DNA of 64,000 bases, from positions 1,116,001 through 1,180,000 of the forward strand of contig JADEYG010000004.1 in NCBI GenBank assembly GCA_016906335.1, given 5' to 3'. This stretch comes from Novakomyces olei. Its lineage: Eukaryota. Made by a program: the position numbers and the translations under genes. A model generated the notes under the pieces. That model searched no databases. It was not told the origin of the DNA and saw only the letters and a program-made list of their open reading frames with translations. Positions 1-64,000 of the stretch are shown here, piece by piece (position 1 is the first letter of the stretch; each line of letters begins with the position of its first letter).

Positions 1-1443
1 GCCAATGCGGCAACCAGATCGGTGTTGCTTTCTGGGAGACTATTGCGGGCGAGCATGGGCTCGACAACGACGGAATGTAATGCGTACAAACAAAAACAAA
101 AAATAAATCAAAATAGATCAAAATACTGATCCTTTTGTACAGTTATCACGGCACTACGGACGCGCAGAAAGAGCATTTGAACGTGTACTTCAACGAGGTA
201 AGCTCATACGGAGCGCTATATTTCTCCCTTTTCAAATCTAAATGCTAAATATCAATAGGCTGCGGATAACAAGTATGTGCCTCGTGCAGTACTCGTCGAC
301 CTCGAGCCCGGTACGATGGACGCGGTTCGATCCGGTCCATTGGGCAACCTCTTTCGCCCGGACAACTTCATCTTTGGCCAGAGCGGGGCTGGAAACGTCT
401 GGGCCAAAGGTCACTATACAGAAGGAGCTGAGCTCGTGGACTCCGTATTGGAAGTCGTCCGTCGCGAGGCTGAGGCCTGCGACTGCTTGCAGGGCTTCCA
501 GATCACTCATTCGCTGGGTGGAGGCACGGGAGCCGGAATGGGAACACTACTTATCAGCAAGATTCGTGAAGAATACCCTGACCGAATGATGGCCACGTTT
601 TCCGTTGTGCCCAGTCCTCGCGTGAGTGATACTGTTGTTGAGCCTTACAATGCTACTCTTTCCATCCATCAATTGGTGGAGAACTCTGACGAGACTTTTT
701 GCATCGATAATGAGGCACTTTACGATATCTGCCAGCGTACACTAAAACTTTCAGAGCCCACGTACCCTGAGCTTAATTCGCTTGTTTCCTCTGTAATGTC
801 AGGTGTCACAACCTGCCTGCGTTTCCCAGGCGAATTGAACTCTGACTTGCGTAAACTGGCTGTCAACATGGTTCCATTTCCTCGTCTCCACTTTTTTATG
901 GTGGGATTTGCTCCCTTGGTTGCTCGTGGCAGCAGTCAGTTCAGGAGCGTTTCCGTACCGGAGCTGACTCAGCAAATGTTTGACGCAAAGAACATGATGG
1001 CTGCCTCTGACCCTCGTCATGGACGCTACCTCACTGTCTGCACAATCTTCCGGGGCAAGATTAGTATGAAGGAAGTCGATGAGCAGATGCGTGCGGTACA
1101 GACCAAGAACTCGGCCTACTTTGTGGAATGGATCCCTGATAATGTGCAAAAGGCAGTCTGCAGTGTGCCGCCAAAGGGTGTCAAGATGTCGTCTACGTTT
1201 ATCGGTAATTCTACTTCGATCCAGGAGTTGTTCAAACGTGTCGGTGATCAGTTTACTGCCATGTTCCGTCGCAAGGCTTTTCTTCATTGGTATACTGGCG
1301 AGGGTATGGACGAGATGGAGTTTACCGAGGCAGAGAGTAACATGAACGATCTCGTTAGCGAGTACCAGCAGTACCAGGAGGCTGGTATCGAGGAAGAGGT
1401 GGAAGAGGAGTATGAGATTGAGGAGGAGATTGTCGAAGAATAA
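1..1443 (+). CDS. nda3: beta-tubulin (5' end outside window; introns 77-142 and 198-258)
   Basis: Spliced frame reads QCGNQIG...[22 protein letters not shown], with GGGTGAG GTP motif and acidic C-tail. GT..AG introns have CTGAT/CTAAA branch sites. Confidence 0.97.
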
Positions 1444-1923
1444 ATTCCTTCAGTCCGACAGTTGGGTTGAAGAGTGGAGAGAAATTAATTTTTGTCTTAA
1501 AGAATATATTTTCTTTTCATCTCGTTTGACTCGTAACATGGACTGGATAGTTTTTTTGAATTTTGATGCGTGCTTTTTACTTTGCGATTCATCGGGAACA
1601 TTTTTTACTATTACAAGAAGGATTGAAAAACGAAATTAAACCGATAGGAAAGCAAATAAAAGGCATTCGTCGACCTTTAGACGATTCTCTAGCGCGGAAA
1701 TTTGGCAAATCGGAATCCTTCCGTGTCTTTGATATAAATATCAGCTTCTTTTATATTCTTTATTCTTTTTCCAACTAATTATTCTTCATTTTAATTGTCG
1801 TTCGTATTCATTATTAATGGTGTTTAATTCTCAATTTGTGCAACTGTAACCCGTTTTAGGCTGTATTTATATCAAATTTGCAAGTAAGCTTTTATTGTAC
1901 AGTTTTTCTAATGAGGGGTATTG

Positions 1924-3912
1924 CTATTGAATGCCCAAATCTTTGCGGATCATTGCCGCACAAATCGGATGGTAAAACGTCTCGTTTTCCCGGAACGTTT
2001 TAACGGCCAGCATATGGTCCTTGCTGTTGAGAGCGCGATACGTGGGGCGTGCGAATTTCATACGGCCCACGCTTCCGAGCCATTTTGTAATATCGTCGTA
2101 AAGCGGACGCGCGTCGCTGTCGATACAAAGTGCGTAATAACGAAACAAAATCTCTGCGTTATGCGACTTTGCAAATCCATAAATATCGCCCAATGCCAAC
2201 GCGTGTTTTGCCGGCAAGGCGTCCTTCAGCTCAGCGCGTAAACTATCTAGAAATAATTCAATCTGCCCGGCTGACCAATCAGCGATATCCTTTCCGTTAA
2301 AATGCTGCGGCAAAGAATCCCACGCCATAGATTTTGCCTCTTGCCATTTGCGTGCGAGTTGGTATGATTTATCAGCCAGACTCGTGTCAAACGTGGGCTT
2401 TACAGGGGGCATTCCCGGCGCATAAAGCCAAGTATTCCAGTCAATGCTGTCAAGTTGGTGCTTATCGAAGTGATCGTACAATGCGACAAGAAATTGGTCC
2501 GTCGTGATTGACTGATTGCGGAAACGCTTAAAATATACGGGAATAAACTTTTCAAATACTTTCGGGCCGCCCACAGTCTGCTCAATGTGGTAGAGAAGGT
2601 TGAACCCCTTCTCATATGGAACAGTGGAAAAGGCATCGTCCGGATCATTTGACCCTAGTTGATATACTAACTTTGTGTATTCATGTTGTGGGCCGAGCAA
2701 ATCAACGCTGTCCTGCAAATCGTTCCAGCCCATAATTGCGTCGAATTGGCGCTGGGCCTCCCCGTGAAGGCGACCGAGAATCTTGCGCTCCAAAAACACA
2801 GTCCATCCCTCGTTTAGCCAGAAATGCTCCCACGTAGCATTCGTCACAAGGTTTCCACTCCATGAGTGGGCTAATTCGTGAGCAATTACGTCGACATTGC
2901 TGCGATCGCCCGCAACGAGGGTGGGCGTGGCGAAGGTCATATTGGGATTCTCCATTCCCCCATAAGGGAAAGACGGGGGGAGAACGATAAAATTGTACTG
3001 TTGCCAAGGATACGCGTATACGAGCGACTCGGCCGTGCCAATAAAACGCTCCATATCCCGCTCAAACTCAAACTTGCACGCTTCCAGTGCCGCAGGCTCA
3101 GTAAAAACTGTCGAACGTGGTCCAATTGAGCAGGAGGCAAGATCGCCACTAGCGATAGCAGTAAGATAAGACGGAATGGGCAATGGCTGATTGAATTGGT
3201 ACAACTGGGAGGAACGCGGTCCAGTAGAATCGCCTTTTTCACATTCTTGTTTGGTTCCTGGCTCGGTAGAGGACCCATTTTTGAAACTAGTCTCCGGTAG
3301 CCCACTCATCACTACAGGTAACGGCGACCATACTTTGGCATGGAATGTTGCTTTCACCTTTATATTAGAATTCTTCCAATCTCTAGAACAAAGATATAAA
3401 TAAAAGCATACCGAAGGGGTGTCCTGGCAAGGCATTAGAGAACGCGCGTGGATAGCTTGGCACTGTGAAAACATATAAGGGCTTTTACGGCCCACAGTTT
3501 GCGCGGGCGTGAGCCATTGCAATGCCGTGCATTGCCCTGTTGTGGCGTAAGCGATAGAAACGCGTACGTCATTGCCTTTTTCGGCCTCCGTCTGAATGCG
3601 AAGGGGCGCGCCCAAATGCGCCTCTGCGTCGCCCAGGCTAAAAGTGGCCGGACGATCATTTACATGTACTGCAGTGACGTCAAGGTGCCGTGTGTCCAGT
3701 GTTATGTGGCCGATAGGAGCCAAAGTGTGCATGTGCAATACAGTCTCGCCGTGTACACGTTGCTTTTCAAAGTCCACGGTCCATGAGAGATCAATATGAC
3801 GGGTTGCTACCTGCGCATAATTAGAAAGTGTCGTAGCGTCCGTCGTAGCGAGGCGTTGCTGCTGCGCCATTGGCTGCGTTACAGTCCTGTAGAGTCTGCT
3901 AAAAAGTCTCAT
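1924..3912 (-). CDS. LAP2: leukotriene A4 hydrolase / M1 aminopeptidase (54-nt intron 3358-3411)
   Basis: GGMEN and HELAHSW..NEGW zinc motifs; C-terminal GRMKFARP. Removing the GTATGC..AAG intron restores QDTPS-VKATF. Confidence 0.95.
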   Translation of the reverse strand: MRLFSRLYRTVTQPMAQQQRLATTDATTLSNYAQVATRHIDLSWTVDFEKQRVHGETVLHMHTLAPIGHITLDTRHLDVTAVHVNDRPATFSLGDAEAHLGAPLRIQTEAEKGNDVRVSIAYATTGQCTALQWLTPAQTVGRKSPYMFSQCQAIHARSLMPCQDTPSVCFYLYLCSRDWKNSNIKVKATFHAKVWSPLPVVMSGLPETSFKNGSSTEPGTKQECEKGDSTGPRSSQLYQFNQPLPIPSYLTAIASGDLASCSIGPRSTVFTEPAALEACKFEFERDMERFIGTAESLVYAYPWQQYNFIVLPPSFPYGGMENPNMTFATPTLVAGDRSNVDVIAHELAHSWSGNLVTNATWEHFWLNEGWTVFLERKILGRLHGEAQRQFDAIMGWNDLQDSVDLLGPQHEYTKLVYQLGSNDPDDAFSTVPYEKGFNLLYHIEQTVGGPKVFEKFIPVYFKRFRNQSITTDQFLVALYDHFDKHQLDSIDWNTWLYAPGMPPVKPTFDTSLADKSYQLARKWQEAKSMAWDSLPQHFNGKDIADWSAGQIELFLDSLRAELKDALPAKHALALGDIYGFAKSHNAEILFRYYALCIDSDARPLYDDITKWLGSVGRMKFARPTYRALNSKDHMLAVKTFRENETFYHPICAAMIRKDLGIQ

Positions 3913-4334
3913 AATGTCAATTACGTCTAATAAGCATTGATATATCTCGTTCTCTTTGAGTACGATTTTAATGTGAATATGATTACAATCGTCTGGAGTT
4001 TTAAGTAGCAGCCGTTAGCGTTTGTTAGGGTTATTACTTAAAAAGAGTTTGCGATACCGTGCTTGCTCTGTTTCTGTGTATGGCTCGACAGTTTTATACA
4101 CATAATTCTCGTGATATCGTGCTGAATGATCTTCTTGTTAGCAACTGATCAATCGTCAAAGCTATGATTTGTTAGTTATATGAAGTTTTGAACATTCAAA
4201 ACCTGTAACAAAAATGATCCAGCTTATCAGTATTACAATCTACAGCACATGTTTGGGCAACTTGACGAGATTTTTAAATAGATAAATATACTATCTAAGA
4301 TCCAAAATCATTGATATTTAATTTTTATCCAATT

Positions 4335-5550
4335 TCAATACTCCCCCTCCTCTTCCTCCTCTTCCGCAGCTGCCTTTTGCCTCTCAATATGGGCCGCTGT
4401 ATCCTGGCACCAGCCCTCCACTTTGTGAAGCATAAGCTCGCCCCTTACAAGAGAGCTGCGCACGCGTTGCAAGCACCTTAAAAATTCACCAGACCGATCT
4501 AAAGCAGCCTGTAGAAGTTTCTTTGTTTCAAGTGCTTCACTCGCACTTACACCAAAATTAGGGTCAAAATCATTACGTAAGAAATCTTTCAGACCGTTTG
4601 TCTGATTTGACGTCATTGTTCGTGTAACCCGACGGCCGGAAACCTGGCCAGATTCATCTTCCCCATCGGCTTTGGCCTGGTTTTGCTTAGCCGTTTCCAT
4701 ATCCACCATAAGGAAATTTGGATTGCTCCCTAAAAGAGCGGTTAAAAACCGTTCCAATTGTGTATAGTAGGCGTGTTCAATGGCGATAGCCGAAAGGGCC
4801 TGATTTTTCAATATTGGAATAGTGGGACGCGTAAATAGCTGAGAGTATGAAGAGTGTTTGAGTACATCAGCCGGATTTGTAATAGGAGACAATAGATCTA
4901 TAGTTAGTATTTAGTTTCGGAAATAAAGAAAAAGTTTTGTGGAACAAGAGTTGATATGCAGGCTCATTTAATATATGCTTGTAATTTTTCTCTTGTTTTT
5001 GCCGACTCTATTATTCTCTTGTATCATCTATCCTTGTCCTTTTCCTGTCTCCAAAACAGACTTGTTTCTTTCAATTAATTCCTCCTATTACGCTTAATCC
5101 TGATCATTCTTTTGCTCTTCCTTTTTATTCAAAGCTTCGAGCCCTATCCTTACCATGCAGATTGACGTCAGAGTACGGATCACTAGACGAATCGTCTTCC
5201 TCGCTGTCTGAGCGTGGAGGGTATTTGTGGATAATCTTCCGCTTCTTGCCCACATATTGCACCAGCTACTAGTCAGCAATTTGTTATAATTTGGCTTCAA
5301 TCAATACTACCTTTCTGTCGTACACGATACTCCGTGTATCCGTCAACTTGCCCAAATGTACGTACCGTGATCGTCGTTTCAGCTTATTGTACCAATTATG
5401 CTGCTCATCGCCAATCGATTCATCTGAATCCGAAGCTGTTCCCGTTAGAACGCCAAATACTTATAGCTTACCATTAAATTGACGTGAAAGAGCCGCTTTA
5501 AAATTAGCTAGCTCTGTTTCTGTGTCGAGGTAATGTTTCTTTGGCGGCAT
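4335..5550 (-). CDS. RXT2: Rxt2-like subunit of the Rpd3L/Clr6 histone deacetylase complex (multi-exon)
   Basis: Spliced exons give MPPKKHYL..SDSDESIG..NKLKRRSRYVHLGKL. The last exon has SPITNPADVLKH..FTRPTI..AIEHAY, resembling the RXT2_N domain. Confidence 0.7.
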
Positions 5551-5865
5551 TCTGACACCACCATAGATGATCGGGACGGGGTAGATATTATGGCTGTAGA
5601 TGAGATTGATGTATGTAGCAAAGTAGTATAATTTTAATCATATTTACAAGCAATAAATATTAACAACAGTATAAATAGTTATGTATTGGCTGATTAGGGT
5701 TAGTTAGAGTTAGCTTTTCACCGCTTGCGCGTTAACATAAACGTTACCGCTAGCTAACCCTTATTATGACGGAAAGTAAATAAACGTCTGTTGATACCAA
5801 ATTGCTAACAGACGTCGCGGACGTTCGATTCTCCGCGTACTTTTTTAAGGGCGTGACCTTGCGCA

Positions 5866-7459
5866 ATGTCCCAAGCGAACGTGTCTTTTAATGCTATCGT
5901 AAGTCAATCTATTTGTGGATTCGGCGTTGTTATGGATGAATCATTGAAAAAGAGAAAAATAGCTGGAGATTTTTTTTCAAAATTGCACATTTTTACGGCT
6001 TTGTACTCAATTTCAAGCTTTCTGAGTTGGTTAGACTCTGCGTTGAAGGCACGTAACAGATCGCGAAGCTGTTTGTGCTATCGAACGAGTAATTCACCAT
6101 TTTAAGGACGATAAAGAGCCTGATCATAGCACCAACAGGGCATAATATGCAGATTTAGCAGTGTCTAGTTTGCCTACTAAGCGCAGTGAATCGTCTGCTT
6201 TAAAGACTTTGGACGTTTCTGATAGTGAGCGTACGTTGGGCTTACCTGCGAAAAGTGTTCAAGACTTTTCTCAACTCTACAAAGGGGAGTGGCCTCCACC
6301 GCTACCCGTGATCGAAAATAAACAAATTCGAGAGATTGTATTCACTCATTTGTCATTTGCACATGATCACTTGAATGGACAAAAGAACTTTGATATTGGG
6401 CGTGAAGACAGAAAGTTCAAGTCGTTGGGCGATAGTTTGTTCAATCATATAATGCTGCTAATAATTTTTTCGCGTAATCCAACTTGGACAAAGCGCAAAA
6501 AGTCGCGAGTTCGAGCTGAACTTACCTCTAAAGTCGGCACAGTTTTATGCGGAAACATATGGGTTGCCGGAAAGGCTGCGAGTTGGGGATGAATACGTTC
6601 GTCGACAATGCATTAGCTCAGGGCCTCTTGCATCTAGTGCTGGAAATTCGTAGGATCATCTCATTGAATTCAAGCAAAGAGTAAAGATGCATGCTGACTT
6701 TTTTGAGGCCTATATTGCTGGCCTTGTCATGAGTAGTCCACCTAATGGCTATGAAGTGGCTCAAAGGTTCATTTTTGAGCTAATCAGTCCTAAGCTAAAG
6801 GATTACGAGGACGCAGAGACAAGTAAGATTGGATTGGATGAATTGGCAAAGAAAAAGGTGTAAAATTTGCTGTTTGATCTTTACGGGCCAAAGGCGCACT
6901 CTTGCATTGAATATCGTGTTGTGGATGATAATATAATGACACCCTCTGAAAGATACACAGCGGCCTTGTGTATTGGCAAATACGAAGCCGGCATCGGCCG
7001 AGCTCAGACTAAAAAGCGTGCTCGGTTGATTGCGGCTATGAAAGCTCTGTCCATTCTTGAGCAGAACTCAACCGAGCGAAGAGAACGAATCAGTAAAGAG
7101 ATTGAGCAGAAGCTGGATGGCATAGATACCAATTGCAAAGCAGTCGGTATAACTGCACAGGAGCCGTCATGTGACCCTAGAAAGCGACTTAGTCGTCGTT
7201 TGCGTTCGAATCCGACAATTCGACCGACAGTGACATGGGCGTACAAAAAATTGGGTGCAAGCCTTTGGCTTCCATTGAAAATTTGACCGATAGCTTGAAG
7301 ACAGATACCACAGAAAAAAGTGACAAAGAAAACGCAGGAGCAAAAACGATGGCGTCTCGTCAATTTTTGGCAGGCAATATGAAGAGAAAGACGAGTTTCC
7401 CGCTTATTGAATTTGATACAGTGGGTGAAGAACTTGGGTCGAAAAGAAAAAGACTTTAG
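5866..7459 (+). pseudogene. disrupted Pac1/Rnt1-type RNase III gene (RNase III domain + dsRBD)
   Basis: WPPPLP, VFTHLS, degenerate DRKFKSLGDS, ADFFEAYIAGL and dsRBD GRAQTKKRARLIAAMKAL. Frameshift near 6531; in-frame stops at 6651 (TAG) and 6861 (TAA); further stops upstream. Confidence 0.8.
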
Positions 7460-7698
7460 CCGAGTTTCGAACGACATGTTTGAGGGGACATGGTTTTTGC
7501 CCAATTTCAAGCAATACGAGTCGTGGCTTGACCAATCTTTCGGTCACGCAAGGCCATGCCTTTTTCGTTATAATCATGTTTCTACCGGTCGAAATAATCT
7601 GAATTTAAAAGCAGTTAGACCAACTTGGACAGCAATTTGACAGCGTCGGCGAAGAGTGAGGGCTGGGCAAAAGGCGCTCGCTTTTGGTGATAATTTGG

Positions 7699-8079
<381 letters not shown>

Positions 8080-8686
8080 GTCAATGTCACAGAAACGCGA
8101 CCGTACTTCCATAAAGGGAAAGCAATTACTTACCGAATTGGGGCTTGGTCCGTTTTAGGATATGAAGAAAAATATACATGATTTAAGTATAGGATTAGTT
8201 AGGGAAATGCGGAATTATTACGACTTTTATTATATACACATAAGCAGGAAAATAATCTAGTCTCAGGTACATGGTTATGGAAACAGACTACCAACAACAC
8301 GCAGTTTCGAACAAATTCAGTGCAGTGAATTTTATAAGACTTTCTGCTATTCTCTTGCGCTGAGGGCACTATTTTTGCACATTGCCGTAATAAATATTGG
8401 ACGTCAAAGGGGTTCATAATAAATAATAAGTAGTTAAATATTCATCAATAACGAATCAGGGTTAGTTAGGGTTAAAAGTAAGTCATTATTGTTTATGATT
8501 GATTCATATTGAGCAAATCTAAATTCAAGCAACTACGAGTTTCCGAAATAAATTTAATTAAATCGCCGATTTAAATGATCCAATTAAATCAAATAAATCA
8601 AATAATATAGTAATCGATAAATTCAATAGTTCCGTAATTGACAAGCTGAACAGCCTTCTCAAACGTGTCAGCGATAATCTGCTGAT

Positions 8687-11438
8687 ATGGTTTCCAAAAC
8701 GGCGGCGCTAAATCAAACTGTACATGACGCATTTGTCGATGTGGACACTGTCGTATTGGATTATTGTTTGGGTAAGATACCAATATAAAATATCAAACTG
8801 ATAAAGTCAAAGGATTTGTAGAAGATTCAGTCGAGGCTTTTGATCAAAAGGCAGAAGATGCAATTTCCACAGTGAGCGCACTTCTTTTGGACGCAGGGGG
8901 TGATGTGCACAAGGTCGAGGCATTGGAATATCAACTAAGAGAGCTCTTCAAAGAACGAGATGCAAAGAAAGAACATCATGCGGGAAATGGAGAATCTAAG
9001 CTCATGCGTCTGGATCAGACTATAAATATGGGAGCGCAGTCGCAAACAAGCTCAACGCTAGGCTTAGTAGGCGCTAAAGTAGATCTTGACGCTGTTAAGG
9101 GCAGAAAAGTCGAATCTAAAGTAGATCGGAAGAAGCTGCAAAAGGCAGAAGCAAAAATTCGTGCTAAGTGGGAGAAACGTGTCTTGAAAGCGGATTATGA
9201 ATCGTCAAAGTTGATCCAGCCAGAGCAGGCTTCGTATGAAGAATTTTATATGAACGTAAACCCGTTGCAAATGGAGTCTTCTGCTGGTAAAAATAAGGAT
9301 ATAAAGATCGACAACTTCGATCTTTCTTTTGGCAGCAAGCGTATCCTTACAGATGCTAGGTTAGACTTTTGCATTATTTAATATTCAATATTGAAGGAAA
9401 ATAAAAGTTAGTTTCTTTGATTGATATGGCTAACCGCTGTTTCTAGTCTCAATCTGTCGTATGGGAGGCGATTTGGTTTGGTTGGTTCTAACGGTGTGGG
9501 TAAATCCACACTGTTGCGAGCTATTAGTCGCCGTGAGTTAAATATTCCAAAATATATAACAATTCTCCACGTGGAACAGGAAGTTGTTGGAGATGATACG
9601 CCAGCACTACAAGCCGTGCTCGACGCCGATGTTTGGCGTAAGCATCTTTTACAAGAAAGCAACGTAAGCCTTTCGATTGGGTTTGCCAATTGGATTTCCT
9701 TTATTTCAGTCAGAAATTCGGATTATAATTGTTACCAAAATTACAATCAATTGTCATTCAAAAACACCTCTTTCCTCTGTTCTGTTCATATTTTCTTTTT
9801 TATTTCTAATATCCAAATTTCATTTTCTCTCTATCTTTGTAATCATTAACAATATATAGCGAATTCAATCTCGTCTCGGTGAAATTGGGGACGAGCTTCA
9901 AGAATACGCACAAGACAAGGACAATGCTGATCAAGCGGGAGCTCGTCGATTAGAGCGGGAGCGCGATGACCTTGATTCGCAATTTACAGATATCACAAAT
10001 CGACTTGCTGAAATGGAATCCGACAAGGCCGAATCCCGGGCTGCCACCATATTAGCAGGGTTAGGGTTTACAACAGCAGCTCAGGCGCAGGCCACAAAAC
10101 AGTTTTCTGGTGGTTGGAGAATGAGACTTTCGCTTGCTCGTGCACTCTTTTGTAACCCTGACTTATTACTGCTCGACGAGCCTTCAAACATGTTGGACGT
10201 TCCCAGTATTGCATTTTTATCAGATTATCTACAGACAAAATTTCATAATACTGTGCTTGTTGTATCCCACGATCGTGCGTTTTTGGATGAAGTGGCAACC
10301 GATATTATTCATCAGCATAGTGAACGACTCGATACTTACCGAGGCAATTTTACCCAATTTTATGCTACCAAGGAGGAGAGATCACAGCATCAAGTTAGAG
10401 AATATGAAAAACAAATGGATTACCGTCGTCATTTGCAGTCGTTCATTGACAAATTTAGGTACAATGCGGCCAAGTCTTCAGAGGCACAGAGCCGTATCAA
10501 AAAATTGGAAAAGTTACCGGTGCTAGAAGTCCCGGAAAAGGAGCAGCAAGTGGTTTTTAGGTTTCCCGAGGTGGAAAAGATATCGCCGCCTGTTATGCAG
10601 ATGGATGGTAAGAGAATTGTCAAGCTTTTATTCTTTGGGTTGTCGTTCCTCTTTTACATCATTCTAGTTTCATGTGAATTTTTATTCTAATTTCAATTTA
10701 TTCCTTTTCCTTGTCTCTAATACGCAGGTGTTACATTTGGATACTCGTCGGACCGGCTCATCTTAAAAAATGTCAATATAGATGTTCAACTCGACTCAAG
10801 AATCGGTGTAATTGGTCCAAACGGAGCGGGAAAGACTACGATGCTTAAGTTGCTGATTGAAAAGCTTCGACCAGTTTCAGGACAGTATGTGCAATTCGTT
10901 TTCTGTTTTAACCTTACTCTTCTCTATTTTTCACCTGCTCCTTTTAACAAACAGTGTCACAAAACATCCTCGTCTACGCATCGCCTATTTTGCACAGCAT
11001 CACGTCGATGCTTTGGATCTTAATTTATCAGCTCTTTCGTTTGTTTCTAAGACCTTCCCTGGATTACAGGAAGAAGAGTATCGAAGGCATTTGGGCGCCT
11101 TTGGCGTTTCTGGTCCCATGGCCTTGCAAAAAATGGCGACGCTTTCTGGAGGTCAAAAGTCTCGTGTAGCATTTGCATGCTTGGGTATGGTCCGACCTCA
11201 CATTTTGGTCATGGATGAGCCGACAAATCATCTTGACATGCAGGCCATGGATGCTCTAATCGAGGCTATTGAGAATTACGGTGGAGGAGTTATTCTCGTG
11301 AGTCACGATGTAAGTTTCTTGGATGCTGCTTGCAAGTCGCTTTGGCTTTGTGAGAATGGAACAGTGACGAAATTTGATGGAAACATTGCGCAGTACAAGA
11401 AACGGTGTTTGGAAGAGCAGGATTTGGGACAGCAATAG
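8687..11438 (+). CDS. GCN20: ABC-F family translational regulator Gcn20/ABCF3 (about 5 introns)
   Basis: Two ABC domains (GSNGVGKS, FSGGWRMR, LLDEP; GPNGAGKT, LSGGQKSR, MDEPTNHLD), no TM segments, and an N-terminal KVESKVDRKKLQKAE extension. Confidence 0.9.
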
Positions 11439-11454
11439 AGTGAATGAATGAATG

Positions 11455-11650
<196 letters not shown>

Positions 11651-11839
11651 AAAATAAATCTGACAACAATTAGAATTATTCTTATAAGCTTATTATAAAA
11701 CCCGTTAATTTCGATCTTTTTATCAGAAACTCATATTTGTACGTCAACACCTATCCATCGAAAATGCATGCAATGCAATTAATTCAGTATATATCATAAT
11801 TTTGCACGCACAAGCTCTGAGGAAAACGTATAATTTGTT

Positions 11840-12499
11840 CTAAAACGCAGCGCCAAAAAGCCGTTCGGCGAAGCCCTGCTTCGCCTTTTCGTATGCATTG
11901 GCAATTGTATCATCAGAGGGCCGTCCGGAAATACGAGAGGCTACAATATTTGCGTCCGTCTCGACAATAATACCATCATCTACGACCTCGTCGACGCAAA
12001 TAGCGAGCAGATCATAAGCCTCCATTAACGTCCGTTTATCAATTGTCGTTCTAAACCGTTAGTGAAAACTTGGCTACACTTTTATGATCAATACAGAGTT
12101 TGTTTAATTGATCCATTATTGTTCTCGTCTTGAATTTTGAGCTTACCGTACTGTAAGTTCCATTGCGTCCTTTATGGCGGAAACAACACCCATCAGCATG
12201 AATTCGCTGTCCTCCAACGAGCCGACTGCGTAAATCATACAGTCAACACTTTGCTTGTAGACTACGATACGATTGTCGTACAATATTATATCGTGGCTCG
12301 TTTTTCGCGTCTTTTCAAACAAGCCTTTTTCGAACGCTTTTTGGTCTTTTAATGTAGGAAAAGCGTTGGAAAAAACGTGAGCCGCACCATGCGGAAGAGC
12401 ATGCGGAGACTGATAGTACTGTGCAAAAATGCGTTCGGCGTTTGGGCCCAATACAATTACCGCGTTGACCACGTACAATGATAGATTGGCGTCCCCCAT
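11840..12499 (-). CDS. RET3: coatomer zeta subunit (one intron ~12050-12145)
   Basis: NLSLYVVNAV, QKAFEKGLFEKT, DKRTLMEAYDLLAICVDEVVDDGIIVETD (longin/Clat_adaptor_s family). Confidence 0.92.
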
Positions 12500-13230
12500 T
12501 GCTTGCCGTAAGATTGAACTCCGCGTTATTTGTATTTTTATATATAAGGTATGAGTTTGTATATCTAATAGGTTTATTGCTTCTGAGAATGTGAACTGTC
12601 CATAGTTTATTATTTATATTTGACCCTGACTAACCCTGATCCGTCATTATATCATCTATAATCTATTATCGATTATTTAGTATTTATTATTTAATATTTA
12701 CTTTTTATTATGTTAAAATTATTAATGTAAATATTGTTGGATAGATTGTTCGAATGGTTAATATTAATAATCTTTCTACAGTAAAAGACAGTGAAATTCC
12801 GCCAAGGTCAAAGGGATTCATCCATGGATATATATATTCATATCCAGAAAGTAGGTAAGTAAATACGGGTTAAAGACAAATCGTAATAGTTTCAAATTTG
12901 GCTAAAGGAATGAGAGTATTTAGAAAAGTAACTTTATAAGTTGACAGAGTCCATATTTCAACAGTTCACTTTACCGAGCATTTATGTGTTGCCATATAAT
13001 ATGTGCGCGCTTTAGTGCTGAGTCAGAACAAAGTAATCATGAGATCTGCAATTATTTAAGTCGCGATATATCGTCAACATTTGAAACCGGAATCAATTGG
13101 TTTTTTTAAACGGTGCATGCGCGGGATCTTTATCGTGGCCTTGATTGCAATTACGCTGAACTCACTGTGGCTCCTTGCGCGTCGGTCGGCAAATCAGCCA
13201 ATACTGTCTGGTCGTTTGTTTAGCATAGCA

Positions 13231-14383
13231 ATGACGAGACCTCTACCGTCCTTTTTCTTGTACGTTCCACCGTCTGATTGCACGGTTTTTAACTTTGAAG
13301 GTCTCATGGCGGTCCCAACTTGATGGAGGTATGTTTTAAATACTGTGCGAAATGGAAAGAGGAAAAGAAGATTAAAAGAAATCTCCAATGGGAATTAACT
13401 TGTGATATAAAGATGAAAAATAAGGCTTTAAGATAAGTCAACAATACAATAGGGGCCATTCTTGGCATGGTGCTTACAACTTTAGGATTACGATCATCCT
13501 GCTTACAAGTATCTTCAAAAATTCGGTCCAGAATTTCTGAAACTTGAGCCGAAAGTTGTGATTGCCATATCCGCACACTGGCAATCGGATTCTCGTGATA
13601 AAGTATTCATCAACGGTGCGGAACATACTGATCTGATTTACGATTTTTATAACTTCCCCAAAAATTATTACGAGGCAGAGTATCCCAATAGAGGCAGCTC
13701 TGAATGGGCTCAGCGTATCGCCTCGAGTCTTGGAACTTCTGGAATCAATACAGAGGTGGTAAAACGTGGTCTGGATCACGGCGTATGGGTATGTTGAATC
13801 CTTAAGCTTTCTTTTTCTTGTTTGTTTGTTTTCTGTTTTTGAAGATTTGGAACAAATCTAAGTTACAATTACTAGAATAATGTGAACCAAAAACTAACAG
13901 GCTGTTCTTATTTTATAGGTACCGTTCAAAGTTGCTTTCCCAGCCACTAATCCAATCACTTGTCCAATAGTTCAAGTTTCGTTGTGTCGCTCGGAAAACC
14001 CTAAAGACCATTTTCGTGTTGGCGAGGCGCTTGCTCCGTTATTCAGTGAAGGAGCAGTCCTTGTAACTCTCGGAATGACAGTTCACAACCTTCGAGACTT
14101 TTTCCGCCCTTCACTGCCGATATCAGATCAAGGTTTTGTATATGCAAAGTCGTTTGACGATGCTCTGATTGATTCTACGGCGCATTATGCTGGGGAGGAA
14201 AGGTACCAGGCACTTGAGGCCCTTTTGAAAACACATTTGGCGCGTCAGGCGCATCCCACATTTGAGCATCTGATGCCTTTTTGCATTTCTGTGGGATCGT
14301 ACAAGAACGGAAGGGCGCAGGAGCTTTTTGGGTTGCAAGATAAGAGCTTGGGCTGGGGAATGTGGAAGTTTTCAGACGAATAA
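13231..14383 (+). CDS. LigB-family extradiol ring-cleavage (4,5-DOPA-type) dioxygenase (3 introns)
   Basis: Spliced SHGGP, ISAHW, YDFYNFP, RGLDHGVW-VP, VHNLRD and AHPTFEHLMP motifs. Confidence 0.88.
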
Positions 14384-14863
14384 TTTAGAAAGACTTTGGG
14401 GATAAGAAACAAATGATGTACAATGTTTTTAGTTGTATGAGCCATTCCGGAACACTTCAAGCTTATATCACCTTACGGAAGCGGCTTTAGCAGCCGTATG
14501 ATCTTAACTATTAAGCGGTATTTGAATAATGATAGTGGAAGACATGTTAATCAATTACGCATTAAAATTCGTGCAATTATCAGGTCACGAAAACTTTACT
14601 GTATATTTATTGAATCTGAGCATTAATTATTTAATTATTTACTTATTTAGGTAATTGTTTTATTAATTTGTCTATTTCTTATAGTATGAGTAATAAGTTT
14701 AGAGTGTTAGATTATGTCCATCGAGACAAAACAGATGAGAAAATCGCAATATTTGACAATTCTATTATTGCACCTTGTCTGCCGACATGAACAGAATATT
14801 AAAATAAAATTATAACAATAAAATGATGATGACCTAAAACAAAAAATTATAATTTATTATAGA

Positions 14864-16639
14864 ATGGGCCATGGGGAAGGACCGTCCGCAGGAGAGCTTT
14901 CTTATGGCCAGAAAGGCAGCAGCGATGATGTTATTATGGTCACTATGGGTAATTATGTGCTTCAAGCTTTACTTACTTCAAATTGTACTAATTCAAAAAG
15001 GAATGTTTATTCTCGACGAAATAGTTTACAATGACGGCAGTCGTGTGGATAACATTTCTGGCGGTGCGGGTTTGTGGGGTAATTTGATAATAGCATAATA
15101 AGTTACATCGTGGCTTTTGAATCACGAGTTTAGTCCAAATATTTGATACTAATTATCAAAGCATTATATGGAGCGCGGATGTTTTTACCTCCTCCAGTGC
15201 AATCGAAAAGGGCAGCAATGATAATAGATATGGGCTATGATTTCCCGCCTCAAACCTTACGACAATTGCAGCTGTTGGAAACCGGCTCTTTGTTACGGAC
15301 TGATACGAGTCGCGAGACTACACGGGGACTTAATTGGTACGAGAACGCGAATACAAGAGGTGAGTCAGAAGCTCAAAAAGCAAAATGAATTTAATTGAAC
15401 TAAAATTGAGAATGTTTACATAAAGACAAAGGAAAGACGTGTTAGAAGTATAAACGGCAGGTGCAATAGCAAAAAATTAAAAAAAAAAAATGGAGACTTA
15501 AAAAAGCGATGAACGGGAACAAACTCAGATTACAATAAATATAATCAGAACTGACTTTCAGGCTTTTCATACAAAAACCAAAAAAAACAGATCCACGCAC
15601 AAGATCTTGATAATAGGCTAATCTCGTCTGCGTCGTTTCACCTTATTTGCTCACCAGAAAGAGCGGTGAATACGGTAAATCAGATTGAAGCACGTCGTCA
15701 TGCTTTGGGCATTGCAAACAAAGCTTTTTATTTTTGGGAGCCTGTTCCAGGTAAGAGCTTTCCAAAGAATTTAATAAATTTCATTAATAATTGCAATCAG
15801 TTTAATTTGATTTTAGTCCATTTATCCATTAAAATATTTTGTCTTTCTATTTTGGTCTTTTTCATATTTTTTCAACTAGCTTTGGACACTATGGCGTATA
15901 ATACTTCTACGATACCAATTCTACTTTGGCTTTTTTAGATTTTAATGCTGACTGTTGCTAACCAAAAAACTAGGTATCTGTATTCCGGATTATAGGGATG
16001 AAATAATCAACGCTTGCAAGTACGTCGACGTCGTTTCTCCCAACGAAGAGGAGCTTTTTGATATTTTCTCTTATGATCGAAAAGAAATCTCTATTGATCA
16101 GATTACTGCTCTTGCGAAGCAGCTTGTTTCCAAAGGTGTTGGCTCAGGAAATACTGGAGTAGCCGTCGTCCGCTGTGGAGCTCGAGGCTCGGTTGCTATG
16201 GCTTCGTTCATAAAAAGTCCACTTTTAAGTCCACCTTTTCACACTTCAGCCGATAAAGTTGCTGATCCTACTGGTGAGCTATTCCTTTAAGTTTGCATTT
16301 TTGGTCTGTTTTTATGATATGCTGATTTTCTAACCAATATTCTGTATCCATCTCTATGTTTGTTCATAATTGTCATTGTTCTTTTTTCTCACTTGCTCAC
16401 AAATAGGGGCGGGCAACTCTTTCTGCGGAGCCTATTTGGTAGGAGCGTATCGTGCTACGGAAGGCTTTATCAAGCCCATGGACGAAGCTGCCGTCCGTCA
16501 GGCTTGTATGTACGGCCATGTCGGAGCATCGTTGGCAATCGAGCAACGTGATTTGCCTAGAGTCGAAAATACAGCAAAAGGCGAGCTATGGAACGGTTCT
16601 ACTATCCATGAAAGATTGATGGCGTCAAAGATAGAGTAG
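14864..16639 (+). CDS. PfkB/ribokinase-family kinase, Mak32-like (multi-exon)
   Basis: Spliced TMG-MFILDEI, GGAG, FWEPVP, DVVSPNEEE and DPTG-AGNSFCGA motifs. Confidence 0.85.
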
Positions 16640-16905
16640 TACGTTTGTATAATTAGATGGAGAAGTAATAATTAATCATATAAAAGATAAATAAAATAAT
16701 AAAATACTTATTTAAAAACGAAATGCTGGTCTTGATGTTTAATTACCAATTATGAATCCCACATCTATATACGGGTAAACAGATGCCGTGTGCATCCATT
16801 CTATTTCTCATAAACTGCTTCCTCTTGCTCATACGCCACAGACCGTCAACATAATTTCTCCTGAGACATTATCGGTCTTTCTTTGGCATTTTTCTAGAAT
16901 TATAT

Positions 16906-17472
16906 TTATGAATACTTTCCGGCGAGGATGCGCCTGGCCGTAGCTAGAGCCAACCTATCCGTAGTTTCCAAATCGCCCTCTACGGAAACGGTTTCATTGT
17001 GAACTCCCCTTTCATCAAGTGACGGTTCTTCCAACGAATCCAATTGAGATGACACCATTGACTCCTTCATGAAATGGCCAGACCGGTGAGCCATGTGTGA
17101 CAAAAGAGTCTCGCGCGAGCCTTTGAGGTAGAGAAAAACAACAGGGTTCTCCGGTGATGTAGCAGCACCCATGCTTGGAATAGGCTCACTCAGCAGTTTC
17201 CTGTATGAGCGTTTTAGTGCAGAGCACGTGACAATCACACCTTTACATCCAGGCTGGTCTGCTATTTCACTGCTTTTAGCTCGAATCGATTTTAACCAGC
17301 CCCAGCGGTCTTCGTCCTGGAGCGGGATTCCTGCCGACATTTTGTCCACATTTGCTTTTGGATGAAGCTGATCTCCCTCAATAAAAGGCAAATTTAATTG
17401 GTTTGCAAGGTACTCGGCCACAGAAGTTTTGCCTGAGCCGCAAGGGCCACACACGACAATGATGGGTGGCAT
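16906..17472 (-). CDS. thermoresistant-type gluconokinase
   Basis: GPCGSGKTS P-loop, EGDQLHPKANVDKM, PLQDEDRWGWL, CSALKRSYR, HFMKESMVSSQLDSLEEP. Confidence 0.93.
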   Translation of the reverse strand: MPPIIVVCGPCGSGKTSVAEYLANQLNLPFIEGDQLHPKANVDKMSAGIPLQDEDRWGWLKSIRAKSSEIADQPGCKGVIVTCSALKRSYRKLLSEPIPSMGAATSPENPVVFLYLKGSRETLLSHMAHRSGHFMKESMVSSQLDSLEEPSLDERGVHNETVSVEGDLETTDRLALATARRILAGKYS

Positions 17473-17629
17473 TTTGGGACGGGATGCCTTCCCCAGATGT
17501 TTTATATCCCGCGGTGGGATGGATGCCGTTACGTATTTTTTCAAGTAACGTGCAGCATTAGTGTCGCTTATGTATACGGCAACACTGCTTGTATACTCTA
17601 TTTACTTGTGTATAAGTGAAGTGCTAGGA

Positions 17630-17659
17630 TTAGGGTTAGTTAGGGTTAGTTAGGGTTAG
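17630..17659 (+). promoter_or_regulatory. (TTAGGGTTAG)3 telomere-like box in a divergent promoter
   Basis: Three 10-bp units between the gluconokinase and DUF1748 start codons. Similar boxes recur in other promoters. Confidence 0.6.
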
Positions 17660-17890
17660 AAGCTATTACCTTTACCCTCTCATGACTATATACAGTGCGC
17701 CCTTGTTAAAGTACTCATGCGCTTATCGGTAATAGTAATACAAGAATTAGTAGAATCTATACATACAAATTCCGCTGCGTAACCTTACTGTCAAATGACT
17801 TGTGATCGGGAGCGTCACGAGGCAACTTGCGCAGTCCTGATACACACTACGCGCAGTTTCTCGAGCTTCAAGCGCCGCTACACAAAAATT

Positions 17891-18165
17891 ATGGCTTTTT
17901 TTGGAAGGCTCACACACTATGCAGTCGATGCATGCCTCGTATCTGCCGTTTTAGCGGGAATCAGACGGTCTACGGGCTATACGTGCGTCTTTTGTGTACG
18001 GGTTAACGGGTGATCCGCTAATATGAAAACAGGTTTAAAACCGACAGTATTGAGCAGAAAGATTTTCGTCGGTTCTTTGTCCAGTACTTGTCCATTGGCG
18101 AATGGATCATGAATAAGAGCTCTCTGTATATTGAGGAAAGCGAGTGGTTTGAGAAGAAGCGCTAA
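17891..18165 (+). CDS. small conserved fungal protein, DUF1748-like (intron 17983-18031)
   Basis: Spliced frame MAFFGRLTHYAVDACLVSAVLAGIRRSTGYT-FKTDSIEQKDFRRFFVQYLSIGEWIMNKS..EKKR*. Confidence 0.8.
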
Positions 18166-18855
18166 GCAATACACTCTGCCGTCGGCAGTATCACTCCTGA
18201 ATGCTCTTCAATACCTTAGTCCACGTGTTTCTCCACTCGAATGATTTGTGCCGCATCGTTTTGAGGTTATTGGGATAATTTGGCTGTTTATGGTTATTTC
18301 GTTTACGTGATTGTTTGGTTTGCTCTTTTGCTCTTTGTTTTGCTTTTCATTTTGTGTTTTCTATATCGTCCTCTGTCGGTGCCAGTTTGTTCAGTCTCGG
18401 TGAATATATTGTGTTTATCCAATACTGTCGCAGACCCTTTTCTGTGACATCTCGCGATACTGTGTACGCTTCTATATCAATAAAGATAATTACATTGGCG
18501 TTTGCCATCATATCATTTGCAGCCCTTTCTCTACACAAAGATCAGCTCTGCTGATGACCTCCGTACTCTGCTTTACCATTAAGCCCATTTCATTAAGCCC
18601 TTACTTGATCCTTGCGAGTCCTTTGACTCGGCTTACATCGCTTTCACAATCGTTTACAAAATATTGATCAAAGCATCCACGGACCAAAGACTTGTATACT
18701 CTTTCCATAATTTCTAGATACACGAACAAAAATAAAAAGTTTGTTCCTTAATGACACTTTTTATATACATAAAAAATCACTATTCTTTTCCCAGTCCCCC
18801 TCCTTGCTCGACTCGAGCATCCTTGGTTTACGATAAAAAAAAATGTATCCTAGAG

Positions 18856-20355
18856 TCAAGGGGCGGCCACATTAAACACCCATTTTCTACAGTTACTTGA
18901 TCCGCATCGACATTCATGCAGCCGCGCACTCCCGGCTTTGGCCCCGTGAGAATGCGAACCGGCATTTTCATTATGCTGCTGATCTTGTTGCCATCCACTG
19001 TAATCAAAACAGAGCTCTTCGAACGCTGGAATATCTCGCATTGCAAAAAGAGCCAGAGTGTAGAACCGTGTCTGTGATCTATCATGCACAACGGAATAAA
19101 TAGCCATGTTGGGGTCACACGAATGGTTGAAGAACCGTGATACACTCCCATAATGACGCGCATCGATAGTATAAAAGCCCTTGCCTTCGTCCAGCATATC
19201 TAGATCAAACAAGTAGGTCGCCTTCTCCCTTGCAAACATGACTTCGCGCCTGGAAGCCTCAGAGGGGGTTATTATCTCACCCAAGTAAGAGGCAACAAAC
19301 TGGCCCCGGCTTATCGATCTAAGACAACGCAGTCCCCAGCCCTTGTACTTTGTTTTAAATAGCTGGAAGGGCAATTGGGCCCCGCGCTGAACGACCCTAT
19401 TTCCACAGCGAATGGAGCAGCCACAATGGCTATTGCACTCATATATAATTTGGCCGGGACCCCATTTGACTCTCCCATCGGGGCTATAGGCAAACTCGGG
19501 TCTCAGCATATCGTCCAGGCACTGACAGCCCTTGGGACTTGTCAGGTCACAGACAACGCCGGTAGATGCTTTAAGTGCATTTGACAGAAAAGGCTCTTCT
19601 TCACCATCATGATGATCACAGGAACAACCCGACATAAAAGCCTTGTTGCCCTCGTCCACGTTTACTCCAAATTTGTTGCTGTGAATGAGCTGGAAAGTCA
19701 TTTCTGGACAAACTTCATCGTCTATTTCATTCACAATCTGAACTTCCGGCCCGGGGATTGAATCAAGTGCAGATTCAAACTTGGCCAGCTTCATAGATCG
19801 CGGCATTCGCCTCCACAGCTTTCGCAAAACTCCATACTGCTTAACTGGATCAAGTGTACTGAACCGAGCCATATAATCCAGATCTGTGGCATTCACATGC
19901 TGCTCCTGCAGCTCTGGCTGGTCTAGCCAATTAGCAAAATCTTCAGAGACCCGGAGATATTCGAAATCGAGCCGCCGTTTCGCCCTCGGTTTGGGTGTAG
20001 CGGATGAAGCCTTTATTAGTGTTAATGTTGATTCCTGTTTTACGGCGGACAGAGGTGCTCTCGCGTTGGAGACAAAACTCTCTATCGAAGATTCGCGGCT
20101 GATTTTGGCAGTGGTCCTTCTTTTTTGGGCCGTCCATCGCTGTAACACAGCAGGGCAGTTGTTGAGATTTTGCAGAGGCTCCCAAGTGTCTGTATCGGGG
20201 GAAAACCCGACCCAACGAACTCGGTAGACCCGAGTTCCGCCAGCGTTTGTCCTTTCGTCTACAATCTTTTCTACCTCATAAGATTCCTCCAACTTTCGCT
20301 CACTCGTTCTTTTCCTGAGACTGATTTTCCTGCTCAGTTTCACGTCACGAGCCAT
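18856..20355 (-). CDS. clr4: histone H3K9 methyltransferase Clr4/SUV39H (chromo, pre-SET, SET, post-SET)
   Basis: Chromodomain YEVEKIVDER..YRVRWVGF..DTWEPLQNL, Cys-rich pre-SET, KGWGLR, RFFNHSCDPN, EELCFDY and post-SET CRCGSSNCRK. Confidence 0.93.
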   Translation of the reverse strand: MARDVKLSRKISLRKRTSERKLEESYEVEKIVDERTNAGGTRVYRVRWVGFSPDTDTWEPLQNLNNCPAVLQRWTAQKRRTTAKISRESSIESFVSNARAPLSAVKQESTLTLIKASSATPKPRAKRRLDFEYLRVSEDFANWLDQPELQEQHVNATDLDYMARFSTLDPVKQYGVLRKLWRRMPRSMKLAKFESALDSIPGPEVQIVNEIDDEVCPEMTFQLIHSNKFGVNVDEGNKAFMSGCSCDHHDGEEEPFLSNALKASTGVVCDLTSPKGCQCLDDMLRPEFAYSPDGRVKWGPGQIIYECNSHCGCSIRCGNRVVQRGAQLPFQLFKTKYKGWGLRCLRSISRGQFVASYLGEIITPSEASRREVMFAREKATYLFDLDMLDEGKGFYTIDARHYGSVSRFFNHSCDPNMAIYSVVHDRSQTRFYTLALFAMRDIPAFEELCFDYSGWQQDQQHNENAGSHSHGAKAGSARLHECRCGSSNCRKWVFNVAAP

Positions 20356-20453
20356 GAGTAGCAAGGCCGTCTACGCGATACCTCCCTCACATGTGCAATA
20401 CGACGCGATACGGTTTGCAAGCCATTAGAAAGTCATATGAAACGCGAGATCGC

Positions 20454-20510
<57 letters not shown>
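20454..20510. repeat. (TAA)n microsatellite
   Basis: Directly visible. Confidence 0.97.
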
Positions 20511-20682
20511 GTTTACCCTCATATTAAATGCTATAAGAAGGGCCCTACATCTGCGCTACGTTTACGCCTAAACTTGGAAATACAACACGATACGCGCCTA
20601 AACCTTTGTCACCAAATATATTACACAAGAGCTCTCAAACCCGTACGGAAAATAAAAATAAACTGTAGATGTGCCGCCCCAC

Positions 20683-21803
20683 TCAAAGACCGACCACCAT
20701 AGCCTGCAGAATACTGGACTCTGTCCATCCCTGTTCCCGTAGCCCCTTAACGTCCGAGAGCAGTCGGCCTAGGAGGATGAGTCTTATACGTGTTGTCATC
20801 TCCATGTCTTTGCAGGCGGCAGCAATTTTGGTTTTTATTCGCCAGCACGGCTCAGTCGCACCGGCGTTTAATAGAATATCGCCTCCCGTGCTTGAAAGGC
20901 GTACCCTGACTTGCACTATATCTGCTGCTAATTCTCCAGCAGTCGCAGCACCGTCCATTTCCGACTCGTATTCGTCAAGGGTATGCTTTAAATCGAGCTC
21001 ATCGACGGCCTCTTCTTCCGCCAGAGGGTTGAGTTGGTAAGCCAAGCAATACTCTGGGATTACGTATCGTACACCCCGTTCATCGTAGCAGCCATCGCTC
21101 AAGTCACCTTTTAATAAGTACAATATTACAAAATAATACAACGGGACAATATAGAAGGCAAACAGAAAAATTGATATGAAAAATAAAATGCGGGGAAACA
21201 GAACCAGAAAAATAATAAAATAAAATCCATACCTGTCGGAATCTGTAGCCCAGCCGAGTCGACCAAAGCCTGAGCCGTCTTCAAGTCGCCTGACAGTATA
21301 TACTCCACGGCACACTGAAGCACGCACCAGACTTCAGTGTTGCCAGAATAAGCAGCTGCTGTCTCCCAAAACTCGGCTCGTTTCCGTAATTGCTCGCTCA
21401 CTGTAGTTGGGTATTTTGCCATGTACTCGGCATGAACTTTGAGAGGTTTGTTGCCTAAATGTAAGACAAGAATCAAGAGTTTTAGACAAACGAAAAAAAA
21501 AAAAAAAAAAAAAAAAAAACAAATAAAAGCACCGGTTTTCTTTCACGTCTAATTCTTTGCTCTGTATTATTTTGTAGCAATCTTACCACTACGGATAAGT
21601 GCCCGCATTTGCCGCCGGGTCTCAAGGCTTATCCGCGGAGGTCGCGGAACATTTCCCGCCGTAGACAAATGCGTCCTCTCCGCAGATGCGGAAGAACTGC
21701 CGTTATTCCTTCGCAAAAATCTCTGTGCTACATTACTGTGGCTCCCCTCCTCAACCGCCGTGGTTTCCTCGTCGCTGTACGACTTTGATCCACACAGGCC
21801 CAT
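20683..21803 (-). CDS. ubiquitin-domain-containing protein (UBTD/DC-UbP family), N-terminal MGxC lipidation motif, multi-exon
   Basis: MGLCGSK start, LRKRAEFWETA..GNTEVW, GDLSDGCYDERGVRYVIPEYC, and a C-terminal ubiquitin-like RLILLGRLL. Confidence 0.85.
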
Positions 21804-23089
21804 CTCTACTCTCTGTCTTCACAATATCCCGCGCGTACTATGCGTAAATAGAGAGCGAGAGCGCCGTTTACGCGCCGCCTAAATGAGAATCGACGCTTCC
21901 TTTAGGCGCGTAAAAGGCAGCAAGTGCAATTTCCACCGTACCAGGCTTTCGCGGCCGGTTTCCAGCGTGATGGATGGGATAGATAAATTAAGTAAAAATA
22001 AATACGGTCTATTAATTATAATTAATAATAATAAGTATAATAAATATAATAATTAATAATAAATACAATATACAGTGGGAGGTTTGAGCTGATAGCGTAC
22101 GGGATCGCAAGTAACATAAGCCAATCAGTTAATATGAGTTAATATGTGAATAGTGTCGTGCAGGCAGCTAAATTAAATTATATATTCATTTGTCTCTTGT
22201 ACATAATAAATAATATAGGACAGATAGCCATTAGGTGAATGTCAGTGGCATCCGAGATAGCGTGCTACAATCGCTGCCGGTGAAGTTTGAGCGCAGATTC
22301 GATACCGGCAAAAGTACTGTAAAGCTTGTACTGTATTTTATGTATAGTATCGGCAAGAGTTTCCGAGGAGAGGAGAAAGCTTGGCGGGCCGCCGGCGATC
22401 ATAATTATAGTATTCAGCACAACTTTTAATATGCCAAATTTGTAAACCTATTTCGTCCCGACAGAATGCACATTAGAATACACTTTTATACTTTTACAGT
22501 GACAATGCATTGACAGTGACAATACTTTTACAGTGACAACACTTTTACAACGGCAATATCGTTGACAGTGGCAATGTCGTTGTCGTTACTGCGTCTTGAG
22601 TAGGCAACTGGCCTGTAGGTTTGCTGGAAAACTATAATAGCGCATTTAATTTAGACAGTTTATTCATTTAACTTGGACAGTTTATTTATTACCCATAAAC
22701 ATGCAACGCGGCCGGCGTATTAAGCAAGGATAGACGCACGACTACTCAATCTCCACTGTGCAAGACGAAACTGCGCAGCAGCCTCTTTTCGCACTGCTAA
22801 TATAGTCTGTTAATCTAGTCCATTAATCTAGTCTGTCAATCTGATCAATGTTTTATCAAATCAAATCAAATCTAATCTAATCTAATCTAATCAATCTGCC
22901 ACAGGATACAACAATAATAACACTAATATACACACAAACGGACGAACCGGCGCTGCCAATACCAGCAGCACTATATAAGTAATCTTACCGGCAGCACTAC
23001 TTGTGCAGTGAAGACTGCAGGAGCAGTAAGTAACTGGCAAAAGCAAGGAACAGTAAACCCGAACAACCCGGACAACCCGAGACATCCTT

Positions 23090-23262
23090 CATCCATTGAT
23101 CATCCATTGACAATTGGCAATTGATCATTGACAATTGATCATTGACAATTGATCATTGACAGTTGATCATTGACAGTTGATCATTGACAGTAAACAATTG
23201 ACATTAATCATTAACAATTGACATTGACATTGATCATTGATCATTGACAATTAACAATTGAT
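23090..23262. repeat. degenerate 14-bp minisatellite (TTGATCATTGACAR)n upstream of fumarase
   Basis: Directly visible tandem units. Confidence 0.9.
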
Positions 23263-23299
23263 TATCGCTATCGTACAGTACGAGTCGCGGCAGAGTAAT

Positions 23300-24814
23300 A
23301 TGATTAGAGCGTCGCGTACGCTCCGCTACAACAGCCTCAACAGCCTGCGCACAGTCTCCACAGCGAGGCAGCTTACATTTGTCCGTCACTTTTCCGCTAC
23401 AAATTTGGCAATGGCTCACGAAGGAGCCAAGCGCACAGAGACAGACTCCTTTGGTGCGGTGCAAGTGCCTGCGGACCATTACTGGGGAGCGCAGACAGAG
23501 CGGTCGATCCACAATTTCGATATCGGCGGCCCTGCGGAACGGATCCCGATCCCGATGGTCCGTGCGATAGCGTACGTTAAAAAAGCGGCCGCTATAGTGA
23601 ACGAAGGCTTCGGGTTGGATCCCGAGATAGCGGGTGCTATCCGACAGGCGGCGGACGAGGTAATTGCCGGCCGACTGGACGACAATTTCCCGCTCGTCAC
23701 GTTCCAGACAGGCTCCGGCACACAGTTCAACATGTCGGCAAACGAAGTGATCTCGAACCGGGCGATCGAGATTTTGGGCGGCCAAATGGGCACAAAGACG
23801 CCAGTGCACCCAAACGACCACGTAAACATGTCGCAGTCGAGCAACGATACCTTCCCGACGGCAATGCACGTGGCGGCTGTCTGTGAAATTAATGGGCACC
23901 TTTTACCCTCTCTCGAACTGCTGCACACAGCACTGGCGGACAAGGCAGAGGCCTTCAAGTCCATCGTCAAGATTGGCCGTACGCACTTGCAGGACGCTAC
24001 ACCCCTGACTTTGGGCAACGAGTTTTCCGGGTACGCAAAGCAGGTGGAGAACGGCATTTGCAGGGCACGTGAGGCGCTGCCCCGGCTGAGCCTACTCGCT
24101 CAGGGCGGAACTGCCGTCGGGACAGGGCTCAATACCCGCCTCGGCTTTGCCGAGGCAGTTGCTGCGAAAGTGTCAGAGCTGACGGGCCACTCTTTCCACA
24201 CTGCCCCAAACAAGTTTGAGGCATTGGCCGCTCATGACGCAATCGTCGAGGCCAGTGGAGCCCTCAATACGATCGCCTGTTCGCTCATGAAGATCGCTAA
24301 CGATATCCGCTACCTCGGCTCAGGGCCCCGGTGCGGGTTAGGCGAGCTGTCGCTGCCGGAGAACGAGCCGGGGAGCAGTATTATGCCGGGCAAAGTCAAC
24401 CCGACACAGTGTGAAGCCCTCACTATGGTGGCCGCTCAAGTAATGGGGAACCATACGGCAATTACCGTTGCCGGATCAATGGGCCAGTTTGAGCTGAACG
24501 TGTTTAAGCCGCTGCTTATCGCCAACCTCCTCCGCTCTATCCGCCTTATTGCCGACAGCAGTGTCAGCTTCACGAACCACTGCGTCATTGGCATTAGGGC
24601 AAACGAGGATAAAATACGCAAAACTTTGAACGAGAGCCTTATGCTCGTTACTGCCCTTAACCCGCATATCGGGTACGATAATGCCGCCAAGATTGCCAAG
24701 CATGCTCACAAGCATGGCACTACGCTCAGGGAGGCTGCTCTTGATCTCCACCTGCTCACGGCCGAGCAGTTTGACCAGTGGGTCGACCCTTACAAGATGC
24801 TCGGGCCAAAGTAG
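23300..24814 (+). CDS. FUM1: class II fumarate hydratase with mitochondrial presequence
   Basis: [15 protein letters not shown] signature, [12 protein letters not shown], and an Arg/Ser-rich N-terminus MIRASRTLR. Confidence 0.97.
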
Positions 24815-24996
24815 GTCAGCCTCTGTGAGCCCCTGTGAGGCTGGGCAAAGTGGGTTAGCCTACAAAACGTGGGTTAGCCTCTGTGAGGTTGGGCTATAGC
24901 TGTAATAGATGCTACGGTAATACACTTGGATAACTGCCAGGTTCAAATGTTCATCTTCATCGATAAACGTACGCGTACACAAAGGGACTACCACAT

Positions 24997-25071
24997 TACA
25001 AGCCTTGCACCTTACAAGCCTTGCACCTTACAAGCCTTGCACCTTACAAGCCTTGCACCTTACAAGCCTTG
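24997..25071. repeat. 16-bp tandem repeat (TACAAGCCTTGCACCT), ~4.5 copies
   Basis: Directly visible. Confidence 0.95.
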
Positions 25072-25403
25072 ACCACAACACCAGGTAAATAAATTCATTG
25101 TAGATTCGAATAACCGAGGCCAGGACAGTAAGAAATAAATAGTAAATAATAAATAATAACAATGAATAATAATAATAAATAATAAATAATAACAATGAAT
25201 AATATATAATAAATAATAAATAATAAATAATAATTAATAAATAATATCTAAAATAATAAACAATAAACAATAAACAATAAACAATAAACAATAAATAATA
25301 AAAAATAAATAATAAACAATAAATAATAAATAATAAATAATAAACAATAACTAACAACTAATAAACAATAAATAAAATGCCATTCTATGCAAATTAAAGT
25401 CCA

Positions 25404-28400
25404 TCACACACCGCCCTGTTGCCACGGGGCCTTGATTGCGTTTTGGTCGCCAAACACTGGATCCACGTCTTCCTCCTGCACACTGTTTGCGTGACCAGAC
25501 GCAGCAGACGTGGTGCGGATGCTCATAGTGCGGTGAGCATCAGCGCCCGATTGGCCAGCCGGATTCAAACGCTCTTCTGACGGAGAAGCTTCTTCCGTCT
25601 CCACAAAAGACTGCAACTGATCCGCCATTTTGAATACTAAATCGCTCTTTTGTGAGGGAGCAGGCGAAGGCAGCGAGGGCCTGGGCGACATTGACCGCTG
25701 TCCGCTCTGTGAGCGAGCCAAATTTGTCCAAGCGTCACTATTGCCCTCGTTGCTAGTATTGATATTGCCATCACTCGGCAAAGTGACATCATTGGGTTGG
25801 ACAGAGAGGAAAGCAGATGGCTTTGCCACCGCCATCGGAGACGGAGACGGAGCCGACACCGATGCCGATGCCGATGCCGATGCCGACCTCTGTCGCTCAC
25901 GGGCAACGATCCGCGAACAAAGCTCCGGTTTTGCTGTCCGCAAATGCTCCAAGAAATTGCGTCTGCAATGTAATGTCCGTAGAACGTTTCTCACGAGGAG
26001 CGGCTGCCTTTCCTCACGGCTCATGTAGACTCCATAGCACCGACGAAGGAACTCTTCAATGGTCAAAGCGCGTTTCCAATCGACCAGGATCTGTGTTGTA
26101 AGCGTAAGCAATACTGATCGCATAGAAACACGCGACAGAGACTGCAGTTTATCGAGCTCTTGCAGGCACTGCTCGTAATTCTCGCGCCTTCGTTTGATCT
26201 CTTCCGGATCCAAATTGCCCAGCTGAGCCGTGAGAGCATCAATATCGATACTGCCCATTTCAATGCTGCATACACGCGTCACACCCTTTGGCCCAAGCGC
26301 CGTTTCATCCTCCTCAGTATTGGCGCGCGGCAGTGAGAGCGAAGAGGAGGAGGAAGCGGAGGGCCGTTCCTCGTTCACCACTCGTGCCGATTCTTTGCTC
26401 CCAAGGTTACGCAGTACTTGGTTGCCTCGATTACTTGTTTGCGTTTTACTTGTGCTGTTAAGGTTACTTGTTTGTGCATTGCTTAGTAGTGTGCAGACAC
26501 GGAAGGGTTCCCGGTACACACGAATCTCCAAAACGCCAGTTAAGCGGGACAAAAATTTGGGAATGTCCTTCATATCAATGAAGCCGGTGCACTCGGGATC
26601 AAAGTCGGCCCACTGCTTTTTGAAATTGCGCAGTTCGTCACGGTTGACGAGGCTGCTCCGACCTGTGAGGGAGTAAACGTAGGAGAAACTCTCGAAAACA
26701 ACAGTAATAAACATGTTTACAAAGATGTACATGGAGATCACGTTCCACGCAATAAAAAGCCCGTAAGCCCACGCCTCTGAGCCACAGTCAGAGCGGTAGA
26801 AATTTGAGCTGGAAATGCATTCCGGGTACTGCATTGTAAAACTGTGCATAATCCCGTTCCAGCCTTCTCCGCAACTCATACGGAAAAGGACCACGAGAGC
26901 ATGGAAAATGGTCCTGAAATTACGGGTGTTGGTCGCCTCATCGCCCAAGCGAGTAAGGCCAAAGATCTGAGTGAATCCGATGGCAAAGGCAATATACACT
27001 ACCGCCCAAGTCGAGAGCAGACTGACAATTGTGGGCAAGGAGGCAATAGCCGTCTTGAAAAGCATCTCGAGACTGTCAATCCTGGTGATCAGGTTCAGCA
27101 GCATTGATACGAGTGCCAGTTTGTGTACGACTTGGAAACTCCGCTCACTGTACCCAGAAAGGCTGACGGCAGTCAGGCAAAAGCTGCTCAGTGCCGTGAT
27201 TACCCCGTAAATGTTCCATTTACTGCTGAAATAAAACCTTGGTGTAAGGCCAACTAGTCTGACCAACGAGTTTGCCAACAAGAGACCTGTAACAACGAGG
27301 AACAAGGAGTTTCTCGTCAGAATCCAAGCACTCGGGGCGTTGTAAAAATCAGTGCATAAAAGCGCCAAATGGAAAATCAGCAAGCCTGTTACTGCCTTTG
27401 AGTACTTGTTGCGTTTTGTTGTAGCATAATGGTAGCACCACGCTTTCCATTTGCCCCGGGGAGCATGATAGGGTTTGCGAGAAGGGTTTATCTGGCCCAG
27501 CACCTTTTTCGCTTCCAGCCATTCTCTTTGTTCTGGTGTGAAAAAGGCGCTTCCCCGTTTTTCCGTATAATTATCGATAATTACAGCGACAAAAAGACTC
27601 AGTATAAACAGACTTCCCAACAGGATAAAACAGACCATGAAAATCGCATACTCTGGGTGACTATTCGTGTTAGGCTGAAGCCCTACACCTTCAATATCCA
27701 TCAACGAATGCATAACGTCAATCCAGCCCTCGAGCGATATGCTCTCGTACATTATAAGCATGGCATTTGCAAACGTATCGAAACTCCAAGGGTTCCCATT
27801 CGACCAGGCTCGAGGGGCCAATATTGCCCAATTTTCGGGAACGTCATAATACTCAAAGACACAGGCGGCCATGCCACTCACATTGTCATCCGTACAAGAA
27901 TACAACTTTCCGGCAAACATAGTCTGACCCCAGATTGCAAAGGGTACAAGCAGGCCGATTGCTACTGCTCCAGCAGCCAAGATTTTAACTGCCCCGAGAA
28001 TGAAAACATCGTAAAAAGTCTGCCTCGATCTGTCGCTAATGGCAACCAGACGGAAAGCTCGAAGACCTTTGAAGCCCCGAAAAGCTCGAGAAATTCCTCC
28101 ATCGGATCGAAAATCAGCAATAACGTTAATCCACAATGTTGATAGAATAATGCCATCAATCGCGTTCCAAACACTGCGGCCGTAAGCGTTTGGTGTGAGG
28201 TAAAATCCATCAGCAACCACCTTGATCACGAATTCCAGGGTGAAAAAAAGGGTAAAAATCAAGTCTGTCCATGTAAACCACGCAATACTCTTACGAACTC
28301 CTGCCAACTGGTAAAAAGTTAATTCGTACAGCGGAGTAGTAATACACGCAATAACAACAAGGCCCACAATACAGGCAACGGTAAGCGCCAAAAAAGGGTA

Positions 28401-31400
28401 GTAAAGAAATGGATCGGGTTCAACTCCATCGTGCCGTTTGCCCACACCGGGAACACAGAACCTTTGACAAAAAAGACGGAACTTGTTACGCGGCTTGAAG
28501 ATGTAAAGACTCGTATTATATTCTGGATGAGACTCTAGAAACTTTGTACGCTGCTGCAGTGCTTCTGCCTCTGCCGCCTCTGCGTCGTTGACCATTGTTT
28601 CCGGGTTCATTTTGGATAAGCGCTTCTTTCTTTTGTTGGCCCTTTTGGAAAATGGATTGTTGCTCGATTTTTTCTCCCGACTGCCATTGCTATCTGCAGA
28701 ATCGGGAGCATTGCTTACTTCTGACGGATCATTAGGGCCGGCGTTGACAGAACTGCTTTTCTGCAACAGCGAACGGAACCCGGTCTTTAATTTTTGCATT
28801 ACATCAGACTTGGAACTTTGACTCGTGGTCTCTGCGTTTTCTTGTACCGGAGGAGCAGCAGGAGTCGCCGGAACCTGGTCAGCAGTAGCCGATTTCTCAT
28901 TAGACTGCAGAAACTCACGTACGACTTGCTGGCGCATAAGCTCGCTATAATCCTGAGGATTAGACACAACTGATTTTTTCGAGTTCCAGTGTGTGATCTT
29001 GCTGAGCGCTACACGGAACAATCCAGCACCGGGAATAACCGAATTATCGCTCCTTCGATTGGCCAAATGCCGATTTACATAATCGATTAATTGCTGTTGC
29101 CGACCGTGCCGTTTAGAATCAAAACTTTCCTGAATAACCGCGATATAGAGGGGAACAAGAATAAAATTAGAGAATCCAAACCAGGCGATCAGGAAAATTG
29201 CAGCTATCCAAGAGATATGAAAGGGCGAGAGCACTCCCATTACGGGGAACAGTATACTCGTCCAATCTTCTGAGCTGAACACCTGAAACATTCCCAGATA
29301 CGAGTTCCACATTGCTTGAAACGTAACCTCATCCGCGTCCGTGTAAGACGCGTCGATATTGCCACGGAACAATTGGCAGGCGAAAATCGAAAATAGGAAC
29401 ACCGCCAAGAGCATAAAAGTGAGCAGATTTACTATAGCCAACATATTTTGCAGGACTTGTACGACAAGGTTTCGAGTAAAGGGTATCCATAAAAGCAGGC
29501 GATAGACCCGTAAGTATTGGAAAATTGTTAGCCAGTTGTACGTTTCACCGCTATCGCGAATTGGAGGAAATTGAATGATTATTGTAACAATCGCAATAAA
29601 ACCGTCAAAGATATTAACCTTGTTCCGGAAAAACTGTCGCCAGTCGGGGAAAGTTAAACCAAAACGGATGCAAATCTCGACAAAGAAAATGATCGAAAAC
29701 GCCAATTCTGCCCTATCTGGTTTCGTTAGTATCTGTTCAGTGTACAAATCACGTTGCTGCGCAGTTTTTTCTTTTCTAAACAGTCTTTTATTCAATCATA
29801 ATTCACTCTGGAATCATACAACAATGAAGAATATCAAGCTGAAAAAACTAAACAAATAAATAATAAATAAAAACAACCAAAATGACACAATGACACAATA
29901 AAACAATCTTACTTATATAAGCCCACTTGTTGTCTTCCCAAGACGTTCGGGTACGTGAGGCGTTGACACCTATATTCACAAGTACAAGAAGTGGAAACAA
30001 AGGTGAAATATAGCCCCAATAAGTCCTTGCTTTTCTCATCTGTGGGACGAGAGACCGAACAGTATACTCGGGCTCGACTTTTACATTCTGACCAGCTTTG
30101 CGTCCCGTGAAAGCGCTGGATCTGCTTTCTTCTCTAATTTTCTGAAATGCATTCGTTACGATAGCGATAACGAGTGAAACTAGCCAGTAAGTCAAAACAA
30201 TAATGCCCCCAATGAAAAACAGGCAGGCCACAAACATGTCAGAGTCCATTGTATCGTACATTATATCGGAAAACCCATTGGTGGCAATAATGATGTATAC
30301 AAGGACGAGTGAGGTCCCTATATTGTCAAAACTATAGGCTCCATTATACGGATTCTGGCCCTGAATGCACAAGCTTTCATACGGGCAAATGTAGCCCTTT
30401 GTCAAATTGCCCTGCCTGTTGTTCACATAATAAGGCGTTGAATGCCCCGTCAAATTATACTGGCCCCCACAAAACCCAGAGCTTTGAGTATAATTTGGCT
30501 CTATACCCAAAGGATCCACCCAAACGCAATGCCGCCGAAAAGAAGCTTGGAAGCTTTGAACACCAATAATAGCAAAAATCATCCAAAAAAAGGCGAGAAA
30601 AAAGCCAGCATTCAACAAGGAGGGTGCTGCCTGCTTTAGACTCCGTAAAATAGTGCTCGTTCCCGGTGTAATGTTTAACAGACGCAATATTCGCATACAG
30701 CTTAGCATTAAAAACACTCGAATATGCTCTTCACGATTAGGTGAATTATACTCTATAATAATCTCAATCCAGAAAGCAGCCACGGACAAGAAGTCTATAC
30801 GTGAAAAACTGTGCCGTAAATAAGCTCGACGTAGTAAATCCACCTTATTAACTTGAGCCACGTGCCTAATGTGAAGAGGTGCTTTTTCGATCAGAGTAGA
30901 ATGACGTTTCGGAAGAGGAGGGGGCGTATTATCCGTATCAAACCCGCCCCAATCTGGGACTCTTCCTTCTTGTCCGCCTAACCGTACATTTGAGAATCTC
31001 TGCTCACGCGACTCATAATCATTCTCCCGTAATAAACTGGACGCAAAGGGAGAACTCCAAAATTCTTCGTCCTTTATTCCTGGCGGATTGAAATAAAACC
31101 CACAAGCAATTGAACGTGCCAGAACTTCAAGGGTATAAATGACGAAAATTGCCATTAGGATGTAATGTTTCCATGTATGTGCAAACAATCTATTGTAAAC
31201 AATTCGACCTTCCTCGTTAAAAGGCGAATTTATCGATTGAACTGTTAGAATGACGGTCTGCAACACGATCAGTGCTAGCAGAAACGGTTCCGTTACACTT
31301 TTTGTCAGAGAAAAGGAAGGAAAACGAAAAATAACGAAAATAATACATGGATAAACACAAAACTTACGGACTCAATAGTAGATCGATCATGAACCGCCTA

Positions 31401-32558
31401 ACTTTACTCTTGGGACCAAACAAGTACATGGAACGGCCACGTGGCTGTTCCAAAGCCCAGTCGTACCAAAGCCGGCGGGCTTCATCCTCGGGATCGTCTT
31501 CGCCGGACGAAGAGGCGGTATCAGATCGCTGAGTAGATCTCGACGGAGCTCTCGAACTAGTACTAACGCCGTCACCAGCATTATCATGTGAAATATTCAC
31601 TACACGCGACGACATGTTGTGGAAAGCTTCAGACACTTTCTTTACTGGCGAAGCGATTTCGGGTATCTGTGAAGGCAATGTGAGATGGTTCCTTGACCCG
31701 TCTAGTCCAGAGGTTAAAGACTTTGCATCATCAACTCGCACCCCCAGCGGAGTGTGAAGCTCTATAGCCGGCAGCCTTTGAGGTTGAGGCATTCGTAGTT
31801 CAGGCATTACTATCGAGATCGGCCTTTGCCTTTGTCTCTTGTGCTCCTGCCTCAAGTCTCCTTGGGCCTCTTCGCCCTGTTGCTGCATTTCACCAGCATT
31901 TAATCTTATATTATGCGTAAGCTCCGCTGTCTCGCCTTCGTCCACAGACAAATTTGTATCTGTATGCGTGAAGAATCCGGGCGCAGTTGAATCCGCGTAC
32001 GATTCGTACCGTTCAAACGGAAGCGTTTGTGAGTTCGTCCCCGTCAGTACTCTCACCGTGGGTGAAGCCTCTGCCGTTTCATTGCGAAAATTGGCTGATA
32101 AGGGTGTGGAAGGTGACACGTCTGCAAATGGGTTCTCCAGCTCATCTGGTGTATACTAGTAATATTAGGATTGATGTAATTTTTGAATGAAATGAACATG
32201 ATGTCGTAGTTTTGAGACGAACAACGTGTCATCAAATGAACACCAAAAAGCAAATCAGGATAAGCCGAAGAATAGGTCAGACAAATTAAAAGAACTAAAG
32301 CCAGTATAAAACTATCAAAGCCACCAAACATCGCGATAGGACTGTCCAAAAAATAAAACTAAAAATAAAACTAAAAATAAAATAAAATAAAATAAAACAA
32401 AATGTAATTACTTCGTTATTTCCCTGCCCGAAATGAGCATCTTCTGCAGAAAAACTAGAAAGCCGTGAGACTTGAGGTCGGCCTAGCTCGTCTAGCTGAA
32501 TCTGCTCGATGCCAAAGTCAAAACTTTGCCGTTGCCGTGGCGTGGGACGATCAGTCAT
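25404..32558 (-). CDS. CCH1: Cch1 high-affinity Ca2+ channel (introns 32156-32411, 31298-31367, 29717-29912)
   Basis: Four 6-TM repeats with S4-like basic segments. Pore loops ATNGF / SSEDW / SLEGW / CGEGW give the N-E-E-E filter. EF-hand-like FDPECTGFI. Confidence 0.93.
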
Positions 32559-33009
32559 GGTGCTCGGTAATAGCCCTCGCTATCAAAAGAACGTGTAATG
32601 CTACTGCTTGCAGCTCACCGAGCGCTTTTGTACCGTTACTCTCACACAGGCCAGTCATTCATTTTGCAGGTTGCAATAAAAAGCTGGAATTGTTCCTTCA
32701 AAAGCCCTAATCCAGCATCAATGGTCGAATTGCCGCGAGCCGTGAGCCAAGCCCGTACAGGAGATTAGACTATCTAGATATAATCAGGAGTAGTGTACAT
32801 TATATGTAACTAATAAAATTATATACTAATATAAAAGTACAAGCCGAGTTTTAATATGGCGAATGGTATTAATGTAAATAGTATGCTGCACAAAGGGAAT
32901 ACTATAAGAATCTCGTTATAAAATAATGCTACATAGTAGCCACATAGTACTGCCACATATGATAGATATTTCCAGTCCAGCCGGAACCGTTCCCCCCTAA
33001 AAGACAGCA

Positions 33010-33573
33010 ATGGGACAGAGCCAAAGCCAGCCGAAACGGCCGGCCGAGGTCGTAATCCAGGGCCCGGGACAAGTTCCGATCAGCTTTTCCAATTCGCTGG
33101 TTCAGCACTTGGATCAGGCTAAAGAGGTAAGATTGCTGCTGTACGAGCTGCTTTTAACGATCAATTGCTCAACATGTCCCTGCTAGTCAAAATCAACTCG
33201 GTCAGCGTCCGTTGAAGAGCATATTCAGGAACGCGTCGAGGCGGAACTGCAGAGGCTGCGCACACGCGAAGATCAGGTACGGCGCGACGTCGAATCAGAG
33301 CTTTCGCGCCGGAATATTGATACGGAGAAGGCGGCCAATGATCCTCTCAATTCCATCATTATCGAGCAGGATATAGTGGCCCTGCAAAGGAGGTTTGATG
33401 ATATCATACCTGAGCCCACTGTAGATAATACGGCTGCCGTTAACAGCAAAAGCCATTTGCTGGACTGCCTAAAGGCAAACGGGACCCGGTCTTTAGATTG
33501 CTGGAAAGAGGTGGACGAGTTCAAGCACCAAGTGGCTCTTTTACAGCAGCAGTTTATTCAGTCGCACCAATAA
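33010..33573 (+). CDS. MIC19: MICOS subunit Mic19 (DUF1690), one intron
   Basis: MGQSQS myristoylation-type start, ISFSNSLVQHL, HIQERVEAELQRL, and a C-terminal CLKANGTRSLDCWKEVDEFK. Confidence 0.85.
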
Positions 33574-34021
33574 GGCCATTGAGATATAGAACTGGAGTGA
33601 ATTGGGTTGCAGCTTTCCGCCTTCATCTACTCTGCTGCTCTCGTCACGGATTGTCTTTAGCGGAGATAACAGCGACTATTTAAAAAACCTCATATTACAA
33701 TCGGATCTAGAGGTCTACCATCATTATCGCTCTAAAGTCCAGCTCTATATTTCCGCAATTATTCACTCGTAGCCACGTTTACGTCATGTGCCAATTTGAG
33801 GTAGAAAAACAAACATTGATATTCGTTTAGCACTTTTGTGGGCGTAAAAGCATTAGCAGCAACGTTCAAAACAGCCATCACGTTCAGAATAGCATAAACG
33901 GTAGGATTATAAGACGGTTATGTGAACAATATATTGCCTATTCGAACCGTGTGCTACTCGAATCTTTGGTTGTGTATGCTGCTATTGATCGTTTCCTACG
34001 TAGCCTTCTTTTTTAGGCCTT

Positions 34022-35854
34022 CTAGTCATCCTTTGGACGTGGAAACTCTCGAGCTCTGTAAAGCAGAATGTACGCACTGTCAGACTCTCCACCGCCTTCC
34101 AACTGCTCAATTCTGGCCCGGTCAACGACGGATACTTTATCGTCATTGAACCGGTACCACGAATCACCCGAGTCCTCAGATTCCCGCTTAATCCAGGCCT
34201 GATAATGCCCGGCATCGGCAGACGGGCCTTGGTGAGTAAGAACACCAACCAAATCATAAAGGCCAGACGCATTAGCTCCTTTATCCGCCAACAGCTCTGG
34301 ATCCATTTCCTTCGTCAATTCGGCAACTGCTGCTTCGTACTCGGCCTGCTCCTCAGGACGGCTGTCTGGGGATTCTTGTTTTAGTTCATTAGCAGTTTCC
34401 TTGCCCTTTTCGTCGCTTGGTCCAGGCTGAGCAGTTTTTTCGCTATCAATTTGCTGCATTTTAGCACGTTTCCGCACACGTTCCTTCTCATCACGTTCTT
34501 TAGTAATTTCCCGCAATTTATCACGCACGGGAACCAACTTTTTCTGTAAATCTGTATCGCACAGCTCAACTGCATCAAACTCAAAGGGAAACTTTACACG
34601 GCGCAAAATCTTTGCCTTCTTCCGGATAGAAGCCTTCCAATAAAACCGAACAAAGGACACAGTCAGATACTTGGGCAATCGAGTTATTCTCGTGTCCTTT
34701 GTGTATAAAGCATCACGGCCCAACGAGGGCGAGGCCTTTGTGATTTCTTCGTGCAGGGCGTCCTTTATGCCTTCAAGCATAAAGTTAGTTTTGGCTGATA
34801 TGTGGCAGGAAAGTTTTGTAAATTCGTCCACTGACTGGCTCGGCTCCTCATCCGCAGACTCTGTACACTTCATTATGCTCTTGGTCGTGCCCGTCATGTA
34901 CGTGTCGACCCAGGAAGCTCCTTCACGAGTCCTCAATGTGGATTTGAGATTCGAAATTATCGCCGACCAGCACTCTTCCGCATCCTGCTGGGCATAAGCT
35001 CCACCATGTTCACGGCTACGTTCCGCAAATTGCGGGTAAGCTTCTCTCAGAGTCGTGAGGAAAAGAAGGGGAGAGTACGGGTCCGACGCTTGCTTTAGGC
35101 TGCTGTACAATGTATGCAGGGAAGAAGCAATATCCCGGCGAATGTTTCCGGGTGTATGAAGGGACAGCGCTTCTTGCATTTCTGGCATAACTCGCATAAC
35201 CTGAATCGTCGAGTTCATATAGCACGTGTTCCCCAGATTGTGTAAACCGGGCGGATCCTGCAATTGGTCAGACTGAAAAATTGAACGAAAATAAATTTAA
35301 AAAAAATGGAATCAAAGAAAAAAGAGAATGGGCACAGTAGAGTAGGGAGCGAAACGGCAACAAGGCCAACGTGAAAGCGAAACGGTGAGAATTGTACGGT
35401 GAAAATTGTACGGTGAAAAGTGTACGGTGAAAATTATCGGCAAATAATCGTATAAAAAAAGCACAAAATTGTTATCAAGTACCATTGTGGTTTTAGGTTC
35501 CTCAGCCTGCTGAGCCGCTACCGGAGTCGCGCCCTTTAATTCGCCAACAGTGCCCATCATCATAATCATCTGCTGCGGTTTAAGGCCGAGCTGAACATTA
35601 TTAGCCGCTGCTTAAAAAAAAAAGCCAAGTTTCCTTACGGCCGACATGTCTTGATCGTCGCGCAGCTGCCCGCCTTTAACGAGAATCTTTTGCTTTTCTG
35701 GAGGAACAGATGTAAGACTGTACAGCTGCAGCTTAAGCGTGGATCCCGGTTCAGCCGTATCGACCTGCGCTCTGTTAGAACCGCACTTGACCAAAATTCT
35801 TACGTCCACATCGTACTTGCGCCCTTGCCACTTTACAACGATCGGAGTGCCCAT
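34022..35854 (-). CDS. UBP6: proteasome-associated deubiquitinase Ubp6/USP14 (3 introns)
   Basis: N-terminal Ubl (VKWQGRKY..PEKQKILVKGG), GLHNLGNTCYMNS Cys box, QQDAEE and GHY His box. Confidence 0.95.
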
Positions 35855-36197
35855 CGTGACGGGGGCCGTAAGGATTGCGGTGCAGTCGATTCGCCTATGA
35901 AAATCAGTACATGCGAGTGATAATATAGACGTATTACGCGTTATATAGAGAGTTATGTAGAGAGTTATACAGAGTTATATAGAATTATATAGAGTTATAC
36001 AGAGTTATATAGAGACTATGTATGACGGAATATAGACTAAAACTACTGCTATAAAACACTGGCCGCCTTTCCAATAAACCTGGCCTCATATAATATTACT
36101 ACTTACTGGGCATTGCTCATTATTTTTATTTATATAAAATCAGCCTTTCATTCATTACCAACTCCACGCTAAACGAATACACAGGCACAAGACTTTG

Positions 36198-37456
36198 TCA
36201 AAATAAATGAGAATGCAATCGTCCATTCTGATCACTCAGCAAATCAGCCAAATCTACAAAAGCGGGGTCCGATGTACGCCACATGCCGAGAGAAAAGCTT
36301 ATACGCTTTAGATGTGTCAGCCGTTCTGCCACTAGAGCCGTAGAAATATCGTCAGGCAATAGCTTGTTTGCCAGCAACTTGCCGCTGAAATCCAGGCCCA
36401 AGTACTGTAGAGGATGATTTAATGGAACATTGGCAAACATGGCCGCTGTCACGTACTCCACGCTTATTCGCAGCCGCCGCAATTGCGGACACGTTTGCAA
36501 CACGAAATCCAGTGATTCCCTGGAGAGCGAGTGCATTGGATAACTAATCGTAAGGGAGCGCAGACGGGGGCCCAGGCAGAGCAGAATCATTTTCAGCCCG
36601 TAATCGCTGAGTGCTGGACAATGGCTCAGTGAAAGATCCACCAATGATTCTGGAAAGACGTTCATGTGAGCAAAATCATCGGCAATAAACCCAGCCAGCC
36701 CAATATGATAAAGTCTTGGTGGCCATTTGCAAGCGTGTGAAGCTACAAGCAGTGAGGCACACGGTAGATCGATAGACTCAAGGTGTGGCAGCGTGACAGA
36801 GATGTTTTCGCATAGCCTTTGCAGCTCTACTTTACCCGACACTCCGCCCATGTCACAAGTGCGCAGCCGAGAGCACATTCCCACAGCACGAACTGCGCTA
36901 AAGCCAAACCCGGTCTGTGGGGCAGTAAACTGCTCGAGTGAGGACGAGCATTTTCTTATTAACCGAGCAGTCAACGAGTGTCTCGCAGTGTGTCCAATGT
37001 AGGAAAGATCAAGGCGTTTAACAAAGGAGCCGTACCCACTGTGGGCTACAGTATCATGAAAAGATTTGAAATTTGTCGCTTTCAGACTGGGGAACCTGTA
37101 TACAAAGGGCACAGCCGCCACGTACGCTGCCTTGCATATGAAAAGGTAAGCCGCCGGATTACGGTGCAGCGCTTCGCCTTCAATAGGCACATCCTGAAAG
37201 CAATATGAAAATATCAATGACCTATTGCAGTTAGCAATCGATGAGAAAAAGATATGAATATGTAAATCCTGGATATGAATCTGGATTCGAATCTGAATCT
37301 GATCTGAATCTGGCACGATCAATAATCGTCTAAATATTACCATATCTCGACGGGAACGTGTGGGCAATCCAAGGCTTCAGCGATTTCCTGCCGTAAAGGC
37401 GTCGAGGCCACCTCGAAATCGCCTTGCTCTAGCATATACTGTGAAGCGACGGACAT
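36198..37456 (-). CDS. F-box/leucine-rich-repeat protein (intron ~37223-37340)
   Basis: The spliced junction creates F-box-like PHVPVEIWSLIFSY. Downstream LRR-like units include VKRLDLS, LVDLSLSHCPALSD and CPQLRRLRIS. Confidence 0.75.
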
Positions 37457-37949
37457 TTTAAATAGCGCCGACCTCAGTTTGTGGCAGACGCAAACATAAA
37501 AGTAGCGGCATCTTTGTCCATGGGCGGGGTTGCGACTAGAACCTTGAATTGTTTCAAAATTATTTAAATATTTTCAAATATTAAATGATGTGTTGTATCG
37601 CGATTCTTATTGCAAGACTTGTCAATGTAATTGACGCTACATAAAGTAATATTGGAAAAGAGTGTCGGGTGTTTTTCTGAATTTTTAATATTCTCTACAA
37701 TAACAGTCTACTTCAAAATTAGTAAATGGTAAGATGCGTGATTTATTAATTAAACGCTTTTGTAGATTCTATCTTTGAGAGTTTGACTGTACGTGACCCA
37801 ATCGGAGACAGCCCAATCTACAACAACAGGACCATACAAGAATTCGATTGGAGACGATTTCATCTGCTTTACACTGCGAAGAAGCATAAACTGGCCTGAT
37901 CATTATCGCCGCGCCATGTATCAAATACAATAAACCCCATAATGAAGCA

Positions 37950-38846
37950 CTATAACGGCTTGATCTTAAAATGCAGAGAAATAAGGCTGAAGACGAGAGC
38001 TTTAAGATCTACGTGTTAGAGAAATATAAAGCAACAGGCTTACCCTGCACAAAGTAGTAGAACACCCGCAAACCCTCTGGATCATTGCTGTCCTGAATCT
38101 GTGCAAGGCTTCCAATCTTTGCCGTTTCGAAAGCAATGTGCTGACTACCGAGCCGAATTTCTAGCTCTTCTTTCCCGTCTCTATTCTTCTCCGGCCATTT
38201 ACTGTCGTCCTCCCTATTATTTTAGATTCTGGGAGGGGTAATGGTGATGCGCTTCCAAGAGTACAAGGGAAAAAACAAAACAAAACAAAACAAAATAATA
38301 GTAAAAATAAAAGGATTGATGAAGGAATTCAAGACGAATAGGAGAGTCGAAAATCAATTCAAGTAGGCCAGTAACCCAGTAACAAATTGAAGGCGAATCA
38401 GATATAGATGTATTGATGTATGCCGGCATAAAACAGGTATTTCAGACAAAACAGGCGCTCCTTACTTTATAACTTCACTGTCTTCCACAATTCGCTTGAT
38501 CTCTTCAATCATCAGCGACGAAATGCGCACTGCGCACGGTCAGTTTCAATCTAGTAGTGGTCCTTTTATTGTCATACACTCCTTTCTGATCAAAGAATCG
38601 TTGCGATAATTTGAATTGTTTGCGTACCGCACTGCTAGTTAGCACCAAACGATCCAGCCAATCTTACTCTCGCCGTTCGCCTTGAAATCGAATTCTGGTG
38701 TCTGTTAGCAGATGTACTTTAATATATCGACAATCACACCAAGAAACTCGTGGCCAAAGCGGCCTGTATGCCCCGAGCTGTGTATTTAGCATTGGTACTG
38801 CTTTAAAGGCTTACTAGTATCGCAAATAAAACTCGTCTGTCGCCAT
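37950..38846 (-). CDS. mnh1: mago nashi, exon-junction-complex core protein (about 7 short exons; absent from ORF track)
   Basis: Spliced exons read [109 protein letters not shown]. Confidence 0.93.
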
Positions 38847-38939
38847 TGCCCTGCTTGCTGCACTGTGAAAGGCAATTTGTGCAGATGTAAGCGTACCTAA
38901 TATTACAACAATATTCGTGGTTAACTTTAAACTGTACTA

Positions 38940-38977
38940 ATATAATAATAATTTTAATAATTTTAATAATAGTAATA

Positions 38978-39063
<86 letters not shown>

Positions 39064-39085
39064 TATTATTATTATTATTATTATA
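38940..39085. repeat. (TAA)n run abutting an inverted (TTA)n run
   Basis: Directly visible in the mago/SEC26 divergent promoter. Confidence 0.95.
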
Positions 39086-39227
39086 TAGTTATAATTGCAA
39101 TCTAGTTATAATTACAATAATATATACACTAGCGCCACATAATCCAAGAATAATACACCAAACACGGGTCCAACGAAAACACGTGTGGACAAATAAGAGC
39201 CTAGTTGTCTGCATTACGTGGCCAACA

Positions 39228-42110
39228 ATGGCTTCGTATATGGTCGTGCATCCGAGCTACTCGACGGCCGATACGCCGTCCGTCGAGCAGCTGCGAACAG
39301 CATTGGAGTCGCGGTCGGATTCGGTCAAGATCGAAACTATGAAGACGATTTTAACGCTCTTATTGAACGGAGAGAACATGTCTCCATTGCTCATGCACGT
39401 AATCCGCTTTGTAATGCCGAGCAAGAACAAGTCTCTCAAGAAACTGCTCTACTTTTTTTACGAAGCAGTTCCCAAGAACAATGCGGACGGAACACTAAAG
39501 CAGGAGTTTATTCTTGCCTGTAACGCGATCCGCAATGATCTTCAGCACCCAAACGAATTCGTGCGCGGCAACACGCTTCGCTTCGTGTGCAAGCTGAGAG
39601 AGCCAGAGCTTCTGGAGCCTTTGATTCCTACAGTCCGAGCGTGCCTGGAGCACCGGCATGCGTATGTACGTAAAAACGCGGTATGGGCAACTATGACAAT
39701 CTACCAGCTATCGGATCATTTGCTACCAGACGCGCCCCAATTGCTCTTTAATCTTCTTGAATCCGAGTCGGATGTTACATGCAAAAGAAATGCGTTTGTA
39801 GCCCTTTCTGCCCTGGACAGTGGACTCGCTCAGCAATGGCTGAGTGCTGTCTTTGACTCTGTTCCGGCAATGGACGATTTATTGCAGCTGGCTATCATCG
39901 ATTCCTTCCGGAAGGATCTTGTTGCTCACCCGCAAAACAAGCAACGCTACTTGCGTGCTCTTTTCGATCTGCTGGAGTCAACGGAAAACGTGGTTGCCTA
40001 CGAAGCAGCTTGCACCCTTTACTCGCTAACAAGCAATCCGGTAGCGGTTCGGGCTTCCGCTGCAAAGCTACTGCAGCTCGTGCTTAAGGAGCCTGACAGC
40101 AATGCAAAGCTCATCATGCTCGACCGAGTGGACGAAATTCGCAAGCGCCATACCGGCATACTGGACGATCTTGTTATGGACTTGCTCCGTCTACTCGCCA
40201 GTCCAGACTTGGAGGTCCGAAAACGTGTACTGTCTATTGTTCTCTCCGTCACTGTTAACCGCAACGTGGAGGATGTAGTGCTCGTTTTGAAAAAGGAACT
40301 GAGTAAGACTCTGGACCAGGATTACGAAGAAGGCACAGCTGAGTATCGTCAATCCCTAACACATGCTATTCATCAGTGTGCTATCCGCTTCCCCAAAGTC
40401 GCCTCCTCTGTCATCTATTTGCTCCTTGATTTCATTGCTGATTTCAACTCTGCGTCTTCTGTGGAAATTGTTACGTTTATCAAAGAAGTTATGGAAAAGT
40501 TTCCTGATTTACGGGGTGAAATTATGACGCGTCTGCTTGCCGCCCTGATGGAGGTTAAAGCGGCCAAAGTCTTTCGTGGATCTCTTTGGATTATCGGCGA
40601 GTATTCTAAGAGCGAAAAGGAGATTCAAGAGGCCTGGAAAATGATTCGTAAAAGTGTCGGAGAGATTCCTATTCTCGCCAGCGAACAACGCGTCCTCGCC
40701 GAATTATCTCGAGACGGAGAGGAGGAAAGCAATGGCGAAGCCCGAGAGGCCCGAGAAGCGCTTTCGGCAGCGAGTCGTAAAATTCTGCCGGACGGAACTT
40801 ATGCCAGCAATACGGCTCTGACAAGTTCAAGCGAGGCGGCTAAAGTTGAGGCGGTTAAAGCCAAGAGCAAACCTCCGTTGCGCAGTTTTATTCTCGATGG
40901 AGACTTTTACTTGGCCACCACACTTTGTGCCACGCTGGTGAAGCTTGTCATCCAGTACGCGAGTTTGAGCAATCAATCTTCTCCGGATCAAAAGCATTCA
41001 CGAGCTCTGGCCAGACTAAACAGCCTTAAAGCAGAGGCAATGCTGATAATGACCTCCGTTATCCGTGTTGGGCAGTCAGAATTTGCTCGAAGGCCGATCG
41101 ATGAGGACTCTGTAGACCAGGTTATGTCGTGTATAAAGGCACTGACAACTACTCAACAGTCTCAAGCAGATTTAGAGCGCATCTTTTTGCAGGATACAAA
41201 GCAGGCATTTACAGAGATGCTGAGAGCTGACGAGGCAGAGCGCCGGGACAAGGCTCGACGTGATTTGGCCAACAAGGCAGTTCAGCCGGACGATGCTCTA
41301 GACATTAGGCAACTGTCTCGAAAAGACGATTTGGCCGCTGATGATTTAGCAGACGTAAGCAACCTGTCATTGGCTGCTGTTCCTGCTTCGACCAGCCAAG
41401 ACCTGTCCTCTAAACTGGCTCAAGTTCAGCAGCTCACAGGGTTTTCTGATCCAATCTACGCAGAGGCAGTAGTGAAAGTGAGTCAGTTTGATATTTTGCT
41501 CGACGTTCTCCTCGTCAATCAAACAAGCGAGACTCTGCAAAACTTGACCGTTGAATTTGCCACTCTCGGCAATATCCGTATTGTCGACCGACCCGCGCCA
41601 CTGAATATGGCCCCTCACACTTTTGTCAGTGTTCAAGCGTCGGCCCGAGTCTCCTCAACTGAGACTGGCGTCATTTTCGGCAACGTCAGTTTTAACTATC
41701 CCAATTTGGAAAACGAATTTGTCATTCTGAACAGCATCCACGTGTACATTCTTGATTACATAAGGCCTGGTTATGTAAGCGAAGCCGCTTTCCGTTCCAT
41801 GTGGACGGAATTTGAGTGGGAGAATAAGATAATTATCAACGTGCCAAAGACGGAACTGAGCCTGCGCGATTATTTGCGACAGCTCGAGCGCAAAACTAAC
41901 ATGAACTGTTTGACTCCGGAGAATTCTCTTCGTGGAGACTGTGTTTTGCTGTCGGCCAATTTGTACGCCAAGTCTGTCTTTGGTGAAGATGCACTCATGA
42001 ATGTCAGCGTGGAAAAGCAGCCGGATGGTGGGATTGTGGGTCATGCACGGATACGTAGCAAGGGACAGGGAATTGCTCTGAGTATTGGCGACCTTGTGGA
42101 GAAAAAGTGA
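39228..42110 (+). CDS. SEC26: coatomer beta subunit
   Basis: RNDLQHPNEFVRGNTLRF, QLTGFSDPIYAEA, FRSMWTEFEWENK, RIRSKGQGIALSIGD. Confidence 0.96.
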   Translation: MASYMVVHPSYSTADTPSVEQLRTALESRSDSVKIETMKTILTLLLNGENMSPLLMHVIRFVMPSKNKSLKKLLYFFYEAVPKNNADGTLKQEFILACNAIRNDLQHPNEFVRGNTLRFVCKLREPELLEPLIPTVRACLEHRHAYVRKNAVWATMTIYQLSDHLLPDAPQLLFNLLESESDVTCKRNAFVALSALDSGLAQQWLSAVFDSVPAMDDLLQLAIIDSFRKDLVAHPQNKQRYLRALFDLLESTENVVAYEAACTLYSLTSNPVAVRASAAKLLQLVLKEPDSNAKLIMLDRVDEIRKRHTGILDDLVMDLLRLLASPDLEVRKRVLSIVLSVTVNRNVEDVVLVLKKELSKTLDQDYEEGTAEYRQSLTHAIHQCAIRFPKVASSVIYLLLDFIADFNSASSVEIVTFIKEVMEKFPDLRGEIMTRLLAALMEVKAAKVFRGSLWIIGEYSKSEKEIQEAWKMIRKSVGEIPILASEQRVLAELSRDGEEESNGEAREAREALSAASRKILPDGTYASNTALTSSSEAAKVEAVKAKSKPPLRSFILDGDFYLATTLCATLVKLVIQYASLSNQSSPDQKHSRALARLNSLKAEAMLIMTSVIRVGQSEFARRPIDEDSVDQVMSCIKALTTTQQSQADLERIFLQDTKQAFTEMLRADEAERRDKARRDLANKAVQPDDALDIRQLSRKDDLAADDLADVSNLSLAAVPASTSQDLSSKLAQVQQLTGFSDPIYAEAVVKVSQFDILLDVLLVNQTSETLQNLTVEFATLGNIRIVDRPAPLNMAPHTFVSVQASARVSSTETGVIFGNVSFNYPNLENEFVILNSIHVYILDYIRPGYVSEAAFRSMWTEFEWENKIIINVPKTELSLRDYLRQLERKTNMNCLTPENSLRGDCVLLSANLYAKSVFGEDALMNVSVEKQPDGGIVGHARIRSKGQGIALSIGDLVEKK

Positions 42111-42621
42111 GCAGTTAGTACGATTTACATCAATAAGAAGTTATTCTAGAATACGTAAAGGCATTAATTATTCCAAAAAAAACTAGACAAAACAAGAGTT
42201 TAGTAATAATTTGCCAAGGACGATTGTACAGACAGTTGTACAAGAATAATGTAAAAATGAAATAATGTAAATAGGAATAATATAAATAGGGAAAGCAATA
42301 ATATAATAGTATATCATAGTATAAAATAAGATCAAATCCGAAAGCCGTGGCTTATAGGCACGTGCAAGCGAACATTCAAGCATGAACGAGACGCATACAA
42401 GACTGTTGTATACAGAGAAGAAAGACATACATAAAAGGTAACTAAACAGCAAAATGGAAAAGTATCAAAATAAAATATTTATAATAAACAAATAATTTGC
42501 TATACCACAAACCTGCATCCAAAACGCTGACCCTTCCAAACGTAATTCAAGAGGGGAAATAGAAATAAACAAATAAAACTGACTATAGTATACAGAACAC
42601 GATTCGGCCGCGAGGACTCTA

Positions 42622-44022
42622 TCAACGAGGCTCACAGGAAGGAAACCAAGCTGACGGTACGTGTTTCAGGTACAGTTGTTGGAACCTGTGAAATTAGTAC
42701 GATGCTTGAAAAGATAAATCAAAAATAAAATAAACAATCATTTATAATAAGTTATAATTTAAAAAACGTGTGTATACAATTGTATACTCCAATCCAAACG
42801 CAAGCGAAAAACTCACATTTCAGAATTCTTGTGATAGTACAGCCCTTGAATAGCTCCGCTATCTTGGTCGAAGCAAATATAATAAAATCCGGCATAGCTG
42901 ACACCATCAAGCCCCGGTCTTCTCTCTGGCCGTGAAGCTGAGTTTTGCGCCCGTGAAGAGGAGGAAGCAGTCGTAGTAGCAGACTCTCGAGAGCTTCGAG
43001 GTCCCAGGTAAGGAGGCACAGGTACACGTTGCGAATTCTGTGGTTCATCATAATTTTCAGCATCGTCAAAGGCCTCTGTCAGTGACGTGGTCCCACGTCT
43101 TTCTCCGCCAACTGCTCCGCCGGTCATTCCTGTACTGTTATTAGCGGAAAAAGGCGATGGCGCCTGCCGACGGTGATGTTGATGGTGGCCGTATTGGTGA
43201 TTATGATTCTGGTGGGATAGATCAAACATGTCATGGAAATCCCACCCATATTTGACTATACACATCTCCTTCCATCGCATGAAAATCTGAGGCTGTTCCA
43301 GCACCGAGGGCAGGGTGTATCCATTCTGAACTGCCTCTTTGGACACGGCTTTAAATGCTCCAAACCTGGACCAATGCTGCAAGTCCACCTTCTCGGAAGA
43401 TCCCCAGTCGGGTCTTCGTGTGAGAAAAGAGTACTTGGGGCCGATTATATCGCCCTCAAAGTAAGTCGTGAGCGAGCAGTAATCTTCCGTCAGGCCCTGG
43501 ATGCACAGGTAGCCAGAAAGTACAGAGTCGTCCACATCCACGTGCTGCAATACGACGCTTACGTCATATATAGATCGGCCGGATTGCTGCTTTCCGTGGA
43601 AGCGAGCGCCCGATCTTAGGAAGGAAGACAGTTCCCGCGGACGGTGCTTTATCGGTTTAGTACTTGCAGTAAAATAAACCTATTTCTTTTTTCTTTTCAT
43701 TCTGATCATTTATTTATTAAGCTATTTTTGTAACAATTTTCAATCAAAGCCATCTTGCATTACGTACCCTTACGCCGAGATCGTGGAGAGGATCAAATAT
43801 ATCGAGCGAGTGGGGAACGGAACTTTGCCGGCTGGATTTTCCGTTCTCGTCGTCGCCCTCTTCGTCATCGTAGATCGTGTCAACGAGAGCAAAAGGCCGA
43901 AGCCGTTTTGTCAGTAAACGCCGACGTTCGGCGCTAGTAGCCGCAGCGGCATCTGTGTCAGCTGCGGCTTTTACGGCCTCCGAGCAAGCAATACGCTCGC
44001 ACCGGAGATCGCTCGACGGCAT
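42622..44022 (-). CDS. VID24: Gid4/Vid24 substrate receptor of the GID E3 ligase (2 introns)
   Basis: SFLRSGARFHGKQQS, GYLCIQGLT, TTYFEGDIIG, DLQHWSRF, IFMRWKE, SYAGFYYICF, and a last exon FQQLYL. Confidence 0.9.
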
Positions 44023-44443
44023 TTGGGGTAAGTGTGTGTCTGATTTTGTGTCCCATAATACTCATATATCTCAATGCATACGTGTATGCAGCGAATCTAG
44101 TGCAAAAGATATGCCATATTTCGGCAGCATTGGTATGTAATCTTGCATGCCGGTATGCCGAGAAATGCGATAATGTGCGGAATATACTTAAATAAACGGT
44201 GGAAAAATCGTGCAATTAAATTAATTGGAGTTAAACGCAGAATCAAGTTGGAATTAAACGTAGAATTGGACTATAAAACCTCTATAAACCTGTATACAAT
44301 ACAACGATAAACTGCTGGACAAATGCTATAGAAATACCGAATGCCGAATGCATTATGCAATTATTAATATACGCGACACATACAAAAACAGGTAATAATT
44401 ACACTATAAATAAAACCCCATGTATAGCTGCCCCCACAGGACC

Positions 44444-45886
44444 ATGTTTTGCCTGTCCCTCCGGAGGCAGCGTGAGCCCGTGCGCCGACTGGTCCGGTGC
44501 GCGTCTCATGCGGCTCGCTATATTAACTTATCCAAAACTGGTTCTCGGAGGCTGGTTGCCGTTTATGGCCGCGATAGTCCGCGATTCTTACAGGGGCTTT
44601 CCACCAAATTGACACCGCACAAGAAACAAGACGGAGCTAATTTTTGTGCGTTTTTAAACGCGAAGGTAAGATTTATGCCAGGATTTTGAGACGCTTGAAA
44701 GTTGAAGATTTGGCCGTTTGGTTTTTTATTTTTATTTTTATTTTTTCCTTTTTGTTTTTGTTTCTGTTTTTGTTTTTTTTTTTACAGGTGGTTTGCACAA
44801 TTTTGTAAGTGCGCTTTCTATTTTCTGCGAGCGTGATGCACAGATATCATTGAAAGAGGCGCGCAGACGCAACTTTGATCGTTTGTGTCGTGCGCATACA
44901 GTGAAAGACTATACGCTCTCGCTGAGATTAAAGAAAATATACGATTCTATACATATCTATCATCGAAAATGATATCCCGTGCCCTTATGCCTGCTAACGT
45001 TCAGGGTCGTTTATTGTACGATGCTTTCATTTACCCGGCACAGCAAAGTAGCGAATTTAGACGGTACTTTTCCATTGAAAATGCTGATGATCCTGCCTAT
45101 ATGATCGAGGTTGATGGAGAATTAGTGGACGAATTAATATCACATTTCAAGCTTTACAAGCTGCGGAATAAAATCAATTTTGGCCCCGTCGATCCCGAAC
45201 ATTGGAGTATTTGTTCCCTCTGGCAGCCCGATAAATGTCTTCACAATACACTGGCGCTTGGCACGGATACGATTGACTGCTATGACAAACGATCGCCGGC
45301 TATGGGGCTGCGATTGATACGGCATGAGCCGAACACAGATCTTATAAGCCAAGAGTTTGATACTCTTGGCTCAGTAATGCAGGCGGATCTGGCAGAGTAC
45401 CGGCTGCATCGGTATTGTACAGGCGTGCCGGAAGGAAGTTTAGAGCTTCCTCCGGCCAGTGCATTACCGCTGCCCAGTAACTTTGATCTAATGGGAGGAA
45501 TAGATTTTCAAAGAGGCTGTTACATTGGACAAGAGCTTACTGTAAGAACTCACCTCACGGGGACTGTAAGACGAAGGCTGTGTCCGGTTCAGCTTTATTC
45601 TGCTGAAATCGATAATAATAAACCTCCAATACCAGATCAGCTGACGCCGAGACTCGATTCACCTCTGTCTGCAGGTTTCGAACATGGCGCTGAAATTTTG
45701 GGAGAAAAGCAGTCTCGACGTCCTCCAGGCCGGCTTGTTTCAGCTGTGGGTAATGTGGGAATTGCCTCTGTGTCCCTGAAGGAAATGTTATCTGGCGATA
45801 CAAGCCAGACGTCCACGTTCAGTCTAAACGATACCGTAAAGGTAAAGGCGTTTGCGCCTTCATGGTGGCCTCAAAATTTGGAGTAG
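44444..45886 (+). CDS. IBA57: mitochondrial Fe-S maturation factor Iba57/Caf17 (GcvT family; intron ~44666-45004)
   Basis: GRDSPRFLQGLST, FLNAK-GRLLYD, YKLRNKI and the RGCYIGQELT signature. Confidence 0.9.
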
Positions 45887-46444
45887 AAATGGTGCGTACA
45901 CTGCGAAACCAATAATGAAGATGAATACCAGAAATATTGTAACACAACTTGCCATTTTGACAGTGAAAAGGATTAGAATAATGTTTATGATGGATTAACG
46001 GTGTGAATTTTTCATGTCTTTTCGAAACATGTAAACAATAGATATAAAAAATATATTCTGAGCTGACAGACCACAGTTCTTGGTGCTTTGACAATGTTTT
46101 GATCGGTATATGAGTCTGTTAGTCAGACACAACTCTGCCAGATGCTCCCTCTCAAGGAAATCATGATTTGCTCGCCTATTCTATTAATCATTGTGGAGGA
46201 AAATCCAAGTAATATCAGATTATAAGGAAAGAAATAATAATAAAAGCTCAACGTATTATTGTATGTCAACATAATGTTCCCACAGTATATTACGTAACAT
46301 AATATTGTATGTTATTGTACTGTATCGCAAGTCTAGAGCAAGTAATATTGGAGCATAGTAAGTTTCTTCTACACTGTAATATTTACCTGTACACACATAA
46401 TTTAAGCCCGACAAGTGCTAATTAATTGACTCGAAAAATTATAC

Positions 46445-47702
46445 ATGGCGGCCGCGAGCGCCGACATTTACGAGTCCAAGCTGGTAAAGCAGCTGGCGTC
46501 TAATGGTAAGCCTTTGTCTCCTGGCACCTTTCTAATCGATTGGCGACGCTAATTAATGAAACAGATGACAGCACTCGGGAGGCGGCATTAGAGGCTCTCA
46601 CACGCTTTCTCGCTCAGCGCAGCAATTTTACACACGTCGACTTGATGCGGCTATGGCGCGGTCTTTTCTACTGTACTTGACCCTTACCTTCTTGTTTTTG
46701 TGCTTTGTTTCATAAACCTGTTTTATTCCTAAACGATGTTGGTCGTTAAAATTGTCGTCGATAAACGATACTGTTCTTGTTTAAATTCTAGTTTATTTAT
46801 CGCTTTGATATGTGTCTAACTAGAGGCATGTGGATGGCTGATCGGCCTCTATACCAGCAGCGACTCGCCGACGAACTGGCCGGTTTGATTTCTCGTATTC
46901 AGCAACAAAATGCGGTTCCTTTCATGAGAGCTTTCTGGGAAACAGTGTCGCTCGAATGGCCGGGAATCGATCAATTCCGGCTGGACAAATTCTATCTTTT
47001 AATGCGGCGAATATGTGAAGCAGGGTTCACTTTTTTATCGAGAGTAAAATGGGATCCGTCTCGCATTGAGGAGTATTCCACAATGCTGAGCAATGTTCCT
47101 TTATCGTATGATAATACATGTTTCTATTTATTCGTCTGAGCGCAACTCGTTCTTCCGTTATTTCGCTACTAACTGGATTTAGACCTAACGATAAGCGGGT
47201 ACCGAATGGCATTCGTTTTCATGTTATCGAGATTTTTTTGGAAAGCTTGGACAAGCAGTTAAAACCCAGCAGAAAAGGCTCAATAAAGCAAGGCTCCAAA
47301 TCGTCTGCAAATTATACAGGGCTGGACCAAACTTGTTTGAGACAATTGCTAGAGCCCTTTGTGCGACTGGCGCGGGAGTCGCCGACCAAGGTCGTTCGTA
47401 TTCGTGCTCGAGAATTGCTGCACGATCCGTTACTTGAGAGCTGGGGGTTTGAAACTGCAAGTTTACTCCAGAAGAATGGAGGAGACTCTGCAGGCAAAGA
47501 AGGATCGAGCGAAGAAGAATGGATGGGGATTGGTGATAGCGCGCTAGACGATGATAACCAGCAAGTACCAGGCGATGGGTCCATATTACGGGTCAAGCCT
47601 TTATCTGCAAAGAAAGGGAAAAGAAAGATTCTAGTCAATGCTGCTTCACATTACAAAGGCCAGTCGGGCGGGAAAGGGGCAAAGAAACACCGGCGAAGAT
47701 GA
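46445..47702 (+). CDS. RRP1: Rrp1/Nop52 rRNA-processing protein (3 introns)
   Basis: [54 protein letters not shown]. Confidence 0.9.
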
Positions 47703-49203
47703 TTTTGAAATAAGAATTACCCATTTGTGCATCAATGACTAGTTTTATTTAATTCGCGTTTGCGGCTGTAGATAGATTGTCTAGAAATTTAATTCCTATC
47801 CCATTTTTTCTATTTTCTATTTTTAATTTTAAATTTATATTTTTACACCTTTAAAGCCGTCCTCGTTAGCGGTAACAATAATAAAAACGTAAAAAGACAA
47901 ATGCATCCATTCTGCCTCAAATACAAATCAATTATAATCTTGTCGTTTTGTCTCCAGCAAAATTCACTGTGAAGATGACTGTTTAATGCATCTCTGTCTG
48001 TTATCTGTCAAGCTTCAGCATACAACTTGACGTAATGAAATTCTGTCTTATCGAGCACAATTTTTACTAGTTAAAACCCTAATCACTAATCCGCAAAAGA
48101 ACCATGTAAGGGTTTTTATTAGTTAATGTATTTATCATATTTATCGGTTCATGTTACGAGATGTAGATACTCCAAAAATAAAGGCTTTACAGCGACGCCT
48201 CAAAGAAAGCATCCAGTCAATGATGCAATGGCTTTGAAATTCAATGCTTCTCTTAGCGATCCAAACTTTAATGTTGAGCCTTATAAATGAAGGGCATATT
48301 GACTGCACAAGTCTTCGGGTAAGGTCATTGTCGATTTGACTATTTGGCGCCCTTATTTGCTTGCTGCTCTTAAGCCAAACTAATCTTTTATAGCCCTTAC
48401 CTTTTGAGCTTTACTGGCCTTTGCACCGTCTCCATGTGCAACCATTCTGCTCGCAAGTTCTATACAGTTTTCAGTTCATATTATGTAATTTATTTAATTC
48501 ATACTAAACTGATCCTAGCAATCATTACCCGAATGTAATGCTGGTTATGCGGACTTAAACAAGATCTAATACACACACGTCGCTCTTCGTTTGTACAACA
48601 AATGGCCACGAGATAAAACTTCAATGTGGCCATTTCAAATAAAATGATAAAACATTGATACGTCCAACGCAAAAACAATTAAACCGTACCGAGACTCTCG
48701 CATTAAACACCATGCGAATGAGTGCAGCGGTTGTGTGTGGAGACAGATTGTGTAATAAATAGCGCAGAACATGCAAGGAATTGATACAAAAACAAATGTG
48801 CACGTAGACGGATCATCGACAACCGGTGTGACCAAAGGAAAATTCCTTCGCCGGATCCCAGAGAACCGACCGATGACTTGTGTAATTGTATCTTTTGGCT
48901 CTTTGCTTTTTCTTTTATAATTTTGTGCTTCATTACATGCCATGATGAGATTCATACCTTTTTGTTTCGAGTCTAGTTTTGTATTTTTAATGCAATGCTG
49001 ACTTTTAGATGCTGACTTTTGATTTTGACTCTAAATTCTTGTTTTAAAAAGAGTATCTTTGAACGGTTTGCTTGCCTTGTACTCTATACATTTCTCACCC
49101 AGAGAGAACCAGAAAAATAAATGAGGAAATGAAGGGGAAAAAGAAGGAAAAGGAAACACAAAAGGAAGGAGAAACAACCAAAATTCAATGCAAGTACCCA
49201 CGC

Positions 49204-50871
49204 TTAAATGTATCGCCGCCAAAGATCAGACGAGGGTCCAATTATAAGAGTGGGTACATCGAAAAATTCTTTGTTTGGCTGAACAACTTTGGATGCAGCG
49301 GCCACGGGCTCCTCCTTCTGAGCCTTTCGAGACGACTTTGGCTGGCGCTTGGCCCCGCCCGGTGCCTTGCACGACCCAGAAACAGGCTTAAAAGACTCCA
49401 TTTGGCCTGAGCCGCCTGGCCCTTTAACCAATCCATGTTTATTGTACATTTGATGGTTGCTGTAATGTTCATGGGACGCGTTTGCTCTTCCAGTTGTGCC
49501 ATCCATGCGTGTGTTCTCGTTTGCGTAGAGTACGGGTTCGTCCGGGTGAGAATAGTCCGACGAGGCCGTTGGTGCGGTACTAAAAGCGTAATACTGAGCG
49601 CAATTGGCCTCTGCAGGATTTGGGAAAAAGAAGGAACCGAGTCCCGGAGTTGGTGCGTAGGGAGAGCAGGATCCCTCGCTGATACCGGAGGAAGTGGTAA
49701 GATCACTTTCTGAGATTGGAGTCCAAAAAATATTGTGATTGTTTGCTGTCGAGCCAAAACCGAGTGGCGTGTTTTGCCCATTTTGCGGCAAATTGGCATT
49801 TTCAGTGAAATAAGCATCAACTGCGTCAATCTCGTGCGCAGAAATTTCACAGGTGGCGAAATCGAAAGCTTGCACGTTATATTCTGCACCCATTTCTTGT
49901 GCCTTTTCATCTTGATCGGCTATTGATGCAAGTGTCGGTGCTGCTATAGACGGAGGAGCCTCGATCGAGGACAGAAATGGAGAAGTAATAGAACTGCTCT
50001 CGTCGTGTAAGAAACTCGGATCCAAACGAGCAGAGTAATCATCAATCCCCGTCTGACTGATGCTACTGCCAGGATTATCGCTCTCCGCGTTTGCACTAGA
50101 ATCAGGATCTGGGAATAAAACGGCCTGAGGCAGATGTTTTCCTTTACAAGAGTCGGCAAAGATGCAAGGGTTTGCGGGGAAAGAAAAGCCGTCTGTAAAC
50201 GACGACGAAGAAATTTCAGAAAACGAGTCCTCCAGCGGCTCTTGGAAAATAGACTGGTTCAAAGTCTCTACCCAAGATTCCAAGTCGTCCATGCTCCACG
50301 ACTGGCTACAAGACATGTCGCCTGTGACTTGTGAGGGCGGCCAAGTATTCGAACAAGAGCCTTGATTAGCAGCCGCAGCAGCTGCTGCTGCTTCTTCCAT
50401 TTCTTGTTTTAACTTGTCCACTGCTTTGGCATTCTTTCTCATTTTTCGAGCCTTGGCTCGTTCTGCTTTGGCATTAGTAGCGACTGGAGCCGTTGCAGCA
50501 CCCGCACGTCTGTCGTGACCATTAACCTGTTTTTTAAACCGCGTCGCTTCAGCCAATGCTAAACGCGTATAGATCTGTTTTACAACGGCAGTTTCATTCC
50601 TCCATAGCTCACCGACGTGCCGGCTCAAGTCAAGGACCGACATTGACCGAATCTTGGAAGAGTCGTCGCCCGATTGTTCCTGCTCTTGAGCGAGAAGCGT
50701 AAGCCGCTGAATTTGGTCACGGCGATAAAGCATGAACGAGTTTAGTGGCCTTTTAACGTCTTCGTTTGCTTCATTTTTAGGTTCCTTTGAACAATCTTTT
50801 TGGCTCAGAGACTCGGTGCTTTCCCCATGTCGAGGCGATTGGGGCCGTCCACGGCGCCTTGTCGCTGTCAT
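49204..50871 (-). CDS. ste11: HMG-box transcription factor, Ste11-like
   Basis: N-terminal VKRPLNSFMLYRRD..GELWRNETAVVK closely matches the fission-yeast Ste11 HMG box as recalled. Followed by a long Ser/acidic disordered tail. Confidence 0.7.
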   Translation of the reverse strand: MTATRRRGRPQSPRHGESTESLSQKDCSKEPKNEANEDVKRPLNSFMLYRRDQIQRLTLLAQEQEQSGDDSSKIRSMSVLDLSRHVGELWRNETAVVKQIYTRLALAEATRFKKQVNGHDRRAGAATAPVATNAKAERAKARKMRKNAKAVDKLKQEMEEAAAAAAAANQGSCSNTWPPSQVTGDMSCSQSWSMDDLESWVETLNQSIFQEPLEDSFSEISSSSFTDGFSFPANPCIFADSCKGKHLPQAVLFPDPDSSANAESDNPGSSISQTGIDDYSARLDPSFLHDESSSITSPFLSSIEAPPSIAAPTLASIADQDEKAQEMGAEYNVQAFDFATCEISAHEIDAVDAYFTENANLPQNGQNTPLGFGSTANNHNIFWTPISESDLTTSSGISEGSCSPYAPTPGLGSFFFPNPAEANCAQYYAFSTAPTASSDYSHPDEPVLYANENTRMDGTTGRANASHEHYSNHQMYNKHGLVKGPGGSGQMESFKPVSGSCKAPGGAKRQPKSSRKAQKEEPVAAASKVVQPNKEFFDVPTLIIGPSSDLWRRYI

Positions 50872-53260
50872 TGGTCTAGAATTGTTTATTTATTTATTTT
50901 TTTAATTAATTTTATTAGAATTCTTTTATTATTTTATCAGGTTGCGGCGCTGTACCCAACGAGGATCAGACTTGAAAATCTCGACCGAGCCGACAATGCC
51001 GTGGACACGCAATCCAATGAGCCCTGTGCCGACGGTGTAAATAGGAGAGAGACTCTGAATCAGACTGAATCAGGACCAATTACAGATGGGAGAACGTCCA
51101 GTGCTATGTGTAGAGAGTGCCGGTAACATGCGAGTCGCGCAGACAATGAGCGGCAATTATAGAGAGACGGCTCCGCCAGTCGCGCTCGGTTCCACACTCA
51201 CAGTAGAATTGCAATGGATGCTAAAGCCGCGACGACAACGTGAGGCAGACTCGAAAGAGCAAATGCGTCAGTCGTCGAGTGGGGACTTTGACGCTGGCGG
51301 AAGGTACGAATTGGTTTATAAGAGACAAAGTACTCGGAAATAGCGAATAGGCAAGCACGCACAAACAATGAGACGGTTGCGCACCGTACGAATTCGGCGG
51401 CGTGTGTCTACTGCATGTGATTTAACACGTCAATGTTTACGTATGCAGCAAGCATGACTTAATTATGGATAGCCGTTTATCGAGATAACAGACACGCTTG
51501 TCACTAAAGACCCAAGAGAAGCGAAAAGGGTAAAACTGCGGTTCCAGTTTTCAGGCAGGGTGTGAAACAAAGTGCAAAAACAAAATTCATTTGAGCGCTT
51601 GAGTAATCTCGCACAACGCCTAGGGCTAAGGCCCGCGCTGGATCTCGTATGGCAGCCAAAATTATGGTAGATAATGCTTTTAATTCGGTTCTTGGGTCCG
51701 GTTTTTAGAGACTAACCTGTCGGCCTTTGATCAGGCTTTCGTGCACTATTCCAGCATATGCTGCCTTTCCTCAGCGCTGCTCAAATCCGTCTCGCTCGCG
51801 CTTAATAGTCAACAAGTCCCAATGCGATAACCCATATCTGGCATTGTTCCGTAGAATCGTTCGCTCGGTGGGTCGGCAACGCTGAAACGGGACTGATAGC
51901 GAGCCAAATGTTTAGGTTTTCGTCCCGGAAAGGAAAGGCCTAGGCAACGCTCGTATTAGTCACGTGCAACGGAGGTCTCAGCCAATCACAGGATAGTGTG
52001 ATATGAAAACGGAATTGCCCTGCACCAATTATACATGTTTAAAATTAGTACATGTCCCAAAAAACCGTATTGGGCCACAAGGTGTGTGACTTTGAAGACT
52101 GATGTTTAGCGGATGTGTATATAAGAAGAGGTGGCAAATCTGTCCCGTCCAGCCGATAGAACATATGGTTTACACCGCGAATAGGCTGCGAAGCGATCCT
52201 GTTGTCATTATCTATCTGCGGGTAAACATAGTGTCTAGCAAAGCGGTACAAGGTGCTGTTAATTTTCAAGTGATACTATGGACAAGCACATTCAGGGAAA
52301 CAGCTCTAACGGAACCGTGCAGAGATTTTGGTGTAGGAGAATAGTAATAATACGTTACAAATAAGATATGGTAGTAGAGAGAATAGCATGTTGATAATAG
52401 GCGCCCATAGGCAACTTGCGGATCCAGTGTACATCTAGATCCCGTTGGGCTTTGTAGCGTTATCGAATTGTGGTGTAATGCACGATTTGACCGTGGGTTG
52501 AGAAGAGTGTATACACAAAATTGACAAGCTTATCAGTTGCTGCGCTAAACAGAACATGAATAGCCATTCATACTAAACTAAACCGTTTACGCTACACCTT
52601 GGCGGTGTCATAGACTCCGCGAGCTGGCACTCGGTAAAACATGCCCGAAGGTCTCGTAGATGCAATGCGACGCGGTACGGCGGGCGTGATATTTTTATAT
52701 AGCATACTATTAAACCACCAAATTTACGTCAGTTTGTCGGGCGCAAGTAGAAAAGTAATTTGCAACAATTAGCTGGTACGTATGTCTGCCAACACTAAAT
52801 TCGCGCTCTAGTGGCGTTTTGTGTTTGCATCTCATCTTGTGCTGGTTGGGGAGAATATAAAGCAATGTCTAATAAGGACAGGCCTCGCGTAGTACATAAT
52901 CTACAGCATGGCCAGGTTTTGTAAACTTTAGTTTTCTAATTGGAATACATGATCGTGCCGCGCTAAAGCAGTTTGTTTATAAATACTCATTCAAGCACTT
53001 GACGAATGCATCCTCAGTCTTTTCGACGACGAATGGGTTCGGTTTCGCGTGTTGAAGGCGAAGCGATTAGAAGTTGCGAGTTGTGCCTAGCGCCTGCAAA
53101 CATATCGGGGACATTGTATGAAGGCGAATTTATTCGCAGTCAACAGCAACGTTACTGGTTCATTAATTATCTGTTTTCCATACAATAAGCAACGCAAGTT
53201 TCGCCAAAGTAATTCACAAGCCATATATGAGCGTTACCACAATAATAGCGAGCTCCAAAC

Positions 53261-53805
53261 ATGGATCAGGCAACGATTGAGGAGCTGGTGCAGGAGTCAT
53301 TGAAAGCCCGCGAAGGCGCTTATGTACGATATAGCAATTTTCGTGTTGGCTCAGCAATGCTTTTTAGACGGGGCCAGGCAAATGCTGATGCTTTAGCGCC
53401 AACGAAAATATACACAGGTTCTAATATTGAAAACGCAAGTCTCGGTGCTACTATTTGTGCTGAGCGAACAAACATCGTGAAAGCTGCTTCCGAGTGTTAT
53501 CGTACAATCCTGGCAATTGCAGTTGCTTCGTAAATATAATATTGTTTATTTATTTTCTTATTTGTTTATTTATTATTTATTCTTACGCCGGCTAGGGACA
53601 TCACCCCGGCAGCCTCGCCGTGTGGCATCTGCCGCCAGTTTATTCGAGAGTTTGCTGACGATCGGGTGCCTGTGTACCTTGTTACACCCGACGGAAAATG
53701 GGAAACTACGAGTACGGGAACAGTATGTCTAGCAAAGGCTGGTACGATTACTAACTGCAACAGTTATTGCCACGTAGTTTCGGACCTGACCAGCTGTGCC
53801 CGTAG
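53261..53805 (+). CDS. CDD1: cytidine deaminase (2 introns)
   Basis: YSNFRVGSA, GSNIENAS, ICAER, SPCGICRQFIREF, and last exon LLPRSFGPDQL. Confidence 0.93.
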
Positions 53806-54738
53806 GTTGTGGTGTACGTTTGCGACGGGCGCAACGAGTTGCTGGAACTGAAGTTTGGCACAATTAGTAGATGGAAACTGGGTCTGAAACTCTATGCATT
53901 TTTATTTATAAATGCAGTCTACAATTGTTTTCGACTATTATTCTACTTACTATCGTGTCATGGTTCCTTGTACATAATTGTCGTGGCTTTACATAGGTAC
54001 TTTATACCGTTGCGGTCTTGACTATGTCGACGAGATCGGGCTGCTGTTGGTGTCTAATATTATATAGGGTACTCTCTACATGAATGCATGTAAAGAGATA
54101 GTGTCATTGGAAATTGAGTCAGGATCTCTGGCCGTCCAAAAGCAACCGTCTTTGCACTTTTGCCGGGTCATTTTCTAATTTGTAATAAGTTTGCATTATT
54201 AGTACACTAAAATGAATCGGTACAATGACAGTTGTGTGGAAAACTGAAATAGATCAGTTGGCAGATAAGCGCCTGCGCATCGATTGTGTATGGTGTTCAG
54301 CATTGAATTGAATAATACTCAACTCAGTTACCATGAGCGTCTTTTGCCAATATTATACCATCCCTTTTTACTCATATCATTTTAGTCTCGTTTCCCATAA
54401 TAGTCGTAATTAGTTTATAACGCTGTGAGGCCGCACAGAGTTCGAGGCTATTTATATCGCCAAGGGCATTAAAACGTCGGCTCGCTGCTGCAATCGTAGC
54501 GGCTTCTATTCGAAAGCAGGGCGTAGCAACAAGGACGGGCCTTTTGCTCGCTACGCGCTCAAGCACAAGGTGCTCTTCCATGGAAAAATCGCTGTATACT
54601 ATGATAGTGATAGCATCGCGAGCTGAGCCCGAGACTATTTATAGAATTAGGGAATGGCTAAGTAGTATGAATTAAATCTTTACTGCAAAAAAAAAAAAAC
54701 TAACTCCAGAATTTTACTATAATATCCTAAAAATTCTG

Positions 54739-55772
54739 TCAACTTGACTGAGCGGTGATTCTCGGAGAGTGACGTGGACTTGGTATCTCTGATAAGCAAT
54801 GGCCGTTGCTTCCAACCACAAATCCTGATCCCGTTTTGGGTAACTCTTGAGACTCCCCCGTGCCCAAAGGAGAGCTTTCAGTCTCAACAGCATTGCGTAT
54901 TGGTAGGCCTTGACTTAAACGAGTATCAATTTCTGCTTCTCGTGCAAGTCTCTCCACACAATAGGCCTTAAAAAGTAAAATGTATTTGGATGACAACCCA
55001 CCCAAGCCGATGAAAAACGCACTTAAAACGTTGTTGAAGCCGATAAAAAACGCGCTTAAAACGTTGTTGAAGCCGATGAAAAACGCGCTTAAAACGTTGT
55101 TGAAGCCGATGAAAAACTCATTCAGACTGTCAAGAAGCCCATTGCACGCAACAGCAATAATAGTGTTGTTAAACGACGAAGCCATCGTATGCTTTCCTGT
55201 CGCTGAAAGATATAGAATATTTGTATAGATTGAAGCGCACGAGAATGACCCTCCCAAATCCAAATGCTGGCTGCGTCCCATGGTCGACGCGATCGCCCCC
55301 GTCGCCAGCCCTCCAAACGTAGAAGCCCCGACCGCTTGGAGGATCCTCGATGAGGGTATTTGCTCGTGAAGCACAAAACATGTAATTGCCGAAAAGAATA
55401 TCGCTATACAGTACCGAATGGATATCAACGCCACATTTTCCCTGTATACTGCTCCCAGAGCTAAGTCTGACGAAAGCAAAACGAAAGAGGTAACAAGTAT
55501 CGGGATTATGACCTTGTTTCTTAAGCCTTCTGAGAAGTTAGTAAGAGTCTGGAAAACTAAGGGCAGGTGCTTACGCGGCCGTGTGCGTTCGTGGTCCCTG
55601 ATTTCTGGCTCTGCCCTTGTGCAACCTTTGGGTGTTAGTATGCATCAATAAATGTATTCGTACCTTCCTCAAAGCCGTGCGACCGATAGTCTGGCGGAAA
55701 TAGTGATTTGGCCTCATCGTTCTCCAAATCGGGACTTGAGCTCCTTTCCACTGCTATCCAAAGAGGCCTCAT
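54739..55772 (-). CDS. orphan multi-pass membrane protein, ~316 aa, 3 exons (introns 55626-55663, 55530-55574), with PPxY motif and 11-aa tandem repeat
   Basis: Two GT..CTAAC..AG introns join exons of 109, 51 and 791 nt in frame with the 246-aa ORF. Hydrophobic segments and (FFIGFNNVLSA)x3 are present. Confidence 0.7.
55004..55117. repeat. 33-bp coding tandem repeat, ~3.5 copies
   Basis: Units of aagccgatgaaaaacgcRcttaaaacgttgttg start at 55004, 55037, 55070 and (partial) 55103. Confidence 0.97.
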
Positions 55773-55975
55773 AATTATAGCCCTAATGTTCTATGATCGT
55801 GATGTTCCACGCTCAAAAAACAGATTTGCATGTGACATTTATCCCACGTGACCCAGCACGTGACCTGGCTATTATTTCTAGCCTTTTTCCGCCGCAATGT
55901 TGGCCGATCAACATATAGCCATTACAGTATTAAATCGTAGAAAGTCCTATCGGAGCCTTCATATTAGGCATTATA

Positions 55976-56232
55976 TCCGTAATATTGAGCTGTTGGCGGC
56001 TGATCAAGACAACTTGGATAAAAAGACGAGACTGTCTTGTAAACCGTACTAAACCCTACACACGTAGCAAAGCTTACAGCATCTATGAAAGAGTAATGTT
56101 CAAACAATGATGTTTATATTCCAAGGCTCATATCAACAAGCACAAATAATAATCTTGAAAACCCTAGTGTAGTATTTATTACGTATGCGTACATCGACAG
56201 CCATGAATAACAAATTATAATAAATCAAAATA
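55976..56232 (+). repeat. left copy of ~250-bp inverted repeat
   Basis: Matches the reverse complement of 58752-58995 with about 10 substitutions and two indels (3 and 10 nt). Confidence 0.95.
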
Positions 56233-56260
56233 AAATAAAATAAAATAAAATACAAAAAAA

Positions 56261-56806
56261 ATGCCAAACATGAAGGCTAGCAGTACGTGGCAGCGTCTAC
56301 TGCTGCAGTGGAAAATGCTACGGTTGCCATGGCGACGCCGGCGTCTGGCGGGCACAGATATGCTGGGCAACTTGTACTGGGAGATATATAACGCAGCTGC
56401 GCCAAACAGGCCGAGGAGGATGGTGGAAACGCAGGAGAAGACGCTTATGGCTGGGATGGGCCTGCACCCAGAGTGGGCTGCCTGGCTTCGGTTCCGGAGG
56501 CAGCAGCCGCCCACTTTAGGCGAACTGGTAGCGGACGAACGGAGGCAGCAAGCGATTCGGCTTAATGCTCGGCTTATTGATGAAAAATGGGCAAAGGCCG
56601 CTCAAATAGAAGCAGCAGAGACCGAGGAACTGAGCCGTCGAGCAGAGCAGAAACAACCTGAGCGGGATCCTAACTCTGCGGTGACAAAAGACGCGGATCA
56701 AAATGTGCATGTAAACGATGACTTACCGCGTCAAGTCGATCCATGGGCGGCACGGAAGGACGAGCAGGGGGTACAGGGATGGCAGCCTCGTGTAGGCCGT
56801 CGCTAG
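56261..56806 (+). CDS. NDUFA12-family protein, NDUFAF2/N7BML complex I assembly-factor type
   Basis: LRLPWRRR..GTDMLGNLYWE..RRMVE..HPEWAAWLRFRRQQPPT. Confidence 0.8.
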   Translation: MPNMKASSTWQRLLLQWKMLRLPWRRRRLAGTDMLGNLYWEIYNAAAPNRPRRMVETQEKTLMAGMGLHPEWAAWLRFRRQQPPTLGELVADERRQQAIRLNARLIDEKWAKAAQIEAAETEELSRRAEQKQPERDPNSAVTKDADQNVHVNDDLPRQVDPWAARKDEQGVQGWQPRVGRR

Positions 56807-57107
56807 GTCACGGTTTGAGAGGAAAATATGATGCATTCCTTACACGCTCTTGGCAAAATATGATTGTACTATATTTTAAGGTGGCGTCGGCATCTATGTG
56901 TGTTTCTAGACAGGTTTTGCTTGTACAACAAAAGGTTATAAACGAAAAGAATAATGTAGAAGGACATTAGTAATGTATACTGTGCAGGCATAGCGCAAAA
57001 AACAAACTCATACACGTCACGACGTGTTTATTCATATACTGGTCCGCAAAGAAGCGTTCAACGCCAAACATTTTGTCTGGTTGGCGTCGGAAAACTTTGA
57101 TCGTTAG

Positions 57108-58191
57108 CTATAGCCGACTCTTGGTTTTTGCTTCCATAAGTCGCCGTACTTGAGGATCCATTTCCTTGGCAAAGGACTCTCGTGTGAGAAATGGAAAGAC
57201 TTCTCGATGCATCAGTTGTTTGTTACCTCCGTAGGCTCCTGGTGCCGCTTTAGGCGCGTACTTGAGAATTGGTTAGCAACAGTAAATTACTCTTCGATTG
57301 CTATTCCTGTCTTGTTCAATTTCACATTTTTCTTATTCTTCTTCTTCTTCTTCTTCTTCTTCTTCTTCTTCTTCTTCTTCTTCTTCTTCTTCTTCTTCTT
57401 CTTCTTCTTCTTCTTCTTCTTCTTCTCTTCTTCATTTTCATTTTCATTTTTCTTTTCATTTTCTTTATTTTTACCTTTTTTTTTATTTCATTTCCAATCA
57501 ATATTCAGTCTTAAAATCGTACCTGTAAAGCAATTCGACGAGCGCCGTCGTGCACACTGCCGTCGGGTGCAATCTCATCAATAAACCCGGCAGTCTGTCC
57601 CTGAAGAGCAGTAAACCGGGCGCCTGCAATCATACGCAGCCGGGCACCAGCAGATACTCGAGCCCTCAGTACTGCCATAAAGCCTGCCGGGATCACTGCA
57701 CCGAAATCAACTTCATTCATACAGGCAAAGCCACGTGTTCCATTCATAACTCTGAAATCACAGGCCAAAGCGAGGCAAAGCGCCCCCGCATAGCAATGTC
57801 CGTTAATTGCAGCAACTACGGGTAACGGAAAAGTCAGTAGTCTCTCGAGCAGAGTGTAATAGCAGTCTCCATAAAAATAGTCCATATCACGCGCAGCATC
57901 ATCAAGATCAAGGCCGTTGCTGAAAAATTTTGTAATTGCCGAGCCGATTATGACAGCCGACGGCTTTCGTTGAGTGTAAACGCTGCTCTTGCCCTTGCTG
58001 CCGCACTTTTCGCTCTCGGCCTGATCGGCACGACTATCACGGTCTGCCCAGTCCAGCGCCGGCAGTAGACCATCCGCGATCAATTGTGTACGTAAGCGAT
58101 TGTCGGGCGGAGCATTCATAGTGATCCAGTATAAATTGCTCTCTGACTGCTCTACTTCGAGCTTCACTGTGCCGTCTGCAAAGGAAACCAT
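57108..58191 (-). CDS. crotonase-family enoyl-CoA isomerase/hydratase, peroxisomal (PTS1 SRL); intron 57261-57522
   Basis: FFSNGLDL, PVVAAINGHCYAGA, ALACDFRVM, NEVDFG. The second exon ends EAKTKSRL*. Confidence 0.88.
57336..57426. repeat. (CTT)n microsatellite inside the intron
   Basis: Directly visible. Confidence 0.97.
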
Positions 58192-58751
58192 ATTGCCGAT
58201 GCCGACCGAGCGTGTGGGGTAATCGTGCCCGGGCTTCTTGCTTTTCGGTTAACCCTGATTTGCATTACTTGCATACACTCAAAGGCTTTTAAGATACGAG
58301 TTTGTGTGTACGACATACGAGGAGCCTACATTTAGTGTTACTTGCTTGAGGCTATAGTATTATTTGGCATAGAATAATAAATACGTCAGCCTTATTTAGA
58401 TTGTTTCCTAAACAAAGTCAAGGCTGGATTCTACTTGGCTAACCCTAACCCTGCGTTTAATATACATTAATTAAATTTACTTGATTTTATATATATGCCA
58501 ATGCCAGCCAAGCGTTTTATTTTCTGGATAGAATAATGTCGACAGGGTTTTCTACGATTTAAACATGCTGTAATTGCTATATGTCGTTCGGCCAACACTG
58601 CGGCGGAAAAAGGCTAGAAATCATGCTCTGAAAAACAACCATGCAATACCTGTATTATATATCTTACAATTTATTTTATTTTATTTTATTTTATTTTATT
58701 TTATTTTATTTTATTTTTTATTCTCACTTCTATTCGATTTCCATTTATGTC

Positions 58752-58995
58752 TATTTTGATTTATTATAAACTTTTATTCATGGCTGTCGATGTACGCATA
58801 CGTAATAAATACTACACTAGGGTTTTCAAGATTATTATTTGTGCTTTTTGATATGAGCCTTGGAATATAAACATCATTGTTTGAACATTACTCTTTCATA
58901 GATACTGTAAGCTTTGCTACGTGTGTACGGTTTACAAAGTCTCGTCTTTTTATCCAAACTGTCTCGATCAGCCGCCAACAGCTCACGATTACGGA
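58752..58995 (-). repeat. right copy of ~250-bp inverted repeat
   Basis: Reverse-complement match to 55976-56232. Confidence 0.95.
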
Positions 58996-59089
58996 GCCCT
59001 TTTGGTTTATCTAAATTTTACTACTCTATATTTCTTTCATTATTTCTGTTGTTTCTCGGCGCAGATTTGGTCAGACAGGCTGCACCCGT

Positions 59090-60217
59090 CTATAAACTGC
59101 CCAGTGTAAAAACCACTTTTTGAACTTTGCGATTAGCAAATAGATCATAAGCCGACTCAGCGTCCGTCAGTGGAACGACTGTATCCACAAGCCCGCCCAA
59201 GTCATGTGCCACTGTTTGCTCGATTCGAAGCATTCCTTTTAGTGCCTCATTGTACATGGCTTGTACGGGGCACCTTCCAAAGACGCACGAAATGTTTTTA
59301 TCGTAACATTCGGTGGCGGAGAAGGGAATCTCCGAGTTGTGTACGCCTAAAGGTGAGAAGGCCAATTAAACAGATGGACAGTAAAAATCATGAAGAAAGG
59401 CTGAAGTGACTATCAAAAAAATAGGACAGTAGTCATAAGCGCTTGCATATCGATGGAGGAAAATGAATGGAGAAATCCTCCGACAGTAGCAGCTGTATGC
59501 AATTTAGGTCGAGGCAACAAAAAAGCGACGCCAAGGTTCAACACAACAAAATTAAGTCCAACTTACCAACCGAGGAAATTTTTCCAAACGGCCGAACTGC
59601 ATCAAACGCAGCACGCAAAGCATCTGGTCTGCCAACTACTTCTAAAACTGCATCGGCTCCACGACCATCGCTTGATGCAGCCCGAACCTTTCCGATCCAT
59701 TTTTCCGCTCCGTCTTTGGCCGAGAAAGTCTCAGCACCAAGCTGAGCAGCTCGTTCTAATCGTGCTTGCTCTATATCAACGGCAAAAACACGATCAAAAA
59801 GCGTAAGTGCGGAGGCTACTGCACAAAGACCCACGGGTCCACAACCGATAACAACCGCAATTTCGCCGTATTTTTTCGTATTTTGAAGTCCCGCGGCGGG
59901 ATAAGCATTGAAAGCACAGTAGAATCCCGTTGTGAAAACGTCACCGAGCAGCATGAGAGTTTTCTCATTTGGCATTTGTTTCAGCTCCGAAGCCGAGCTG
60001 GCCTCTACCAGATCTTGTTTCTCCAAAGAAATCAAAGTTCCATCCGCCAGTGGGACACGCAAAAACTCTGCCTGAGCTCCGTCAAGTTGTGGAGAGCCAA
60101 AAAGCTGGGAATGCTCACACCTTGACGTCTGGCCGCGTCGACAAGCATCACAGTGTTTACTAGTTGCAAGTCAGATTATGAGCAAACAAACCAACAAACA
60201 AACAAACAAACAAACAA

Positions 60218-60296
<79 letters not shown>

Positions 60297-60736
60297 ATAT
60301 CTAAATGTTTGAGAAAGAAGATAAAAATTACAATTACTCACCATGAAGTCGTAAACGCGCCGGTAACAAATTGGTCGATGCGAAATTGTTTAACTGCCGA
60401 TCCAACTTTGTAAACCGTGCCAGTAAACTCGTGTCCCTATAATTCAGTCAATAAGAAACTTAAAAGAAGGCCAAAATCAAACGTGTTTTACCATTATAAA
60501 ACCAGTTTTGTCCACGGGCTCAATGCCATGGAAGACATGCATTTCGCTACCGCAGAGACCGGCGTACCGTACTAAAAATTAGACCTTATCAGATGAAAGC
60601 AACAGCAATTGAAGAACAACAAGCATAATTAAGTACGCCTACCTTTGATAATGGCATCTGTAGGCGCTTCAATTTGTGGTATAGGCCGCTCCTCCACAAC
60701 AATTCGTCCTGGCCCCCTGAACACGACTGCCTTCAT
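59090..60736 (-). CDS. zinc-dependent MDR-family alcohol/formaldehyde dehydrogenase (about 4 introns)
   Basis: MKAVVFRGPG start, GLCGSEMH, GHEFTG, GAQAEFLRVPLADGTL, LGDVFTTG, GCGPVG Rossmann motif, GADAVLEVVG. Confidence 0.9.
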
Positions 60737-61055
60737 GGTATTTTTTGCGCAAATGTATTAATTAATTCTAATTAATATTAATTAATAAGAACTAATTAGG
60801 ACAATTAATAGATCTAAATTAAATCGATTTTTATAGAGCAATGGTTAATGTATGTGGCGGAAATGGCGACGGCAGTCTGTTTGGCAAATGAACTCTTAAA
60901 GCCGCCCGAAATTTGTAATAACCCAAATCTACAAGCCAGCAGTACGGTACAATACAAATTTACAGTAATCAATAGTACAGTACAATCTACAAATTGGCGC
61001 AACTGCCACGAAAGGTAAATTGATGATGAAAAAGAAAGATAGTATTTTCCTACGT

Positions 61056-61667
61056 CTATCGATAACGGCGCAGGCTGAGTGTGTTTTGCCGGAGCCAGGT
61101 CTTGCGGCGGCCAGCTTGAGTATTGTTGAAGCGATGGCCCTTGTGAATACCACGCGACTTCTTGCCGGTAGCAGTGAGACCACGAGATTCGCGGTGCTTG
61201 TGCACAGCGTTTGCGATCCAGTTAATACGGGGATCACGGCGGATGGCCTTGTGCTGAGGATCGACGAGGATGATTTCGTAAAACTTGTAAGTAGCGTCCT
61301 GATTGACCCAGTAAGAGTTGAGAACACGCAAGTTGGCGCAGTAACGGCCGACACGCTCCTCGGCAATCGAGCGAAGCGAGCGCTGATATTTTAAGTGGTT
61401 CACACCCTGGTTCGTGGGTTTGCCCATAGTCTGGCCCTTGGGCACGTGGCGCTTGCGGTTCCCACGGCGTACACGCACACGGTAAATAACATAGCCTTGC
61501 TTGGCCTTGTAGCCAAGTCGGCGAGCCTTGTCTGGGCGCGAAGGCCTGGAAGCGCGGTGGATTACATTCAATTGTCTGTATTCCCACGCACGGACACGCG
61601 AGAGGAACAAATTAATGTCCGACTGCTTCTTTTTGGAGAGCTCCTCGAGGTATTTGTAGGCTCCCAT
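61056..61667 (-). CDS. RPL15: 60S ribosomal protein L15
   Basis: [34 protein letters not shown], near-invariant eL15 sequence. Confidence 0.98.
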
Positions 61668-61731
61668 TGCTGTATGTGATGGGTGGTATGAGTCTGTACG
61701 CTAACTTGTTTTGTGTTGTGTGCGAGTCGTG

Positions 61732-61754
61732 TGTGACACACTTAACCCTACCCT
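61732..61754 (-). promoter_or_regulatory. Homol E box (AGGGTAGGGT) followed by a Homol D-like GTCACA core in the RPL15 promoter
   Basis: Exact ACCCTACCCT at 61745-61754 and TGTGAC at 61732-61737, about 65-85 nt upstream of the ATG. Confidence 0.7.
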
Positions 61755-62152
61755 AATAATATTCAAAGCAGATACAATAACTTTTATTCGTGCGCTCACA
61801 CGTATAATGCCTGCCACACATCTCAAAATAATTATGTGTGACAGATGTACAAGTAATAATAGACCATGTACCAGGGGCACGGGACACGCACACAGGGCGA
61901 TAACTATGGAAAATACAGACACGCGTCACTGGGTTACGTATACTTCAAATACAAACAAATATTGGACAACAATTGCAATTCAAGTATTAAAGGCAATCTT
62001 TATCATTTGAGCCACATTCAATTGTGCTTGTCACTAGCGGCGGACAAATTCGATTTTCGTGTAGAATGCAACTCTATCGGGCAGCCTTAAACGTTAAAAG
62101 CATTGGCCTAAATGTCTATTATTACCAGTGGATTAATCTTCAACAATTTACA

Positions 62153-62296
62153 AATATCCACAATATATCCACAATATATATCCACAATATATCCACAATA
62201 TATCCACAATATATCCACAATATATCCACAATATATCCACAATATATCCACAATATATCCACAATATATCCACAATATATCCACAATATAATCACA
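62153..62296. repeat. (ATATCCACA[AT])n 9-13-bp minisatellite
   Basis: Directly visible between the RPL15 and CPA1 promoters. Confidence 0.95.
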
Positions 62297-62438
62297 ATAC
62301 ATATCGCGCAAACACCAACATGTCCCATCGATACATAATCAGCCTTAATTTTGCCATCTATAATGTATACCGAAATTATTTATTAATTTATTCCGAATAT
62401 CATCCACAATCAAATTTTGTCTCTCGCCACACCCGTTC

Positions 62439-62663
62439 ATGTTGTGTGGGTTGGAAGTGCGTCAAGACTATATTTCCGACCGAGGTGAGTGCCATTATAA
62501 CCCGCCTTTACTCAATTAACCTGTATTATCGTTATAATAAAGCTCTACTGCTTCATATTGCCTTTTCCCGTCCTTTCTAACGCTCTCTTCTCTTGTCAAT
62601 TTGCAAATTAAAAAAAGTTTCTACTTGGTTGCTGATCCGCTAGTCTGGACAACGAGTGCCTAA
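62439..62663 (+). CDS. arginine attenuator peptide (AAP) uORF, 21 aa, split by intron 62485-62643
   Basis: Spliced frame MLCGLEVRQDYISDR-VWTTSA* carries the QDY(I/L)SDxxW AAP core and ends 25 nt before the CPA1 ATG. Confidence 0.88.
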
Positions 62664-62688
62664 CTGATCCAATCAAACTATACTGATA

Positions 62689-64000
62689 ATGCGTCTCATG
62701 TCTGTGGCTCGGCATCCCCGCCAATCTCTGATTGGCGGCATCTGTAAATCCTCGCTCCGGCCAGTCTCTGCCCTCTGCAAGCGTACTCTCCCGGCAGCAG
62801 CTTCTGCTCGCGTCTTTTCCCAATCGTCTATGCCGCGGTTCCCCGCTCCTGTTGCCAAAGGACACCAGGACGGTTTCCATGTATCGCCGACACTTGCTTC
62901 AAGCGACGCGCTTGATCGTGCTACTTTTACGATTATGGTACGTTGCTCTTTTTATCATCTCTTTTTATCAGCTCTTTTTATCAGCTCTTTTTATCAGCTC
63001 TTTTTATCAGCTCTTATTATCAGCTCTTTAATCAGCTCGTTTTATCAGCTATTTTTATCAATTAATTTTCACAAATTGATCTAACTGGCAGGACGGCCCC
63101 GTCTTCCACGGCTTGTCGTTCGGTGCCAAGCAAAACGTCTCGGGCGAGGCCGTGTTCACAACCTCTCTTGTCGGCTACCCCGAGTCAATGACCGATCCGT
63201 CGTACCGTGGCCAGATCCTGGTCTTTACGCAGCCTCTTATCGGCAACTATGGTGTGCCCTCGTCCGAGGCGCGTGACGAGTACGGATTGCTGCGTTTCTT
63301 TGAGTCTCCCCAAATCCAGTGTGCCGGAATTGTCGTGAGCGACGTTGCCCTCCGCTACTCCCATTGGACGGCCGTCGAGTCTCTCGGCGAATGGTGTGCG
63401 AGACAGGGCGTGGCAGCTGTCTCTGGCGTCGACACTCGGGCAATTGTGACTCTGCTGCGTGAACGCGGCTCTTCCCTCGCTAAAATTACAGTGGGCGAGG
63501 AGTACGATGAGAACGATGACGAAGCCTTCAACGACCCTGGAGCTATCAACCTGGTCCAGGCTGTTACTACAAAGCAGCCTTACTCCGTCACCAGCGGGCA
63601 CGGAAAGCTGCACGTGGCCGTTCTCGACTGCGGAGTCAAAGAGAACATTCTGCGATCGCTTGTCCGCCGAGGTGCTGACGTCACTGTATTCCCCTACGAC
63701 TATCCGATCCAAGAAGTGGCGGACAAGTTTGACGGAGTGTTCCTGACCAATGGTCCGGGCGACCCTACTCACGCGATCAAGACCATTGAAAACTTGCGTG
63801 AACTGACCTCGTTCTATGAAGGCCCAATAATGGGTATTTGCTTGGGCCACCAGCTGCTTTCTCTCGCAGCCGGAGCCAAAACGATAAAGCTCAAGTATGG
63901 CAATCGCGGACACAATATCCCTGCTCTCGATATTGCTACCGGCCGCTGCCATATCACGTCGCAGAACCACGGGTACGCTGTTGACGCGGCCACTCTGCCC
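62689..64000 (+). CDS. CPA1: arginine-specific carbamoyl-phosphate synthase small chain (mitochondrial presequence; intron 62938-63091; truncated by window end)
   Basis: [72 protein letters not shown]. Confidence 0.95.

Follow-up and report, generated by a model that had tools for sequence, protein, structure and literature searches.

The window (the whole 64-kb stretch of DNA that was analysed) appears to contain a real-looking, previously unannotated three-exon coding gene, as predicted from the sequence. The best explanation, to which we assign a probability of roughly 60%, is that this gene is one member of a young, lineage-restricted family of about five or more sister copies. The family would encode PY-tailed membrane proteins that are sorted by Rsp5/NEDD4-type ubiquitination. 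What is new is a set of four to five sister versions of the sequence, seen in the contigs of run X1. That the gene is expressed, how the protein sits in the membrane, and whether it binds a ligase, is sorted, or acts selfishly are matters of inference. The features of the locus and its surroundings are given in Table 1.

The PPxY motif of the N-terminal tail could dock the WW domains of a Rsp5/NEDD4-type HECT ligase. The array of 3.5 units of 11 residues may form a long helix, and partners could co-assemble through this repeat helix. Ubiquitination of the protein and its co-assembled partners would then send them out of the Golgi towards the endosome and vacuole. If the family is expressed, a part of the ascomycetes that has been little sampled gains a lineage-specific set of PY-tailed membrane proteins that had not been annotated.

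Table 1. Positions of the gene, its protein features, and the neighbouring repeats in the window.
Feature	Position	Strand	Description
Exon 1	55664..55772	-	109 nt; ATG at 55772; 36 codons + 1 nt; acidic, Ser-rich N-terminal tail
Intron 1	55626..55663	-	38 nt; GTACGA...TACTAAC, then 8 nt to AG (ends AAG)
Exon 2	55575..55625	-	51 nt; charged linker without ATG
Intron 2	55530..55574	-	45 nt; GTAAGC...TACTAAC, then 7 nt to AG (ends CAG)
Exon 3	54739..55529	-	262 whole codons + stop; hydrophobic body, Ser/Pro-rich C-terminal tail
PPDY (PPxY / PY motif)	55686..55697	-	residues 26-29, exon 1
Two strongest predicted transmembrane helices	55366..55512	-	residues about 60-80 and 86-108
33-bp tandem repeat	55004..55117	-	3.5 copies, 96% matches, encodes FFIGFNNVLSA (Tandem Repeats Finder)
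Multi-copy core	55074..55775	.	run X1 summed contig depth 6,252-6,807 vs about 1,060-1,120 on flanks; the sum is no copy number, and other organisms in the run would add to it
12-nt tandem duplication	55842..55865	-	CACGTG in each unit; 70-93 nt upstream of ATG
Repeat A	55871..55952	.	82 nt; starts 99 bp upstream of ATG; inverted copy 58540-58624 (86%)
Repeat B	55976..56255	.	280 nt; starts 204 bp upstream of ATG; inverted copy 58728-58995 (89%)

Gene Model and Splicing

The original prediction placed a hidden three-exon gene on the minus strand at 55772..54739, and this was confirmed by direct reading and by a scripted recomputation. With the exons joined by script, the spliced frame is 951 nt, or 316 codons and a stop, which agrees with the earlier estimate of about 316 aa. 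The translation of exon 1 was reproduced exactly. The size of 246 aa that had been given for the main ORF was inexact. Read from ATG to stop, the ORF has 180 aa; the frame between two stops runs for 301 codons, and exon 3 holds 262 whole codons. There is an in-frame stop six codons 5' of the exon 1 ATG, and this ATG has an A at -3.

Two short canonical introns of 38 and 45 nt with CTAAC branch points had been described. Both are present, and in each the branch point lies within TACTAAC. This heptamer occurs nine times on the two strands of the 64-kb window, and two of the nine sit in the two introns of the gene. The full intron pattern (GTA[ACT]G.., NACTAAC, 2-12 nt, AG) was counted six times in the window, where 60 first-order Markov simulations gave 1.6 on average. 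In addition, the neighbouring conserved cytidine deaminase gene requires an intron of the same kind (53712-53763, GTACGG...TACTAAC...CAG). The introns of the gene follow the style seen locally and are more than chance would give. Intron 2 keeps the frame and has no stop, so its retention would also leave an open frame, of 331 aa.

The exon 3 frame has a codon-usage score of +0.02 bits per codon, and the other five frames score from -0.10 to -0.47. A plus-strand gene at the locus was ruled out (the antisense frames score -0.47, -0.10, and -0.43). The 14 Pfam-supported ORFs of the window range from +0.01 to +0.28. The score of exon 3, the best of the six frames, falls within this range, which together with the stop-free frame of 301 codons speaks for a gene; that it sits at the very bottom of the range counts against one.

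Predicted Protein

The product is predicted to be a multi-pass membrane protein, and its N-terminal tail is presumably cytosolic. The tail that precedes the first predicted helix is acidic and 57 residues long. Exon 1 was said to encode a DLE motif followed by a PPxY motif, and both are found there, at residues 15-17 and 26-29. The 7,510 residues of 16 other ORFs in the window contain no PPxY, and composition predicts 0.004 per 57-residue tail. A lone PPxY may be due to chance and the motif was chosen post hoc in the original prediction, which counts against its significance.

Several hydrophobic segments had been noticed in the body of the protein, and the Kyte-Doolittle profile bears them out. 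The two strongest helices reach maxima of 2.18 and 2.07 in 19-residue windows, and several weaker segments rich in Gly, Ala, and Ser are present besides these. The C-terminal tail of about 75 residues is disordered and rich in Ser and Pro.

The 33-bp repeat encoding 3.5 copies of FFIGFNNVLSA was recovered by Tandem Repeats Finder with a period of 33. The array is both hydrophobic and amphipathic, with an 11-residue period and stripes of Asn. Its hydrophobic moment is 0.92 at 98.2 degrees vs 0.12 at 180 degrees. A single-sequence AF2 model of the protein had low confidence (pLDDT 54, pTM 0.29). The two N-terminal hydrophobic segments were modelled as helices, and the array was the only part of the model that reached a pLDDT around 80-89.

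Sister Copies in Run X1

Run X1 is source-like, and the contigs of runs X3 and X4 matched only low-complexity DNA. A family of paralogues, which the original prediction had proposed to look for, is visible in the contigs of run X1 as four to five further versions of the gene, which cover its 5' two-thirds. Other letters are found in four contigs at 55460-55472 and in five at 55557. These variant contigs have depths of about 1,070-1,640 each, which is about single-copy. A tblastn search with the spliced product found no second copy within the 64-kb window.

The variant counts given here refer to those listed, which are 40 of 122 substitutions and 12 of 14 indels. Among them are seven indels from run X1. 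Six of these are at 55775-55856, at most 85 nt upstream of the ATG, and one is at 58524; none is in the 1,034-nt gene (54739-55772). The 29 exonic substitutions listed, 10 synonymous and 19 non-synonymous, do not create a stop, and the replacements are mostly conservative (V/I, I/L, T/S, F/Y, R/K). Since 10 synonymous changes of 29 is about the share expected at random (24-34%), purifying selection on the residues is not apparent. In run X2, one contig (depth 7.9) lacks 1 nt at 55352, which counts against preservation of the frame. Sister versions with indels outside the coding region point to a young, frame-preserving gene family.

The depth of run X1 drops to 2,227-2,808 over 54606-55073, with loose ends at 54796 and 54842. 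One contig each in X1 and X2 joins 54991 to 55106 and skips 114 nt; contigs built from short words cannot resolve the 33-bp array. Copy-number variation of the repeat was considered for this skip and was dropped, since the assembly may have collapsed here.

A decaying dispersed repeat, or a dead gene family, could also have left such copies. The open frame would then be a leftover from a recent duplication burst, unexpressed and non-functional, and the locus would be no more than a dispersed repeat of recent origin whose frame is open. This is rather unlikely for a stop-free frame of 301 codons, which far exceeds chance at 44% G+C, and for two introns that are intact with full splice signals. 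The near-random ratio of 10:19 among the listed substitutions is consistent with a dead family. However, the 29 listed exonic changes include no stop, and the listed indels of X1 avoid the gene. A dead family would also fit the barely positive codon score, the single frameshifted version in X2, the lack of a homologue in any search, and copies that, from the drop in depth and the loose ends, seem to diverge or break off within the 3' third.

Homology Searches and Host

Exon 1, exon 3, and the read-through from exon 2 to exon 3 were searched with hmmscan, and no Pfam-A family was found at E<=1 or at E<=10. In a word-based homologue search, none of 7,810 candidates reached E<=0.01. A HMMER search of 1.84 billion representatives returned seven hits at E<=0.001. 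Six of these are unrelated repeat proteins; in five of them the alignment falls mainly on the FFIGFNNVLSA array, and in one on residues 55-83. In the remaining hit, the best stretch covers query residues 82-149. No usable hit for the gene product came from the ESM Atlas, the PDB sequences gave one match at the level of noise (E=1.4), and none of 197 pattern matches in JGI metagenome contigs was confirmed. The Pfam, word-based, and HMMER searches did not reveal an orthologue from any known non-driver family.

By these searches, the gene is an orphan with no detectable relatives elsewhere. This absence says little about close relatives, because the proteome of the organism is missing from the protein collection; 10 other ORFs of the window have no exact entry in it. 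The Clr4 ORF of the window is 35-46% identical to any Clr4 of Schizosaccharomyces or Pneumocystis. The host fungus is judged to be Taphrinomycotina-like and distant from every annotated genome, and it is no Schizosaccharomyces.

Comparison with wtf Drivers

The hallmark of wtf drivers is a second, PY-less isoform, expressed from a FLEX promoter, whose start lies within intron 1 or at the beginning of exon 2. In the present gene, intron 1 holds one ATG, which is out of frame, and exon 2 holds none. The next in-frame ATG is codon 137, which lies beyond the two strongest helices. The original prediction had seen no in-frame poison ATG and no FLEX motif in intron 1, and this was borne out for the 38-nt intron. 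The Mei4 FLEX motif (GTAAACAAACA) has 37 matches with up to two mismatches in the window and none in 54600-56300. Some wtf genes of S. octosporus are described in PMC9562144 as having no confident FLEX motif.

The architecture had been called wtf-like. This stood for the layout, with a PPxY in the N-terminal tail, several helices, and a 33-bp coding repeat. It did not stand for homology to wtf, and there is no Pfam match. The gene is no demonstrable member of the wtf family as far as its sequence can tell, and the resemblance is one of layout. According to PMC10721834, wtf antidotes possess an N-terminal cytosolic PY motif and multiple transmembrane helices, and a PY motif in the cytosolic N-terminal tail of a membrane protein binds Rsp5/NEDD4 ligases and causes sorting from Golgi to endosome. 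The claim that DLEKG is a wtf motif was unverified. "DLE" does not occur in the main text of PMC10721834, and of 7 papers that contain "DLEKG", the 5 listed are not on wtf.

The gene shares a number of properties with wtf. It encodes a multi-pass membrane protein of about 300 aa with an N-terminal cytosolic tail that carries L/PPxY, the topology here being predicted. Its coding region contains a repeat that keeps the frame, with a unit of 33 bp (11 residues); exon 3 of wtf4 has two coding repeats that total 66 bp (PMC11892871). The family is multi-copy with fast residue change, as seen here in the contigs of run X1. The introns are short and dispersed repeats adjoin the gene.

A driver function is possible for the gene. 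A wtf-type killer meiotic driver would be a homologue that has diverged very far or an analogue that arose by convergence, with the PY-bearing long form as a ubiquitin-sorted antidote and a PY-less form, of this gene or of sister copies, as a self-assembling membrane poison. The PY tail, the helices, and the coding repeat match the layout of a wtf antidote, and the multi-copy family with near-neutral residue change and a kept frame, together with the dispersed repeats that abut the gene, would fit as well. A convergent driver is plausible because the Spk-1 family drivers of Neurospora encode membrane proteins with a conserved PY motif (PMC10721834). These spore killers form a single-gene family in an unrelated host lineage, and what links the gene to them is the motif-plus-membrane design only.

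A wtf-type driver is nonetheless improbable. The gene has three exons, whereas wtf genes have five to six. Intron 1 lacks the length for an internal promoter and has a single, out-of-frame ATG, and between the PY motif and codon 137 no in-frame ATG is present from which a PY-less isoform could start. There is no FLEX-like match in 54600-56300, and the window has no 5S rRNA or tRNA gene. No WTF model was matched, because Pfam was empty at E<=10. The distant Taphrinomycotina-like host is far from Schizosaccharomyces, and according to PMC9562144, PSI-BLAST found no wtf in S. japonicus or beyond the fission yeasts.

The PY motif, helices, 11-residue repeat, diverging copies, and a kept frame with near-neutral residue change make up the design that underlies the toxin-antidote duality of wtf. 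Since this combination of features equals the wtf design, the family is a concrete candidate for asking whether the design arose or persisted outside fission yeasts. It is a long shot that a distant Taphrinomycotina-like fungus possesses its own wtf-like selfish family. The PY-tailed form would be neutralised by Rsp5-type sorting and the PY-less or mismatched-repeat members would be poisons, whether the family is a very old wtf relative or an independent invention.

Rsp5 Adaptors

The Rsp5 adaptors include Bsd2/NDFIP, Ear1/Ssh4, Tre1, Sna3, and Rcr, in which the PY motif brings the ligase to other cargo. Known adaptors are conserved, mostly as single copies, and the Bsd2/NDFIP type is shared by fungi and animals at low copy number. 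The gene is like the Bsd2/NDFIP adaptors in its N-terminal cytosolic PPxY followed by transmembrane helices, a common design, and in its predicted ligase recruitment and endosomal/vacuolar sorting. It is unlike them in being multi-copy, in its internal tandem repeat, and in having no Pfam match. A housekeeping adaptor of one of these kinds is doubtful for a multi-copy gene with no orthologues and near-neutral change, and no known adaptor family was matched because Pfam was empty at E<=10, which also counts against it. The young family of PY-tailed membrane proteins is the preferred reading.

Upstream Region and Nearby Repeats

A repeat copy had been reported about 200 bp from the gene. This holds for Repeat B; it is not the nearest repeat, which is Repeat A. 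Repeat B sits between the gene and an NDUFA12-like gene. Both repeats are unclassified, and their inverted copies are 2.6 kb away. No LTR was identified next to the gene, and the 64-kb window has no Rfam match, hence no 5S rRNA, and no tRNA gene. Contigs switch between the two copies of Repeat A. Closer to the ATG, there are sister copies that possess one unit fewer of the 12-nt tandem duplication, with 12 nt left out at 55845 and 55856.

Gene model

The minus-strand gene appears to consist of three exons and two short introns (see table). Joining the exons by script gives a spliced frame of 951 nt (316 codons and the stop), in agreement with the 38- and 45-nt introns and roughly 316 residues originally predicted. 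The predicted exon 1 translation is an exact match, residues 15-17 being DLE and residues 26-29 PPDY. The predicted 246-residue ORF is actually a 180-residue ATG ORF within a 301-codon stop-to-stop frame. Intron 2 is in frame and stop-free, and its retention would also keep the frame open (script).

Coordinates of the gene parts and the upstream repeats
Feature	Position	Strand	Remarks
Exon 1	55772..55664	-	109 nt; window cut at proposed borders by script
Intron 1	55663..55626	-	38 nt; GTACGA...TACTAAC, then 8 nt to AG
Exon 2	55625..55575	-	51 nt
Intron 2	55574..55530	-	45 nt; GTAAGC...TACTAAC, then 7 nt to AG
Exon 3	55529..54739	-	includes stop; 262 whole codons
Repeat A	55871-55952		inverted copy 58540-58624; 86%
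Repeat B	55976-56255		inverted copy 58728-58995; 89%

TACTAAC occurs nine times on both strands of the window (5.75 expected), and two of the nine fall in the proposed introns. Complete intron patterns number six, compared with an average of 1.6 over 60 first-order Markov simulations. The neighboring cytidine deaminase regains its conserved C-terminal residues only when 53712-53763 (GTACGG...TACTAAC...CAG) is removed; thus, short introns of this style are used by the genome. Codon usage was scored as a log-ratio, for which 14 window ORFs with Pfam support (6,874 codons) served as the training set. The spliced frame scores +0.02 bits/codon and the other five frames -0.10 to -0.47, while the training genes span +0.01 to +0.28. 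It is the best of the six frames, yet it lies at the bottom edge of the range for real genes. The original observation holds, and this is probably a real gene, whose splicing and expression we infer. Just past its stop is a 45-nt intron-like string on the plus strand (54665-54709, GTATGA...CTAAC...CAG), with no convincing plus-strand gene around it.

Putative sister copies in the same genome

The main new result is the presence of putative sister copies. Contigs of four public sequencing runs, X1 to X4, were compared with 52500-59500 at a likeness of at least 85%. X1 contains the window exactly, in pieces with no other letters at a word depth of about 1,060-1,120, and appears to be the source or to come from the same strain. 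X2 has the same sequences at a depth of 2-8, and X3 and X4 match only on low-complexity DNA. In X1, the summed depth, which is not equal to copy number, is 6,252-6,807 over 55074-55775 and 2,227-2,937 over 54372-55073 and 55776-56009. Four further contigs carry another letter at 55460, 55464, 55468, and 55472 (5,960.7/7,032.3), and five do so at 55557 (7,948.2/9,116.3). Taken singly, the variant contigs are about 1,070-1,640 deep, as is single-copy DNA. These at least four to five further sequence versions, the kind of paralogue family that the original prediction had proposed to look for, can be read as at least four to five sister copies that share the gene's 5' two-thirds, along with both introns, at about 85-95% identity. 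The 3' third appears to be common to fewer copies. Loose contig ends at 54796 and 54842 mark copies departing in the C-terminal tail. One contig each in X1 and X2 skips 692 nt by passing from 53896 directly to 54589, with only 30 letters on the shorter side; at another locus, the stretch 53897-54588, downstream of the gene, may be absent.

The variants listed are 40 of the 122 substitutions and 12 of the 14 indels. Among those listed, 33 substitutions lie within the gene and 29 of these are exonic: 10 synonymous, 19 residue-changing, and no stops. Random change would be 24% synonymous (34% for transitions), so with 10/29 the residues are not visibly constrained. Most listed replacements are conservative (V/I, I/L, T/S, F/Y, R/K, A/V). 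All seven X1 indels listed are outside the gene, six of them clustered at 55775-55856, immediately before the ATG, and the seventh at 58524, leaving none in its 1,034 nt. The sole indel listed within the gene is a 1-nt deletion at 55352 in one low-depth X2 contig. Dead DNA is a poorer fit to this combination of intact frame and near-neutral residue change than a coding family that is young or evolving fast. A very recent duplication burst could also account for the pattern.

Predicted product

By Kyte-Doolittle analysis, the 57-residue N-terminal tail is hydrophilic and acidic. Two helices of strong hydrophobicity follow, spanning roughly residues 60-80 and 86-108, and weaker hydrophobic stretches rich in Gly, Ala, and Ser reach to about residue 190. 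An 11-residue repeat makes up the hydrophobic zone at 198-240, and the C-terminal tail, about 75 residues long, is hydrophilic and rich in Ser and Pro. Tandem Repeats Finder recovered the predicted 33-bp unit encoding FFIGFNNVLSA (55004-55117, 3.5 copies, 96% matches). At 98.2 degrees per residue, or three turns per 11 residues, its hydrophobic moment is 0.92, versus 0.12 at 180 degrees. These values correspond to a helix that has a single aromatic/aliphatic face and a single Asn/Ser stripe. Such stripes can drive helix-helix association in membranes. The AlphaFold2 single-sequence model is poor (pLDDT 54, pTM 0.29), with the repeat helix alone at pLDDT 80-89. PPxY is rare in window ORFs, with none in 7,510 residues of 16 others and 0.004 expected per 57-residue tail, the motif having been picked post hoc.

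Homologues and host

Pfam was searched with exon 1, exon 3, and the read-through from exon 2 into exon 3, and no family matched at E<=1 or E<=10, so the suggested check against the WTF family profile returned nothing at E<=10. No relative was found by a word-indexed protein search or in the ESM Atlas, PDB sequences, or JGI metagenome contigs. HMMER against 1.84 billion representatives gave seven matches at E<=0.001. Six, all but P0008, were inspected and are unrelated repeat proteins; in five the alignment falls mostly on the FFIGFNNVLSA array, in the sixth on residues 55-83.

A Clr4/SUV39-type ORF with chromo, Pre-SET, and SET domains (18856-20355, minus strand) has its best matches, 35-46% identical, in Schizosaccharomyces and Pneumocystis, then Saitoella. 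This indicates a Taphrinomycotina-like host with no close annotated relative and, judged by this ORF, a deep, poorly sampled branch. Ten other window ORFs are also missing from the protein collection. With so distant a host, the empty searches carry limited weight, and "orphan" would here mean that relatives escape detection over a very great distance. The ORF at 56261-56806 (plus strand) has an NDUFA12 domain (E 7e-9), a hint that the host retains respiratory complex I or its assembly factor. Fission yeasts are not known to retain either.

Comparison with wtf drivers

The wtf antidotes are described in PMC10721834 as multi-pass membrane proteins whose N-terminal cytosolic tail binds Rsp5/NEDD4 ligases through L/PPxY motifs. 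Ubiquitination takes them from the trans-Golgi to the endosome and prevents toxicity, and a PY motif is also conserved in the Neurospora Spk-1 family (PMC10721834). According to PMC11892871, S. pombe wtf genes mostly have exon 3 coding repeats (two in wtf4, 66 bp in total), exon 6 also has repeats, and repeat number influences poison-antidote matching. The gene shares with wtf the layout of PY tail and predicted helices, a coding repeat (here a 33-bp unit), multiple fast-changing copies, and adjoining repeats; this part of the predicted resemblance held.

On other points the gene differs. It shows no sequence similarity to wtf in the Pfam search, belongs to a different host lineage, and differs in exon number. 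PMC9562144 places the poison promoter, with a FLEX motif, in intron 1, describes most intact wtf genes as having a start codon in frame close to where exon 2 begins, and reports that searches of S. japonicus and beyond the fission yeasts recovered no wtf gene. The intron 1 seen here, at only 38 nt, leaves no room for an internal promoter. As the original prediction had cautioned, no PY-less start is available in frame, the next ATG being codon 137, and none of 37 loose FLEX matches in the window falls in 54600-56300. DLEKG, also named as a wtf motif, was not confirmed in the main text of PMC10721834, where DLE does not occur.

Judged on sequence, the gene cannot be shown to belong to wtf. The reading with most support is a PY-tailed membrane protein that would be handled by Rsp5-type ubiquitin sorting and would come from a young family restricted to this lineage. 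The multiple copies count in favor of a wtf-like selfish role and the missing second isoform counts against it; this role is quite unlikely, but reasonable as a hypothesis and inexpensive to test.

Surroundings

The inverted copies of A and B, two unclassified upstream repeats, are swapped in order, and both sets bracket the NDUFA12-like and enoyl-CoA hydratase genes. Repeat B is just upstream of a gene start at both places. Contigs switch between repeat A and its copy, which suggests that A is part of the gene family's upstream region. In the presumed promoter, 70-93 nt upstream of the ATG, there is a 12-nt tandem duplication (55842-55865) with CACGTG in each unit; sister copies in X1 and X2 are missing one unit. 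No tRNA genes or Rfam families were found in the window, and therefore no 5S rRNA. The rest is ordinary housekeeping DNA, including tubulin, fumarase, Cch1-type channel, coatomer beta, and RPL15 genes. Long microsatellite-like arrays with periods of 3, 4-8, and 11 nt are numerous between the genes, at 7592-8200, 11395-11712, 38921-39103, 57289-57485, 60156-60307, and 62118-62326.
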